In this document: positions 1 through 64,000 of the stretch, one piece after another
Layout of the letters: each line of letters begins with the position of its first letter
Position numbering within the stretch: position 1 is the stretch's first letter
Assembly: GCA_963726455.1 (NCBI GenBank)
Contig: CAVSCK010000004.1
Location: 1,792,001-1,856,000, forward strand
DNA: 64,000 nucleotides
Reading direction: 5' to 3'
Source: an uncultured bacterium
Lineage (GTDB): Bacteria > Zixibacteria > MSB-5A5 > CAIYYT01
Translations under genes and position numbers: made by a program
Notes under the pieces: model-generated
Databases searched by the model: none
Told to the model about the DNA's origin: nothing
Seen by the model: only the letters and a program-made list of their open reading frames with translations

Positions 1-839
1 TTCCGCCGATCGTCGATGATCCATATTATTTCGGCCAGATCGCGGCGGCAAACGCCTTGTCCGATATCTACGCCATGGGAGGCAAACCGCTGACGGCATT
101 GAATATTGTTGCTTTCCCATCAAGCTCAATGCCGGGGGAAATTCTGGCCCGCATACTTAGAGGTGGCGCCGACAAGATCAAGGAGGCCGGTGTTGTCATC
201 GTCGGCGGCCATTCGATCAAGGATAAAGAGTTGAAGTACGGCGTGGCAGCCACCGGAATTATCGATATCGACAAGATCGTGAGAAACGTCGGCGCGCAGG
301 CCGGCGACCGCTTGTATCTAACTAAACCATTGGGGACGGGCATAATCACTACTGCCCTAAAACATGATGCCGCAGATCCGGCTGATGTCAGCGCGGCTAC
401 AGAATCAATGACACGCCTGAACGACAAAGCGTCCGAGCTCATGGTTAAATACTGTGCGCATGCGGCAACGGACATTACCGGTTACGGGATACTCGGCCAC
501 GCGTACGAGATGGCAAGCGGCTCCCGGGTTACATTCAGTTTGACGTTCGATAAATTGCCCCTGCTTCCCAACGTGCTCCAATACGCAGAGGCGGGGCATC
601 TTACAGGAGGCGCTTCAGCAAATCGCGAGTATCTGGAAGACAAGACAATGATTTCCAAAGAGCTGTCTGGTCCGCAAGTTGATCTTCTGTTCGATGCTCA
701 AACCTCGGGTGGCCTGCTGATCGCGTTGCCGAAGGCAAGTGGTGACCTGCTGATGCAGGAGGCCATGTCTCTTGGCTTGTCAGTCTGGGAAATCGGCTAT
801 GTCGCTCCACAGGGAGCGTTCGCGATTGAAGTCGTTTAG
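1..839 (+). CDS. selD: Selenide, water dikinase (selenophosphate synthetase), 5'-truncated by window edge
   Basis: Frame open from position 3: PPIVDDPYYFGQIAAANALSDIYAMGG, GGHS, LTKPLGTG, TDITGYGILGH and DAQTSGGLL are SelD motifs. Confidence 0.95.
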   Translation, partial: PPIVDDPYYFGQIAAANALSDIYAMGGKPLTALNIVAFPSSSMPGEILARILRGGADKIKEAGVVIVGGHSIKDKELKYGVAATGIIDIDKIVRNVGAQAGDRLYLTKPLGTGIITTALKHDAADPADVSAATESMTRLNDKASELMVKYCAHAATDITGYGILGHAYEMASGSRVTFSLTFDKLPLLPNVLQYAEAGHLTGGASANREYLEDKTMISKELSGPQVDLLFDAQTSGGLLIALPKASGDLLMQEAMSLGLSVWEIGYVAPQGAFAIEVV

Positions 840-860
840 GAGATTAACCCTCGGCTCTTG

Positions 861-2348
861 TCACTCGCCAAATACCAGGGCTTGAAACTTGTGAATCACG
901 GCATCCGGGTTCTTGTATGCGTCGCTCGGCAACCCCGCCTTCTCACATGTTTGCTCCAGAAACTGCGTGCGATTCCAGCCATAGTCCGTCGCCACCTGAG
1001 GCAGCAACAGGCCCCGATTGTTTCCGAGAGAAATCATGAGGCCATCGCGACCGACTTGGATGTCATCCAGCGACTCTACCTGCACCAGCGGCGTCAGAAC
1101 CGAAATCTCAAGCTTTAGTTTCGGCACTTCAGAAGCGACGACCGGTACGAAACGAGGGTCCGAGACAGCCGCTTTAACTGCACAATCGGAGACCGTCTTG
1201 TAAAGCGGCTCGACTGCTATCGTGTAGCCGATGCAGCCGCGTAGTTGCCCATTCTCGTTCAGAGTGACAAACGCAGCGCCCGGTGCCTTGAGTCTTTCCG
1301 ACACGTCGAAGTCAGGCACTGTTCCTTTGGCCAAGTAGCTCTCAATCGACCTGCGGGCAATTTCCAGGAGCATCTTCTTGTCGCCCGCCGACAGCGCGGT
1401 CGATTGCTCCTCAGGTGTCTTTTCAATCTGTCCCTGTTTCTCGGGATCAGTCTTCTTCGTAGGAGACGACGACTTGTAGATCGCGGCTGCAACATATCCG
1501 ACCACTGTGGATTTGTCTCCGGTGATGTCACCGGAATCGCCATACCGCAATATCTTCACTTTGTCGGCGCCCATCGCCTTGGCGGCTTTCAGCACGGCAA
1601 GAACGGGGCCACCGCCACACATTTCCACCTGCCCCGTGCTCAGATATTGCTGAAGCTTCGCTATTTTGAATTTGTCCAGGCAGTCCATGCCCAGCGAATC
1701 CATTTTGTAGCCCTCTTTCGCCGGGCGATAATGTTGCCAATCCGAAGATGCGATCATAACTGAATGATTATCCAGCTTCAGGGATGCCAGAGCTTTCGCG
1801 GTGAGATCAATTTCCATTGCGCTCTGCGTTCCCATAACCAGCGGCACAATACGGAAATCCTTCAGTACCGTCTGCAAGAACGGAACCTGCACCTCCAGCG
1901 AATGCTCGCGCTCATGCGGTTGAGATGCAACTGCGAATAGTTCGTTGAATGCGAGAACCTTGTTGCAGAGAGAGTCGTCGCACGCAACGTTTCCCAATGG
2001 CGTTTTCCATATGATGCCCGGTCCATAGACCGATACGCCCTGGTATCGAACGTAATGCGATGGTCCACAGAGAATGACCTTCTTAATGCCGGAATCTTGC
2101 AGGAGCTTGTATGAATATGCGGCCACCGGACCTGAGTACGGATAGCCCGCGTGCGGAACGACCAGCGCGATAAGCCGTCCTTCGATGGCCGGCTCGCTGA
2201 CCTTGCCTAGAAACGACTCGACCGCTCCTCTCAATTCCGCGCTATCTGCCGGATAGAATTGGCCTGCCACCGCCGGCTGCCTTATTGTGGCGCTTTGTGA
2301 AACGGCAACGGCGAATATCAACGTGCAGAGTATCACGAATCTTTTCAT
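861..2348 (-). CDS. AmmeMemoRadiSam protein B (MEMO1-like) fused to protein A (AMMECR1-like), with N-terminal signal peptide
   Basis: ATG at 2348 after GGAG. MKRFVILCTLIFAVAVSQSA is signal-like. MEMO motifs RQPAVAGQFYP, PHAGYPYSG, GPSH, EHSLEVQVPFL; AMMECR1 motifs LRGCIG, GLLLPQVA. Confidence 0.9.
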   Translation of the reverse strand: MKRFVILCTLIFAVAVSQSATIRQPAVAGQFYPADSAELRGAVESFLGKVSEPAIEGRLIALVVPHAGYPYSGPVAAYSYKLLQDSGIKKVILCGPSHYVRYQGVSVYGPGIIWKTPLGNVACDDSLCNKVLAFNELFAVASQPHEREHSLEVQVPFLQTVLKDFRIVPLVMGTQSAMEIDLTAKALASLKLDNHSVMIASSDWQHYRPAKEGYKMDSLGMDCLDKFKIAKLQQYLSTGQVEMCGGGPVLAVLKAAKAMGADKVKILRYGDSGDITGDKSTVVGYVAAAIYKSSSPTKKTDPEKQGQIEKTPEEQSTALSAGDKKMLLEIARRSIESYLAKGTVPDFDVSERLKAPGAAFVTLNENGQLRGCIGYTIAVEPLYKTVSDCAVKAAVSDPRFVPVVASEVPKLKLEISVLTPLVQVESLDDIQVGRDGLMISLGNNRGLLLPQVATDYGWNRTQFLEQTCEKAGLPSDAYKNPDAVIHKFQALVFGE

Positions 2349-2432
2349 TGGACTCCTCCGGACTGATTCAGGCCCAAAGTGGTGCGGGCAAAAACCGTAC
2401 CCCTTCCGCCAGTAAGGGTGTATATTCAGTAT

Positions 2433-3353
2433 ATGAGCCGGGTCGTTGTGGTCAAGTACATTGGCGACCAGCGAAATCGCCCTCTTTCTCAATCGGATTA
2501 CGAAATTCTTCTCAATTCCGCCTTCCTGACGCTTTCTGGTAACGGCGATTTGCAGGCCGCCATTCGAAAGTATCTGCCCGACGGTGTAGTTGGTATGAAG
2601 CCGAACTGCCTGGCGCACAAATGGAATGCGACGCCGGTGCCTCTTATCGACGCTCTCTCGAATCTGTTGACATCGACCGGTTTGCGCGACAAAGACATTG
2701 TCGTCTGGGAGCGCAGCAACCGTGAATTATCTGCCTCCGACTACAAACTAAATGCGACCTCGACCGGTCGGCGCTGCTTCGGCACTGATGCCACCATTGC
2801 TGGCTATAGCAGCGATTTCTATTCGTTTGGCGAGGTCAACTCGTTGGTTACGCGCATCTTGACTGAAATCGTCGACGTCAACATCAATCTGCCCGTATTG
2901 AAAGACCACTCCGTCGCGGGTTTGTCGGGCGGCATGAAGAATATGTACGGCGCTATCAACAACCCTAACAAGTACCACGCCGACAACTGCAATCCGTTCT
3001 GTGCCCATGTCAATCTCTTGGAGCCGATTCGTACGAAGAACCGGCTGACCATTATTGATGCCGTGCGCGTCCAGTACAATGGCGGACCCGGCTTTGTGGA
3101 AGACTATATCGCCTACTTCGGCGGAATCGTCGTAAGCGACGACCCGGTTGCCGCCGATCGAGTGGGTCTCGAAATAATCGAGCATTTTCGTGCGGTTAAC
3201 GGCTTGCCGACTCTCGATAGGGTCGAGCGTCCCGTGAAATACCTGGCGACGGCGGAGAAACTCGGCCTGGGGACTGCTGATATGAAGAAGATTGATTTGC
3301 AGGTTCTGTCTGTCGACAAAAGCGGTCGACATAACTCGGAGACACTATTCTAA
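2433..3353 (+). CDS. DUF362 domain-containing protein
   Basis: VGMKPN, INLPVLKDHSVAGLSGGMKNMYG, DPVAADRVG, YLATAEKLGLG are typical of DUF362; start may be 2379 or 2433. Confidence 0.8.
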   Translation: MSRVVVVKYIGDQRNRPLSQSDYEILLNSAFLTLSGNGDLQAAIRKYLPDGVVGMKPNCLAHKWNATPVPLIDALSNLLTSTGLRDKDIVVWERSNRELSASDYKLNATSTGRRCFGTDATIAGYSSDFYSFGEVNSLVTRILTEIVDVNINLPVLKDHSVAGLSGGMKNMYGAINNPNKYHADNCNPFCAHVNLLEPIRTKNRLTIIDAVRVQYNGGPGFVEDYIAYFGGIVVSDDPVAADRVGLEIIEHFRAVNGLPTLDRVERPVKYLATAEKLGLGTADMKKIDLQVLSVDKSGRHNSETLF

Positions 3354-4492
3354 TGAGACGGCGCGCTTTCCTTCAATGTGTCGGTTGCGGCGCCGCTGCT
3401 GTTGCAGCGACACAGACAGGTTTATTCCCACCGGTTTTCAATACACTGCAAAATGCTTATGTTTTGGGCGAGCCGAGCGATCTTTCCTCCCAGGAAGCGC
3501 GTTTCTACAAGAAGCTGCCGGGCGGCGGAATCGAATGCGGAATTTGTCCCCGGCATTGTCGCGTCACCGATCTCGAACGCGGATATTGCGGCTCACGTGA
3601 AAACCGAGGCGACATCTATCACACGTTAGTCTATGGCAAACCGTGCTCGCTGAACGTCGATCCGATTGAAAAGAAACCGTTCTTCCACTTCTATCCAGGC
3701 ACTACGGCGTTATCGCTGGCGACCGCCGGCTGCAACGTCAACTGCAAATTCTGCCAGAATTGGGAGATCTCTCAATCGCGCCCCGAGCAGACCCAGAACA
3801 TTGATCTTCCGCCTGCGTCGGCAGTCGAAATGGCTGTTCAACGCAAAATCCCCAACATCGCCTACACCTATTCTGAACCGACAATCTTCTACGAATACAT
3901 GTCGGATATTGCCGCACTTGGACACAAGAACGGCGTCAGATCAGTGATGGTTTCGGGCGGCTATATCGAAGAGGAACCGCTTCTCCAGTTGCTCCCGCAC
4001 CTGGATGCAATCAAGGTTGACCTCAAAGGAATTCGCGAGGAATACTACAAGACGGTCGTCAACGGCGAACTCAAGCCGGTACTTGATCGGCTGATGCAGA
4101 TCAGAAAGTCCGGCGTCTGGCTAGAAATTGTGACACTGATAGTACCGACGCTTAATGATACTGAGGCCGAATTTCGCGACCTGAGTCGCTGGATTGCGAC
4201 GAATCTCGGCGTCGATGTGCCGCTTCACTTCTCGCAGTTCTATCCTCAGTACCTCTTGAGGAACCTGCCGCCGACACCGCCAAAGACTCTGGAGACTGCG
4301 CTGGATATCGCGAAGGCCGAGGGACTGCAATATGTCTACCTTGGCAATCTTCCCGGTCATCCCGCCGAATCAACTTATTGTCCGAAGTGCGGCGCAACCT
4401 TGATCGAGCGCAAGGGTTTCCGCATTTTGCAGTCCAACCTGACCGGCAATCAATGTTCAGCATGCCGGCAAATCATTCCCGGTCGTTTCTAA
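3353..4492 (+). CDS. AmmeMemoRadiSam radical SAM enzyme with Tat-like leader
   Basis: GCNVNCKFCQNWEISQ (CxxxCxxC), N-terminal CGICPRHC, DPIEKKPFFHF, C-terminal CPKCG...CSAC; N-terminus MRRRAFLQ followed by a hydrophobic stretch. Confidence 0.92.
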   Translation: MRRRAFLQCVGCGAAAVAATQTGLFPPVFNTLQNAYVLGEPSDLSSQEARFYKKLPGGGIECGICPRHCRVTDLERGYCGSRENRGDIYHTLVYGKPCSLNVDPIEKKPFFHFYPGTTALSLATAGCNVNCKFCQNWEISQSRPEQTQNIDLPPASAVEMAVQRKIPNIAYTYSEPTIFYEYMSDIAALGHKNGVRSVMVSGGYIEEEPLLQLLPHLDAIKVDLKGIREEYYKTVVNGELKPVLDRLMQIRKSGVWLEIVTLIVPTLNDTEAEFRDLSRWIATNLGVDVPLHFSQFYPQYLLRNLPPTPPKTLETALDIAKAEGLQYVYLGNLPGHPAESTYCPKCGATLIERKGFRILQSNLTGNQCSACRQIIPGRF

Positions 4493-6634
4493 ATGACTCG
4501 CCAGGGGCTTCTACTCGGTTTCTTCTCGACTGCTGCACAAGTGTTATTGTTGCGCGAGCTCGAATCGTCGCTCAACGGCAGTGAACTATTCATCGGCACG
4601 GCTTTGTTTGGCTGGCTGATAGCCGTCGCGGCAGGCGCTTATCTGGGCGGTAAGACAAAAAGAACTGTCACACCAACTATACTGTTCGGCGCCGGAGCTC
4701 TGCTATTGCCTCTGCTGATCATCGTTGCGCGATTATCTCCTCTCTATGTGACACACGTAACCGGAGAAACAATCCCTTTCAGTACAGCGGCTCTGATTTC
4801 GATTCTTGCGACGGTCCCCGCGGGCATCCTGTCGGGCTGGCTGTTCACAACCATAGTGCGCGGACAATCGCCGGAGTCAAACACGATCACAAAGCTCTAT
4901 TGTATCGAAGGAGTCGGCGCCGGAATCGCTGGCGTGCTGATCACGCTGCTGGCGGGAACGTGGTTCTCGACGCTAGCAATAGCGATCATCGTCGCAGTAA
5001 TTACCGTGGCTGCTTTGCTATTTGCGCCGTCGGCAAAAAGAGCAGTGCGATTCTTTGTCGTGATTGGCGCGATACTGATGATCGTTCTCGCCGTCACGAG
5101 TATTCCCATTCTCGACCGCGCTATTGACGGCATCAAGTATTCGTCGTATCGAGTACAACAGACTTTCGATACGCCATACAGTCACGAAGCCATTCTCACG
5201 CGCGACAACAGCACTGTCCTGTTAACCGACAATACGGTTGAGGCGACCAGCCCGGACCTGTTGACGGATGAGAATCTCTTGCTGCCGCCGTTCGCTTATA
5301 GTCCGGGCGCCACGAAAGTTCTCGTCTTCGGACGTACCGAATTCGGCATCGAGCAACTTGCCAGCAGACTCGGCAACGTATCGATCACTTCCGTCGATCC
5401 GCGCCAAATGCGTGGAACAAAAGCGACGAACACTTCTCAGATAGTCCGAGTCACTGACGACCCTTTGGCATTTGTATCGCGGACCGGCAAGCACCAGTCA
5501 TATGACATTATCATTCTGCCGGCGGGCGATCTTGGTAGTTATAGAAACAGTCGCCTGATATCGAAGCACTTTCTCGGCGCTGCCAGGCGTCTGATTGCGC
5601 CCAAGGGAATCATTTTCATCCCGACCCGTTACGACTCCGACCGCTATATCAGCGCTCGCGAGCAAACAATCCTGTCGACGATCTACGCCACTCTAAGGGA
5701 GACATTCCCGAACGTGCAATCCTGGCCGGGAAACATGACTTTGTTCTTCGCGTCTTATGAATTGCCGCTTGATCTGCCGTACGATTCCCTGATTTCGAAT
5801 CTGTCGCGACTTTCGTACATTCCCCAATTCATTGGTGAGAATTATCTCAAGGACAGACTTGATAGTCTCAAGGTAGATCGGTTAGTCTTATCCTTCGGCA
5901 GTTCTTCGCATGCCAACAGTCTCAACGTTCCGCTATTGACTCTTCAGGAGACGCTCTATCGATCAGAACTGAGCAAGTTGGATGCGAAGATATCCGCAGC
6001 TTTATTGGATAGTTCCTGGTGGCTGGCAATACTGCCCATCTTGATTGTGACTCTGTTCTTCGTTACCGTGATTGGTCGCAAGGGACACGCATCTTACGGT
6101 CTGTTCCTCTATTTCTGCGCCGGCGTAGTTTCACTCACATTGGAGATGATTGCGTTCTACGTGTACCAGTCAACTGCGGGTTCTTTGTATTCCGAATTGG
6201 CGATCCTTATCGGAATCTTTATGTTCGGACTATCTGCGGGAACCTACCTGACTCTCAAATCCGAATTTGAACGTGTCGACTTGAGTGCGATCATAATGCT
6301 TCTGACGGCGACTACCGTGTATACTCTCGCCTACAAGACCGTTCCGTCATCGATGCTTCTAATATTCCACATTCTCTTCCTGCTCACAATAGCCCTCGGA
6401 ACCGGGAGTCTGTTCGCTGCGGCAACACGACGATATTACGGTAGACGCCCGGGGCCCAACCAAGGCGCCGGTTACGCGCTCGAACTCACAGGATCATCTC
6501 TCGGCGCTGTCCTGACAACAACCGTCCTTCTGCCCGCGATCGGGCTGCACTGGCTTCTTGTAGGCGTGATTCTGCTGCTAGCTATCGCAGCGGTTGGCTC
6601 GATCTTGACGGCGAGAGGCTCCCAGGCGAATTAG
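4493..6634 (+). CDS. Multi-pass membrane protein with central spermidine-synthase-like domain
   Basis: N- and C-terminal TM bundles (QVLLLRE...GSEL; YQSTAGSLYSEL) flank a soluble domain with TPYS, TKVLVFG and YDIII. Confidence 0.75.
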   Translation: MTRQGLLLGFFSTAAQVLLLRELESSLNGSELFIGTALFGWLIAVAAGAYLGGKTKRTVTPTILFGAGALLLPLLIIVARLSPLYVTHVTGETIPFSTAALISILATVPAGILSGWLFTTIVRGQSPESNTITKLYCIEGVGAGIAGVLITLLAGTWFSTLAIAIIVAVITVAALLFAPSAKRAVRFFVVIGAILMIVLAVTSIPILDRAIDGIKYSSYRVQQTFDTPYSHEAILTRDNSTVLLTDNTVEATSPDLLTDENLLLPPFAYSPGATKVLVFGRTEFGIEQLASRLGNVSITSVDPRQMRGTKATNTSQIVRVTDDPLAFVSRTGKHQSYDIIILPAGDLGSYRNSRLISKHFLGAARRLIAPKGIIFIPTRYDSDRYISAREQTILSTIYATLRETFPNVQSWPGNMTLFFASYELPLDLPYDSLISNLSRLSYIPQFIGENYLKDRLDSLKVDRLVLSFGSSSHANSLNVPLLTLQETLYRSELSKLDAKISAALLDSSWWLAILPILIVTLFFVTVIGRKGHASYGLFLYFCAGVVSLTLEMIAFYVYQSTAGSLYSELAILIGIFMFGLSAGTYLTLKSEFERVDLSAIIMLLTATTVYTLAYKTVPSSMLLIFHILFLLTIALGTGSLFAAATRRYYGRRPGPNQGAGYALELTGSSLGAVLTTTVLLPAIGLHWLLVGVILLLAIAAVGSILTARGSQAN

Positions 6635-6671
6635 CCTACGTACATCAAGACTTTTGAGAGTAAATCCGTCG

Positions 6672-8360
6672 TCACGAGATTCGGTTAGGTGGGGGAGTTA
6701 ACTTGCGATTCCGTAGCAGCAGTTGATTCCGATTCGACCGCGACTCGCCGACCGAGGTGATGTAGATCGCCGCATCGCCGGTAACCGGGCACGCATACTC
6801 GCAGGCGCCACAACCGGTACAGAGTTCGGGATCGACCGACGGGCGCTTGACTTTCACTTCTTCCTTGCGACGATTGAATGCCGTTTCTTCCGCGAAGTAA
6901 ATCGCTTTCGGCGAAGTTGGGCACCACTCTTCACACACAATGCAGGGCGTAGCCATCGCCCAGGGCAGGCAACGGCCGCGATCAATGAACGCCGTGCCGA
7001 TGCGGTTTGGCGGCACAGTCTCGCTGCCGACCTTGCGGGTAAGTGTCAATTCGGAAATCGCTCCCGTCGGACATACTTGTCCGCAGAGAGTGCAGGTCGG
7101 TTCACAATAGCCAATCCTGGCAATTAATATCGGTGACCACAGTCCTTCAGCCCCGGCTTGCAGCAGAGTCGGATGAAGTGCATTGTTCGGGCAAACCCGC
7201 ATGCATTGACCGCATCGTATACAGCGGGAAATGAACTGGTTCTCCGGAAGCGAACCCGGCGGGCGGATCAAGCGAGGATTGGAATTCACTTCGAAGGCAT
7301 CGCCCGATCGCAGCAGCGGCACAAGTGCAACTCCGCTGGCAAGGGATGCCAGCACCATGCGGCGCGAGGCGTCAACCTTCTGCGTGCTCGCCGGACTGGC
7401 AGCCGTGGCAACTCGCTCTGGGTAGAACTTGAAACTGAGAGATGACGCAGGGCATTCCGCCTGACAGTTGAGACAGAGATGGCACTCCGGCTGCCGCCAG
7501 ACTGATCCCACATCAGGCCCGTCTGCTCCCTGACAATGCAGCAGGCACAGGTTGCAGTGATTGCAGGTTGCTTCGTCTTTCGTAAGTCCGAAGATTGTCC
7601 AGCGTGAAAAGACGCCGAGTAATGCCCCGAGCGGACAAATGCCTCGACACCAGAAACGTGTGATCAGGCGATTCAAGACAAGTACTGCCAGGAAGAAGAC
7701 AGCGATGAGAATGATTCCGTGAAAGTGCGCCTGGCGATACGGCAGCAGGACGGCGGCAAAAGCATCATAGACCGATTGAGCCCCTGACGCGATCGCCGGC
7801 GAACCCAGACCTTTCACTGCACCGAGTATGCCTAGCGCCGCGGTGTGCAGGGTCGGTAATATCGCTGTCCCGAGAGAGCGTGCCAGTAATGCCAGAGGAT
7901 CCAGTAACCCTATTTGCAGACTGCCGAACAAAGCCGCGGCCAGGAACAGGAACAGTAGATAGTATTTGATACGCTGATACTTGCCGTAACGGTTTCTCTT
8001 AAGTCGACGCGCATTGTCGCCGGTACCTTTGACTGCACGCACTTCCGATACCCAGTGATTAAGTGATCCCAGTGGACATACCCAGCCGCAGAAGAAACGC
8101 CCTAGCACAATTGTGGGAATCAGAATGACCAACGACCAGAGCAGCCCCTTATATAGTGTACCGGCGGCAAGCAGTGTGGACAACGCGGCCAACGGATCAA
8201 ATTGAAGCGCAATAGAAACCGGATACGGGAGTTGAATCTCGGTGGCGTTGGCGGGCAAAAAATGAACTTCGAAAGTTGTCTTGAGTATGAGCCAGAAGAA
8301 GACTAGAAAGAATACAACCTGCGAGATACGGCGCAAATTGCGAACTGCCTTAATGGTCAT
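6672..8360 (-). CDS. Membrane 4Fe-4S polyferredoxin (NapH/MauN-like fused to NapG/MauM-like)
   Basis: GRFFCGWVCPLG, RFWCRGICPLG, CNHCNLC, CIRCGQCMRVCP, CTLCGQVCP, CTGCGACEYACP; internal SRRMVL; ATG 8360 overlaps the reconstructed upstream stop. Confidence 0.88.
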   Translation of the reverse strand: MTIKAVRNLRRISQVVFFLVFFWLILKTTFEVHFLPANATEIQLPYPVSIALQFDPLAALSTLLAAGTLYKGLLWSLVILIPTIVLGRFFCGWVCPLGSLNHWVSEVRAVKGTGDNARRLKRNRYGKYQRIKYYLLFLFLAAALFGSLQIGLLDPLALLARSLGTAILPTLHTAALGILGAVKGLGSPAIASGAQSVYDAFAAVLLPYRQAHFHGIILIAVFFLAVLVLNRLITRFWCRGICPLGALLGVFSRWTIFGLTKDEATCNHCNLCLLHCQGADGPDVGSVWRQPECHLCLNCQAECPASSLSFKFYPERVATAASPASTQKVDASRRMVLASLASGVALVPLLRSGDAFEVNSNPRLIRPPGSLPENQFISRCIRCGQCMRVCPNNALHPTLLQAGAEGLWSPILIARIGYCEPTCTLCGQVCPTGAISELTLTRKVGSETVPPNRIGTAFIDRGRCLPWAMATPCIVCEEWCPTSPKAIYFAEETAFNRRKEEVKVKRPSVDPELCTGCGACEYACPVTGDAAIYITSVGESRSNRNQLLLRNRKLTPPPNRIS

Positions 8361-9312
8361 CCGGTAATCTCTTTGAAGCCCGCGGCACGATAGTCGACCT
8401 TTCCCAATCCCAGCTTCTCTGCGAGAACTATATGGGAAACGTCCTCCCCTTTCAAACCGAGAAATTCGAAGCCCGCGAATCGGCTGCAACTTGATCGGTG
8501 GCGCAGATCACTGAATCTTCAATCGCCACGTCGTCGAGTGATCCGCCGGTCGGGCCGCCGCGCAGCAATACCCGGGTGCAATCAACGACTGTCAACGTCG
8601 GTTTGCCGAGTCCCGCCACGTCGACAATTGCCTGGTCAATCTTTTGATGGAATTGGCTTCGCCGGCCGCCCAGAATGCCGTAGAAATTCTTCATGGCGCC
8701 GGTATAGCCGGTCAGCGAATGATGCTTGGCAATCGGCATGTTTATCAGCCGATCGGTCTGCACGAAGTACTTCAGCACCGGCCAGACGTCGACGGCCTGC
8801 CCACCCACTACGGTGCGAAGATAGTCCTCTTCGAGCGGCAGGATGACTTTGGCGCCCGCCTTTTCCGCTTCCGCGCGAATTCCTGAGCGCAGGAAACAAC
8901 GGCGCGGCTCGTTGCACGATACATCCGTGACAATCACCTGCGCTGCACCGGCCGCCAGGCACAGGCGAACCATCTCTCCTACCAATATCGGATTGGTATC
9001 TGCGGCCTGTTCCGGCGTGCGATCCCAGCCGATGTTCGGCTTGATCGTCACCTTGTCCCCCTTGCGAATGAATCTCTTGATTCCGCCGATACCATCCAAT
9101 GAGGAGTGCAGCGCCGCAATCGGGTCTGAATTTTTCGTCAGTATTACCTGCGGCAACTGCTTGTCAGCGGGAACTGTGAAGTCGGACGTTTTTAAAATGA
9201 TAGGTTCGCTGCCGGTGACCTGTCGATTATGAAACAGCATTCCGACGGCAGTCGTAGAAGCGGCAAACGCCAGTGTCTTTCCGGTGGTTTTGAGAAATTC
9301 GCGTCGTTCCAT
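8357..9312 (-). CDS. DUF362 domain protein with Tat signal; frameshift near 8468 (reconstructed end 8357)
   Basis: MERREFLKTTG Tat motif; KPNIGWDR, INMPIAKHHSLTG. Adding one base at ...GCTTCG^AATTTCTC gives EFLGLKGEDVSHIVLAEKLGLGKVDY...ITG* ending in an ATGA overlap with the next gene. Confidence 0.85.
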
Positions 9313-9444
9313 GGTGTGGTATCCTCTCGTATAAATAAAGCTGACAGGGAACGAATTTGCAAGTTCTTAAGGAAGACCGGTACGATTTTACACATAAGTA
9401 TTGGCCAAAGCGCAAGAGGCGACTAGTTTGGCCGGGAGATCGAA

Positions 9445-10356
9445 ATGAATGACCGCGTGACATATCGAACAATCTTGTACCTCGTCAATTTCAGTCTTTC
9501 TTTGATGACGGCCCTGGCATTTCTCCTTACGGAAAACGTGCTGGCTCTCACCATGCCTGACGACAATTTCGCAAGTGGCTGGACAAAACCGGTAAAGCCG
9601 CTGACCTATACGCGGGAAAGTCTCTCGGACTATGTAAATGGTGATGCTGAATTATTCAACGAGCTTGGATTCCGGCAACTGGAAGTTCAGCAATACAAGA
9701 ATGGGAGCTCAGAAATTGATCTGGAATTATACGAACTGAACGATCCCAACGGCGCAATGGGAATCTACTTGCTCAAGTGCGGCAAGGAAACGCCTTCCTC
9801 CGAGATTACTTCCCGGAATTCAGTCAATCGTTCGCAACTGGTCGCCGTCAAGGCAAACTTCTTTATCCAAGTCCTGAACTATACCGACAACGATAACGTC
9901 CAGCCGACCATGATCAAACTTGCGCAACAAGCCTTGTCATTGGTGGCAAACAAATCTGATTCAACCGTTCTGGGCCTGCTACCGAGGCAGCAACTTCAAG
10001 CGGGTTCGGAACACGTCTTTTGCGGCCCTTTATCGTTGCAGGCGGCGTTTCGGTTAGGCAAAGGCGATTTCCTGCAGTTGCAGAACAAGACTTTCGGGGC
10101 GTCTGCCAAATATTCGGAGGGACAAAGTGGAAGCTATTCTTACTGTGTCGTCACGTACTCCGATCCCACCGCTGCTTCCGCGGCGTTCGCACACTTGCAG
10201 AAATCTCTTGATCCGGGAATTCAATTATCCGACAAGACGGCCGGTAATTTCACTTTCAAGGACCGCCTGGCAAAATTCGGGACTGCTATACTAAAAGACA
10301 GCACGATTGAGCTAAAGCTGAATCTTGCGCACAAGCCGGTAAGTTCTTCGAAGTAG
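9445..10356 (+). CDS. Exported protein, DUF6599-like
   Basis: N-terminal hydrophobic signal; LSDYVNGDAELFNELGF and LELYEL...GAMGIY motifs. Confidence 0.65.
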   Translation: MNDRVTYRTILYLVNFSLSLMTALAFLLTENVLALTMPDDNFASGWTKPVKPLTYTRESLSDYVNGDAELFNELGFRQLEVQQYKNGSSEIDLELYELNDPNGAMGIYLLKCGKETPSSEITSRNSVNRSQLVAVKANFFIQVLNYTDNDNVQPTMIKLAQQALSLVANKSDSTVLGLLPRQQLQAGSEHVFCGPLSLQAAFRLGKGDFLQLQNKTFGASAKYSEGQSGSYSYCVVTYSDPTAASAAFAHLQKSLDPGIQLSDKTAGNFTFKDRLAKFGTAILKDSTIELKLNLAHKPVSSSK

Positions 10357-10396
10357 TTGTCTCTGAGCTTCTCTCCAAATCAGGCACCTGCCGCTC

Positions 10397-10855
10397 TTAG
10401 AGAAACTTTATGTCTATACGTTTGGCCTTGGGCAGCATGTTCTTGACATGACCTGCCTGCAGCAGCCCGCATCCCAACGGGAAATTCAAGTGCTTGACCA
10501 ATACATAACCATCGGTCGTTTCGCCGATTTCCTCCGGCGTTGCATCGAGATCGAGCCCCTTGATATATCGCGCCGCCTGCTCACGTCCAAGTTGCAGCGC
10601 ATTACGTTTGATGTTGCCGCCAAACGCCTGCAAGAGATTGGTGGAGGGTTTGACTGTATTGCCAATTCGTGCGATCAATAGGCCGGCCGCATCGGGGTTC
10701 AGCACCGAATCAATCTCCTTCGGACCGAGAATGATGCGTCCATTGGCACTGGCGTAGAACTCGAAATCATCGAACAACGTCGCTGGCAGATCAAACCGCC
10801 GCTCAAGATATTCCAACGTCATGACCTTATATTCTTCAGGGCACCGTTCGATCAC
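10397..10855 (-). CDS. RsmF/NOL1-NOP2 C-terminal PUA-like domain protein
   Basis: KPSTNLLQAFG, GYVLVKHLNFPLGCG...KNMLPK; GTG start overlaps the upstream stop. Confidence 0.75.
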   Translation of the reverse strand: MIERCPEEYKVMTLEYLERRFDLPATLFDDFEFYASANGRIILGPKEIDSVLNPDAAGLLIARIGNTVKPSTNLLQAFGGNIKRNALQLGREQAARYIKGLDLDATPEEIGETTDGYVLVKHLNFPLGCGLLQAGHVKNMLPKAKRIDIKFL

Positions 10856-11766
10856 TTTCTGATCCTCGCCAAATAGAAGCCACCGGTGTCATTGTGATGT
10901 GGCAGCACCCTTGCCGTCTTGCGCACTTCGTCATCAAATTTGTAGTCTTGCCAGGACGTGATTCCCGGCATTAGGGCAAAATTCGGAATCTCGACCTGCT
11001 CCATTTTGGCAGGGCGTTCAGTCAACAGATAATTGACGACCGCTTCATTCTCTTCCGGAGCGATCGTGCAGGTGGAATAGACCAAGGTACCCCCTTCGGC
11101 CAGCAGGTCGAAGGCCATGAGGATAAGCTGCTTCTGACGGTAAGCGCTGGGGCCGATACGCTTGGGCGACCAGGCCTGCATCTGTCGCGGATTCTTCCGA
11201 AAAATCCCTTCCGACGTGCAAGGGGCATCCAGCAAAACGACATCAAATTGGGACTGCGGAAACGATCGCATATCGTAGTTTGTCACGACGGCATTGAGTG
11301 CGCCACTTCTCTCCAGGTTGAATTTCAATGGCCGAATACGTTCGTATTCCACGTCGTTGGCAACTATCGTGCCGCGATTGCACATTAGCGCTGCGAGCTG
11401 AGTGGTCTTTGAGCCCGGAGCCGCGCATGCATCCAAGACGCTCTTCGCCAATCGCAACTCCTCTCTGACAAGAAGCGGGGGCAACATGGAGGTCAACTCT
11501 TGTATGTAGATGGCGCCCAGGAAATGCTCGAGAGTCGAGCCGATGGCCGGGTTGTCGGAAACGAACGCATCCTCGTACCACGCTGTCTGTTCAATGCCGA
11601 TGCCGTAATCACGAAAGCGCGGAACGATCTGTTCTGCCGAACCTCTGAGGGTGTTTATGCGAAAGGCCTTCGGTAACGGCGTGACCATGCACTCAAAGAA
11701 TGCCTGGGCATCATCTACCAATGGTTCGTAACGTTCGGCAAATGCTCTGGGGACTTCAGGTTTCAT
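10852..11766 (-). CDS. RsmB/NOP family RNA m5C methyltransferase (RsmF-like catalytic domain)
   Basis: YIQELTSM, VLDACAAPGSKTTQ, FDVVLLDAPCTSEG, LVYSTCT..PEENE, GGFYLARIRK. Confidence 0.92.
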   Translation of the reverse strand: MKPEVPRAFAERYEPLVDDAQAFFECMVTPLPKAFRINTLRGSAEQIVPRFRDYGIGIEQTAWYEDAFVSDNPAIGSTLEHFLGAIYIQELTSMLPPLLVREELRLAKSVLDACAAPGSKTTQLAALMCNRGTIVANDVEYERIRPLKFNLERSGALNAVVTNYDMRSFPQSQFDVVLLDAPCTSEGIFRKNPRQMQAWSPKRIGPSAYRQKQLILMAFDLLAEGGTLVYSTCTIAPEENEAVVNYLLTERPAKMEQVEIPNFALMPGITSWQDYKFDDEVRKTARVLPHHNDTGGFYLARIRK

Positions 11767-11947
11767 CGCGCGCTGAGTATAGCCACCATGCCGACCGGTG
11801 TCAACCGGCAATGTCCTGCGGCACAAACTCTTTTGCAGGCAACGAGTCTTCATCCGGTCGCTGCCTACTTGACAACCGCGCAATCATGCCATACAATGTC
11901 GCCTGCATTTGGGACAGGTGCAGTGGCACCATAACCAGTGAAAGAGC

Positions 11948-12589
11948 ATGGCGAAGAAGAAACTGAGACGATTTGCTGAATTGAACACGTTCCCGAACGT
12001 TTTTCAGTCCTTGGTCGATCTCAAAGGCAGGTGGCGTAGTGACTTCTTTCACAATGATTGTCCTATTATTCTCGAATTGGCCTGCGGCAAAGGGGAGTAC
12101 GCGGTCGAACTGGCCCAGCGTTTTCCGCAGAAGAATTTCGTCGGCATTGACATCAAGGGTGCCCGCCTCTGGACTGGCGCCAGGAAAGCCATAGACGCCA
12201 AGCTGACCAATATTGCTTTCCTGCGAATTCCGATAGAGACAGTGACCAATTGGTTTGCCACAGGTGAAGTCGATGAGATCTGGATCACGTTTCCCGACCC
12301 TTACCTGCGCAATAGCAAGGCACGCAAGCGACTCACTTCGCCACGCTTCTTGGCGCTTTATCGCCAGATTTTGTCTACAAATGCTTGCATTCACCTCAAA
12401 ACTGACGAGCCCAACTTGTTCGCCTACACACAGCAAGTCGTTGCCGCAGAAAATGGTACTCTTCAGGAAGTGATCGACGATATCTATCAGGGCGGAATTC
12501 ACGACGAGGTCCTGTCCATTCAGACTACTTATGAACGCATGCATCTTGAGGTCGGAAGAACAATTAAGTATCTGCGCTTCCGGCTGTAG
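11948..12589 (+). CDS. trmB: tRNA (guanine46-N7)-methyltransferase
   Basis: LELACGKGEY, FVGIDIKGARLW, ITFPDPY, KRLTSPRFL, HLKTD, QTTYE. Confidence 0.93.
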   Translation: MAKKKLRRFAELNTFPNVFQSLVDLKGRWRSDFFHNDCPIILELACGKGEYAVELAQRFPQKNFVGIDIKGARLWTGARKAIDAKLTNIAFLRIPIETVTNWFATGEVDEIWITFPDPYLRNSKARKRLTSPRFLALYRQILSTNACIHLKTDEPNLFAYTQQVVAAENGTLQEVIDDIYQGGIHDEVLSIQTTYERMHLEVGRTIKYLRFRL

Positions 12590-12663
12590 TGTCGGCCAAG
12601 TATTTTCCTGCCAACTCGATAGCCAAAGTGCCCCATCCACCTGAAGGCCGTTGCCGGGTAGTC

Positions 12664-12733
12664 TTGTGAAAAATATAACAAAATCGCTCAAATATTACTT
12701 GACAGGAAAGACTCTGTTAGTTAGCGTTAACTA
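12664..12733 (+). promoter_or_regulatory. Sigma70 promoter with overlapping TetR-type operator and upstream CRP/FNR- or Rex-like box
   Basis: TTGACA(12699-12704)-17-TAGCGT(12722-12727); inverted repeat TAGTTA-GCGT-TAACTA (12718-12733); TTGTGA-AAAATA-TAACAA (12664-12681). Confidence 0.65.
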
Positions 12734-12756
12734 CGGAGCAGGAAGAGTGAAGATTT

Positions 12757-13380
12757 GTGAAACGAACGGCCGACTCAAGGAAACAGCAGATCATTGCAGA
12801 AGCAACGCGACTATTCAGCAAGCTGGGCTACGACAGTGTTACCACGAAAGAGCTGGCGCTCGCCTGTGGTGTCTCCGAACCGGCGCTTTACCGATACTTC
12901 CCGTCAAAGGAAGCCATATATGATGAAGTGCTCAATTCCCTGGAGTCGCGGCTGGAAGTCAGAGACCTGTTCGCCAGACTGGCTGGCGAGACCGATGTGG
13001 AGCGACTGCTGTCCGAACTGGCCGGCCAGATACTCGAATTCTTCAAGGCAAATCAGGACATCTACCGACTAATGTTATACTCTGCGTTGTGTGGCCATGC
13101 GAAGGCCAAGAAAGTCTATCGAGCCGTTCGGGGAACTTACGTGGATTTCCTGACCGAACAATTCAATCGGCTGCGCGCCGCCAACGTGATCGTGACTAAG
13201 AATAATGAAATCACTGCCCGCTGCTTTGTCGGAATGGTCTTCGAATGTGCCATGTCGGCAACGCTCTTTAGCGGCTTTCTCGGAAAACGTTATCAACCAT
13301 CGGAAGTAGTACAGAACAACATTTCTATATTCTCTCGAGGGCTGTATCGGGAAATGTGCCCCACCAATCTTCGAGGCTGA
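12757..13380 (+). CDS. TetR/AcrR family transcriptional regulator
   Basis: N-terminal HTH: LFSKLGYDSVTTKELALACGVSEPALYRYFPSKEAIY. Confidence 0.92.
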   Translation: MKRTADSRKQQIIAEATRLFSKLGYDSVTTKELALACGVSEPALYRYFPSKEAIYDEVLNSLESRLEVRDLFARLAGETDVERLLSELAGQILEFFKANQDIYRLMLYSALCGHAKAKKVYRAVRGTYVDFLTEQFNRLRAANVIVTKNNEITARCFVGMVFECAMSATLFSGFLGKRYQPSEVVQNNISIFSRGLYREMCPTNLRG

Positions 13381-13435
13381 TACCAATTCGATTTATGAGC
13401 AATTCCCTCTCCTATAATGTGACGGACTCGTACAA

Positions 13436-16024
13436 ATGAGACAAAGACAATTTTTGCCAGTAGTGTTTATTTTTGCTTTCTTCCTGGCGGCGACCGCATT
13501 TAGCCAGGAAACCAAAGACAATCAATTCTGCCTCGGATGTCATGCCGACCAGTCGGTCCAAGCCGAGGACGGTCGAGCGCTCTTTGTCGACACGACGGTG
13601 CTCCACTCCTCGGTGCATAAAAGCCCCACTTGCATCGATTGCCACGACCAGCCCGGCGCCAATTTTGACGAAGCGCCGCACTTCAAAACCTACAAGCCGG
13701 TCGATTGCCAAAGCTGTCACCAGCTCGAGGGGGCGGCCTGGATGGAGTACTTCTTCAAGATGTTGAAGAACAAGGGCACCAAGGAGATTCCCGATTGCAA
13801 GGAATGTCACGGCACGCACAATGCTCAAAAGGAACTGAGCATGAAACTAGTGTGCGACCGCTGCCATCAGGAAATTGCCAACAAGTACCGCCAGAGTTAT
13901 CACTTCCAGAAATATCAGGAAGACACGCGCAAATACCCGATCTGTACGACCTGCCATGACGCACACTTCAAGTCAAAGAAAGAGGTGATGTCGGACAAGG
14001 AATACAAGCAGGAAATCGTAGACATCTGTTCCAAATGCCACCAGAGAGACATTGAAACTTACATTCACTCGCGCCACTTCCACGAGATGGAAGCCGGTAA
14101 CCCAAAGGCGCCGGTCTGCACCAGTTGCCACGAGAACCATGATATTCGCAAACCGTCCGATCCGCTGTCGCGCGTGAACACCGGCAACATTTCGAACGTG
14201 TGCAACGGTTGTCATCCGGGGCACAAAGAGAGCTTGCATCGGGCAGCGGGTGTCGACCCGACTACCATTTCCTGTGCCACCTGCCACACCGGGCATCAGA
14301 CGGACATGGCTTCGATCAATAATTCCATCTTCAAGGAAGGTGGCATTGTCAATCGCTGCAACATCTGCCATGAGACCGAGCGCCACACCAAAGAAAATCT
14401 GGCACATGGCGAGATCATGCTCATTCAGCCGGCCGGAGGCGAGGCCAACTGCACCAAGTGCCACGTCTATCATTGGAACCTGCCGGGTCTGGACAATGAA
14501 GCTGTTAAACACCAGCGCACTGAGTGCATCAACTGCCATGCCCAGGAAAACCGTGAATACAAGCATTCAATCCACGGCCGAGCCCGGGCACAGGGAATCA
14601 TGGAAGCCCCGACCTGTACTACCTGCCACGGCGAAAAGGACATCAAGAGGGTGAAAGAGCAGTTCACTGCGGAAGGCATTATCAAGCTCTGCTCGTCTTG
14701 TCATGGCGACAAGGACAAGATGCTGAAATTCCAGATAAATCCATACGTGGTGGAGGGCTACAAGGAGACTTATCACGGCAAGTTGTTCGAGACAGGTACG
14801 ATGGAAGTCAAGTTTGCCGTCTGTACCAACTGCCACGGCGTTCACACCATTCAACCGCCGAACGATCCTGAATCCAGCGTCAATCGCGACCACATCGTTC
14901 AGACCTGTAAACAATGCCATCCGCGCGCCAACGATCGATTCGTGTCGTACCTCGTTCACCCCATCAAACCGAGCAAGTCTGAACTCGAGGAAGGTGACCG
15001 GCTGGCACAGGGCGATACTTCAATCGCGGCTCTCAAACGTGATTCACTTCATCGCGGTGAAACAAAGGAAGTCGCCGGTTCATGGCAAAGCTTCAATTCG
15101 ATTGTCACCACGCTGATGACCATCTTGCTGGTGGGCACGCTCGGCGTGTTCGGCTTCCACACAGTACTCTGGTTCCAGAAGGGAATCCGGCCGCGTGTTC
15201 GCCCGGAAGTTATCTATTACAGCCGCATCGACGGTTTCCACAGGTTCCTGCATATCCTGATCAATATCAGTTTCCTGACCCTGGCCTTTACAGGATTACC
15301 GCAGTCCTATGCGCATACGGAGCTGGCAAAATGGCTATTCAAGAATGTCATCTCACTTCACACAGCGCAATTGCTGCACTATATCGCGGCGATCATCACC
15401 GGCTTCTATTTTGTTGCGCATATTGTATTCCTTGGATTCAAGATCAAGAAGATCGGTTTCAAAGCGCTGATGACCGGCCCGAACACCATGGTGATGCGCA
15501 TGAAGGACATTCACGATCTCATTGCTCACGTGAAGTGGTTCTTCGGCAAAGGACCGGCGCCCCAGTTCGACCGTTGGACGTATTGGGAAAAGTTCGACTA
15601 TTTCGCAGTTTTCTGGGGAGTCTTCGTGATCGGACTCTCCGGCCTGTTGCGCTGGAAGGAAGAGCTTTTCGGGAATTTCCTCGGCGGTGGAATCATCAGT
15701 CTTGCTGACACTATCCACAGGGAAGAAGCTCTGTTGGCCACTGCCTTCATCTTTATCGTGCACTTTTTCAACACGCACTTGCGTGCCAGCAAATTCCCGA
15801 TGGATGTCTCCGTTTACACCGGCAGAATTGATGAGCACGAATTTAAGGAAGAACGTCCGCTCGAATACAAGCGCCTTGCCATCGAGGGTGGACTTGAACA
15901 ACGTAAGAGAAGACCCCTGGGCCTCGTCCCGTCGATCATTGCTTACATCTGGGGCACCGCGGCATTACTCACGGGTTTCTTCCTGCTCTTCTTGATTATA
16001 CTCGGCCACTTTACAGCAAGGTAG
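13436..16024 (+). CDS. Multiheme cytochrome c (17 CxxCH) fused to cytochrome b domain, CbcL-like
   Basis: Signal peptide; 17 CxxCH counted by hand; membrane domain RFLH...LAFTGLP, QLLHY, YWEKFDYFAVFWG, TIHREEALLA..FIVHFFNTH. Confidence 0.88.
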   Translation: MRQRQFLPVVFIFAFFLAATAFSQETKDNQFCLGCHADQSVQAEDGRALFVDTTVLHSSVHKSPTCIDCHDQPGANFDEAPHFKTYKPVDCQSCHQLEGAAWMEYFFKMLKNKGTKEIPDCKECHGTHNAQKELSMKLVCDRCHQEIANKYRQSYHFQKYQEDTRKYPICTTCHDAHFKSKKEVMSDKEYKQEIVDICSKCHQRDIETYIHSRHFHEMEAGNPKAPVCTSCHENHDIRKPSDPLSRVNTGNISNVCNGCHPGHKESLHRAAGVDPTTISCATCHTGHQTDMASINNSIFKEGGIVNRCNICHETERHTKENLAHGEIMLIQPAGGEANCTKCHVYHWNLPGLDNEAVKHQRTECINCHAQENREYKHSIHGRARAQGIMEAPTCTTCHGEKDIKRVKEQFTAEGIIKLCSSCHGDKDKMLKFQINPYVVEGYKETYHGKLFETGTMEVKFAVCTNCHGVHTIQPPNDPESSVNRDHIVQTCKQCHPRANDRFVSYLVHPIKPSKSELEEGDRLAQGDTSIAALKRDSLHRGETKEVAGSWQSFNSIVTTLMTILLVGTLGVFGFHTVLWFQKGIRPRVRPEVIYYSRIDGFHRFLHILINISFLTLAFTGLPQSYAHTELAKWLFKNVISLHTAQLLHYIAAIITGFYFVAHIVFLGFKIKKIGFKALMTGPNTMVMRMKDIHDLIAHVKWFFGKGPAPQFDRWTYWEKFDYFAVFWGVFVIGLSGLLRWKEELFGNFLGGGIISLADTIHREEALLATAFIFIVHFFNTHLRASKFPMDVSVYTGRIDEHEFKEERPLEYKRLAIEGGLEQRKRRPLGLVPSIIAYIWGTAALLTGFFLLFLIILGHFTAR

Positions 16025-16101
16025 CGTCGCGTGACTTTGGGGCAAGAACAGGTATTTGATGTGCAGACAGCTCAATATGATGATATAGCGGAGTCGAAAT
16101 C

Positions 16102-18093
16102 ATGTTAAAGATTATTCCAGATCGAATCAGGGGTGCCATGCTGATCGGCGTCTGCGCTCTCGCGGTGCTGTATGTCGGCTTGGTACCGCAACTCAAGGCA
16201 GCACCGACTAACGAGACCTGTTTGGAGTGTCACAGCGACAAAACTCTGACAGGCAAAGATTCACTTGGCGCCGACATCAATATGTCCGTCGATCCCGATA
16301 CGTTTAAAGTTTCTTCACACGGGGCCATGGCGTGTATCGACTGTCATGCGGATCTTGCTTCGGCAACCGATTTCCCTCACGCGGACAAACTCAAACTGGT
16401 CGATTGCGGTGCGTGTCACAGCGATGTTCAGGAGATCTTTGTCAGTTCAGCCCATGGAAAAGCGCTCGACAACCCCAACGCGCCTACGTGCGCATCCTGT
16501 CACGGTAAGCATGACATCCTGCCGCATTCAAACCCGGCTGCCATGACTTCGGCGAAGAACCTCCCCTACACGTGCGCATCCTGCCACCACAAGATTGTTC
16601 TAAAGGAAGATCCGGATATTCGCATTACCGATTCCTTCGACCGCTATATGAAGGGTATTCATGCCGAGGGAATTTCCAAGGGCATCGGTTCCGCCGCCTC
16701 CTGCAACGATTGCCACGGCACTCATGACCTTTATAAAGCATCGGATCCTCGTTCGCTGGCGAACAAAATGAATATTCCGCACACTTGTGCAAAGTGTCAT
16801 AACGACATCTACATTCAATACGAACGTGGTATTCACGGCAAGGCGTTGACCGCTGGAATCCTCGATGCACCTAATTGCACCGACTGCCACGGCGAACACG
16901 AAATCCTCAAGATTGATGACCCGGGTGCGCCGGTCAATTCATCCAACCTTGCTGAATATGTCTGCGGCAAGTGCCACAACGACCCGCAGGTCGTGGAAAA
17001 ATATGGCTTGCCACAGGGACGGTTCACATCATACCAGGACTCTTATCATGGTCTGGCGGTACGTGGAGGGTCCCTCAAGGCCGCCAACTGCGTCTCCTGC
17101 CACCGTGCACACGAAATACTTCCCAGCATCAATGCCGCTTCATCCATCAATAAGGACAACATCGTATTTACATGTCAGAAGTGCCACCCCAAGGCCAATC
17201 TGAAATTTGCGACCAGCTATACGCATAAGACGGCATCGATCCAGTTCAATCAACTCGATTGGTGGGTACGCTCAATCTATATATTCGCGATTGTCGTTAT
17301 CATCGGTGGTATGCTGGTACACAATGGAATCATCGTAAGCAGATTCATCGTGGACAAGCATCGGCACAATAAGGAACTGCCAACGATAACGCGCTTCACG
17401 AGCAATATGGTTTTTCAACATCTGGTGTTGACCGTCGCCTTCGTTACACTCGTGATTACAGGTTTTGCTCTAAAATTCCCGAATGCATGGTGGGTGTCCA
17501 TCCTCAACGTCTTCGGCCTGCATGAAGATGCTCGTTCAGTGGTGCACCGTATCGCTGCAGTCTTCCTGCTGTACATAACTTTCCACCACACCATCTTCAT
17601 TCTCCTTACGCGCCGGGGGAAAGAGGAATTGCGCGGCTTGATGCCGACCTGGCAGGACTTCAAAGACCTCATTTTGAATGTCAAATATCATCTGGGATTA
17701 ACCAGGGAACACCCGCATTACGATCAGTACGACTACACGGAAAAGGCCGAGTACTGGGCGCTCGTCTGGGGTACTCTGGCAATGGCGCTCACCGGCTTCG
17801 TGCTTTGGTTCCCCACCTTCTTTACGGGGTTCATGCCGGCGTGGATCGTCAAAATCGCCGAGACGATTCACTATTATGAAGCGTGGTTGGCCACTCTGGC
17901 GATCGCCGTGTTCCATTTCTTCTTCGTGATTTTCCATCCGGAGCAGTACCCCATGTCCTTCGCCTGGTTGACCGGCAAAATCACTGAGGAATCGTGCCGT
18001 ATCCATCATCCGCGGTGGTATGAAAGAATGACAGGCAAACGAATGACGGCCGACAGCGGAACTGAACCGGAAAAAGAGCAAATGGCGAAATAG
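16102..18093 (+). CDS. Multiheme cytochrome c (11 CxxCH) fused to cytochrome b domain, CbcL-like
   Basis: Signal peptide; 11 CxxCH; VFQH...ITGFALKFP, VVHRIAA, YTEKAEYWALVWG, IHYYEAWLA..VFHFF. Confidence 0.88.
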   Translation: MLKIIPDRIRGAMLIGVCALAVLYVGLVPQLKAAPTNETCLECHSDKTLTGKDSLGADINMSVDPDTFKVSSHGAMACIDCHADLASATDFPHADKLKLVDCGACHSDVQEIFVSSAHGKALDNPNAPTCASCHGKHDILPHSNPAAMTSAKNLPYTCASCHHKIVLKEDPDIRITDSFDRYMKGIHAEGISKGIGSAASCNDCHGTHDLYKASDPRSLANKMNIPHTCAKCHNDIYIQYERGIHGKALTAGILDAPNCTDCHGEHEILKIDDPGAPVNSSNLAEYVCGKCHNDPQVVEKYGLPQGRFTSYQDSYHGLAVRGGSLKAANCVSCHRAHEILPSINAASSINKDNIVFTCQKCHPKANLKFATSYTHKTASIQFNQLDWWVRSIYIFAIVVIIGGMLVHNGIIVSRFIVDKHRHNKELPTITRFTSNMVFQHLVLTVAFVTLVITGFALKFPNAWWVSILNVFGLHEDARSVVHRIAAVFLLYITFHHTIFILLTRRGKEELRGLMPTWQDFKDLILNVKYHLGLTREHPHYDQYDYTEKAEYWALVWGTLAMALTGFVLWFPTFFTGFMPAWIVKIAETIHYYEAWLATLAIAVFHFFFVIFHPEQYPMSFAWLTGKITEESCRIHHPRWYERMTGKRMTADSGTEPEKEQMAK

Positions 18094-18169
18094 GATTCAC
18101 ATATCAGGTTGGAGGTCTTTCGACCCGGGCAGGATAATACTCAAGTCTTGGGTTGTTGAGACGTGATTG

Positions 18170-18208
18170 GGCCGCGGTTTACGGGAATCCGCGGCCTTTC
18201 CGTTTTCC
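18170..18208 (+). terminator. Probable intrinsic terminator of the cytochrome operon
   Basis: GGCCGCGG...CCGCGGCC stem followed by TTTCCGTTTT. Confidence 0.65.
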
Positions 18209-18315
18209 CTTTGACTTTTAAATGGTAATGCCTTTTCTTGTTTTGTCCATTCGCTGTTCTGACTCGTGTCTCATGGCGAAATGGTAGCGGTGGCTCTCAT
18301 CGCGACATTTCCTAC

Positions 18316-18405
18316 GGAGAGGTGGCCGAGAGGCTGAAGGCAGCGGTTTGCTAAACCGCCATACGGCTTTAAACCGTATCCAGGGTTCGAATCCCTGCCT
18401 CTCCG
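18316..18405 (+). tRNA. tRNA-Ser (anticodon GCT)
   Basis: GGAGAGG/CCTCTCC acceptor stem, anticodon arm GCGGT-TTGCTAA-ACCGC, long variable arm ATACGG..CCGTAT, T-loop GGTTCGAATCC; CCA not encoded. Confidence 0.96.
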
Positions 18406-18719
18406 CATAATTTCCAACTCCAGATTCGCCCCCTCAAATGTAGTGACTGCCAGTGACACCGCCCCTTTGAAATTCGTTAGCTTATGACGGCAGAATGATG
18501 AACTAAGACAGTTTCTAGATTGACGTGAGGATTTGTCTCGAATCCCACAGCAAAGAGAATGCCCCGCAAGTTCGACAATGTTTCGCCGTCAGGCGGAAGA
18601 TTGTCTCATCCCTTGCTCGCTTGGGGTTTGCAGATACAGTCAATTTACGGCAAGGAAATACTCGCGGGACACTCTCCTGCTATCGCTCAAGGAGAAGCCA
18701 GGTTCAGATATTGGAGACA

Positions 18720-19052
18720 TCAGTCGGCTTCACGTTCTTCATGTTCGCGGTGTTCACGGCCTTCATGGTCCCAATAACCACGAACCCAGACATAACCGCG
18801 ATCTCTTCTCTCCCAGCGGCCCGGCACCCAGTTACCATGAGGGTGTCGTTCCCAGTGGCCTTCGACCCAGATGTACTCGTCGGCTCTCCAGCCCCAATGC
18901 CCGTCAATCCAGACTGCGTCTGGTGATGGCGGCGCGGGTCTGACTTCAATTCTGAGCGGGGGCGGCCCCGATTCAACGTAGAGTTCGCCCGCACAGCTGA
19001 GAAGACTCGTCATGCCCACCATTGCTGCCAGAAGAAGTGCTTTGCCTTTCAT
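18720..19052 (-). CDS. Small lipoprotein with YXWGXW-type (W-x-x-G-x-W) repeats
   Basis: GGAGG RBS; lipobox LLSC; WIDGHWGW, WVEGHW, WVPGRW, WVRGYW. Confidence 0.8.
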   Translation of the reverse strand: MKGKALLLAAMVGMTSLLSCAGELYVESGPPPLRIEVRPAPPSPDAVWIDGHWGWRADEYIWVEGHWERHPHGNWVPGRWERRDRGYVWVRGYWDHEGREHREHEEREAD

Positions 19053-19148
19053 AGTTCCTCCTTCCTCATCTATTCCGCGAACTTGACGTCGGGTCATATT
19101 CGCATGTCCGACGAAAAGGTCAGATAACGGGATCACGTTTGTGGACGC

Positions 19149-19802
19149 TTACCTTGAAGCCACGGCGACTTCAAGTGATTGCTCCAAAGTAAAAGTGACC
19201 GTCGTACCCGACGAAATTACAATGTTCTGCCTTCCGGTGGCGGCAGCAGCACCCGTACCTGCGGCAGCACCTGCTAAGCCACCGATCACAGCACCTTTAC
19301 CCTTGCCAATCAAACCACCGACAACGGCGCCGGCAGCGGAACCGCCACCAATCATTTCGACTTCACGCTTGGTGTGGCTGGTGCCTCTGTGGAACACCTT
19401 ACTTGCCTTGACACTATATGCGCTGCCGTCAGCAAGTGTGATGTGGTCGATTGTGAAGGCGATTTCCGGCGGGGTCTTGAGAGTTCCGCCTTTCGTCAGG
19501 TCAGTAATGACCAGGTCAGCGGTCGCGCCTTCCGGAATGGCAACAATATTGTTCTCCTCTACGGATCTGGCAATCACACCGCTGAAGTGATCGCCAACGT
19601 GATTCTCATTAGTCTGCACCGAGGACGACAAGGTGACGTGAATCTCGGTCGACGCCGGCAGAGCGAGATATTGATTGTCTGAACTGGCAGACGTGTTGCC
19701 GCCGGATGCACCTTGCGCGGTCGAATGCATCCTGTTCGAGCACCCCCAGATCGTGAGCATGAGTCCTGCCACGATTAGCCGTATGACGGATGATTTCGCC
19801 AT
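19149..19802 (-). CDS. Lipoprotein with glycine-zipper region
   Basis: AGGAGG RBS; lipobox IWGC; IGGGSAAGAVVGGLIGKGKGAVIGGLAGAAAGTGAAA. Confidence 0.78.
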   Translation of the reverse strand: MAKSSVIRLIVAGLMLTIWGCSNRMHSTAQGASGGNTSASSDNQYLALPASTEIHVTLSSSVQTNENHVGDHFSGVIARSVEENNIVAIPEGATADLVITDLTKGGTLKTPPEIAFTIDHITLADGSAYSVKASKVFHRGTSHTKREVEMIGGGSAAGAVVGGLIGKGKGAVIGGLAGAAAGTGAAAATGRQNIVISSGTTVTFTLEQSLEVAVASR

Positions 19803-20154
19803 AGTACCTCCTATCCCCCGAATGAATACTAGAAGCAACCCAACAAGTAACGGGTTACCCCCGGTCTACGACTTCATTCGAGATCAACGAGGATTTGTAC
19901 GACTTGAACGGGCATTGAGTTGGAAAACAATACTATTTTTCTCGTAATTGCTTGCCCTGCTTCTGTTTGAGACAGCAGTATTATCGTGCGGGATTCCTAT
20001 TGGTAGAGCATGGAGTCGAATTACCTGACACACACCAGCCGCGAAACGAATGCGATCAGCTTTGGTCGAAGATACAGAAATAGACCAGGAGAGCAGTCAG
20101 CGTACGGCTGCCCGATCGGATGTGCTCAAGAGAAGAGTCAGCGAAGACTTATCG

Positions 20155-20265
20155 TCAGATTTGGCGCTTTTGTCTCTTGATTCTGGCGCTACGTCGGGCA
20201 AAGTAGGCGATACCCAGAAGGACGGCTACTCCAAACAGAATGAATGTCGTTGCATCAAGTTTCAT
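20155..20265 (-). CDS. 36-aa small membrane protein (TM helix plus basic tail), absent from the ORF track
   Basis: GGAGGTG RBS; MKLDATTFILFGVAVLLGIAYFARRSARIKRQKRQI*; directly downstream of tadC. Confidence 0.65.
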   Translation of the reverse strand: MKLDATTFILFGVAVLLGIAYFARRSARIKRQKRQI

Positions 20266-20288
20266 ACTCGATCACCTCCGAATTGTGA

Positions 20289-21203
20289 TTAAGGGCTGAG
20301 ATTTTTCAGTGTCTTGAAAATGTTGATCATCGCCGGTCCAACCAGAATGATCAGCAATTCCGGAAAGATCAGCAGCACCAGCGGGAACACCAATTTGACC
20401 GATACTTTGTTGGCGCTTTCCTCAGCTCGCTGCCGCCGCTTAAATCGCATTGTGTCAGCAAGTGCGCGCAGTGAAGTGGCTACGCTGGTTCCCAGTCGAT
20501 CCGCCTGGATCAAAGTTACTGCCAGTGAACGTAGCTCATCGACCTCGGTGCGATTCGCCAGATTCCTGAAAGCATCGGCTTTGGGCCTGCCAATGAGAAT
20601 CTCATGGTTGACCACTTTCAATTCCTGAGCCAGCGGCGGACAACTGGTACTGATTTCTTCCGCCAGCTTATTGAGTGCCGCCGTGAATGACAAGCCCGCT
20701 TCAACGCATACAACCATCAGATCAAGCATATTGGGAACTGCGCGGCGAATTGCATCGCGTCGTGCCGCTACCTTCCGGCCCACCCAATACCGTGGAAGGA
20801 AGATTCCCAACAACGCCCCGGCAACCGCCGTCATTCCCATTTGCAGTGGCAATAGTTTCAAGTAAAGTCCAACGATCGCCCCCACCACCGTCAGAATTAA
20901 CGCGAGGATTGCTCTGATGAGGTAGTAATCATAAACGGCGTTTTGACCGAAATAACCGCCTCGGGACAACCACTCTCGCGTCGAGGGCATCCCTTGTTCG
21001 TCCCAGGACATGAATTCCATTCCTTTGCGCATCAGAGACGAACGCATATTATACTCACCCGGCTTGGCTACTCCCGCCTCGGTCGCAAGTTCCTCCAGCC
21101 GCGCTTTAACCGGATCACGGCGCGTCGACATCGCATAGATAGCAAGAAAGACCAGCAGGAAGCTGGATACGAAAACTGCGCCGATGATAACGTATAGTTG
21201 CAT
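20289..21203 (-). CDS. tadC: Flp pilus assembly inner-membrane protein TadC (T2SS F family)
   Basis: PNMLDLMVVCVEAGLS, LIQADRLGTSVATSLR, RRQRAEESA..VSVKLVFPLVL. Confidence 0.88.
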   Translation of the reverse strand: MQLYVIIGAVFVSSFLLVFLAIYAMSTRRDPVKARLEELATEAGVAKPGEYNMRSSLMRKGMEFMSWDEQGMPSTREWLSRGGYFGQNAVYDYYLIRAILALILTVVGAIVGLYLKLLPLQMGMTAVAGALLGIFLPRYWVGRKVAARRDAIRRAVPNMLDLMVVCVEAGLSFTAALNKLAEEISTSCPPLAQELKVVNHEILIGRPKADAFRNLANRTEVDELRSLAVTLIQADRLGTSVATSLRALADTMRFKRRQRAEESANKVSVKLVFPLVLLIFPELLIILVGPAMINIFKTLKNLSP

Positions 21204-21210
21204 GAATTCC

Positions 21211-22179
21211 TCAGATCTCGATATTGATGATCCGCCTGATGACCAGAATTCCGATAATCTGCATGACCACCGCTGTTGCCAGCAGGTATTCACCGGTTCT
21301 TTCCTTAATGAGGACCATGAAATAGTCCGGATTAAGGGTTAGAATGATCGCGACCATCACGAGCGGCATCAATACCAACACGAAACCCGAGAATCGCCCG
21401 TGTGCCGTCTTTGTCTTGATCTCGCGTTTCAGCCGGAATCGGTCACGTATCGTGGCTGACGTCTTTTCGAGAATTTCCGCCAGGTTACCACCGATGCGAC
21501 GATGTATCAGCAGCGCAACGACCAGTAGATCGAGATCGTTGCTCGGGTTGCGCTCACGCAGCCCAGCCAGGGCGTCGACCAGGGGAACGCCGAGATTCTG
21601 CTCTTCAAAGACAATGGCGAATTCCAGCCCCACCGGGTCAGGTATTTCCTGAGCCACCATCTTCATTGCCAACTCAAAAGTGAATCCTGCGCGCAGTGAG
21701 TTGACCACCATATCCAGTGCTTCAGGCAACAGTTCCTCAAATCGTTGGACGCGTTGATTGCGTTTATGTCTGAGGTATAGATATGGCAGCAATCCGGCGA
21801 CCGGCATAATCGTCAATGCCAGCAGATAACTATGAGTGGTATACTGCATAACTAGAAAAGCGAGACTGGCGAGGCACAACATCGACAAAATGATTGTCCC
21901 CGGGTTTGTCGCAAGTCCGGCCTGCTTGATGAGCTTCTTGAGATGTTCGCCGAACGCGAATTTGCGGAGCAGGCGATTCATCAGCGGTATTTCCGAGAGT
22001 TTTTCCTCGCGCATGAGCAGGGATACATTCTCGGATTCCTGCTCCTGGCCGGAGAGTCTTTCGACACGCTCCTTGGTCGATCGCATTTGCCAGCTTAGCC
22101 GTGCCCGTACGATGTAAAACACGACCAGCACGAAAACTAGCACAGCCGAAAAGACCACTATGGCAATCGCAATCAACAT
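21211..22179 (-). CDS. tadB: Flp pilus assembly protein TadB (T2SS F family)
   Basis: LPEALDMVVNSLRAG, PVGLEF, IGGNLAEILE, TAHGRFSG. Confidence 0.88.
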   Translation of the reverse strand: MLIAIAIVVFSAVLVFVLVVFYIVRARLSWQMRSTKERVERLSGQEQESENVSLLMREEKLSEIPLMNRLLRKFAFGEHLKKLIKQAGLATNPGTIILSMLCLASLAFLVMQYTTHSYLLALTIMPVAGLLPYLYLRHKRNQRVQRFEELLPEALDMVVNSLRAGFTFELAMKMVAQEIPDPVGLEFAIVFEEQNLGVPLVDALAGLRERNPSNDLDLLVVALLIHRRIGGNLAEILEKTSATIRDRFRLKREIKTKTAHGRFSGFVLVLMPLVMVAIILTLNPDYFMVLIKERTGEYLLATAVVMQIIGILVIRRIINIEI

Positions 22180-22192
22180 TCCCAAATGCTCC

Positions 22193-23503
22193 CTACGGAT
22201 TGAAGAGATCGCCCGGCAGCTTGACACCGGATTTCATAATTTGCTCAAGATAATTGGGCCTTATGCCAGTGGGACGGAAGCGACCGATCACGTGCCCGTT
22301 CTCTTCGACACCCTGTTTTTCGAATATGAATAGCTCCTGCATCGAAATCGTCCCTTGCTCCATGCCGACGATTTCCGATATGCTCGAAATTCGGCGCGAA
22401 CCGTCACTGTAACGATTGATCTGAATAATGATATTGATAGCGGATGAAACTAATTCGCGAATCGCCTTCTCCGGGATTTCGATACCCGTCAGCAGCATCA
22501 GGGTTTCCAGCCGCAGCAACACATCGCGAGGGCCGCTGGCATGGATCGTCGTCAGTGAGCCATCATGGCCGGTGTTCATCGCCTGCAACATGTCGTAAAT
22601 CTCAGGCCCGCGCACCTCGCCGATAATAATGCGGTTAGGGCGCATGCGCAGCGCATTACGGACAAGATCACGTTGGGTAATCTGTCCGCGGCCTTCAACG
22701 TTCGGCGGCCGTGTTTCGAGGCGTACCACGTGCGGCTGCTGCAGGCGCAACTCCGCGGAATCCTCAATCGTGACGATACGTTCGCCATCCGGAATATAGC
22801 AGGACATGATATTCAGCAGTGTTGTTTTGCCGGCGCCGGTGCCTCCCGAAATCAGCACGTTGAGCCGCGCGCGCACGCATCCCTGCAGAAATTGTACCAT
22901 GCTGAACGAAATCGATTCGTACTTGAGCAGGTCATCCATGCTTAGAACATCTTTGCGGAATTTGCGAATGGACAACATCGGCCCATCCAGTGCGACCGGC
23001 GGAATGATGGCATTGACGCGCGAACCATCGGTCAGGCGGGCGTCAACCATCGGCGACGATTCATCCACTCGTCTTCCGACCACCGAAAGGATGCGATCGA
23101 TAATCAGCAGAACATGACTATCATCTTTGAATTTCGTATCCGTTAATTCCAGCTGCCCGAAGCGCTCGACATATACTTGTCCGTGTCCGTTGACCAGCAC
23201 GTCGGTGACCTCTGGATCGTGCATATATTGCTCGATCGGCCCCAATCCCAAGGTCTCATCCATGATTTCCGAGATCAGGCGCTCTTTTGATTCGAGCGAG
23301 AGGTAGAGATTCTCTTCCTGAACCAGCGTCTCCGCCGCATCCTTGATCTGCTGTCGCAGCAGACTTCGATCCAGACTCGCCAAAGCCGAGAGATCGAGTC
23401 GGTCGATCATCTTCTTGTGCAGGCGGCTTTTCAGTTCCTGGAAACTGTCGCGGCGTTCCCGGGGCGCTTCTGCCTTTGGTCCAGTGGACAACCAGCGTCC
23501 CAT
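22193..23503 (-). CDS. cpaF: CpaF/TadA pilus assembly ATPase; native 5' end probably replaced
   Basis: [19 protein letters not shown], Walker [44 protein letters not shown]. Confidence 0.9.
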
Positions 23504-23723
23504 CACCTCCAAACGGGAAATGAATACCAACGTCCGCGTAAAGGATGGCGAGACGCTTGTCATGGGTGGATTACTCCGAGAATCCAAGGTTCAGGATGTA
23601 CAGAAACTGCCCGGCTTGGGGAATATTCCTCTCATCGGCCGGCTGTTCCAGCATCGCACCACCCGCAATGAGAAGACGGATCTAACGGTCTTCATCACAC
23701 CCAAGGTGATCAAGCCGGAGTAA
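23475..23723 (+). pseudogene. 3' fragment (~80 aa) of a secretin (GspD/PilQ type)
   Basis: [26 protein letters not shown]...KLPGLGNIPLIGRLF...TDLTVFITPKVI is the secretin C-terminal signature; sequence upstream of it is antisense cpaF. Confidence 0.85.
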
Positions 23724-23814
23724 CTCAACCTCCGCCCTCGTTTTTGACTTGACAGCACGCCTGCGAACGTCATTCATTCGGTCTATTTCACTAACCATTG
23801 GAAGGAGTTAGGCC

Positions 23815-23925
23815 ATGGCGAAAGAAGTGAAAAAGGTTCCGTGCGCAGGTAAGAGCGCCGAAGGCAAACCGTGCAAGTGCATGGTGGTTCCGCCTGCCAA
23901 GTTCTGTAAGCGTCACCAGAAATAG
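23815..23925 (+). CDS. 36-aa basic Cys/His zinc-finger-like miniprotein, absent from the ORF track
   Basis: AAGGAG RBS; MAKEVKKVPCAGKSAEGKPCKCMVVPPAKFCKRHQK*. Confidence 0.65.
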   Translation: MAKEVKKVPCAGKSAEGKPCKCMVVPPAKFCKRHQK

Positions 23926-23987
23926 AGTCGGAGCGAAACCGCAGGTCATATTAGGCGGCTGCCGGTGACGCGGATTCAATTCATATC

Positions 23988-24521
23988 ATGTCCGCCGACG
24001 CAAGACATCTTCTATTAACCGGACTGCCCGGCGTAGGGAAGACTACGCTCATCAGGAAGCTCGCCGCCGAACTATCGGCGCTTGATCCCGCAGGTTTCTA
24101 CACCGAAGAAATCCGAATTGGCAGCGTGCGTAAGGGCTTTCAGTTGGTGACTCTCGACGGCAACCGAAGCATTCTGTCGCACGTCGATTTCACCGGCAAC
24201 GCCAGAGTAGGAAAGTACGGCGTCGATGTTGCCGGCTTCGACGACTTGCTGGACAAACTCGATCTAATGAACTCTTCGGCACGAATCGTAGTTGTCGATG
24301 AAATCGGCAAAATGGAATCGCTGTCCGCCAAATTCCGGAAGTTAATTTCTCAAATCCTCGATTCGGATAAAACATTGCTCGCCACCATAGCTCTCAAAGG
24401 CGCCGGAATAATTGAAACCGTAAAGTGTCGGGAAGATGTCAAAGTCATACATATCACTCCGCAGAATCGCGACCTCCTCGTAACAGAATTAACGGACTGG
24501 ATTAGAAAGAGGACGACTTAA
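23988..24521 (+). CDS. Nucleoside-triphosphatase (THEP1/NTPase_1 family)
   Basis: TGLPGVGKTT, GFYTEEIR, RVGKYGVD, VVDEIGKME. Confidence 0.9.
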   Translation: MSADARHLLLTGLPGVGKTTLIRKLAAELSALDPAGFYTEEIRIGSVRKGFQLVTLDGNRSILSHVDFTGNARVGKYGVDVAGFDDLLDKLDLMNSSARIVVVDEIGKMESLSAKFRKLISQILDSDKTLLATIALKGAGIIETVKCREDVKVIHITPQNRDLLVTELTDWIRKRTT

Positions 24522-25507
24522 TGCGCTCCATGCTGCTCAGAAAGCAACGACAGAGACTGGAGTTGGCGGATGTACCTCGGCCGGTGCCTGCGGCAGGGCA
24601 ATTGCTGATTCAAGTTCATGTTTGTGGCTTATGCCGAACTGATCTGCATGTCGTCGACGGCGATTTGCCGGAACCGAACCTGCCGGTGATTCCCGGCCAT
24701 CAAATTGTTGGCGTTGTAACGGATGCCTCACAGGGCACAGGTAAATTCAAACCGGGCGACAGAGTCGGAGTCCCCTGGCTCGGTTGGAGTTGCGGCGAAT
24801 GCAACTATTGCCTCTCTGACCGCGAGAATTTGTGCGACAACGCTCGCTACACCGGATATCAGATCAACGGCGGGTTCGCAGAGTTTTGCGTTGCCGATGA
24901 GCGCTTCTGTTTTCGGATTCCCGCAGACTATCCCGACTTGCAGGCAGCGCCGCTGCTTTGCGCCGGTTTGATCGGCCATCGATCGCTGCGAATGACCGGC
25001 GACGCCCGCCGACTTGGATTCTATGGCTTTGGCGCTGCGGCACATATCCTCTTGCAGGTGGCCAATTATCAGAAGCGCGAGGTCTATTCTTTCAGTCGTC
25101 CCGGTGATACTGCCAATCAGAACCTCGCTAGAGAGTTGGGTGCACATTGGGTCGGTAGTTCAAGTCAGATGCCGCCGGTGCCTTTGGATGCAGCGATAGT
25201 TTTCGCTCCTGTCGGCGACCTGGTGCCGACGGCGCTACGAGCTCTGGCCAAGGGCGGAATCGTCGTTTGCGCCGGAATTCACATGAGTGACATACCGGCC
25301 TTCCCGTATTCCATCTTGTGGGGCGAGCGAAGTATCAAATCAGTGGCGAATCTCACTCGTGCGGACGGTGAGGAATTTCTAAGCTTGGCGCCGAAGGTTC
25401 CTGTCAAAACTGAAGTTCACGCCTATCCATTGGAGCGTACAAACGAAGCGTTGGATGATCTGCGTAACGGCCGCTTCACTGGTGCTGCCGTGATTACATT
25501 ATCTTAG
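24521..25507 (+). CDS. Zinc-dependent alcohol dehydrogenase family protein
   Basis: CGLCRTDLH, PGHQIVG, CGECNYC...ENLCD, APLLCAG, GFYGFGAAA. Confidence 0.92.
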   Translation: MRSMLLRKQRQRLELADVPRPVPAAGQLLIQVHVCGLCRTDLHVVDGDLPEPNLPVIPGHQIVGVVTDASQGTGKFKPGDRVGVPWLGWSCGECNYCLSDRENLCDNARYTGYQINGGFAEFCVADERFCFRIPADYPDLQAAPLLCAGLIGHRSLRMTGDARRLGFYGFGAAAHILLQVANYQKREVYSFSRPGDTANQNLARELGAHWVGSSSQMPPVPLDAAIVFAPVGDLVPTALRALAKGGIVVCAGIHMSDIPAFPYSILWGERSIKSVANLTRADGEEFLSLAPKVPVKTEVHAYPLERTNEALDDLRNGRFTGAAVITLS

Positions 25508-26700
25508 GCGTCAGCGGCGTTATCGGTTGGTCGGACTTTGGATGCGTCGCCTGTTTCTTCCCGATCTTCCGCATCACGAGTCGATAGATTGCGATAGGAG
25601 TTTATCGATTCCGCGGCCTGAAGCAGTGACTTGGTCACCGAAGAACTCTGCCCCGTGTTTAGAGTATCGTATATCGCTTTCTCAGTTTCCAATAACAGAT
25701 CGTCCGTCGTTAATTGCTTCTGATCCAGTTGATATTCGAACTGCCGTTGCCTGATGAAGTCCATGGCGCTTAGATTCCTACCACTGGCGGAAAACCCGAA
25801 CACTCCCTCATTTTGCAGATATTTCACATTGTCTTCGGTGGATGGTGACCCGCCACTCAGCATGGGATCCGGCGCTCGCCGAAAGTTCAACGCCGACGAA
25901 AGTTGCTTTTGCATCGCGGTTGGATCAGCCGGCGCCGCCGCTGAAGATTGCCCGGCCGTCCCAGTTAACATTGCACTGCCGGGATTATCCTGTTTGGCTT
26001 TTGGCGCATCTTTGGAGACTTCGGCGTTGGGCCTGTCCGGAGGCGTTGCCGATGTTTCCCTTGCCATCCTGATCCGAGCGGGCACGGACGCGAACATGTT
26101 TTTGTCATCCCACGAATTGGAGCTTCTTATTTGGCTCCGGTCGCCTGGATCTCTGCTTTCGTGAGGTCCGTCCGTGCCTGATGCGTGTGCCGGTGTCTGG
26201 TCGATAGTACTCGCCGCGCGCATTGGGGTACCCGTCTTGTTGGTCGATATCGCATAGGGCGAGGACACCGGCCGGGAATATGTGGACTTAATGGCAGGGG
26301 CTTTCTCTTTTCCGGATGACTTGTCGATCTTTTCGGCAGGCATCGATGCTTTCAGCCCGCCTTTCGACTCTTCAGAAACATCAATATGAACTTCGCTAGT
26401 CGGCCTATTTGACGACGCAGTCATTGGGCTACCTGCAGGAATTTCAGATTGTTTGCGAACGTAAGTGTCGACAGCACTTACAGTGTTGTTTCCTGAGGCG
26501 GGAGATTTCTTGCTGTCACTACCAGCAGCAATAGACACGGCGTTCTTCGGCTGATCCTTCGGAGACAGTCTGGTCTTGTCACGATCTCCCCTGGCAGCGC
26601 GGGCGGATCGCTCGTCCTCCTGCTGCTGGTTCCTCTTGATAGCAGACGCTATCGAGTTATCCACACCCAGCGTAGTCGTGACATTAGTTCTTATTGACAT
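25504..26700 (-). CDS. Hypothetical low-complexity (Ser/Ala/Pro-rich) protein
   Basis: 398-aa ORF, AAAGGAAG RBS; mostly disorder-like; N-terminus MSIRTNV. Confidence 0.65.
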   Translation of the reverse strand: MSIRTNVTTTLGVDNSIASAIKRNQQQEDERSARAARGDRDKTRLSPKDQPKNAVSIAAGSDSKKSPASGNNTVSAVDTYVRKQSEIPAGSPMTASSNRPTSEVHIDVSEESKGGLKASMPAEKIDKSSGKEKAPAIKSTYSRPVSSPYAISTNKTGTPMRAASTIDQTPAHASGTDGPHESRDPGDRSQIRSSNSWDDKNMFASVPARIRMARETSATPPDRPNAEVSKDAPKAKQDNPGSAMLTGTAGQSSAAAPADPTAMQKQLSSALNFRRAPDPMLSGGSPSTEDNVKYLQNEGVFGFSASGRNLSAMDFIRQRQFEYQLDQKQLTTDDLLLETEKAIYDTLNTGQSSSVTKSLLQAAESINSYRNLSTRDAEDREETGDASKVRPTDNAADA

Positions 26701-27133
26701 GATCAGCTTCCTTTGCTGTTTGAAACATGCTCGGCTATTAGTCCTCCGCCGACCTTATACTCCTCAAATCTCGTGCCGAACCGCTATGAACATCGATGCG
26801 GCTGTCCGACAAGGGATTCGCAACTCACACTGTTGTTAGCCCGCCGGATAGCTGACGTTTCATTCCTGCACAAGTGGGATTGTTCCTATACCATGCGTCG
26901 CCGGACTATTCTTTGCGCCATGATCCGGTGGCATATTGGTTTTCGGCAGACTGGTGTTGGCGACTTCCGATACTCTCTGTGTCAAATCTGATCCTCTGTT
27001 TCTTACCTGCACAGTCGCATACAAGCGTAAGGTCTTGGTTCCTAACTGCATCAGATGACAATTGGGGATTGTTTCAGCATTGGCAGACATGTTGCACAAA
27101 GAATCAGCCGGCAGTATGAGCCAAGGAGGAAGC

Positions 27134-27901
27134 GTGAGTATTAGGATCAACGGGAGCGGCGCCGGATTGAATGCCGTACGAAATATTTCCCTCATCCAGA
27201 GAAGCATCTCGCGCACCGCACAACGCCCGGCAAGCGTTAGCGAGGTCAGCCAGACTGCGGAGGGAATCGCAGACGCCATGAGCAGCGAACAGATGCGTTC
27301 TCAGATCGGATCTCTAACCCAGCAGATAAAGAATCTCGAATTCAGTGTAAATAGGACCAGGGCGGCGGACTCCGCGATTTCAGAATTGCGCGAAAAACTG
27401 AACGAAATCAAAGGGGTTGCAGTGCAGGCAGCCGACGAGGCATCTGCTACTCCCGAATCCGGGAAGGTCTATCAAAAGCAGGTCAACGCTGCAATATCCA
27501 CCTATAATCAGCGTCTCGATACCGCTGAGTATGCCGGAGCCAAGCTTCTGGACGGATCACAGGGGTCCGTCTGTCGGCTGGCGCCATTGGCAGATCTGGA
27601 CGTCTCTACGCCGAATGAGGCCTCCCAGTCTCTCAACAAAGTAAGTCTCGCCAAGTATGACGTTGAGACCGCGCAGGACATGGTCGATGCCAGCTCCAGG
27701 AACGAATATCAGAAGACGGTACGCACGCTGGAAGTCGCCTCCCAGAATCTGGTCGCCGCCGATAACCAGATTCTCGACACCGATTCGGCCCGCGAGCAGG
27801 CACTTTATCTAAAGGAACTGTTGCAGCGGCAGAGCGGCATGGCTGCTGTTTCACAAGGAAATCTGGCCGGAGATGCAGTCTTCAAACTTCTGCACGCCTG
27901 A
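27134..27901 (+). CDS. Divergent minimal flagellin-like protein
   Basis: AGGAGG then GTG; SIRIN.., SEQMRSQIGSLTQQIKNL, AEYAGAKLLDGS, QNLVAADNQILDTDSARE...QSGMAAVSQGN...VFKLL resemble flagellin N- and C-terminal helices. Confidence 0.75.
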   Translation: MSIRINGSGAGLNAVRNISLIQRSISRTAQRPASVSEVSQTAEGIADAMSSEQMRSQIGSLTQQIKNLEFSVNRTRAADSAISELREKLNEIKGVAVQAADEASATPESGKVYQKQVNAAISTYNQRLDTAEYAGAKLLDGSQGSVCRLAPLADLDVSTPNEASQSLNKVSLAKYDVETAQDMVDASSRNEYQKTVRTLEVASQNLVAADNQILDTDSAREQALYLKELLQRQSGMAAVSQGNLAGDAVFKLLHA

Positions 27902-27965
27902 CCGGCCTTTGAATTTGTACCTCCCCCGTAGGTGTTCCTACACACCTAATGCGCTTTCTGCCTGA

Positions 27966-27992
27966 GAGACCCGGAATCCCCTTCCGGGTCTC
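27966..27992 (+). terminator. Hairpin downstream of the flagellin-like gene
   Basis: GAGACCCGGAA-TCCCC-TTCCGGGTCTC, a perfect 11-bp stem. Confidence 0.65.
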
Positions 27993-28074
27993 GATCTTTC
28001 ATGCCCACAATAGCTTGTATCGCGAACTCGCCGACGGCTCAGTTTCGACCTTTAAGTTTATGAAAATAAAGGAA

Positions 28075-28101
28075 TTAAGGATTTTGCCGGAATACCGATA
28101 A
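28075..28101 (+). promoter_or_regulatory. Possible sigma28 (FliA) promoter
   Basis: TTAA-N15-ACCGATAA versus consensus TAAA-N15-GCCGATAA. Confidence 0.5.
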
Positions 28102-28132
28102 TACCAGTGAGGTATACCTACGTCTTGGTGAA

Positions 28133-29701
28133 ATGCGAAATCTAGCAGGGTCCATAAGATCGTTATTTCCGCGGCTCGAAAGCATTTACGTCGCTTCCCG
28201 GGCTATCGCCGCTGTGGCTGTCGTCGTGTGGATGTTCACCACTACCCAGAGCGAGAGCACCCATCGGGCGCTGTCCTTCGGCATGGTCATCTTCTCAGCT
28301 CATCTGCTTATCTTCTATTTCATCTGGCGGAAGCGTCCGAAATTTATCGGCGAAGTCTTCGCCTATTCGCTCATTTTTGATATCATCTTCGTCACCTATC
28401 TGATCAAATACACCGGCGGGGCCTACTCCAGTTTCTACTTGCTCTACTACGTTGCGATCATGTTCTCGGCATACTACTTCAGTCTCAACGCCTGTGTGGC
28501 TATCTCTTTTGCCTGCACGACGGCGTACATTGTCAGTAATCCTGAACTGCTGACCAGGGTAAGCTTGATTGAGCTGGGTTTGCGCGTCGGCTTTGCCTGG
28601 TTTTTCGCCTACGCAGTCGGCTATGTATCGCGCCATATGAAACAGTCCGAAGCAAAATTGCTCAAGCTCCTCGACAACTTGAACGAAAGCACGACGGAGC
28701 TCGAACGGTCGCAAACGCGTATGCAGACCATTTACGAAACGTCTCGCGTACTGGGCGAAACTCATGACGAAAAGGAAATCACGGACAAGGTACTGGATAT
28801 CGCCGACAAGATACTGGGCTTTGAGATGTGCTCAATACAGCTTCTTAGCAGCACCGGTGAATCGCTTCGAGAGCGTGCCCGACTTCAGGACGGTGAAAGA
28901 CACACCAGCAAGCTTCGGGAACGACTGCCCCTGGTGGGATTGATGGCCGATGTTATCACCTCCGGCTCGGCCAAACGATTAGTCGATCTCGAAGGCGCGA
29001 TCGGCTATGTTGCCACCCTGGAAAATGCCCGCAGTGCGCTCATCGCGCCCATGATGTCTCATGGAAAAGTACTGGGGCTCTTGCAGGCAGAGTCGGTCAA
29101 GCGAAATCGCTTTAGTGATATGGATCAAAAAGTGTTTGCGACGCTCACGGCTTCGGCCGCTATGGCGTACGAAAACAGCCGTTTGCATCGTGAACTCGAA
29201 AAAATGGTCGTCATCGACGAACTGACCGGCGTCTACAATTACCGCTATTTCAGCGACAAACTGGCAGATGAAAAGAAACGTGCCGCTCGTTATCGTCAGC
29301 CGCTGTCACTTCTGATGGTTGATATCGACTGGTTCAAGAAATGCAACGACACCTTTGGTCACGAGGCTGGCAACGTGCTGCTGAAAGGCGTAGTCGGCGT
29401 GATTAAAGTCAATATCCGTGACACCGATATCCTGGCTCGCTACGGTGGCGAGGAATTCATTGTCATCTTGCCGCAGACTCTACATGAAGACGCCGAGATT
29501 ATTGCCGAGCGAATCCGCTCCGAAGTCGAACGCTCCAGTTTCGGTGACGGCGCCAAATTCCCGATCCTGCGCGCAACTGTATCCATCGGCATCACCACAT
29601 TTCCCGATAACGGACACGACGAAGAAGAAATTGTGCAGTTGGTTGACCGTGCAATGTATATTGCCAAGGGGCAGGGGAAAAATGCGGTTGCTACTGTCTA
29701 A
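28133..29701 (+). CDS. Membrane sensor diguanylate cyclase (TM-GAF-GGDEF)
   Basis: Several N-terminal TM helices, GAF-like region, DELTGVYNYRYF, DIDWFKKCND.FGH, RDTD I-site and RYGGEEF. Confidence 0.92.
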   Translation: MRNLAGSIRSLFPRLESIYVASRAIAAVAVVVWMFTTTQSESTHRALSFGMVIFSAHLLIFYFIWRKRPKFIGEVFAYSLIFDIIFVTYLIKYTGGAYSSFYLLYYVAIMFSAYYFSLNACVAISFACTTAYIVSNPELLTRVSLIELGLRVGFAWFFAYAVGYVSRHMKQSEAKLLKLLDNLNESTTELERSQTRMQTIYETSRVLGETHDEKEITDKVLDIADKILGFEMCSIQLLSSTGESLRERARLQDGERHTSKLRERLPLVGLMADVITSGSAKRLVDLEGAIGYVATLENARSALIAPMMSHGKVLGLLQAESVKRNRFSDMDQKVFATLTASAAMAYENSRLHRELEKMVVIDELTGVYNYRYFSDKLADEKKRAARYRQPLSLLMVDIDWFKKCNDTFGHEAGNVLLKGVVGVIKVNIRDTDILARYGGEEFIVILPQTLHEDAEIIAERIRSEVERSSFGDGAKFPILRATVSIGITTFPDNGHDEEEIVQLVDRAMYIAKGQGKNAVATV

Positions 29702-30714
29702 TGGCTGACCTACGACATTGCGTCGGCTCGCTGCTTGTCTGCGGATTTGCTGGAACCGACCTTCCGTCTGATTTTCGGACACAGCTCAAAGACAATTGCC
29801 TCGGCGGAATCATCCTGTTCGCCCGCAATTACACTTCGCGCGCGGCGCTTGCCCAATTAACGCAGCAGATTCAGCAGCTTTCCCCAACTCCCGTTCTGAT
29901 CGCCGTCGATCAGGAAGGCGGCAGAGTCGTTCGCTTCTCCGGAGATTTTCCCGTCTATCCATCACCGCAATATTTCGGACGTCGCCACGATATCGACGGA
30001 CTGCTCTTTGCCGCAGGCGAGACGGCAAAACAGCTCAAACAAGCCGGCGTCAATCTTAATCTGGTTCCGGTCTGCGACTTGTCTCCCGACAATTCAGCGC
30101 ATGTCATCTATTCACGCAGTTATTCCGCCGATCCCGAGGAAGTCTCCGAGATAGTCCGCGGACAGACTCATTCAATGCACCGGGAAGGCGTCTTGTCATG
30201 CGCTAAGCATTTCCCCGGTCTGGCATCGGCATTTGGTGATCCTCATGTCACCGTCTCCCAGTCGAACCAGTCGCTAAATGATTTTCGAAGCAGAGACTAC
30301 ATCCCCTTTCGAGCAGCAATTTCCGAAGTTGTCGATACCGTGATGGTTACCCACCTGAGAGCGCCGAAGATAGATCCTGATAACATAGCAACCTTCAGTC
30401 GCATCTTCATCGAACAGGAATTGCGCGAACACCTGGGTTTTGCAGGTCTCGTGATCTCCGATGATCTGCTTATGGCTGGCTCACTGGAAGGCATTACAGC
30501 TTCGCAAGCAGGAATAAAAGCTGTCACAGCCGGCTGTGACCTCTTGATTTATGGTGACCTATCGGATAATATCACTGAGACGATCGACTTGATCACCAGG
30601 GCTGCTGAAACTGATTCGGCGCTCGGCGATAAGATAGTCGACAGCAGCACGCGAATTGCGCAACTTAAACAGGATAAGATGACCAAAGGAGCAGAACCCC
30701 CTGAGTCAACTTAG
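29701..30714 (+). CDS. nagZ: Beta-N-acetylhexosaminidase (GH3)
   Basis: GGIILFARN, AVDQEGGRVVR, KHFPGL...GDPH, VISDDLLM. Confidence 0.88.
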   Translation: MADLRHCVGSLLVCGFAGTDLPSDFRTQLKDNCLGGIILFARNYTSRAALAQLTQQIQQLSPTPVLIAVDQEGGRVVRFSGDFPVYPSPQYFGRRHDIDGLLFAAGETAKQLKQAGVNLNLVPVCDLSPDNSAHVIYSRSYSADPEEVSEIVRGQTHSMHREGVLSCAKHFPGLASAFGDPHVTVSQSNQSLNDFRSRDYIPFRAAISEVVDTVMVTHLRAPKIDPDNIATFSRIFIEQELREHLGFAGLVISDDLLMAGSLEGITASQAGIKAVTAGCDLLIYGDLSDNITETIDLITRAAETDSALGDKIVDSSTRIAQLKQDKMTKGAEPPEST

Positions 30715-30721
30715 TAATGTA

Positions 30722-31867
30722 ATGAACAAGACCGTGCGCCGGACCGTCGGCCTCATGTCCGGCACTTCGGCGGACGGACTCGATGTGGCAATCTGCGAGG
30801 TTGATATCGAACGTCACTCCCTGCGCAATCTGCACTCGCAAACATTTCCTTACTCTGACATTCTGCGAAGCCGATTGCTGGAAATCGCCCGGCTGGGCCA
30901 TGCTGATTTGCACGAGCTTATCCTGCTGTCGAATCATCTGGGTCAGTTCTACGCGCGCTGCATAGAAGAGGCCTGCATCACCGAAGGTATCCCTCTTACC
31001 TCGATTGACCTTGTCGGTTCGCACGGTCAAACAGTTGCCCATCTGTCGCAACCGGAAGAGCTATTCGGCAAATTGTATCGGGGCACTCTGCAAATCGGCG
31101 AAGCCGAAGTCCTGGCTAAAACACTGGGAACCGCAACAGTATCAGATTTTCGCCCGGCTGACGTGGCGGTCGCGGGCTCAGGAGCGCCGCTGGTGCCGAT
31201 CTATCATCAATCTCGTTTCGCCAAACCGAATTCGCTGCTTGTGATCGTGAACATCGGAGGGATTGCCAACATCACCGTTCTTGACGGAGATTCGCGAATC
31301 TACGGAACCGATACGGGTCCCGGAAACTGTCTCATTGATAGTTGCGTGCGTCTGTTCTTCGACAAGCCATACGACGACAAGGGACAGATCGCGTTGTCAG
31401 GAAAAGTCGACTGCGAATTGCTGTCAGCATTGTCCACAGATGAGCTTTTCGCCCGCGCTCTTCCGTTATCGTATGACCGCAAGGAGATGCTCGAGTTGGG
31501 AAACCGCCATCACTTATATGGCGCCGCCGGGAAACTCGGCAAAGAAAGTGTGATAGCCACAGTAACACATCTGACCGTAGCGACTATCGGCAAGGCAATT
31601 TCGACCATCGTCGATCGTTGCGCTCCGGACAAACTTCTGGTCTGTGGAGGTGGAGTGTACAACGAATACATCATGTCGGCTTTGCGAAAGACAGTCGGCA
31701 ACAATTCCGTTTCGTCAACTGCGGAATATGGCTCCAATCCCGAATTTGTCGAGGCGGAAGCTTTCGCCTACCTCGCCAATCTCGCACTCAACGGGGAAAC
31801 CGGCAATGTTCCCGCAGCAACCGGTGCATCACGTAAAGCAGTGTTAGGAAAAATCTCGCAACCATGA
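30722..31867 (+). CDS. anmK: Anhydro-N-acetylmuramic acid kinase
   Basis: GLMSGTSADGLD, GSHGQTV, SDFRPAD..GAPLVP, NIGGIAN, DTGPGN, CGGG, EAEAFA. Confidence 0.95.
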   Translation: MNKTVRRTVGLMSGTSADGLDVAICEVDIERHSLRNLHSQTFPYSDILRSRLLEIARLGHADLHELILLSNHLGQFYARCIEEACITEGIPLTSIDLVGSHGQTVAHLSQPEELFGKLYRGTLQIGEAEVLAKTLGTATVSDFRPADVAVAGSGAPLVPIYHQSRFAKPNSLLVIVNIGGIANITVLDGDSRIYGTDTGPGNCLIDSCVRLFFDKPYDDKGQIALSGKVDCELLSALSTDELFARALPLSYDRKEMLELGNRHHLYGAAGKLGKESVIATVTHLTVATIGKAISTIVDRCAPDKLLVCGGGVYNEYIMSALRKTVGNNSVSSTAEYGSNPEFVEAEAFAYLANLALNGETGNVPAATGASRKAVLGKISQP

Positions 31868-33111
31868 AGCGCACTCTCGCACTCACAACCATCGCAGCCC
31901 TGCTCCTCGTGTGTGGCTGCGCTCACCTGGAATATGCGCTTCGACAACAGGGATTGGAAGGACTCAAGCGCCCCTGGATGCGCGTCCGCGTCATGCAGGG
32001 CGTCGAAGTTATGAAGGTCAGCGCCAAGGGTACTTTCGTCGTCAGATCGTGGGATCGCAATAACGAGCGCTCAGCGTATTTTTCCGCTTCGCCTGTAACT
32101 GTTAAGGCAGCGCAGGGCGGACTGACTTTACTCGACCAAAATGGTAACGTGCTCGAACAACATCTTAAGAAAGTTACGGTAGCCGCCGCCAAGAAGACCT
32201 GGCTCTATCTTAACGATCATATGTTCCGAGGGATTTTCGAATTCCACCCCGTTGCCCACGACACCTTCTACACGGTCAATATCCTGAATATGGAGGACTA
32301 TCTGCGCGGCGTCCTGCAGCCGGAAATCGGCAATCGCACCAATGACGAATTCGAAGCCGTAAAGGCACAGGCCGTGGCCGCCAGGACTTACGCGTTCGTA
32401 ACGAGAAACAAATATCCCGATCGTGAGTACGACCTTATCAATGACATTGTCGATCAGGTCTATATCGGCGTCGCCGGCGAACAGAACATCACCAATCGAG
32501 CTGTCAAACAGACACGCGGAGAAGTATTGACATATGGAGACAGTCTCATCGATGCCTATTATCACTCGACTTGTGCCGGACATACCGACAATATCGAGGA
32601 CGTCTGGGAGAAGGGCGCCCGCCCCTATTTGATCGGTGTCGACGATGACGAATTCTGCAAATGGTCGAAATACTACGAGTGGGTCGAGCAATTTTCCGTG
32701 AGCGAATTTCTCGGTCACGTTCGCACCTACCTGCGAACTACCAACGGCGAAGCCCACAAGATCGGCGAGACTTTAGCTGATGCCACCCTGGGCGACCGCA
32801 CGCCGGGCAACCGCCTGAAGTCTATTACGATCACTACTAATAAAGGCAGCGTCGTTCTGCTCCGAGACCAGATTCGTTGGGCGATCGGCCGGCATGACAA
32901 ACCCGGTATTCTGCCGTCCACTAATTTCCAGATATTTCTTGATCGTGACTCCAATAACGTCCTGCAAACAGTTCGCATAACCGGCAACGGCTATGGACAT
33001 GGCGTCGGAATGTGCCAGTGCGGGGCCATCGGCCGGGCGCGGGCGGGCGCAGATTACCGGCAAATCCTAACTCATTACTATACCGGCGTTAGCATACAAA
33101 AGCTGTATTGA
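31864..33111 (+). CDS. SpoIID/LytB domain lipoprotein (lytic transglycosylase-like)
   Basis: Lipobox VCGC; EDYLRGV..EI, EAVKAQAVAARTYA, DQVY, GYGHGVGMCQ.GA. Confidence 0.9.
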   Translation: MKRTLALTTIAALLLVCGCAHLEYALRQQGLEGLKRPWMRVRVMQGVEVMKVSAKGTFVVRSWDRNNERSAYFSASPVTVKAAQGGLTLLDQNGNVLEQHLKKVTVAAAKKTWLYLNDHMFRGIFEFHPVAHDTFYTVNILNMEDYLRGVLQPEIGNRTNDEFEAVKAQAVAARTYAFVTRNKYPDREYDLINDIVDQVYIGVAGEQNITNRAVKQTRGEVLTYGDSLIDAYYHSTCAGHTDNIEDVWEKGARPYLIGVDDDEFCKWSKYYEWVEQFSVSEFLGHVRTYLRTTNGEAHKIGETLADATLGDRTPGNRLKSITITTNKGSVVLLRDQIRWAIGRHDKPGILPSTNFQIFLDRDSNNVLQTVRITGNGYGHGVGMCQCGAIGRARAGADYRQILTHYYTGVSIQKLY

Positions 33112-33144
33112 GAGCGCCTCTTCAGGCCGATATCTATAATAGAT

Positions 33145-34734
33145 ATGGGCCAAAATCGTTTCTTTCTTTTCACATTGGCATTCGTTGTCACAATTGCCTT
33201 GGCTACTGCCCAGGCCGGCATCAAGGATCGCCCCTATTCGATCTACTTTGTCTTTGGGGGCGCACAACCGGTCCTGAACAATACCGGTCAAATGTGGTTG
33301 TTGTCGCCACAGTACGGCGGCAACCTTCAGTACATGCTGTCGCAACAAACCGGGATCGTCGCCACATTCCGATACACCAATGTTAACAATGACTCGCTCG
33401 GCACTCCCAGCTTGCGCACCGGTCTCGAACGGGCCAACCGCAAATGGTCAATCACTTCCCTGTCCGTCGGTCCCAAATTCTACCTTCATCGCCGCAAGGG
33501 ACTCGCGCCTTATCTGGTCATGACTGCGGATGCCATCAGTTGGAACGTTGTCAATCGGGCAAACAATCAGGCAGTACTGGTTACCAGTCTCGACGGTGGC
33601 ACGACTTCTTATTCGGCCTGGGAGTTGGGCGGAACTGGAGGCCTCGGCCTCGAAAAGCTATTCGGCCAAAGAGTCGGGTTCAGCATCGAAGCGGACTTCT
33701 CATATCTCACGGGAGTCAACACGAATTTTGCACCATCAGTAGTGAACTCACGCTCGCGCGGCGTGCTGCAGATCGTAGCCGCTCTGTCCGTACATTTCGG
33801 CGGCAAGTCAAAGCGATTGCTGGGCAGGTTCGAAGAAGAAAACAGATTCATGCCCCCTGCCTATGCCCATCATATTTATCGTGGCGAGATTGACCGCGTT
33901 ACCGCCGATACCGTCTTCATCGACGAAGCCCGCGTCATCAGCAACAGGCCATTCGTGCCCATCACCGGCGGCAATACTTCTCCCGAACAGGACGGTGATC
34001 GTGACGGCGTTGTTGACCGCGTCGACAAATGCCCCGACACTCCGATCGGCGCGTTTGTTGACTCCACTGGCTGCCCGAACGATAGCGACCGCGACGGAGT
34101 CTTTGACGGCATCGATGAATGTCCAAGCACCCCCACGGAGGCCATCCGTTTTGTCGATCAGTCGGGCTGCCCTATCGATTTTGACAATGACGAAGTTCCG
34201 GACTATCTCGATGACTGCCCCGACACTCCCTTTGGCGCAACTGTCGATTCCAGGGGATGCCCCGTCGATGGCGACAAAGATGGAGTCTCCGACGGAGTCG
34301 ATCTGTGCCCGGATACGCCTCTTGGCGTTCCCATCGACAACAAGGGTTGTCCCGATATGGCGAGCATGTTTTATACGCGCATATTGCGTCCGACTTACGC
34401 CGAAGGCAAAACGATCCTCACCGGCGACGTTCTCGCTTCACTGGATTCGGTCGCGCGCTACCTGCAATCCTTCCCGGACGTCTCCGGCAACATATCCGGT
34501 TATACCGAGGATGCCGGTCCAGCCGAGGAGAATCGCCAGATTTCGTGGAAACGCGCCGAAGCGATCAAACAGTTTCTGGTTGCCAAAGGTGTGGCCGCCG
34601 TCAGACTCCAGGCTATCGGCTACGGCGAAGCGCATTCAATCGACACCAACCGCACGCTAACGGGCAGTGAGCGTAACCGCCGCATCGAAATTGAATTCAA
34701 TTATCCGTGGAATTTCGAACGTCACCTGCGATAA
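33145..34734 (+). CDS. OmpA-family protein: beta-barrel, thrombospondin type-3 repeats, OmpA C-terminal domain
   Basis: Signal peptide; DxDxDGVxDxxDxCP-type repeats; ISWKRAEAIKQFL, GYGE, RNRRIEI. Confidence 0.88.
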   Translation: MGQNRFFLFTLAFVVTIALATAQAGIKDRPYSIYFVFGGAQPVLNNTGQMWLLSPQYGGNLQYMLSQQTGIVATFRYTNVNNDSLGTPSLRTGLERANRKWSITSLSVGPKFYLHRRKGLAPYLVMTADAISWNVVNRANNQAVLVTSLDGGTTSYSAWELGGTGGLGLEKLFGQRVGFSIEADFSYLTGVNTNFAPSVVNSRSRGVLQIVAALSVHFGGKSKRLLGRFEEENRFMPPAYAHHIYRGEIDRVTADTVFIDEARVISNRPFVPITGGNTSPEQDGDRDGVVDRVDKCPDTPIGAFVDSTGCPNDSDRDGVFDGIDECPSTPTEAIRFVDQSGCPIDFDNDEVPDYLDDCPDTPFGATVDSRGCPVDGDKDGVSDGVDLCPDTPLGVPIDNKGCPDMASMFYTRILRPTYAEGKTILTGDVLASLDSVARYLQSFPDVSGNISGYTEDAGPAEENRQISWKRAEAIKQFLVAKGVAAVRLQAIGYGEAHSIDTNRTLTGSERNRRIEIEFNYPWNFERHLR

Positions 34735-34746
34735 AAACATATCCAA

Positions 34747-34775
34747 AATAAAAAGGCAGGTCGCGGGACCTGCCT
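34747..34775 (-). terminator. Intrinsic terminator between the convergent ompA-like and ppiD genes
   Basis: AGGCAGGTC-GCGG-GACCTGCCT preceded by an A-run (U-tract on the minus strand). Confidence 0.7.
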
Positions 34776-34800
34776 CACATGTCTATTATCTGGAATACGA

Positions 34801-36624
34801 CTACATCTGGTCGCCGAAATGATCTTTGCGATAATCCTTGACCTGAGACTGGTCGCGGACTTTGGTAAACCACTGATCCCATAAAGCATTCTGTTCGGTG
34901 GACACGTCCTGCGTTCTCAGTGTGTCGCGTTGAGCTGCAAAGCCGTCAAGACTGGCAGCCAGTTTCTCTTTGAATTCCATAACGGCTGCGCCCGACTGCG
35001 TCACCACTGGTTTTGAATACCGATTTGCTGCCGACAGAGAGAAAGCGGAGCCGATAAAATTCGGGTCCTGGCCGATATTCGCAATGCGTCCGGACCTCGC
35101 GAAGAAGCCCGATTCCGCAAAAGTGGCTCCCTGTGCCTTCGCGGCATCAGCCAACGTAGTACCGCCCATCACGGCGTTATAAATCACTTCGGCGCGAGCA
35201 TACGCCATCTTCTTCTGCTGTTCGGTCTTGAGGTTACGTTCGATCAGGGAAGCGACTTCGTCAAGCGTTGAGGTTCCGGCCGGGACCATGCGTTCGGTGC
35301 GGAAAACATAGAACGCGTCCGGACGGTCATAGACTTGCGAAAATGAACCCGGATTGGATTCAAAGATGAATTTCTCAAGGTCGGGATCTTTGCCGATTCC
35401 GCTTACGCCGCCGCCGTGGAATAGGCGGCGCTGCGTCTCTTCCGTCAGATTATACTGCTTCAAAAGCGCTGAGTAATTGCCCTGGTTTACCTCATCACGG
35501 AAACTCTGTACCCGCTGTCTTTCGGCATCTACTGTCTCCGGAGATGGACTAACCTTAATCAAAATGTGGGCCGCATTGACTTCTTCCTTGCCGTTGGTCA
35601 TGCGCGAGCCCTTGCGGTACATCATGTGGTAGCCAAATTGAGTCTTGATCGGGCCCGCGATTGTGCTGTCCTTCATCGAGAAAATTGCACTGTCAAACGG
35701 AGCTACCATCTGGCCGCGGCCAAACCACCCCAAATCGCCGCCGTTGTCCTTGCCCGAAGGATCCTGCGTCTTCTCAGCCGCAAGTGTCGCGAAATCCGCG
35801 CCCTTGTCCAGTTGATCCTTTATTGAATTGATCTCCGCCAGCGCGGTGGCATTATCAGATTCTGACGGCGATTTGGCCGCCTTAATGACCGTGTAATATG
35901 CCTGCTCCTGCGCCTTGAACTCGTCCAAATGGCTGTTGTAATATGCCTCAACCTGTGAACGGTCAATCTTGATGGCCGTGATGTCGAAGAGACTCAACGG
36001 CACCAATGCATAGTCGACTTTGATGCGCTCGTTGTCGCGCAGGTACTTCTCCTGCAACTCAGCGTCACTAACGCGAACCATGCTGCCGATATATTCCTGC
36101 AGTTTGAAAGTCGACAACTGTCCGCGCATCATCGCTTCCACCTGTGCCCACAGTTGGGCAAACTGCGGATCGCTCATCGCAGCCAGGTATTTCTGATAGT
36201 CGAACTTGCCGTTGGTCTGGAACTGCTGCACCTGCTGGACTTGTTGCGGCGGATAGCGTCTGATGAAATCGACCAGTTCAGGATCGGTAAGCTTGAGCTG
36301 TCTCTTGTCTATTTCTTTTTGTTGAATCAGCGAAACGACAAAATCGTTCCAAATCTGTTGGCGCGCCTGACGATAATCAGCTTCCGTAAAGTCCTTCTCT
36401 GGATTCTTCTGTCTTTCGTTCTCGACGTACTGATCAGTCGCCTGGTTAAAGTTCGTCAACGGAATGTCCTTGCCGTCCACGGAACCGACTACGTTCGACG
36501 GCGCCTTACCTCCACCGCGCGTACCCGTAATATCTGCGCCCCAGGCAAAGATGATTGTGCCAATGAAGGCGATTACAATTACCCAAATGATAATCTTAGT
36601 GTTATTGCGCAAAACCTGCATCAT
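34801..36624 (-). CDS. ppiD: PpiD-like peptidylprolyl isomerase (SurA N-terminal plus parvulin domain)
   Basis: N-terminal TM anchor; DFATLAAEKTQDP..NGGDLGWF.RGQMVAPFD, KTQFGYH. Confidence 0.85.
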   Translation of the reverse strand: MMQVLRNNTKIIIWVIVIAFIGTIIFAWGADITGTRGGGKAPSNVVGSVDGKDIPLTNFNQATDQYVENERQKNPEKDFTEADYRQARQQIWNDFVVSLIQQKEIDKRQLKLTDPELVDFIRRYPPQQVQQVQQFQTNGKFDYQKYLAAMSDPQFAQLWAQVEAMMRGQLSTFKLQEYIGSMVRVSDAELQEKYLRDNERIKVDYALVPLSLFDITAIKIDRSQVEAYYNSHLDEFKAQEQAYYTVIKAAKSPSESDNATALAEINSIKDQLDKGADFATLAAEKTQDPSGKDNGGDLGWFGRGQMVAPFDSAIFSMKDSTIAGPIKTQFGYHMMYRKGSRMTNGKEEVNAAHILIKVSPSPETVDAERQRVQSFRDEVNQGNYSALLKQYNLTEETQRRLFHGGGVSGIGKDPDLEKFIFESNPGSFSQVYDRPDAFYVFRTERMVPAGTSTLDEVASLIERNLKTEQQKKMAYARAEVIYNAVMGGTTLADAAKAQGATFAESGFFARSGRIANIGQDPNFIGSAFSLSAANRYSKPVVTQSGAAVMEFKEKLAASLDGFAAQRDTLRTQDVSTEQNALWDQWFTKVRDQSQVKDYRKDHFGDQM

Positions 36625-36903
36625 AAGACTTGTCTTCCTCCAAGAATCAACGCCAAAGTCTTACAATATATCAAAAAGCCCGGCCCCGACAAGGAAAAAC
36701 TTGCAACAATATGTGATTCAAACGATTAGTGTAATCTCGGCCAACTCGAAGCGGGCATGACATGTCAACACGCCCTGACGTCACGTAAATCAGCATCTGA
36801 TAATCTTACAACTAATCGACTGGCCCGTTTCAGAATGGCCTGAGTCTTAAATGCCTGATCGCCTCGCCTGATTCGTCGAACTGCCGGCCAACTCAAGTGC
36901 GAT

Positions 36904-36932
36904 TTTCGACCAAATGACCAAATTGGTCGAAA
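36904..36932. promoter_or_regulatory. Nested palindrome, probable TetR operator
   Basis: TTTCGACCAA-N9-TTGGTCGAAA containing GACCAA-A-TTGGTC, 12 bp before the TetR start. Confidence 0.65.
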
Positions 36933-36944
36933 CGTACAAGAAAC

Positions 36945-37616
36945 GTGAAGGCATCTGATTCGACAGCGCAAAACACGCGGGCGCAAATTCTTGAGGCGGC
37001 AGAGCATCTGTTTGTCCGCTTCGGGTTCGCCAAAGTCACAATGGAAGAGATCGCGTCTGGCGCGGGGCTCGGGAAGGCGTCTCTCTACTACTACTTTCCC
37101 ACCAAGGACGATCTCTTTCGCGCAGTGGTAGAACCAAAGCACCGGATATTCGAACAGCGCGTCCAACAAATTCTCAAGAACGGTCACAAACCTGCGGACC
37201 AGATAGAGGCGTATGTCGACGCCCGATTTGACTTCTTCAAGGAATTGCTCGAGCTGAACGTCATTGATATCCAGTCTATGACCAAGGGCTCACCTTCATT
37301 GAGCGCAATCTTTCAGCGGTATGCCCGTCAGGAATTGTTATGGCTGCGTAAGTTGTTTAAAGGTGGGCGAACCGGTGATGAATTCGGGTTTCCTCCAAAT
37401 GCCAAAGTGCCGGAAACGCTGCTGCACGTCATGCAAGGGTTGCGGCTTCGATTCGTGCGCGAACATCAGAACACACGTCCCGGGTTTGCGGCGTTCGCGC
37501 AACTCAGGCGTGAAGTGAGGTTCGTGACCAGAACGTTCGTTGTCGGTCTTGGCAATGGAAGCTTCGACGGCGGGCGGGAGCGGGGGGAGACTAACAGAGT
37601 CCAGGGAGATGTGTAT
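36945..37616 (+). CDS. TetR/AcrR regulator; reads in frame into the downstream adaptor with no stop
   Basis: HTH GFAKVTMEEIASGAGLGKASLYYYFPTKDDLF. Confidence 0.85.
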
Positions 37617-38666
37617 ATGAAGACGCAAACAAAAATAGTCCTGCTACTAGTTCCGGTGCTGATCGTAGCCCTGGTCTATTTGCGGATTTCCGGCTCGGAA
37701 TCAGCCGGAACCGCACGCAAACAGGGGGCAATAATTGTAAAGGTCGATTTCCCCAGGCGGGAGACGATGACTCAAGTTCTACAATTGACCGGCGATGTCC
37801 TGCCGATTCAGCAGGCCATGGTCTATTCCCGTGTTCCGGGCACTCTGGAAAAGGTACTTGTCAACATGGGGGATCACGTTCGAGCCAATCAACTGCTCGC
37901 CAGTATTGACACGACCGAATTGGCTCAACAATACCGACAGGCACAGGCCACTTACGCCAATGATTCCATACTCTTTGAGCGGTCAAAGGCATTACTGCAA
38001 CAAAATCTGGCGACTCAGCAGGACTTTGACAATGCGGAAACCGCCTTTAAAGTCGCCCGATCGACCGCACAAACGGCAGAGACTCAACTGCAATATTCGC
38101 AGATCATGGCGCCGTTTTCTGGTTACGTGACCAGGCGATTTCTGGATCCGGGAGCTTTGGTCAATTCAAACAACCTGACGCTATTTACCGTGATGGATAT
38201 CGACTCCATCAAACTTCTCGTTAATGTGCTTGAAAAGGATGTTCCCCGAATCGGGGTCGGAACCAAGGCCGCCATCACCGTGGACGCTTACCCTGGGCGT
38301 GAATTCGTCGGCAGGATCGCCCGTATCGCGCAATCTCTTGATTTGTCGACGCGCACCATGCCCGTGGAAATTGATGTCCCGAACACGGATCTAATCTTGA
38401 AACCCGGCATGTTTGCCTCGGTGTCGTTAATCGTCAAGGAGCAGGACAATGCGCTCACAGTTCCGACCCAGGCCTTGCTGAAAGATACGACCGGCACTTT
38501 TGTTTTCGTCGCGAGTAAGGGTGTTGCGCGACGCACCACAGTTTCACCGGGGGTGGAACAGTCATCGCGCACCGAAATTCTCACCGGACTTGATGACAAA
38601 GACAGCGTAATCACGACGGGGCAGCAGTACATCCGGGACGGCGGGCCCATCAATATTCAGCCGTAG
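37617..38666 (+). CDS. RND efflux periplasmic adaptor (membrane fusion protein)
   Basis: Own GGAG RBS and ATG; TM anchor; SRVPGTLEKVLVNMGD, IMAPFSGYV, LKPGMFA. Confidence 0.9.
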   Translation: MKTQTKIVLLLVPVLIVALVYLRISGSESAGTARKQGAIIVKVDFPRRETMTQVLQLTGDVLPIQQAMVYSRVPGTLEKVLVNMGDHVRANQLLASIDTTELAQQYRQAQATYANDSILFERSKALLQQNLATQQDFDNAETAFKVARSTAQTAETQLQYSQIMAPFSGYVTRRFLDPGALVNSNNLTLFTVMDIDSIKLLVNVLEKDVPRIGVGTKAAITVDAYPGREFVGRIARIAQSLDLSTRTMPVEIDVPNTDLILKPGMFASVSLIVKEQDNALTVPTQALLKDTTGTFVFVASKGVARRTTVSPGVEQSSRTEILTGLDDKDSVITTGQQYIRDGGPINIQP

Positions 38667-38678
38667 GCGAAATCAAGT

Positions 38679-41600
38679 ATGTGGCTCACGCGACTGGCGC
38701 TCCGCTATCCTATTTCGACGTTTCTCATTGCGGTGACCATTCTCGTAATGGGAGTCGTCTCCTTCACCCAACTGCCCATTGATCTGCTTCCCAATATCAC
38801 GATTCCGGTGGTTTCGACGATCACATTCTATTCCGGCGCCAGCCCGCTCGACATGGAGCAGACGGTTACGGTTCCGACCGAACGCGCGGTTAGTTCCGTC
38901 AATGACGTCAGCTATGTTCAGTCCACGACACGCGAAGGAATCTCGCAGGTCCGGGTAAATTTCAATTGGGATGCCAATCTCGATGTCGGCCTGGTCGACA
39001 TTGTTCAGCGCGTAAACCGTATCCTTAACCAGATGCCCACCGGGGTATCGCAACCGGTAGTAGTGCGTTTCGACCTGACGACGATTCCCGTCTGCAACAT
39101 TGCCATTGCCGGAAACATGGATGAGCGCGATCTCTACGACTTGGCGCTGAATACCATCGAGCCGCAAATTGAGCACCTCAACGGCGTGGCTTCGGCGCAG
39201 GTATCTGGCGGACGTATCAGGGAAATCCACGTGCTGCTGGATCGTGATCGCATCCTGGCCATGCAACTTCCCGTGCAGTCGATCATCAACGCGGTTGCCA
39301 GTTCCAATCTGATCATTCCCTCAGGCGATCTCAAGACCGGACCGTTCGACTACTCACTCAAAACGGAGAGTCGCTTCAACGTGGTCAAACCGCTTGAAGA
39401 CGTTGTCATCAAGACGGTGAACGGAGTCCCGATCAGAATTCGTGATATCGGCAAGGTGGAAGACTCCTATCAGGACCAAACGGAAGTGGTTCGCATTAAC
39501 GGCGAGCCGGGCGTCAATCTCAGCGTGCAGAAGCTGGCAAATGCCAACACCATTCAGGTGGTTGACAACGTCTTGCATTCGCTGCCCAAGCTGGTCGGCG
39601 TCCCTGAGAATGTCAAAATGTCGCTGTCTTTCGACCAGTCGGTTTACATCAAACAAACTATCACCGGCCTTCAGCACGAGGCGTTGATCGGCGCTTTGCT
39701 GGCGATGCTCATTATTATGGCGTTTCTGCGGAATATCCGGGGCACCCTGATCATCATCGTAGCCATCCCGCTGTCGATCCTCATAGCGTTCATCTGGTTT
39801 AGATTCGGCAACGTTACGCTCAACATCATGACCTTTGGAGGTCTTGCGCTTGCCGTCGGTCGACTTGTGGATGACTCGATTGTCGAGCTGGAGGCGATTT
39901 CCCGGCATTACAACGAACGCCAGGAAGGGCTCAGCAAACTCCAGGCGACACTTGACGCCGCGCGGGAAGTTGCCTCGCCGATCTTCGTTTCCACGCTCAG
40001 TACGGTTATCGTGTTCCTGCCGATCATTTTCACAACCGGCCTCGCGAAACTCTTGTTCGTGCCTCTCGCCACCACGATTTCAGTAGCGCTCTTCGGTTCA
40101 TTCTTCATCTCGCGAACCGTGACGCCGTTGATGTGCCTGAATTTCCTCCCGCCGGAAAAGCATTTGAATCGTGAGTCCGTAAGGCCTTCCGATCGAATTC
40201 GCGTGGTGGCCCACGACGCCATCGAGTCACTCGATCACTGGTATGGCGTCCGCTTGCGCTGGGCGTTGAGCCATCGCAAACTCATCATCATTACAATTGT
40301 GGGAGCGAGTGTCTTGTCATTGGGCTTGTTCAAGTTCATTGGCACCGAATTCTTCCCCGATCAGGATGAAGGCCAGTTTGCCGTATCCGCAAAGCTCCCG
40401 GTCGGGACACGCACCGAGGTTACGGAGGCCCTGGTCGCTAAAATTGAAAACGTCCTGCGAGCCAATGTGCCCGAGATGCAAACCATGATCTCCGACATCG
40501 GCGTGCCTTCCGCGCGCAGTGGAACGCTGTTCAGCCGCAACACCGGCACGCACGCTGCCAATATCCGCGTGGCGCTCGTTCCCGCTAGCGAGCGAAAACG
40601 CTCGGAATTCGACATTGTGAAAGCAGTGCGACCGAAACTCATGACGATTCCGGGCGCCCAAATCTATGTCAGTCCTGGCGGCTTTCTGAGATTCCTGCTG
40701 AATTTCGGATCGTCCGCTCCGATCGATGTCGAGGTTCATGGATTTGACCTCGCGACCGGATCGGCGCTCTCCAAGAAAGTCGCCGCAATCGTTCGATCGG
40801 TTCCCGGAACTACTGATGTTCAGGTGAGCCGGGAAGATGATCTTCCAGAGCTTCGAATCAGGATCGATCGCGTGCGCGCTGGCGTTCTCGGCATCAGCGT
40901 GGGCGATATCGCGAACACGATCAACACGCTCATCGATGGCAGCGTCGCCTCGTTGTATACCGATCCCGACAATGGTAATCAATACAATATTCTCGTGCGC
41001 TTGAGCGAGGACTACCGATCTCATATCGAGGATCTGCAGAGCATAGTTCTCACGACCTCCAGCGGACAGCAGGTGCTGTTGGGAAACGTAGCGACCATTG
41101 AGCGCACGGCCTCGCCGGTAGAAATCGATCGCAAGTATCAGCAGCGACTGGTCGAAGTCACCGGCAACGTGCAGGGCCGCGACCTAGGAAGTGTTTCCAA
41201 AGACATTCAGAATCAATTGGATACTCTGTCGATCCCGCCCGGTTTTGAAGTCGTGCAGACCGGCAACGTCGAACAGCAACAGGAAACCTTTAAGGTTCTA
41301 CTGCTCGCTCTCCTTCTGGCAGTGCTCTTGGTGTATGTGGTGATGGCATCACAATTCCAGTCGCTCGTAGACCCGTTCATTATAATGTTTACCGTGCCGC
41401 TCGGCGTCGTGGGCGTGCTGTGGACACTATTCTTAACCAACACCACATTGTCGGTGACGTCTTTTCAGGGAGTCATCATCATGATCGGCATTGTAGTCAG
41501 TAACGGCGTGCTTCTGGTAGACTACACCAATCGACTGCGCCGCAGCGGCGTGCCGCTTCATGACGCGGTCCTGAGAGGCGGAATTACCCGACTGAAGCCC

Positions 41601-41810
41601 ATTATAATGACTACTCTGGCAACCGTCCTTGGCCTGATCCCAATGGCAATTGGACTGGGCGGCGAATCGACCCAGGCGCCGCTCGCCATCGCCGTAATCG
41701 GCGGCCTGACCATTTCCTCGGCACTGACCCTATTCTTCATTCCAGTGCTCTATACCATCTTCGAAGAGAAGTTCCGCCGCGAACTGAAAGCGCCGATCGA
41801 GCCCAACTGA
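38679..41810 (+). CDS. RND efflux transporter permease (AcrB/AcrD/AcrF family)
   Basis: LPIDLLPNI, GRLVDDSIVELE, GIVVSNGVLLVD, RLKPIIMTT; 1043 aa. Confidence 0.95.
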   Translation: MWLTRLALRYPISTFLIAVTILVMGVVSFTQLPIDLLPNITIPVVSTITFYSGASPLDMEQTVTVPTERAVSSVNDVSYVQSTTREGISQVRVNFNWDANLDVGLVDIVQRVNRILNQMPTGVSQPVVVRFDLTTIPVCNIAIAGNMDERDLYDLALNTIEPQIEHLNGVASAQVSGGRIREIHVLLDRDRILAMQLPVQSIINAVASSNLIIPSGDLKTGPFDYSLKTESRFNVVKPLEDVVIKTVNGVPIRIRDIGKVEDSYQDQTEVVRINGEPGVNLSVQKLANANTIQVVDNVLHSLPKLVGVPENVKMSLSFDQSVYIKQTITGLQHEALIGALLAMLIIMAFLRNIRGTLIIIVAIPLSILIAFIWFRFGNVTLNIMTFGGLALAVGRLVDDSIVELEAISRHYNERQEGLSKLQATLDAAREVASPIFVSTLSTVIVFLPIIFTTGLAKLLFVPLATTISVALFGSFFISRTVTPLMCLNFLPPEKHLNRESVRPSDRIRVVAHDAIESLDHWYGVRLRWALSHRKLIIITIVGASVLSLGLFKFIGTEFFPDQDEGQFAVSAKLPVGTRTEVTEALVAKIENVLRANVPEMQTMISDIGVPSARSGTLFSRNTGTHAANIRVALVPASERKRSEFDIVKAVRPKLMTIPGAQIYVSPGGFLRFLLNFGSSAPIDVEVHGFDLATGSALSKKVAAIVRSVPGTTDVQVSREDDLPELRIRIDRVRAGVLGISVGDIANTINTLIDGSVASLYTDPDNGNQYNILVRLSEDYRSHIEDLQSIVLTTSSGQQVLLGNVATIERTASPVEIDRKYQQRLVEVTGNVQGRDLGSVSKDIQNQLDTLSIPPGFEVVQTGNVEQQQETFKVLLLALLLAVLLVYVVMASQFQSLVDPFIIMFTVPLGVVGVLWTLFLTNTTLSVTSFQGVIIMIGIVVSNGVLLVDYTNRLRRSGVPLHDAVLRGGITRLKPIIMTTLATVLGLIPMAIGLGGESTQAPLAIAVIGGLTISSALTLFFIPVLYTIFEEKFRRELKAPIEPN

Positions 41811-42200
41811 GGACCTGCGGTGCTCACACTTCGGTAAAGTGAACAGATTTTGTCCTGTTCCTGACCAGCGAATGTTCAATATTCATCCACTTTTATCCGT
41901 CATTTTTCACGTAGATTCGAGTTAATCTACGTATCATTCTGGTTGTTTTTATTTGTCCAAAAACTCGACGGCAAGTCGATCGGAATTGCGAGAATTAATA
42001 TCCTCTATCGTGCCTGTAAGTCGTTGAAATTCAACTTTGAACTTAATTTTGGAGCTGTTACGTCCGATATGTTTCAGAGAGGAAATCTCCTCAGGCGATT
42101 TTTTTCTTTCGGTCGGTTTTGCACAAGTTGGGTAACATGGGCGTAAGAGATGCGTAGCGTAATCCCTGATTAGACTAGAACTTATTATCTGTAATGAGGA

Positions 42201-43127
42201 ATGATGCCTACAGTCGCAGCCAGAACAACGCCAAGGAACACCGCGGTGCATAAAGGTCGGCAGCAAAGATCAGCCGCTCGGACTATTGTGTACCTGGTCA
42301 CTTTCGCTGTCCTGATGGTGCTGTTCGTGCATGGTTTCTCTTACTACTTGACCCCCTATGCTGAGCGCGCGCGGCAACTTGCGTATCGACAACTTCGACC
42401 GGCCGGCGAGATGGGTCTCATTTACGGGATCATGGGCGCCTCAATGATGGTCATAATGCTGACCTACTCACTGCGCAAACGCATGAAATCCCTGGCCCGT
42501 TATGGTGCGCTGTCCGGCTGGCTGCATTTCCATATCTACCTTGGGATAGTCGGGCCATTATTTATTATTCTGCACACGTCATTCAAGGTTCAGGGGCTGG
42601 TTGCAGTCAGTTTCTGGTCGATGGTCGTGGTAGCGGCCAGCGGCTATTTCGGCAGATACCTCTACCTGCAGATTCCCCGTAACATCCAGGGAAACGTCCT
42701 AAGCTTGCAGGAGCTGGAGGAAAGTAATCGCGTCCTCAATGCCACATTAGTCGAGGAATATCAGCTCAGCCCGGAATTGATCACCAAGCTCGACAGTCTG
42801 GCCGATGTGCAGATTCCACAAACCGCCGGGCTATGGCACGCGCTGGGTTTGACCCTGGCAAGCGACGTACGCTGGTGGTTTACCAAGCGACGATTCAGAA
42901 AAGAATACGCACAATCTTTGGCTCTGCCCAGGAGCAAACAGCGGCAGTTGATGCGCGTGACTAGTGAACGCACCCAGCTTCGCCGCCGCATTGCTCTGTT
43001 GAGCCGAATACAGCAACTGTTCCACTACTGGTATGTGCTACACAAACCATTTGCGATCATCATGTACATTGTGATGTCGATACACATTACGGTCGCAGTC
43101 TGGACGGGGTATGCATGGGTTTTTTGA
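42201..43127 (+). CDS. Ferric-reductase-like His-containing membrane protein (putative heme b)
   Basis: About 5 TM helices; YSLRKR, WLHFHIYLG, ILHTSFK, FHYWYVLHKPF, IHITVA. Confidence 0.7.
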   Translation: MMPTVAARTTPRNTAVHKGRQQRSAARTIVYLVTFAVLMVLFVHGFSYYLTPYAERARQLAYRQLRPAGEMGLIYGIMGASMMVIMLTYSLRKRMKSLARYGALSGWLHFHIYLGIVGPLFIILHTSFKVQGLVAVSFWSMVVVAASGYFGRYLYLQIPRNIQGNVLSLQELEESNRVLNATLVEEYQLSPELITKLDSLADVQIPQTAGLWHALGLTLASDVRWWFTKRRFRKEYAQSLALPRSKQRQLMRVTSERTQLRRRIALLSRIQQLFHYWYVLHKPFAIIMYIVMSIHITVAVWTGYAWVF

Positions 43128-44854
43128 GGAGTTGGGCAGGAACTCACGCACATCTCACGGGATCGAAGCCACCTCTCGTCCTGCTGGTGGCAGTAGTACT
43201 ATTATGTGGAACAAACCGCAGCTTTGCCCAGCTTTCGCCGGGCCCGCTTTTTCGATCTCATGCGTCCCTCGAGGGCGTTGAGAACTGTCAGAAGTGTCAC
43301 GACCCAAATCAGGAGAAAGCACCTGGAAAGTGCCTCTCCTGCCATAAGGAGATTGCTGCAGAAATGGATCGCCATGACGGTCTGCACGGGAAGCAGAATT
43401 ATCGCGAATGCCGGGATTGTCATGTCGAGCATCAGGGTGTTGACGTTGAACTGGTCTACTGGAAAGACGGAATGCATAACTTCGATCACAATTTGACCGG
43501 ATATACACTGGAAGGCAAGCACGCCACCCTTAAGTGCCGTGATTGCCACGTAGCGAAGAATATCGCCGATAAAACAGCCCTGGCAGAGGCGGAGAAGGAT
43601 CTCACTAGGACGTTCCTTGGCCTGGATCCGCGTTGCCTGACTTGCCACGCCGACGAACATCATGGTCAGTTGGCTGCCACCTGCGCTAATTGCCACAATT
43701 ACTCCGCCTGGAAACCGGCCCCCACGTTCGATCACGCCAAGGCGAAATACGTCCTGACCGGCAAACATCTACAGGTAAAGTGTGATAAGTGTCATTTGCC
43801 GATCCCCGACAGCACTCAGGTAAACCAAAAGAATTATGCTCACTATACCGGTTTGAAATTTCAGAAGTGCATTGACTGCCACAAAGACGCCCATGACGGA
43901 CGGCTTGGCACTGATTGCGAAAAGTGCCACAATCCCGACGGCTGGGGAGTCACGCAACTCGCAAAATTCGATCATAGCAAGACGCGCTACCCGCTGCTGG
44001 GTCTGCACGGTCAGTTGACTTGTGACAAGTGCCACAAGCGGGGTGAACCTGTCAAGGGACTCCATTACCAGAAGTGTCTCGACTGCCATACTGATATTCA
44101 TCTGGGCGAATTCGCCGACCGCCCCCAGAAAGGTGCTTGCGAAGAATGCCATTCGGTGAAAGGGTTCAAGTTCACCAGCTTCACGCTGGAGATGCATCAA
44201 CAGACCAAGTACAAGTTGCAGGGCTCGCACCAGGCCGTCAGCTGTGACCTTTGCCATAGCAAGACGACGCCGGTCGCCAAGGCAACAGGCAAGAGGTTCA
44301 CTTTCAATTCGACCCGCTGCTCCGTATGTCATTCAGACGTTCATAAGAACGCCCTTGATAAATTCGTATCAGTGGACGGGTGTGAGCTGTGCCATGACGT
44401 CGCCGGTTGGCGTACCGTCAAGTTTGACCATAGCCGTACGAAATTCGCGCTTGAAGGGAAGCATATTGGCATTGTCTGCCGTGATTGCCACAACGGAAAA
44501 GATAAGAAAGTTCCGGTCGAGCAACTCAAATGGGCCGGCGTTTCACGCAAATGCGAAGACTGCCATAAGGACAACCATCACGATCAATTTTCTCAAGTCG
44601 CTAAGATGGCTGACTCAACTTCATCATATTGCGAGCGCTGCCATACCGTCAAGGCCTGGACCGGGGAAAAATTCAACCACAACAGAGATTCGCAATTCAA
44701 ACTGGAAGGCGCGCACCAGAAAGTTGCCTGCGCCGGTTGCCACAAGAAGGTGCAGGAGGGTGAAGTGACATTCGTGCGCTATAAGCCGCTGTCATCCGCC
44801 TGCAAGAGCTGTCATGCGGAAGGCACTCTCGAGGAAAAGGGGAAAACCTTATGA
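43115..44854 (+). CDS. Exported 20-heme cytochrome c
   Basis: Signal peptide ending SFA-QLSPG; 20 CxxCH counted; FDH..T.(Y/F).L.G.H repeats. Confidence 0.9.
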   Translation: MGFLRSWAGTHAHLTGSKPPLVLLVAVVLLCGTNRSFAQLSPGPLFRSHASLEGVENCQKCHDPNQEKAPGKCLSCHKEIAAEMDRHDGLHGKQNYRECRDCHVEHQGVDVELVYWKDGMHNFDHNLTGYTLEGKHATLKCRDCHVAKNIADKTALAEAEKDLTRTFLGLDPRCLTCHADEHHGQLAATCANCHNYSAWKPAPTFDHAKAKYVLTGKHLQVKCDKCHLPIPDSTQVNQKNYAHYTGLKFQKCIDCHKDAHDGRLGTDCEKCHNPDGWGVTQLAKFDHSKTRYPLLGLHGQLTCDKCHKRGEPVKGLHYQKCLDCHTDIHLGEFADRPQKGACEECHSVKGFKFTSFTLEMHQQTKYKLQGSHQAVSCDLCHSKTTPVAKATGKRFTFNSTRCSVCHSDVHKNALDKFVSVDGCELCHDVAGWRTVKFDHSRTKFALEGKHIGIVCRDCHNGKDKKVPVEQLKWAGVSRKCEDCHKDNHHDQFSQVAKMADSTSSYCERCHTVKAWTGEKFNHNRDSQFKLEGAHQKVACAGCHKKVQEGEVTFVRYKPLSSACKSCHAEGTLEEKGKTL

Positions 44855-47800
44855 AGCGATTTACACTCGGTTTGATAGCGGTACTGATTCTGGTAGCGGG
44901 CGTAACTGTGGTAAGCCAGCAGCCGCCCAAGAACCCACACGGCCAGTTGAAATGGGATTGCCAGGTGTGCCATACGCCGCAATCGTGGTCCACGATGCGC
45001 GAGCCGATGACTTTCGATCATAACGAGACCGGATTCGCTCTTATCGGCAGGCACCGCACTGCGGCATGCAGCGGCTGCCACAAGGATTTACACTTTGCCA
45101 AAGTCGAACAGACCTGCGTGAAGTGTCATAACGATGTTCATCGCGGCCAGATGGGCGCCTCCTGCCAGGATTGCCATACTTCAGAAAACTGGCAGAACCG
45201 TCAGGACGTGTTCAATCTTCACTCTCAGAATGGATTCCTGCTGTCCGGAGTGCATGCCATCACCGATTGTGAGGCCTGCCACAAAAACGAACCGGGCAAA
45301 GAATTCTCTGCTGTCTCGACCGAGTGCGAAGCGTGCCATGCCTCAACTTATGCCGCTACCCAGAACCCCAATCACGCCCAGGCAGGGTTCCCATTGCATT
45401 GCGCCTCCTGCCACGAGGCGGAACTCATGGCCTGGCGAACTGTCAAGTTCGATCATTCCGCGACGTTCCCATTAATCGGCGGCCACAGCCGTGCGGTTTG
45501 CTCTGACTGCCACAAGGGTCAGCTTACGGCGGCACCAGTAAGGATTGCTTCAGTTGCCATGAAGCCAGTTTCGCCAGCGCCAACGATCCAAATCACGTGA
45601 AAGGCAGTTACGACCATGATTGCAAGGGCTGCCACACAATCCAGGCCTGGAAACCGGCAACCGTTGATCACAATGCCACTCGTTTTCCACTGACAGGCGC
45701 ACACGCGACTGTTTCCTGTGATAAGTGCCACACGAACGGATTTACCGGCACAACAACCGCCTGCTACGACTGTCATCAGGACAAGTTTACTTCGGTGGCA
45801 GACCCTAATCATGTCACGAACAATTTTAATCACGAATGCACTAAGTGCCACACGACAGCGGCATGGAAGCCCGCGACCTTCGACCACGCCGGAACTACTT
45901 TTCCGTTAACCGGTGCTCATGCGGCCGCGTCCTGCATCGCCTGTCACAGCTGCCGGCTATGTGAACACGCCGACCGCGTGCTATAGCTGCCACCAGGACA
46001 AGTTTACCTCAGTGACCGATCCGAACCACGTCACCGGGAATTTCGATCATAACTGCACGATTTGCCATTCAACCACTGCCTGGTCACCGGCAACTTTCGA
46101 TCACAGCAAGACCACCTTCCCGTTGACGGGAGCGCATCAGACGACCACTTGCGCCGCTTGTCACACTTCGGGTTACACTACAACGTCGACCGCTTGTTAC
46201 AGTTGCCATCAGGACAAATTCGTGGGCGCCAAGGATCCGGATCACGTGGCCGGCAATTTTGATCATGTATGTTCAAAATGCCATTCGACAACGGCATGGT
46301 CACCCGCGACTTTCGACCACAATCAAACGCAATTCCCACTGACCGGAAAACATGTGGGTGTCGCTTGTCAGTCCTGCCACACAACCGGCTACGTCAACAC
46401 TCCGACCGACTGCTATAGTTGCCACCAGCAGCAATATGTCAACGTGACTGATCCTAATCATGTCGCCAACAACTACAGCCACGACTGCACTAAATGCCAT
46501 TCTACGTCCGGCTGGGGCAACGATTCATTTGATCATAACGTTACGGCCTTCCCCTTAACAGGCGCTCACACTACGGTGACATGTGCCACTTGCCACACCA
46601 GCGGCTACTCAAATACACCGTCGGATTGCTATAGCTGCCACCAGACCAAATTCACCTCCGTGGCCGATCCAAACCATGTCACTAACAATTACAGCCACAC
46701 CTGCTCGACTTGTCACACGACGACTGACTGGGTCACCGTGACATTCGACCATAGTATCACTCCTTTTGCGTTGACCGGCGCACACGTGCCTTTGACCTGC
46801 TCCGCCTGTCACACCTCCGGCTTTGCCAATACGCCGAGCACCTGCTACGGATGTCATCAGAGTACGTTCACCGGAGTTACCGACCCGAACCACGTGTCCG
46901 GCAATTACAGCCATACCTGCACCCAGTGCCATACGACATCGGCCTGGAAACCGGCGACCTTCGATCATTCGGGTACACCTTTCCCGCTGACCGGGGCGCA
47001 TACAACAGCTTCCTGTACCGGATGTCATGCGAACGGTTTCGCCGGAACTCCAACCGCCTGTTATAGCTGTCACCAGGATAAATTCACATCAGTAGTCGAT
47101 CCCAACCACGTGACCGGAAACTTCGATCACACTTGCACGAAGTGCCATTCTACCTCGGTCTGGAAGCCGGCGACGTTCGATCATTCGCAGTCAGTCTTTC
47201 CTCTGACCGGAAAACATACGACCGTCACCTGCACGGCTTGCCACACGAACGGCTTTACATCGACTCCGACTGACTGCTATAGCTGTCACCAAACCGTGTA
47301 TACGTCGGCGACAAACCCGAATCACGTGCAAAACAACTTCGGCCAGGACTGCACAATTTGCCACAATACTACTGCCTGGCAGCCGTCAACTTTCAATCAC
47401 AGTTCCACGGCTTTCCCGTTGACCGGCGCACACGCCAATGTGACGTCTTGCGTAACCTGCCATGCTTCCGGTTACGTAAGTACTTCGACGGCCTGTTACT
47501 CGTGCCATGCGACCGACTTCACGGGAGCCACCGATCCAAACCACGTGACCAACAATTACGATCACAATTGCTCCAAGTGCCACAGCACCATATCGTGGGC
47601 CTCAGCGACGTTCGATCACAGTACCACCGGTTTTGCCCTGGTGGGTAAGCACATTGGGTTAACGTGTGTCTCCTGTCATTCGGCGGGCTATGTCGGCACT
47701 TCGCCGTTGTGCTATTCTTGTCACGAAACCGCGTTCACGGGCGCCACCAGTCCCAACCACGTGCAGAATCTCTTTGACCATGATTGCACTAAGTGCCATA

Positions 47801-49986
47801 ACGCCAACGGCTGGACTCCGTCGACCTTCAATCACGCGTCGACAACGTTCCCGCTGACCGGAGCACATACAAGTCTGACTTGTATCTCCTGCCACGCATC
47901 CGGATATGTGAACACTCCGAAGGATTGCTACTCCTGCCATCAAACGACATACACAGGGGTGACGGATCCCAATCATGTAGCGCTCAATTACAGTCATGAT
48001 TGCACGCAGTGTCACAGCACGACATCCTGGTCAGGGGCCACGTTCGATCACAGTACCACCGGCTTTGCCCTGACCGGCAAACATATCGGAGTCACGTGTC
48101 TCACCTGTCACACATCTGGCTACGCCGGAACCTCTCCGGCCTGCTACTCCTGCCACCAGACGGCGTTTACCGGTGCGGCAACTCCGAGCCACACTACGAA
48201 CAACTTCGATCACGACTGCACGATCTGCCATAACACGAGCGGCTGGACACCGTCCACCTTTAACCATGCGACGTCGCCGTTCCCGCTAACCGGTGCACAT
48301 ACAAGTTTGACTTGTATCTCCTGCCACACTACGGGGTATGTTAATACACCTACTGACTGCTATGCGTGTCACCAGACTAATTTCACCGGCACGACGAATC
48401 CTCCGCATGTCAGCAACAACTTCAGCCATACGTGCACGACTTGCCACACCACAACGGCCTGGTCACCGGCTACTTTCAATCATGCGACGACGACCTTCCC
48501 GCTAACCGGAGCGCACACAACGGCGACTTGCATTTCCTGCCACTCCGCCGGATATGTGAACACACCGACTGATTGCTATGCCTGCCACCAGACTAATTTC
48601 ACCGGCACGACGAATCCGCCGCATGTCAGCAATAATTTCAGCCATACTTGCACGACGTGCCATACGACGACGGCCTGGTCGCCGGCTACTTTCAATCATG
48701 CGACGACTTCCTTCCCGCTGACCGGTGCACACACAACGGCGACTTGTATCTCTTGCCACTCCGCCGGATATGTGAATACACCGACCGATTGTTACACCTG
48801 TCATCTAGCCAATTTCACCGGCACGACGAATCCGCCGCATGTCAGCAACAACTTCAGCCATACTTGCACGACCTGCCATAGTACAACCGCCTGGTCTCCG
48901 TCAACCTTCAATCACGCGACGACGGCGTTCCCATTGACGGGCGCACACGTCAGTCTGACCTGCATTTCCTGCCATGCATCCGGATACACTAGTACACCAA
49001 CTGATTGTTACGCTTGCCACCAGACTGACTTCACAGGTGCAACGAGTCCGGCGCATGTCAGCAACAATTTCAGCCATACCTGTACGACCTGCCATAGTAC
49101 AACCGCCTGGTCACCGTCAACCTTCAATCACGCGACGACGGCGTTCCCATTGACAGGCGCACATGTAAGTCTGACTTGTATTTCCTGCCATGCATCCGGA
49201 TACACAAGTACGCCGACTGATTGTTACTCTTGTCATCAGGCGGCCTTCACCGGAGTCACCGACCCAAATCACGTGACCAACAACTTCAGTCACACCTGTA
49301 CAACCTGTCACAGTACGACTGCCTGGTCTCCGGCCACGTTCAACCACAGCACCACAGTGTTCCCGCTTACCGGCGCGCATGTGAGTGCGACCTGTATTTC
49401 GTGTCATGCGTCGGGCTACGCCAATACACCGACGGCCTGCAATTCCTGCCACCACAGCGCTTTTACCGGCGCTACAAATCCAAACCATACGTCGGCCGGC
49501 TTCGCAACGACCTGTAACACGTGCCACACGACAACGGCGTGGGTGCCTTCAACCTGGAGCCATACTACTACCGGTTTTGCACTCACGGGCGGCCATGGCG
49601 GCTTGCAGTGCATTTCCTGCCATGCCAACGGCTACACGACGACCTTGCCTGCTTGTTACAGTTGCCATCAGGCCGACTACAACGGTACTACCAATCCTAA
49701 CCATGTGGCAGCTCAGTTTCCGACAACGTGCCAGAATTGTCATAGCACGACCAATTGGACATCGACGACCTGGAATCATGATTCACAGTACTTCCCGATA
49801 TATTCCGGCCATCACCAGGGACGCTGGGACGTTTGCTCAGACTGTCACACCAATGCGAGTAATTTCGCCGTATTCTCTTGCATAACGGGCTGCCATTCGC
49901 AGTCGAGCACGAACTCAGATCACAGCAGTGTAAACAACTACCAGTACAACAGCAATTCCTGCTATAGCTGTCACCCGCGTGGCTGA
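44851..49986 (+). CDS. Giant multiheme cytochrome c (~1710 aa; 69 CxxCH plus 1 CxxxCH), split by two frameshifts (~45520, ~45950)
   Basis: ORFs 44851-45600, 45597-45986 and 45913-49986 join into one uninterrupted 72-aa triheme repeat register; only the first piece has a signal peptide. Confidence 0.88.
48290..49400 (+). repeat. Near-identical 216-bp intragenic tandem repeats (about 5 copies)
   Basis: TGCTATGC.TG.CACCAGACTAATTTCACCGGCACGACGAATCC at 48358 and 48574, with related copies at further 216-bp steps. Confidence 0.85.
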
Positions 49987-50010
49987 GCACATTAAGGAGC
50001 TTTGACATAC

Positions 50011-51639
50011 ATGATGAAGCATCACTGGATTTCGCAGGGCAGATTGCTGATACTACTTGCATCGGTTGTGTTGCTGGTATGGGGGAGTCTGATTGCTAAT
50101 CCCAGCCGAACTCTGAAAGTCACCTACGTTTCTACGGAGTATGTCTATGTTGACGGCGGTACGGCCGATGGCTTGACTACTGGAACGCACCTGACGATTG
50201 TCCAGAAAGACTCTGTGCTCGCGGAACTTGAGGTCGCATTTTCGTCGGAGCGTTCGGCGGCCTGCCGCATCATAACGGCAGCGACCGAGATCAAGGCCGG
50301 CATGACCGTCACCTCTCCCGGTGCTCCGGATCAGGACACCACTGCCACGGCGAAGCCGGCGGACACAACTGCAGCCGTTGCCCAACCCGCTCCGGCGCCA
50401 GTCACTGTTCCGCGCGTGACCCCGACGATCACCGGCAGCGTCTCCGTTATCTTCGACCAATCAATTGACAACACCGCCTTCGGCAATAACCTCACGCAAT
50501 CAACCGGACGGCTCAACCTGCGAGGCCGGCACATCGGCGGCCATGACATAAGTTTCTCGATTCAGATGCGGGCGCGTCATGATCAGCGCAGCCGCCCGTT
50601 TCTGAACGACGTCGGTCGGAACGCCTGGGTGAACCGTTTGTATGAATTCTATGTGTCCTATGACGCCAAAGATGCTCCGGTCAATTTCTATGCCGGCCGC
50701 ATTCCAATTAGACGCGTCGGCAGCGTCGGCTTTGTCGACGGACTCCTGGTGGAGAATCGAATCGCGGGATCACTGAGATCCGGATTCTATGGCGGCGCGC
50801 AATCCAAGTGGCAGTACGCCGACCAAACTACGTCACTACAAAAATACGGCACGTACCTCAACTATTCGTCCGGCAGCTACGCCACGAACATGCTCGATCT
50901 CACGCTCGCCTTGTCCGGGGAATACCATTCGGCCACGGCCAGCCGTGAATTGGTATACTCACAGGGCCGATTCAACCGGGGCGACCGGTTCTATATCAGC
51001 GCGATCACCGAAGTAGATGTCAACCGTGGTTGGCGAATGCAGAAAGTTGGCCGCACATTTTCTTTGTCCAGCGTTTATCTGGACTCCCGGTTGAAATTGA
51101 CCAATCGCCTGGCAACCGGTTTGAGCTATGACAGCCGGGAGAATTACTGGACCTACGACATTCGCACTCTGCGCGACAGTCTGTTCGACAGCCATCTGCG
51201 CCAGGGCTTACGCGCCCGGGTCGATTACCGACTGTTCAACGGCTACTTCGCCTCCGCCAATGTCGGAACTAATCGCCGCAACGGCGACCCCGGTCAGAGC
51301 AATTCCTACGGGTTCAGTTTGAGCAAGGGCGCTTTTCTTTTCCGCCGATCAGACGTGAATCTGCAGTATTCGGCTTTCTCGGGCCTGGGACAGAGTGGCG
51401 ACAATTTCTCGGCGCGTCTCGGCAGTTCATTCCTCACGCGAAACTATGTGAGCGTCGGCTATGGATTCTATCGTTTCCGCTGGTCTTCAGCTGTACCGCT
51501 GCGTACGAATACATGGCTGGAATTGTCGACGCGGCTGGAATTTCTCAAGAACTTTTTCCTCTATGGTCTGTTTCAAGAGAATACGGGGGACGACATTAAA
51601 GGACATCGAGTGCAGTTGGAACTCGGTCATTCACTTTAA
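50011..51639 (+). CDS. Putative outer-membrane beta-barrel protein with small N-terminal beta domain and Pro/Ala/Thr linker
   Basis: Signal peptide; alternating amphipathic strands rich in Y/F/G/S; C-terminal strand HRVQLELGHSL; directly follows the giant cytochrome. Confidence 0.7.
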   Translation: MMKHHWISQGRLLILLASVVLLVWGSLIANPSRTLKVTYVSTEYVYVDGGTADGLTTGTHLTIVQKDSVLAELEVAFSSERSAACRIITAATEIKAGMTVTSPGAPDQDTTATAKPADTTAAVAQPAPAPVTVPRVTPTITGSVSVIFDQSIDNTAFGNNLTQSTGRLNLRGRHIGGHDISFSIQMRARHDQRSRPFLNDVGRNAWVNRLYEFYVSYDAKDAPVNFYAGRIPIRRVGSVGFVDGLLVENRIAGSLRSGFYGGAQSKWQYADQTTSLQKYGTYLNYSSGSYATNMLDLTLALSGEYHSATASRELVYSQGRFNRGDRFYISAITEVDVNRGWRMQKVGRTFSLSSVYLDSRLKLTNRLATGLSYDSRENYWTYDIRTLRDSLFDSHLRQGLRARVDYRLFNGYFASANVGTNRRNGDPGQSNSYGFSLSKGAFLFRRSDVNLQYSAFSGLGQSGDNFSARLGSSFLTRNYVSVGYGFYRFRWSSAVPLRTNTWLELSTRLEFLKNFFLYGLFQENTGDDIKGHRVQLELGHSL

Positions 51640-51683
51640 CTGTCTTGTTCGCCGGTTAGCGGTGGACGAAGGATCGAAAAGTA

Positions 51684-53024
51684 ATGGAAAGAATTCTCAT
51701 CTGGGCTGCGGCCGGACTTATGATACTGGCGATTTTCTTGCCCTATTTCGTTCGCTTTCGCCGCGACCACCGCAAGATGCTGCACCAGAAACTGGAAGCT
51801 CAATCGCTGGGAATAGATCGCGCTAAAGCTCAATACCCGATGATTGACGCCAGATACTGCATCGGCTGCGGCTCCTGTGCCGCCGCTTGTCCGGAAGGCG
51901 ATGTCCTGGGCGTCGTGCACGGAACGGCAACAATCATTAACGGGGAAAGATGTATCGGCCACGGCGCTTGCGAGCGAGTCTGCCCGGTGGGCGCTCTTAA
52001 AGTCGGCTTAGGCGATATCTCGAGCCGTCCCGACATTCCGATCCTCTCTGACGACAACGAAACATCCGTCCCAGGAATGTATATCGCGGGAGAACTGAGC
52101 GGCCTTTCTCTGATCCGCAATGCCATCGATCAGGGCAAGAAGGTCGTAGACGCCATCGCCCAGAATCCCAAAAATTCCTCAAAGAACAGGATGTTTGATG
52201 TGATCATCGTGGGCGCCGGTCCGGCGGGGCTGAGTGCCGCCTTAACAGCTATTAAGAACCGTCTCAGCTATCTGGTGATAGATGAATTCGATGTCGGCGG
52301 GACGATTCTTCATTACCCGCATCGCAAACTGGTCATGACTCAGCCGGTGGAAATCCCTCCCTATGGCTGGCTAACCGAAGAAGAATACTCCAAGGAAACT
52401 CTGCTCGGCATCTGGACTGATATCGTTACCCAGTACGGTATCAAGGTCTGCGCCGGTCAGAAGGTCGCCCAGGTGGTCAAGGAAGACGGTGTATTTGAAG
52501 TACGTACGCAAAACGATACGTATACCTCAAGTTACGTGGTGTTGGCTCTGGGTCGCCGCGGTACGCCACGCAAGTTGGAAGTTGCGGGCGAGGAAATGCC
52601 CAAGGTAATGTATAAGCTGATCGATGCCCGCTCCTATACCAACATGGATTTACTGGTTGTGGGTGGTGGCGACAGCGCAATCGAAGCTGCTGTTGGACTC
52701 TCGCGCCAGCCGGGCAACCGCGTAAGTATCTCGTATCGCAAGAGCAGTTTCTTCCGAGTAAAGAAGAAAAACGAACTCGCCATTACTGAGCTGATTCGTA
52801 AGGGAACCGTCACCCCGATATGGGATTCTGCGGTTCAGGAAGTTAAGGCAAAAAGCGTAGCCCTGAAGACCAAGAACGGCCCCATCGAAATTGCGAATGA
52901 CTTTGTCTTCGTGCTCATTGGTGGCATTCCTCCCTTTGATATGCTCAAACAGATGGGTATCAAATTCGGTGGCGAGCCACACGCTGAAAAGACCCCTGTA
53001 AAGGAACTGGTCAAAGCCAGTTGA
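51684..53024 (+). CDS. Membrane-anchored ferredoxin-domain NAD(P)/FAD oxidoreductase (TrxR-like fold)
   Basis: N-terminal TM; CIGCGSCAAACP, CIGHGACERVCP; ETSVPGMYIAGE; DVIIVGAGPAG; VVGGGDSA. Confidence 0.88.
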   Translation: MERILIWAAAGLMILAIFLPYFVRFRRDHRKMLHQKLEAQSLGIDRAKAQYPMIDARYCIGCGSCAAACPEGDVLGVVHGTATIINGERCIGHGACERVCPVGALKVGLGDISSRPDIPILSDDNETSVPGMYIAGELSGLSLIRNAIDQGKKVVDAIAQNPKNSSKNRMFDVIIVGAGPAGLSAALTAIKNRLSYLVIDEFDVGGTILHYPHRKLVMTQPVEIPPYGWLTEEEYSKETLLGIWTDIVTQYGIKVCAGQKVAQVVKEDGVFEVRTQNDTYTSSYVVLALGRRGTPRKLEVAGEEMPKVMYKLIDARSYTNMDLLVVGGGDSAIEAAVGLSRQPGNRVSISYRKSSFFRVKKKNELAITELIRKGTVTPIWDSAVQEVKAKSVALKTKNGPIEIANDFVFVLIGGIPPFDMLKQMGIKFGGEPHAEKTPVKELVKAS

Positions 53025-53232
53025 CTTCCATGTAGGCGAGCCGCCCCTATCCGGCGGTATCCTGCCGCCAGAATCGCTGTCAAGTTCCTTGCTTCGTCTA
53101 TAAATCCTGGGCGCAAGCGCAATCCAGACCAATCGACTCCCGTATTCTATCGCCTTTCCATTGGCGCCAAGGCAAACCGCAGTGCCGAATCGACAATTGG
53201 CCTTTCCAGCACGCCCCCAATCGAATTCCCGC

Positions 53233-53262
53233 TTGACTTTTCATTAAACAACTTGATACCTT
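53233..53262 (+). promoter_or_regulatory. Possible sigma70 promoter of the HYR gene
   Basis: TTGACT-18-TACCTT with extended -10 TG. Confidence 0.4.
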
Positions 53263-53447
53263 CGTCCACAGCTTAAGTACTGCCGTATGGTCTACTTGTT
53301 TGGGCAGGAATTGAAGTAGCAGAAAGGTCCATATTTATCCGTCGCGGTAGCTCCACGCATTCCGGGAGGAATAGCCGGGGCGAATCGCCGATCATCGGAT
53401 ATTGTCGTCGACAAAAACATCAAATCAAATTTTCAGTGGAGGTAAAC

Positions 53448-56400
53448 ATGAAACGAGCGCTAACACTTTCGCTTCTTGTCTGTGTTTGGGCGTTCACGGC
53501 ATCGACGGCATTGGCAGTGTCGCCGCCGGTAGCCCAATGCCAAAATGTAACTGTTGAAGCCGACGCCAACTGCTCTGCTTCAGCGAGCGTTGACAATGGC
53601 TCATATGATCCCGAAGGCGGCGCTCTGACTATCACTCAGGAGCCGGCGGGACCCTATGCTCTCGGTCAAACCTCAGTCAAGCTGGTAGTAGTTGCTGCCA
53701 GCGGCCTTGCTGATACTTGCGAAGCCGTCGTTACCGTGAATGACACCACCCCTCCGACTGTAACCTGCCCGGCTGACATCCTTGTCGGCAACGATCCCGG
53801 AGAATGCGGAGCGAGTGTCAGCTACCAGATTTCAGCAACCGACAATTGTTCGATTTCCAGCCCTCTTGGTAAGCAAGCCGCGTCCTTCTATCCAGTCGGC
53901 ACGACCATAATCACTCCGGTTGTAACCGATGGTTCCGGAAATGAAGGCACCTGTTCATTCAAGGTCACGGTCAAGGATACTGAGCTGCCGAAGGTAATCT
54001 GTCCGGCAAATATCGAGCAGGGCAATGATCCCGGTATGTGCGGCGCTGTTGTCAACTTCAATGCAGAAGCCACCGATAACTGCCCGGGCGTGAAAGTCAC
54101 AACTAATCCTGTTTCCGGTTCGACGTTCCCCCTTGGAGCCACAACTGTTTGGGCCTTCGCCACCGATGCATCTGGCAACAAGGATAGCTGCTCGTTCACG
54201 GTCACAATAAACGACACCCAGAAACCGGCGGTTGCCTGTCCGGCGCCGATTATTGTCGGCAATGATCCGGGTCAATGCGCTGCCATCGTTAACTACGATG
54301 TTACAGCAACCGACAACTGTGACCCGAATCCCATTGTCGTCTTGTCCGTACCTTCCGGATCGCTCTGGCCGGTCGGCACTCATGATGTGACGGCAATTGC
54401 CACCGATGCCGCCGGGAATGCTGACACCTGCCACTTTACGGTTCAGGTCAACGACACCGAGAAACCGCACGTCACGTGCCCTCCTGATATGCCCACGCAT
54501 AATGATCCCGGTCAGTGTGGCGCGTTTGTCACTTTCGATGTTACCGGCCTTGATAACTGTGCATTTGACAATCAGAATATCGTCGTGACGCCGCCGTCGG
54601 GATCATTCTTCCCGATCGGTCCGACGCAGGTGACGGCTATCGGCACCGACCTTGCAGGTAACGCCGACACTTGCAGCTTCATGGTCACAGTCAGTGACAC
54701 CACCAAACCCCATATTGATCATATCACTGATATCGTGAAAAACAACGATCCGGGACAATGCGGCGCTGTCGTTTCTTTCGACCATAACGCCATCGACAAT
54801 TGCCCAGTCGGACTGGTCGTGGTCGCCACACCTCAATCGGGATCCTTCTTCGCTGTTGGGCCAAGTCAGGTGATTATCACCGCGACCGACGCATCCGGCA
54901 ACGCCGACACCATATACTTCAATGTTACAGTCAACGATGTTGAAAAGCCCGTGGTTACCTGCCCGGCAAACATCGTCGTCGAAGTGGGCGCGAACGACAC
55001 CGGTTCAGTCGTCAATTTTGACGTCCCGGCAACGGACAACTGTCCCGGCCTGCAGGTGATAACGACTCCATTGTCGGGTTCGTTCTTCCGACTCGGTGTG
55101 ACTCCGGTGAAGACGTACGCCATTGACGCACATGCGTTGGTAGACTCGTGCGAATTCCTCGTTGAAGTGAAGAAGGCGCTCAATCCCGGATTACGCGATT
55201 GACGCCCATCCTGACACGCTGTTTGCTACCGAAGGAATTTCGGATTCGATCCTGTATTTCATCGATTTGACTTCGATTGATGGTTTCAGTTTCCCGGTCG
55301 ATTTGTTCTTCTCGGGTGCGCCGACGGGAGTGGTGCTCAATCTGGGAACGGCGTCGTTGACGCCTCCGGGAGCGACGACACTGGGCGGACATACGGGTGT
55401 GAATACTCCGGCGGGTACATACGAGATCACGATATCCGCAGTGTGGCCGGCGAAGGCGGGGCAACATGATACCAAGGTTTACCTTGTTGTGAATCCATGC
55501 ACGGAGACACCGATCCCGACCGTGAGTCAGGAGGTTTTCGATGTCCAGGTGACTGAAGGACAGAATCTTCCCGATGATTCCGTTTGGATCACCAACAGCG
55601 CACTCTGCGGAACACTGTCCTGGCAAGCATCATCGGATGCCGGGTGGCTCGCGCCTGATCCGATCAATGGCCAAGTGGTTGCAGGTAATACTCCGGGCTC
55701 GAAGATGATGTTGAAGTACAACACCTCCACATTATCGCCGGCGATCTACGTTGCCCACGTGACTGTTATCGCCGACAAGAAGACGCCGGGCGCCGTCGTT
55801 ACGGTAACTTTGCACGTAAGTCCGCTGCCGCCAACGGCCTGTGTGTCAGGCACAATCCAGGATACGAATCACAATACAATCGCGGGCGCCACTGTCGAAC
55901 TCTATCTTTCCTATCCTTTCATAGATTTCCCGATCGAAGCAACGACTTCCGCCTCCGACGGTTCGTACGAGTTGTGCTTGCCTCCGGAGAAACCGGCCGC
56001 CTTTTATGTGCGGGCTCACAAACCCGGTTACTATCCTGCCTACACCGGGACCGGCCTTCCCGCCACTGACGTAATACTGACACTGCTTCCCAACGGTGGC
56101 ACCGTCAGACCGACGTACCAGTGGGTAGATCTCTTCTGTAAGTTCAACGCACTATTCGACGGTGTTCCGGTGCCTCCCGGCAGTGTCATTGAGGCCTTCG
56201 ATCCACAGGGCGTCTTGTGCGGCCAGTGGAACGTGACTCAGCATGGCACTTTCGGATTTATGCCGGTCTATCGCGATGATCAGTATACTCCGGCTATCGA
56301 CGAGGGCTGTGACCCCGGCGACCTGATCAGGGTAAAGGTAGACGGACATCTGGTTGCTTCTGTCGCTGACCCCATTCACTGGGGCGAAAATGGTGACCGT

Positions 56401-57604
56401 TACGAATACTGTTTCGACACGCCTCCGCCCATTCCGACCTGTATCGTGCTCAAGCAGGGCTGGAATCTGGTTTCCTGGAATCTCGACACACCGAATGATA
56501 GTATCATGATCCTGGCCAAGGACGTGATGAACAACGTCGACGTCATCCTTGGTTTTGAGCAGGGTGGCTTGACCTATGATCCGATGCTGCCGCAATTCTC
56601 TAGTCTGCTTTACGTCGACCATCTTCATGGTTTCTGGTTCCGCATGAATGCCGAGGATACCCTGTGCGTTGACGGCCCGATGGTGGCCGCGTCCACACCG
56701 ATTAACCTCGAAAAGAACTGGAATCTGGTCAGCTATCTTCCGACCGTTCCCTACTGCGGTTCCGGTCGCGTTGAATTCCATCTGGAACAAGGTCATTGTC
56801 GTGCTTGGCTACGATCAAGCGGCACAGACCTACGATCCGGCATTTCCGCAGTTGGCTACTTTGCTGGAAATGAACAGGTGGTTCGGTTATTGGATCAAGA
56901 CCACCGACGCGGCGACATTGATCTATCCCGAACCGGGCCCGACCTTCGCTAAGACCGTCAGCGACATTTCTGGCACCGGCATTAACAGCCGCGTGGCGAT
57001 CTCAAATAGCTGGGTCAATCTCTACGGTTCGGGCGCCACGCTGAACGGTGACATCCTCCCGGTCGGAGCCGTGATCGAGGCCTTCGACGCCACCGGTACG
57101 CTGGTTGGCGAGACTGTGGTTCGCTCTGCCGGTAAGTTCGGCTTCATGCCGGTCTATGGCGCCGAAACAGTGAACGGTGATGTTGTTGGCAAATCCGCTG
57201 GCAGCACCATCACGCTGAAGGTCAACGGCGAAGCGGCACAGGAAACAGTCACCTGGTCGCAAAACGGTGATCGCATTCGCATCGACAGGTTGACCACGTC
57301 GTCCAAGAATGCGAGCAGTCTGCCGACTACTTTCACGTTGAATCAGAACTATCCGAATCCGTTCAACCCTGAGACCACCATCGACTACTACGTCGCCCAG
57401 GGCAGCCACGTGGAGTTGGCAATCTACAACCTTCTCGGTGACAAGATCAAGACCCTGGTCAGCGGTTACCAAGCGGCAGGCAACTATTCAATCAAGTGGC
57501 GTGCCGATTCCGACGATGGTTCGCTGGTTGCTTCGGGCGTGTACTTCTACAAGTTGACGGCCGGTGATTATACCGATTCGAAGAAAATGACCTTGATGAA
57601 GTAG
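53448..57604 (+). CDS. Large secreted HYR-repeat protein with FlgD-Ig/T9SS-like C-terminal domain; two frameshifts (~55188, ~56750)
   Basis: GGAGG RBS, signal peptide, 6 HYR-like D..P...CP repeats, GWNLVS motifs, QNYPNPFNPET...GVYFYKL tail. Removing one C from each CCC run joins the three ORFs. Confidence 0.85.
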
Positions 57605-57623
57605 AAACTCTGATTCTGCTAGA

Positions 57624-57658
57624 GAAAAGGCCGGCAGTTCGTAACCGTCGGCCTTTTC
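57624..57658. terminator. Bidirectional intrinsic terminator
   Basis: GAAAAGGCCGGC...GTCGGCCTTTTC between convergent genes. Confidence 0.8.
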
Positions 57659-57682
57659 ATTTCGAAGAGCAAACGTAGTGTG

Positions 57683-58388
57683 CTACGGATAACACGGCCC
57701 GCAGGGTGCCGGACCGCCTGAGAAAATATAGGCGATCAGGTACACACAGTCGCTGATGTCGGTGAAATCATCGCAGTTCACGTCACCGGATAGGGGTGCC
57801 GGAATCGGTGCGGGTCCTTCGCTGAAGATCCATTGGATGATGTACACCACATCGGAGATATCAATCGCATCATCCGCGTTGACATCACCTTTGAACTGGC
57901 AGACTCTTGCCCATCCATCCTGCCGGTCATAGATCAGAACGTTGTTGTTCTCGTCGCGCGCCCGGATCGGCGCCACGAGAATTTGGCTTTCTCCCAAAGC
58001 CACCGGACGAAACCTGATGGTCGCTAAGACTCCCGCCGCCGGATACACTATGGCCGTCGCCGAGCACGGCGCCGTCAATGTACAGCATTCCCGAATCGGG
58101 CGAGAAACTCGTCCAGAAGAATGTCGGCAGTCCGGCGGTCGCCAACAGTGGTCCCTCTGTGATTCGCGACGTATCGGTACGAATCACCGTCGGATCGAAA
58201 CTCACCACCAGCGAAAACGCCTTGAGATGCGTCGAATTAGGACTGACCTCAAGCGTCACGACGACGGAGCTGTCGAATTTGATGCAGGTCGAGTCAGGGG
58301 TGACCGAGATAGTCGGATTTGCAGCCCACGAACTGCCACCGCCAAGGATCAAGAGTGAGACCAGAGCTATGGCAAAGTATCTTATCAC
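57683..58388 (-). CDS. Secreted cohesin-like plus dockerin protein; frameshift near 58033
   Basis: Signal peptide; LKAFSLVVSFDP...SVSGGG(V)LATIRF; duplicated GDVNADDAIDISDVVY / GDVNCDDFTDISDCVY. Removing one G joins the two ORFs. Confidence 0.8.
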
Positions 58389-58403
58389 ACGACTCCTTTC
58401 TAC

Positions 58404-59147
58404 TCAAAGGCAGGGGTTGCAGGGTGACGGCCCGCCTCCAAAAATGTAACTGATCAGGTAAACAGCATCGGAGATGTCAATATTGCCGGTACAATCGGCA
58501 TCGCCCGCCAACACGATGGGAAAGGGCGCCGGTCCGCCCCCGAAAATATACTGGATCAGATAAACCACATCCGAAATGTCAATGCCGCCGCTAAAATCGG
58601 CGTCGCCAAAGGTGTAATTCGTCGGACAGACTATGACCAGACCGCTGAGCGAGTCCGTCAGCGCCATCTTGCCGTCGTACCGGTCGCGCATTTCGACGTA
58701 GCGAAAGACCACGGGTGACGCACCGTGCCCCATCGCAACGAACTTCATCCTGACCAGACGACCCGGACCGTTAACGTAGGTCTGATACCCGTATATCGAT
58801 CCCAGCATCTCGAAAGCATATCTTTCGCCGATAACGGGAAAGGTCCGAACCGTATCCTTCCAGAAAAAGAAGGCGCCGCTCGGGCCGGTAAAGAAACTCT
58901 CCCGATTGGCGCTGATCATCTTGATGACGTTGGTATCTACCTCAACGTCGACCAGGAATGACTTGACAAACTTCACGGTATCGATGGCAACGAACAAATC
59001 GAATGTGTCATTAAGCTGAACGATCTTTACTTCGGGGGAAATTAATACATGACCCGTGCTGTCTTGTCCCCATGCCGGAAGCGCAGCGCTTAGTGATAAC
59101 ATCACGAGACATATCACCAGCACCTGCGCAACATATTTGATTTTCAT
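58404..59147 (-). CDS. Secreted cohesin-like plus dockerin protein
   Basis: Signal peptide; DTFDLFVAID..VKSFLVDVEVD...GPGRLVRMKF; GDADFSGGIDISDVVYLI / GDADCTGNIDISDAVYLI. Confidence 0.82.
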   Translation of the reverse strand: MKIKYVAQVLVICLVMLSLSAALPAWGQDSTGHVLISPEVKIVQLNDTFDLFVAIDTVKFVKSFLVDVEVDTNVIKMISANRESFFTGPSGAFFFWKDTVRTFPVIGERYAFEMLGSIYGYQTYVNGPGRLVRMKFVAMGHGASPVVFRYVEMRDRYDGKMALTDSLSGLVIVCPTNYTFGDADFSGGIDISDVVYLIQYIFGGGPAPFPIVLAGDADCTGNIDISDAVYLISYIFGGGPSPCNPCL

Positions 59148-59161
59148 TGGGTCATTTCCTT

Positions 59162-59198
59162 GGGAATCCGGAAGGGCATTACCCCTCCCGGATCCCCC
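59162..59198 (-). other. Intergenic GC-rich hairpin within the operon (processing or attenuation element)
   Basis: Minus strand GGGGATCCGGGAGGGG-TAATG-CCCTTCCGGATTCCC. Confidence 0.5.
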
Positions 59199-59205
59199 GC
59201 AAAAA

Positions 59206-62200
59206 CTACTTCATAAGAGTCATCTTGACGGTCTTCTGGTAGTCCGAAGTCTCGAACCTGTAGAAGTAAATACCGGAAGCGACTTTCTCACCATATGTGT
59301 TGGTGCCGTTCCAGACTACGCGGTGCATACCCGCCGGCTGGTACTCGTTCACCAATTCCTTGACTAGCTGTCCAACCACGTTGTAAATGCGGATGCTGAC
59401 GTCAGTAGCCGTCGGCAGTCCGTAGTTGATGGCGGTTTCCGGGTTGAACGGATTCGGTTGATTTTGCGCAACCTCGTACGTCGCCGGAAGATCTACCATC
59501 GCTGTCGCATCGTGATTAGGAAATGGCACATCCGTCGACAACAGGAACTTGTTGTCCTTGTCGCGGATATCGGCTCTGGTCATCGCCACTTCCACCTTGC
59601 CGGAAACCAGCGGGCGGAAGTTCAATGTGGCAATCAAACCGGAACCGTCGAATGTGCGTCCCGCGCCGAGAACCGCAGTCGACACCGATACCTTGCCGGC
59701 GGAACTGAGTTCTTTGAAGAAGATCGGCGAGGTCGAATTTGCCAGATCAGCACTCTCGGTAGTCGAGAGATACTGCAACCTGTCGGCGCTGAAGCTGATT
59801 TCTCCAATCAACGCCTTCGCCAGATTGTCGCGGTTATCGAGATACAGGTCGACCTGGAATGTGTTGCCGACCATTCTCTCAATCAACCGCAGCGCCGGCT
59901 TCAGCTCTATCGGTGTGCCGGTCAGGATAGGACGATCCTTGGCCGACGGCGTGACGGCGTCGAAGTTGATGGCAAATATCGCCAGATCTTCAAATTCGAC
60001 TCGGCTATCAGTTAGCGGAATTCCTTTGGGACTGTAGTTATGCGTAGGCCCAAAATCCGCCTCGTTGTTGTAACCGGCATCGCCTTGATTAAGGCCATAA
60101 GTCGACGAGAAGGTCATGAGATCGGTAAAATACACCTGGCCGTCATAGGCAGTGGCGACATCGCCAAGCCAGTACGACGTTGATCTCGCGCCGTTAGACG
60201 GCACCGAGAAATTGCCGGCCTTGTCAATTGTGAAGGCCGCATAATGGTAAACGTCTCTGGTGTCGTTGCTCACGTCAAGAACATCGGCATGAGTCACACC
60301 GGTACCACTGTAGACTTCATCACCAGTCAGCGGAGTCGTCGGATACGGACCTTCCGCGTTGGCATCATCGTACTCGGGATATCCGTGTCCGCCCGCATAC
60401 CAGTCAGTGCGCATGATCACGGCGTGATCGAAGTCGCTACTGGCGTTCGTCCAACTCAGATTGACCTTGTTGTGGCCCGGCGTCGCAACCAAACTGGTCG
60501 GCGCTGCCGGTGGCGTGATATCCTTCGTGAAGCACCAAGTGTAGGTGCATGAGTCGGCATTGCCACGACCGTTGTCGTCCATCACCTTGAGGCGAACACA
60601 ATGCTCGGCCTCAGACATCCCGTCAAACCCCGGAACCGTCCATACTGTGTTGTAGGTAGTTCCAGTCAGACCACTGGCGATCGGCAACCAATTGGCTGCC
60701 ACGCAACCGTCGATCTGATAATACAACGCCGAAAGATCGCAATCGTCCGTAGCCGTCAGATTGAGCACCGGAGCGACATTGAAGAATCCGTTGTTCGCCG
60801 GTGAGCTCACGACCACATCCGGATCGGCACAGTCGGCGACGAACGTCGTCGGTGACGCCAGAGGAGCCGGAATCTGATTGTTGGCGCCATCGCGCAGATC
60901 GCCATAGATCATAGCCAACTGATTGGCCGCGCAGACAGAGGTTGAACCGTTCATCGTAATCGTGAACAGGTCTGCCGGACCATCTTGCGAACCTGTGAGT
61001 ACTCCCAGATTGACCTTGAGAGTATCCTTCTCGCCCGCCGCATGATTAGTTTGCGTGAAGGCCACGAAATAATTGGATGATGCGCTGACTACGTCGACGA
61101 CATTCAACTCCGCTGGATATTCAATATGAATATTCGCGGCCTCCAGATCAGTCACGGCTGCGCCAAGCGCGACCGTTACCGTGAAGTCGCCGGAGCAATG
61201 ATATAGAATGTTGTCGGGCGTCATGTTGAGGCCACAATCGCTCGACGGGTTGTTGTCGACGTTCCCTCCGCCACCACCGATGTTATATGGCGGGATGCCG
61301 TTATAATCGCTGTAGCAATTGTTGGCGTAGTAGTTGCCTGCTGTTAAGTCAGAAGCGTTCGTGCCGTTGGCAAAAACATTATACTGGGCGGAAACATATC
61401 CACCTTCGTTGTACATGCCCGTGCCGTTGAAAAGCATCGTGTTCGAAGTGACGTTCGATGTCAGCGTCGCACCCGATTCCTCCCACAACACCAGACCTAC
61501 TTCGAAGTTGGTCAGGCGGTTGCCGGTGGCAGAGAAGTTCAGCACTTCTGGGGCGTACGCATCGGCTTCGAGCCCGTAGCCGCCGCCACCGCCATCAAGG
61601 ATATTGTTGGACGCCAAAGTCGTGATCGACATCGGCGACAGCACTGTGTTCGAACCGGCGCTCTTGGCTGCCAGATCAACGTCGAACGGTTGTGCCTTCG
61701 GCTGACGTCCCGGACCTTGGCCCGGATCGGCCACGATATTCCAATAGCTGGTAATACCGGTTCCTGCCGGGGTCGCGGTCACGGTGTTCTGGTCAATTGT
61801 GCCGCCAACCTGCAGGTAATTGATACCGATTTGGCATTCTTCAATCAGGTTGGACCGTACGAGAATGCCGCCGGTGATCGGGGGATCGTTGTACAACAGG
61901 ACACCCGCCGATGACCAGCCTGGCCCGGTGTAGGAACAGCCAGAGATCTGGTTGTTTACCACAGTACCAAGCGTACCGAAACCAAGTTGCACACCGTTCA
62001 TGGCGATAAACCCGGCCGGGCCGTAGCCATCGATGTTGCAGCCGGCCACGTTACCGGTTGTGTAGGCGCCGTTGATCGTGATGCCGCCTTTTTGGAATCC
62101 GTAGACATGAGAGGCGTTCACGTTCACTATGCGTTGCGGCAATGCCGTCGTGTAGGCATAGAGACCAATACCATGCTGCCCGCCACCGATCGGCGTGTCG

Positions 62201-64000
62201 CGCACATCTTTGATCTCGCAATTGTCAACCGTGCCGCCGGCGTTGAAGTAGCCAACACCAAGGAAGCGCGAGTTGATATTGCCCTTGCCGAGTCCGTCGA
62301 CCGTCAGATTGGAAATGTTGACCGCTACCGAATTCTCGGCAAACAAGATCGGCCTGTTAGCCGCTGACGTCATGAAGTACAACGGCAACTGCGTTGCCGG
62401 CGGCTGAATGATCGTCGAACCGATGCCGGAACCGATTAGATTCAGATTTGTGAAACCGGCAAAATGCACTTGGCCGACGTACGTTCCCGGAGCAATATTG
62501 ATAGTGCTGCCGGTTACCATATTCACGGCCTCCTGAATGCGATTGGCAGTGCCCAATTCTGGACTGTCATCATCCACCCAGAGGTTGGAGAAGTCACCGT
62601 AAAATCCGGGACCGCCGGTGTTAGACCCTGAATTCAGCCAAGGCGTATAGTCGACGGTGCCCGAAATCGAGCCCTTGATCGTTGCGGGATCAATGCTGCC
62701 CCACCAGTTGCCTGACATGTCAACGTTGAAAACTCCCCCACCCATGCTGCCGGTGCCGGCAAGTACGCTGTGGGCGGAATTTCCGCTGATATCGTTGTCA
62801 AACACCTTGAGCGAATTGGTGAAACCGGCTTCTGCAACGACATAGCAACCGTCGACGTTGTTCTTGATAAAGTTGTTAGTGAACTCCGCCGTGACGTTGC
62901 CCGAAGTATATCCCCAGATCTCAGTCGTCACATAGATGCCCGTACTGTTCGCCTTGCCCTGACCGTCGACAGTGTTATTCTTGAACTGCACGGTCACGGG
63001 AACATAAGCCCCTGCGCATGTGAGTCCCACGTCTACGTTCGTGATCGTGTTCTCCTGCACAAGTGGAGCGATATAGGGCGCAAAGACAAAGATGCCGTAA
63101 CCGTTGACAGGGCTATTGGAAATTTGGTTGCCCTGAATCAGATCGGCAGTTCCGCCGCCGTCACCGGCGTTGTCCGTGTGTACGCCGCTGCCGGAATTCG
63201 TTACGACATTGTAAAGGAACTGGACTCCCTTGGAATGATTCGAGGAAATGGCGTCGTTGCAGTCGGAGACTGTATTGTACGCCATGACGCCGGAGCCTCC
63301 GAAGTTAAACATGCCGATGGAGGCATATTCGGCCTGAACGTTCTGAATCGTGTTGTGATGGAAATTGAAAGTTCCATAGCTTGATGCGTAGATTCCTCGA
63401 AGGTAAATATTCTTCACCGTGCAATCGTGTATCTCAAGGTTATTGAAGATACCAAGTCGGTGGTCGGTAATAATACCGTTGCGTGCATCGAGGTCGGCGC
63501 CACCCACGAGGATACCGCTATTCAACCCTGGATTGTCGCCATCAAGTGTGAAACCGGAGATCGTGACGTCATTGGCCGCAACCAGCATGATCACGCTCGC
63601 GTCGGCCGGAAGTGAACCTCCGCCCGTATTGGGACCCGAGATCGCCGGATAAACAGTGACCAAAGCGGCGCCAGCGCCGTCCAAATTCACTGGCTTATCA
63701 ATGACAACGTTCTCGTAGTAGGTTCCCGCCAGAACATGCACCGTAGAACCGCTGACTGCATCGATTCCGTCCTGAATTGTCCCAAAAGCATCGTAACCAA
63801 AAAGGTAATCCGTGCTGTTTGCAGAGTTGTATGCGTCGACTTCCGCCTGACTGGTCCAAGCGGAGTTCACCCAGACTTCAGACGGATTGGAACCGAAGGA
63901 CATGGCGCTGGTGTTTTCACCTGCGATTTCGGGATAGTGCGAGAAGTCCGAGTACAACCAGGCGCCGCTAACATCCTGAGTCGCCGCGGTCCAATAGGCG
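59206..64000 (-). CDS. Very large secreted protein (5'-truncated by window edge): beta-helix repeats, cohesin-like, FN3-like, dockerin-like EF-hand, cohesin-like and FlgD-Ig/T9SS-like C-terminal domain
   Basis: Frame open to the window edge; TIQDGIDA..GSTVHVLAGTYYENVVIDK beta-helix start; PPAAPTSLVATPG; DGQVYFTDL / DSRVEFEDL; QNQPNPFNPET...GIYFYRF. Confidence 0.85.
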   Translation of the reverse strand, partial: AYWTAATQDVSGAWLYSDFSHYPEIAGENTSAMSFGSNPSEVWVNSAWTSQAEVDAYNSANSTDYLFGYDAFGTIQDGIDAVSGSTVHVLAGTYYENVVIDKPVNLDGAGAALVTVYPAISGPNTGGGSLPADASVIMLVAANDVTISGFTLDGDNPGLNSGILVGGADLDARNGIITDHRLGIFNNLEIHDCTVKNIYLRGIYASSYGTFNFHHNTIQNVQAEYASIGMFNFGGSGVMAYNTVSDCNDAISSNHSKGVQFLYNVVTNSGSGVHTDNAGDGGGTADLIQGNQISNSPVNGYGIFVFAPYIAPLVQENTITNVDVGLTCAGAYVPVTVQFKNNTVDGQGKANSTGIYVTTEIWGYTSGNVTAEFTNNFIKNNVDGCYVVAEAGFTNSLKVFDNDISGNSAHSVLAGTGSMGGGVFNVDMSGNWWGSIDPATIKGSISGTVDYTPWLNSGSNTGGPGFYGDFSNLWVDDDSPELGTANRIQEAVNMVTGSTINIAPGTYVGQVHFAGFTNLNLIGSGIGSTIIQPPATQLPLYFMTSAANRPILFAENSVAVNISNLTVDGLGKGNINSRFLGVGYFNAGGTVDNCEIKDVRDTPIGGGQHGIGLYAYTTALPQRIVNVNASHVYGFQKGGITINGAYTTGNVAGCNIDGYGPAGFIAMNGVQLGFGTLGTVVNNQISGCSYTGPGWSSAGVLLYNDPPITGGILVRSNLIEECQIGINYLQVGGTIDQNTVTATPAGTGITSYWNIVADPGQGPGRQPKAQPFDVDLAAKSAGSNTVLSPMSITTLASNNILDGGGGGYGLEADAYAPEVLNFSATGNRLTNFEVGLVLWEESGATLTSNVTSNTMLFNGTGMYNEGGYVSAQYNVFANGTNASDLTAGNYYANNCYSDYNGIPPYNIGGGGGNVDNNPSSDCGLNMTPDNILYHCSGDFTVTVALGAAVTDLEAANIHIEYPAELNVVDVVSASSNYFVAFTQTNHAAGEKDTLKVNLGVLTGSQDGPADLFTITMNGSTSVCAANQLAMIYGDLRDGANNQIPAPLASPTTFVADCADPDVVVSSPANNGFFNVAPVLNLTATDDCDLSALYYQIDGCVAANWLPIASGLTGTTYNTVWTVPGFDGMSEAEHCVRLKVMDDNGRGNADSCTYTWCFTKDITPPAAPTSLVATPGHNKVNLSWTNASSDFDHAVIMRTDWYAGGHGYPEYDDANAEGPYPTTPLTGDEVYSGTGVTHADVLDVSNDTRDVYHYAAFTIDKAGNFSVPSNGARSTSYWLGDVATAYDGQVYFTDLMTFSSTYGLNQGDAGYNNEADFGPTHNYSPKGIPLTDSRVEFEDLAIFAINFDAVTPSAKDRPILTGTPIELKPALRLIERMVGNTFQVDLYLDNRDNLAKALIGEISFSADRLQYLSTTESADLANSTSPIFFKELSSAGKVSVSTAVLGAGRTFDGSGLIATLNFRPLVSGKVEVAMTRADIRDKDNKFLLSTDVPFPNHDATAMVDLPATYEVAQNQPNPFNPETAINYGLPTATDVSIRIYNVVGQLVKELVNEYQPAGMHRVVWNGTNTYGEKVASGIYFYRFETSDYQKTVKMTLMK

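Follow-up and report, generated by a model that had tools for sequence, protein, structure and literature searches.

An AmmeMemoRadiSam-type radical SAM enzyme with a conserved Tat-type leader, in a locus of two linked gene modules

Can a radical SAM system that normally operates inside the cell have been moved to the other side of the cytoplasmic membrane? This question is raised by seven genes at positions 861 to 10,356 of the window, the 64,000-nucleotide stretch of DNA that we analyzed, which a preliminary description had read as a single exported pathway. Its identity calls were upheld for all seven genes, and the leaders it had pointed out proved to be conserved and translated. The one-pathway interpretation held only in part: leaders and topology support it, while the gene set does not behave as a single system. 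We instead read the locus as two linked gene modules with products adapted to the outer side of the cytoplasmic membrane, an explanation that, taken as a whole, we consider somewhat probable. Module A consists of a DUF362 protein (DUF362a), the radical SAM enzyme (rSAM), a membrane protein that combines a major facilitator transporter with a spermidine-synthase fold (MFS/SpeE), and a divergently transcribed Memo-AMMECR1 fusion; module B consists of a second DUF362 protein (DUF362b), a NapH-NapG polyferredoxin and a DUF6599 protein. Judging from these sequences, the normally intracellular rSAM system probably works outside the cytoplasm here.

The rSAM enzyme (3353..4492, + strand; 379 aa) scores 366.8 bits against TIGR04337 (cut-off 220), and the CX3CX2C cysteines are invariant across 76 aligned relatives, including the putatively exported clade. 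The TIGR04337 alignment begins at residue 49, leaving 48 additional N-terminal residues, of which some 36 form a twin-arginine (Tat) leader (3353..3460, +). The start MRRRAFLQ had already been suspected to be an export signal, and among the 120 best homologues (67-100% identity) the motif xRRxF[LI][RK] is kept in 118, the remaining two being shorter and starting within the leader, while an AxA-like site is found in 116. In 16 pairwise comparisons, leader codons differ 226, 154 and 378 times at positions 1, 2 and 3, and 196 of the 468 changed codons are synonymous; this third-position excess and the synonymous changes indicate that the leader is translated. In the curated Tat-signal model TIGR01409 the leader reaches 15.3 bits, below the cut-off of 16.7, and Pfam TAT_signal gave no match to rSAM. 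The hydrophobicity of its core (median 1.74, versus 2.93 for 31 Memo-AMMECR1 leaders) is lower, which is the usual difference between Tat and Sec signals. We regard the leader as conserved and of Tat type, from which we infer export; the genome encodes tatC (TatC match 212.9 bits).

The Memo-AMMECR1 fusion (861..2348, −) is a single 495-aa chain made up of AmmeMemoRadiSam proteins B and A, most likely starting at ATG 2348, which is preceded by the Shine-Dalgarno-like GGAGGAG. The open reading frame at 861-2618(−), which extends upstream of this start, exceeds all cut-offs, with 229 bits for Memo and 174 bits for AMMECR1 in Pfam, and 268 bits for TIGR04336 and 179 bits for TIGR04335 in NCBIfam. 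As had been proposed, the fusion begins with a Sec-type signal peptide: 23 residues (2280..2348, −) with a basic start, a strongly hydrophobic core and small residues ahead of the Memo domain. All 31 orthologous fusions that were evaluated carry such leaders, the 10-residue hydrophobicity maximum having a median of 2.93. Like the canonical AmmeMemoRadiSam system (TIGR04335, TIGR04336, TIGR04337), of which our literature searches found no functional study, the genes adjoin, all three models are exceeded, and rSAM retains CX3CX2C together with the family's cysteine motifs at both termini. Unlike the canonical system, rSAM bears a Tat leader, Memo and AMMECR1 are fused behind a Sec signal, and DUF362a and MFS/SpeE are constant added partners. 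The same genome encodes a second, unlinked Memo and AMMECR1 and a further, frameshifted rSAM copy, all signal-less.

Across 80 rSAM loci, DUF362a is present in 77, MFS/SpeE in 68 and the Memo-AMMECR1 fusion in 49; as with all locus counts given here, many loci lie on short contigs, so that absence counts are lower bounds, and related genomes are not independent samples. The preliminary description had suggested profiling signal-bearing against signal-less systems; leader-bearing and leaderless rSAMs were compared in a second set of 80 rSAM loci (78 classified, 2 unclear). The leaders indeed co-vary between partners: the Memo-AMMECR1 fusion bears a signal in 7 of 7 cases with a leader-bearing rSAM versus 1 of 11 with a leaderless one, and MFS/SpeE is a neighbor of 16 of 36 leader-bearing versus 2 of 42 leaderless rSAMs (Fisher p 3.3e-5), one of these two being a frameshift that conceals a leader. 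A tree of 147 rSAM cores places every one of the 33 Tat rows in a single group of 56 (local support 94); this group also contains rSAMs fused to membrane redox parts of the FMN_bind, NapH-like and DsbD_2 kinds.

DUF362a (2433..3353, +; searched as the open reading frame 2379-3353; PF04015 65.5 bits) directly precedes rSAM in 77 of the 80 loci, with gaps mostly between -11 and +30 nt, and its gene is translationally coupled to that of rSAM here. It has no leader in this genome, which corrects an earlier reading, while RR leaders occur on its orthologues from Acidobacteriota, Calditrichia and Eisenbacteria. Its structure model (pLDDT 96) has a LarA fold, the closest solved structures being racemases for malate and lactate (E 1.9e-7 at best); in the part of PMC11770544 used here, DUF362 and the N-terminal domain of LarA are members of one Pfam clan, CL0471. 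As a point of difference from that superfamily, DUF362a matches none of the solved structures by sequence. Elsewhere in the genome, LarC and a LarA homologue are encoded, so that their presence is uninformative on DUF362.

Structure prediction suggests that DUF362a is probably bound to rSAM. The pair scored 0.69 versus 0.38 for the best control, the runs shared at least 84% of contacts, and the partner had a pLDDT of at least 91; of 157 solved complexes 116 attain this score mark, as do 2 of 215 mismatched pairs, a calibration that is rough here, as our own alignments were used. In the predicted interface, an invariant DUF362a loop (residues 176-182) lies at the rSAM cluster loop (residue 130 and residues 141-146), which lends some support to the earlier idea that rSAM matures DUF362 proteins. 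The arrangement resembles pyruvate formate-lyase activase and other glycyl-radical activases, which are also the next-best NCBIfam matches of rSAM, all far below their cut-offs; however, rSAM is not a member of those families, no glycyl-radical enzyme is encoded nearby, and DUF362a is LarA-like in fold. In Tat hitch-hiker pairs, such as the small and large subunits of hydrogenases or DmsA and DmsB, one partner carries the twin-arginine leader, and the second, encoded by a coupled gene, lacks one. The leaderless DUF362a, made from a coupled gene and predicted to bind the leader-bearing rSAM, would fit this scheme, except that here a radical SAM enzyme would take the carrier's part and that in other phyla both proteins have leaders of their own.

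The ATG of MFS/SpeE (4493..6634, +) immediately follows the rSAM stop. Pfam gave no match to this protein, and NCBIfam only weak ones to membrane spermidine synthases. Its model (pLDDT 92, pTM 0.92) is an MFS transporter of 6+6 transmembrane (TM) segments, into which a TM hairpin with a complete SpeE-fold domain (approximately residues 220-506) is inserted. The domain matches aminopropyltransferases (E ~1e-8, TM-score 0.63-0.69 on the target, Z 25.5), the membrane part matches MFS transporters (Z up to 28.9, 330 residues aligned, rmsd 3.8), and HHalign shows its two TM halves to be homologous (97.3%, E 2e-11). In 51 relatives, lysines and arginines sum to 16.3 in the predicted inner loops versus 2.2 in the outer loops, and the SpeE-fold domain is accordingly predicted to face outwards, towards the periplasm. 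The membrane part shares the MFS fold with the fused MFS/spermidine synthases of NF037959, but the protein scores only 19.3 bits against that model (cut-off 40) and, unlike in SpeE and NF037959, its domain sits in the central loop on the extra hairpin. The proposal that this protein handles SAM or a SAM product gains support from the transporter and from a domain, predicted to face outwards, of a decarboxylated-SAM-binding fold. It is weakened for this particular copy by the glycine loop, which, in contrast to SpeE, is degenerate in this genome and its Zixibacteria relatives; Acidobacteriota and Aminicenantes copies retain the canonical motifs.

In module B, the polyferredoxin (6672..8360, −; 562 aa) most likely starts at ATG 8360, within a longer open reading frame (6672-8489) that extends upstream and contains a NapH-like N-terminal part (residues 51-207) and a NapG-like C-terminal part (residues 369-578). 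An internal twin-arginine motif with a weakly hydrophobic fifth TM segment lies at residues 332-352 (7305..7367, −). This layout resembles PFD of delta proteobacterium MLMS-1 (Tooke et al. 2017, PMC5449189), which likewise has a NapH-like membrane part, an internal RR, a weak TMD5 and a NapG-like multi-cluster domain; its RR stands ahead of TMD5 at 338-359, that of the protein here at residues 333-334. According to the part of that study drawn on here, such proteins experimentally require both Sec and Tat, the NapG-like part being placed outside via Tat; the NapH/NapG-like protein of the preliminary description is a fusion of this dual type. PFD is known, in that same part, by topology and not by function, and no gene partners are named for it there, whereas the polyferredoxin here is nearly always found beside a Tat-leader DUF362 and often beside DUF6599. 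DUF362b (8452..9312, −) is a full-length DUF362 protein (PF04015 146.6 bits) whose start MERREFLK belongs, as suspected, to a Tat-type leader; it scores below cut-off in TIGR01409 (13.0 versus 16.7 bits) and Pfam TAT_signal (13.8 versus 22.7), and its orthologues show RR leaders. The DUF6599 protein (9445..10356, +; PF20244 69.7 bits) has the expected hydrophobic signal or anchor at its N-terminus (TM 10-28); a protein-atlas search with it returned DUF6599 clusters only.

Module B is separable from module A. Among the 74 loci that hold a polyferredoxin open reading frame, out of 80 fetched, 61 have a DUF362 gene no more than 300 nt from that of the polyferredoxin, 44 have DUF6599 and only 19 have rSAM, so that module B is without rSAM in about three quarters of its loci. 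Conversely, a polyferredoxin occurs in only 25 of 80 rSAM loci, with none within 10 kb in the other 55, and module B is therefore not an obligatory electron donor. The adjacent selD, already suspected of being coincidental, is so: it is found in 0 of 80 related loci.

Taken together, we propose that a cluster-loaded rSAM-DUF362a pair would fold in the cytoplasm and then be exported by Tat, DUF362a hitch-hiking on the rSAM leader. Outside, rSAM would act on or with the invariant DUF362a loop, and with Memo-AMMECR1; MFS/SpeE may bring out, hold or remove an adenosyl-sulfonium compound, and module B, where present, may relay electrons out of the membrane to the periplasmic face. This explanation draws on the conserved leaders and their codon pattern, TatC, gene linkage, co-variation, the tree, the folds, the predicted outward topology of the SpeE-fold domain, the dual-targeted polyferredoxin type, the RR leaders of DUF362a orthologues, the predicted binding and the unlinked signal-less copies; its conjectural parts are export itself, the presence of SAM beyond the cytoplasm, the route of the electrons and the identity of the substrate. 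Counted against it are the missed Tat models, the degenerate glycine loop and the source of SAM and reductant, as we know of no periplasmic source of SAM or low-potential reductant. So are the hydrophobic leaders without RR in 19 of the 78 classified rSAM relatives, which are difficult to reconcile with an iron-sulfur enzyme being exported, and relatives fused in a NosR-like layout, in which the rSAM domain may be on the cytoplasmic side.

Other readings of the leaders fare poorly. The preliminary description had itself raised the possibility of unconserved leaders or true starts downstream. An in-frame TTG does stand at residue 38 of the rSAM frame, and the Memo-AMMECR1 and polyferredoxin frames reach upstream of their likely starts, but the rSAM leader is conserved as protein in nearly all homologues, its codons vary as coding sequence does, its ATG overlaps the stop of DUF362a, and the Memo-AMMECR1 start has its Shine-Dalgarno-like sequence; that the leaders are start-codon artefacts is hardly credible. 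Alternatively, they could be uncleaved anchors that keep the catalytic domains on the cytoplasmic face near membrane partners, as RR-less N-termini, NosR-like fusions and the positive charges behind the hydrophobic segment of the fused relative P0144 would allow. Yet the basic RR stretch precedes the hydrophobic core, an order for which the positive-inside rule predicts an outside location of the body, the AxA-like site is kept, Memo-AMMECR1 leaders resemble classical cleaved Sec signals, and the SpeE-fold and NapG-like domains face outwards (as predicted or, for the NapG-like type, as shown in the cited part of PMC5449189), making this reading very improbable.

More weight must be given to the possibility that rSAM acts before export, modifying DUF362a or itself with cytoplasmic SAM and reductant and then serving merely as Tat carrier and iron-sulfur subunit for a DUF362a enzyme in the periplasm, with no radical SAM turnover beyond the membrane. 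The difficulty over extracytoplasmic SAM would then disappear, and the activase-like interface, the overlapping genes, the leaderless DUF362a with its leader-bearing orthologues, and the pairing of a DUF362 paralogue with another iron-sulfur protein in module B would all fit. What it leaves unexplained is why an MFS protein with an outward SpeE-fold domain is so specific to leader-bearing rSAMs, and why Memo-AMMECR1 gains a Sec signal whenever rSAM bears a leader; the invariant SAM-cluster cysteines are required by both readings and do not discriminate. We consider this reading unlikely, although well worth keeping in mind. Somewhat more plausible, if still not our preference, is that module B is an independent periplasm-facing redox module with no function in common with module A and a neighbor by chance, as the counts in both sets of loci suggest. 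Against this, the modules adjoin in about a quarter of loci counted from either side, with gene order varying and with two phyla or more represented (Zixibacteria and Acidobacteriota), both contain DUF362 paralogues, and rSAM relatives are fused to NapH-like and FMN_bind parts.

Our literature searches found no report of an exported rSAM system or of such chemistry outside the cytoplasm. If export of the AmmeMemoRadiSam-type enzyme and its partners is true, the locus would represent radical SAM chemistry in an extracytoplasmic setting not described so far.

The genes described here sit in the first 10.4 kb of the window. The radical SAM enzyme (rSAM, 379 aa; 3353-4492, + strand) matches the AmmeMemoRadiSam family model TIGR04337 at 366.8 bits (cut-off 220), with the match beginning at its residue 49, and the same family is matched by 76 of 76 aligned relatives. 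Its ATG overlaps the stop codon of DUF362a, a DUF362 gene whose product carries no leader (likely 2433-3353, +), and the gene for MFS/SpeE, a membrane protein of 713 residues (4493-6634, +), begins immediately behind the rSAM stop codon. Divergent from the rSAM gene and 1 kb away, Memo and AMMECR1 are fused in one ORF (stop at 861, likely start ATG at 2348, - strand), the Memo part scoring 268.2 bits with TIGR04336 (cut-off 26) and the AMMECR1 part 179.4 bits with TIGR04335 (cut-off 99). We refer to these four genes as module A, and to the polyferredoxin (6672-8360, -, with ATG 8360 as probable start), the second DUF362 gene DUF362b (8452-9312, -) and DUF6599 (9445-10356, +; PF20244, 69.7 bits, cut-off 27) as module B. 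In choosing starts, the first GTG of ORF 2379-3353 was dropped for an internal ATG as the start of DUF362a, and the first starts of ORFs 861-2618 and 6672-8489 were likewise dropped in favour of internal ATGs. The region is not a compositional island by GC content, which runs from 0.49 to 0.585 over positions 1-14 kb. Promoter-like sites numbered 13 against 6.0 ± 2.3 in shuffled sequences, and terminator-like sites 10 against 9.5; because the promoter models of the scan do not cover this phylum, these hits were left unused.

Radical SAM enzymes are, to our knowledge, regarded as strictly cytoplasmic, since their activity depends on SAM, on a reductant of low potential and on the assembly of iron-sulfur clusters. 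The canonical AmmeMemoRadiSam proteins are leaderless, whereas here the rSAM carries a Tat leader and Memo-AMMECR1 a Sec leader. The preliminary description had already pointed to these two signals and to a twin-arginine (RR) leader on DUF362b, and comparison with homologues bore it out for all three. Among the 120 best rSAM homologues (67-100% identity over nearly all 379 residues), our own pattern scripts, used for RR, AxA and core-hydrophobicity calls in place of a trained predictor, found the motif xRRxF[LI][RK] in 118 and an AxA-like site about 35 residues in in 116; the remaining two homologues are shorter and begin inside the leader. In 16 pairwise comparisons with close loci, differences in the leader codons numbered 226 at the first position, 154 at the second and 378 at the third, and 196 of 468 changed codons were synonymous, a pattern indicating that the rSAM leader is translated and under selection. 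A moderately hydrophobic core is usual for Tat signals and a strong one for Sec signals; the rSAM leader core is moderate (median 1.74), and that of Memo-AMMECR1 much stronger (median 2.93, at least 1.8 in 31 of 31 evaluated), all orthologous fusions having a hydrophobic leader ahead of the Memo domain. The orthologues of DUF362b carry RR leaders. Given 50-residue N-termini, the curated Tat-signal model TIGR01409 (cut-off 16.7) scored 15.3 bits on rSAM, where it ranked best, and 13.0 bits on DUF362b, where it ranked second of two, so that both fall slightly short of the cut-off. PF10518 gave 13.8 bits on DUF362b (cut-off 22.7). The genome itself encodes TatC (PF00902, 212.9 bits). For DUF362a the N-terminus varies with lineage: the proteins of Acidobacteriaceae, Bryobacteraceae, Calditrichia and Eisenbacteria bear an RR leader, those of Zixibacteria and Aminicenantes none. 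Within its hydrophobic core, the rSAM leader also holds a conserved C-x-G-C-G (window 3374-3394, leader residues 8-14), and in 99 of the 118 homologues a cysteine directly follows RRxF[LI][RK], which is unusual in a signal peptide.

The same genome (G000) contains a second AmmeMemoRadiSam set, signal-less and unlinked, at G000:C4:157873-159247, C3:521616-522554 and C4:928240-928830. Its rSAM copy is split over three frames by frameshifts or assembly errors, and seems to run on into an extra C-terminal part. A third DUF362 gene lies elsewhere in the genome (G000:C4:576900-577517, 84.9 bits, in a 371-residue open frame).

Species-representative genomes were scanned, giving a first set of 80 loci that spans Zixibacteria, Acidobacteriota (including Aminicenantes), Calditrichia and others. 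Searched with the window's proteins as queries, these loci have DUF362a directly upstream of rSAM in 77 cases, and MFS/SpeE is found in 68, the Memo-AMMECR1 fusion in 49, the polyferredoxin in 25 and DUF6599 in 13 (42 with an iterated profile); as many of the loci are short contigs, these counts are lower bounds. When 3374 ORFs of the 80 loci and the window were clustered all against all, no conserved partner emerged outside the seven families; the largest of the remaining real clusters covers 12 loci. The gene selD, of which the window has the 3' part (3-839, +) and which the preliminary description had suspected of being a chance neighbour, occurs in 0 of the 80 loci and is rejected as a member; it is convergent with the Memo-AMMECR1 gene, with 21 bases between the two stop codons (window 839-861). 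Further along the window, an RsmF/NOL1-type RNA methyltransferase and a PUA-like C-terminal domain form separate ORFs (10397-10855 and 10852-11883, both -, overlapping by 4 bases); these neighbours recur in 1 of the 80 loci, the same split being present in L008, the closest related locus. The ORF list also contains an 862-residue frame (13436-16024, +) with many CxxCH haem-binding motifs early and, over the final third, several hydrophobic helices, which resembles a fusion of a multihaem cytochrome with a membrane part.

A second set of 80 loci, from many phyla, was collected with a profile of distant leader-bearing rSAMs, and their rSAM N-termini were sorted by script into 17 with RR and a hydrophobic stretch, 19 with a hydrophobic stretch only, 42 without leader and 2 unclear. 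MFS/SpeE neighbours 8 of the 17, 8 of the 19 and 2 of the 42, respectively (leader versus none, Fisher p 3.3e-5, with related genomes not being independent), and in one of the two leaderless exceptions a hydrophobic leader is concealed by a frameshift. The Memo-AMMECR1 signal follows suit: where a Memo start could be found, it is present in 7 of 7 loci with a leader-bearing rSAM, against 1 of 11 with a leaderless one, that one being the same frameshifted locus. The signals of the partners therefore co-vary. The leaders without twin arginines are Sec-like and occur in Omnitrophota and some other phyla (loci L096, L097, L099, L105, L108, L144 and others); such a leader is puzzling on an iron-sulfur enzyme.

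A search of 1.84 billion cluster representatives for relatives of rSAM returned 7791 proteins at E 0.001 or better. From the window's enzyme and representatives among the best 150 of these 7791, of which three were dropped for short core coverage, we built a FastTree phylogeny of 147 rows, in which the midpoint root serves drawing only. All 33 Tat-leader rows, including the window, fall in one group of 56 rows (local support 94), and leaderless relatives are placed in other parts of the tree. The group also holds forms with plain hydrophobic N-termini, as well as fusions to beta-propeller or carbohydrate-binding parts and to the membrane redox parts FMN_bind, NapH-like and DsbD_2. Relatives with FMN_bind, NapH-like (Fer4_5) or DsbD_2 parts are P0141, P0148, P0151, P0132, P0149, P0167 and P0169. 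In P0167 and P0169, one transmembrane segment is followed by FMN_bind and then rSAM, with no transmembrane segment between the latter two; by crude helix counting, the rSAM domain of the NosR-like fusions would lie on the inside. Triple fusions of Memo, AMMECR1 and rSAM exist in both domain orders (P0160, P0162, P0144, P0194 and P0195), P0160 having an N-terminal signal-like segment and P0144 an N-terminal transmembrane segment followed by positive charges.

MFS/SpeE matched no Pfam family at E 0.01 or better, and its assignment comes from a structure model built on 51 relatives (pLDDT 92, pTM 0.92), with seven helices, a soluble domain at about residues 220-506 and seven further helices. The soluble domain resembles aminopropyltransferases (Foldseek E 8e-9, TM-score on target 0.63-0.69; 1uir_A at Z 25.5 over 283 aligned residues, rmsd 3.6), in agreement with the spermidine-synthase likeness claimed for this protein from its sequence. 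A search not relying on Foldseek ranks transporters of the major facilitator superfamily first, led by VMAT2 (Z 28.9, rmsd 3.8 over 330 aligned residues) and followed by VAChT, SotB, OCTN2, FLVCR2, NarK and many others at Z 20 or more; this modelled likeness of fold says nothing on the transported substrate. HHalign finds homology between the halves of the membrane part, in parallel register (probability 97.3%, E 2e-11), so that the layout is one of 6 + 6 helices, in common with the twelve-helix superfamily fold, with the soluble domain borne on an additional hairpin within the central loop. In the set of 51 relatives, lysines and arginines sum to 16.3 on the predicted inside loops versus 2.2 on the outside loops, an asymmetry that places the SpeE-fold domain, by prediction, in the periplasm. 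In contrast to spermidine synthase, with which it has the fold in common, the window copy lacks a sequence family match and an intact glycine loop: the glycine-rich nucleotide loop is degenerate in this copy and its Zixibacteria relatives. In the Acidobacteriota and Aminicenantes copies, the canonical glycine loop and the acidic motifs of the SpeE fold are intact.

Both DUF362 proteins match PF04015 (cut-off 24), DUF362a at 65.5 bits and DUF362b at 146.6 bits, and according to PMC11770544, DUF362 and the LarA N-terminal domain are in a common Pfam clan. The DUF362a sequence found no match among solved structures at E up to 10; its model (pLDDT 96) has malate and lactate racemases as best matches (E 1.9e-7 to 2e-4). 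A nickel-pincer link for DUF362 was sought in genome content and set aside: LarC is present, but so is a LarA homologue, which makes the presence of LarC uninformative on DUF362. Complex prediction of DUF362a with mature rSAM gave a score of 0.69 (runs 0.69, 0.63 and 0.77), against 0.38 for the best control. A score of that level was obtained for 116 of 157 solved complexes, as against 2 of 215 mismatched pairs, counts that are rough, own alignments having been used; at least 84% of contacts are common to the runs, with partner pLDDT at least 91. The modelling thus supports binding of DUF362a to mature rSAM. The predicted interface sets the invariant DUF362a loop 176-182, plus 217-221, against rSAM 72-80, 130 and 141-146, residues that adjoin the CX3CX2C cluster loop and the N-terminal cysteine motif, and the sequence of DUF362b differs at this loop.

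The NapH/NapG-like character attributed to the polyferredoxin held up, as NapH models match its N-terminal part and NapG models its C-terminal part, both below equivalog cut-offs. Between the NapH-like part, with its cytoplasmic cluster motifs, and the NapG-like part lies an internal RR (residues 333-334), followed by a weakly hydrophobic stretch. According to Tooke et al. 2017 (PMC5449189), the NapH-NapG fusion of the delta proteobacterium MLMS-1 requires both Sec and Tat, and its RR lies ahead of TMD5, residues 338-359. The layout found here, with a NapH-like part, internal RR, last weakly hydrophobic transmembrane segment and NapG-like domain, is of the dual Sec/Tat type described there. 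A scan for the polyferredoxin fetched 80 loci, 74 of them with a polyferredoxin ORF, where a DUF362 gene lies at most 300 nt away in 61, DUF6599 is near in 44, MFS/SpeE in 21, rSAM in 19 and Memo-AMMECR1 in 13. These counts make DUF362b, polyferredoxin and DUF6599 a separate module, which is found together with the rSAM module at roughly one locus in four, in varied gene orders and in at least Zixibacteria and Acidobacteriota. The preliminary description, which had joined all of these genes in a single system, was right in the genes it named, but with rSAM at so few polyferredoxin loci they make up two modules, not one. A protein-atlas search with DUF6599 returned DUF6599 clusters alone. With DUF6599 and a DUF362 bearing a Tat leader as neighbours, the dual Sec/Tat polyferredoxin family gains its first gene context.

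The reading with the best support is that module A represents a variant of AmmeMemoRadiSam that works outside the cytoplasm, often accompanied by a redox module facing the periplasm (module B). That the proteins are really outside the cytoplasm we consider probable, and the picture as a whole somewhat better than an even bet. SAM-dependent turnover in the periplasm, fed by MFS/SpeE, we consider less likely than not. The main rival has rSAM mature DUF362a in the cytoplasm before export and then act as its Tat carrier and iron-sulfur subunit. Such an order of events fits the predicted interface between the two proteins and the missing leader of DUF362a, but leaves both the outward SpeE-fold transporter and the Sec signal on Memo-AMMECR1 unexplained. 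The simple picture of an exported enzyme has difficulties of its own, namely that 19 of the 78 distant loci that could be classified have RR-less hydrophobic leaders, that the glycine loop of the SpeE-fold copy in this genome is degenerate, and that most rSAM loci lack module B.

Taken jointly, and only tentatively, the extracytoplasmic reading would amount to periplasmic radical SAM chemistry in many diderm phyla: an AmmeMemoRadiSam clade would be exported folded through Tat, the MFS part would feed in an adenosyl-sulfonium cofactor and present it on the outward SpeE-fold domain, electrons would arrive through membrane iron-sulfur or flavin conduits (the NapH-NapG polyferredoxin, or NosR-like or DsbD-like fusions), and the enzyme would work with its LarA-fold DUF362 partner and the exported Memo-AMMECR1.

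Searches of the openly accessible literature turned up no paper that describes an exported radical SAM enzyme, this gene cluster or the membrane SpeE-fold protein, and AmmeMemoRadiSam, judged by title and abstract, receives passing mentions alone. If true, the cytoplasm-only rule for radical SAM enzymes would fail for a clade that is both large and old and is made for export, and a new membrane route for SAM or a SAM relative would be implied. The exported form adds constant partners, DUF362a and MFS/SpeE, and a predicted, mutable enzyme-partner interface, and so may offer a handle on the function of the AmmeMemoRadiSam trio, to which bacterial relatives of human MEMO1 and AMMECR1 belong.
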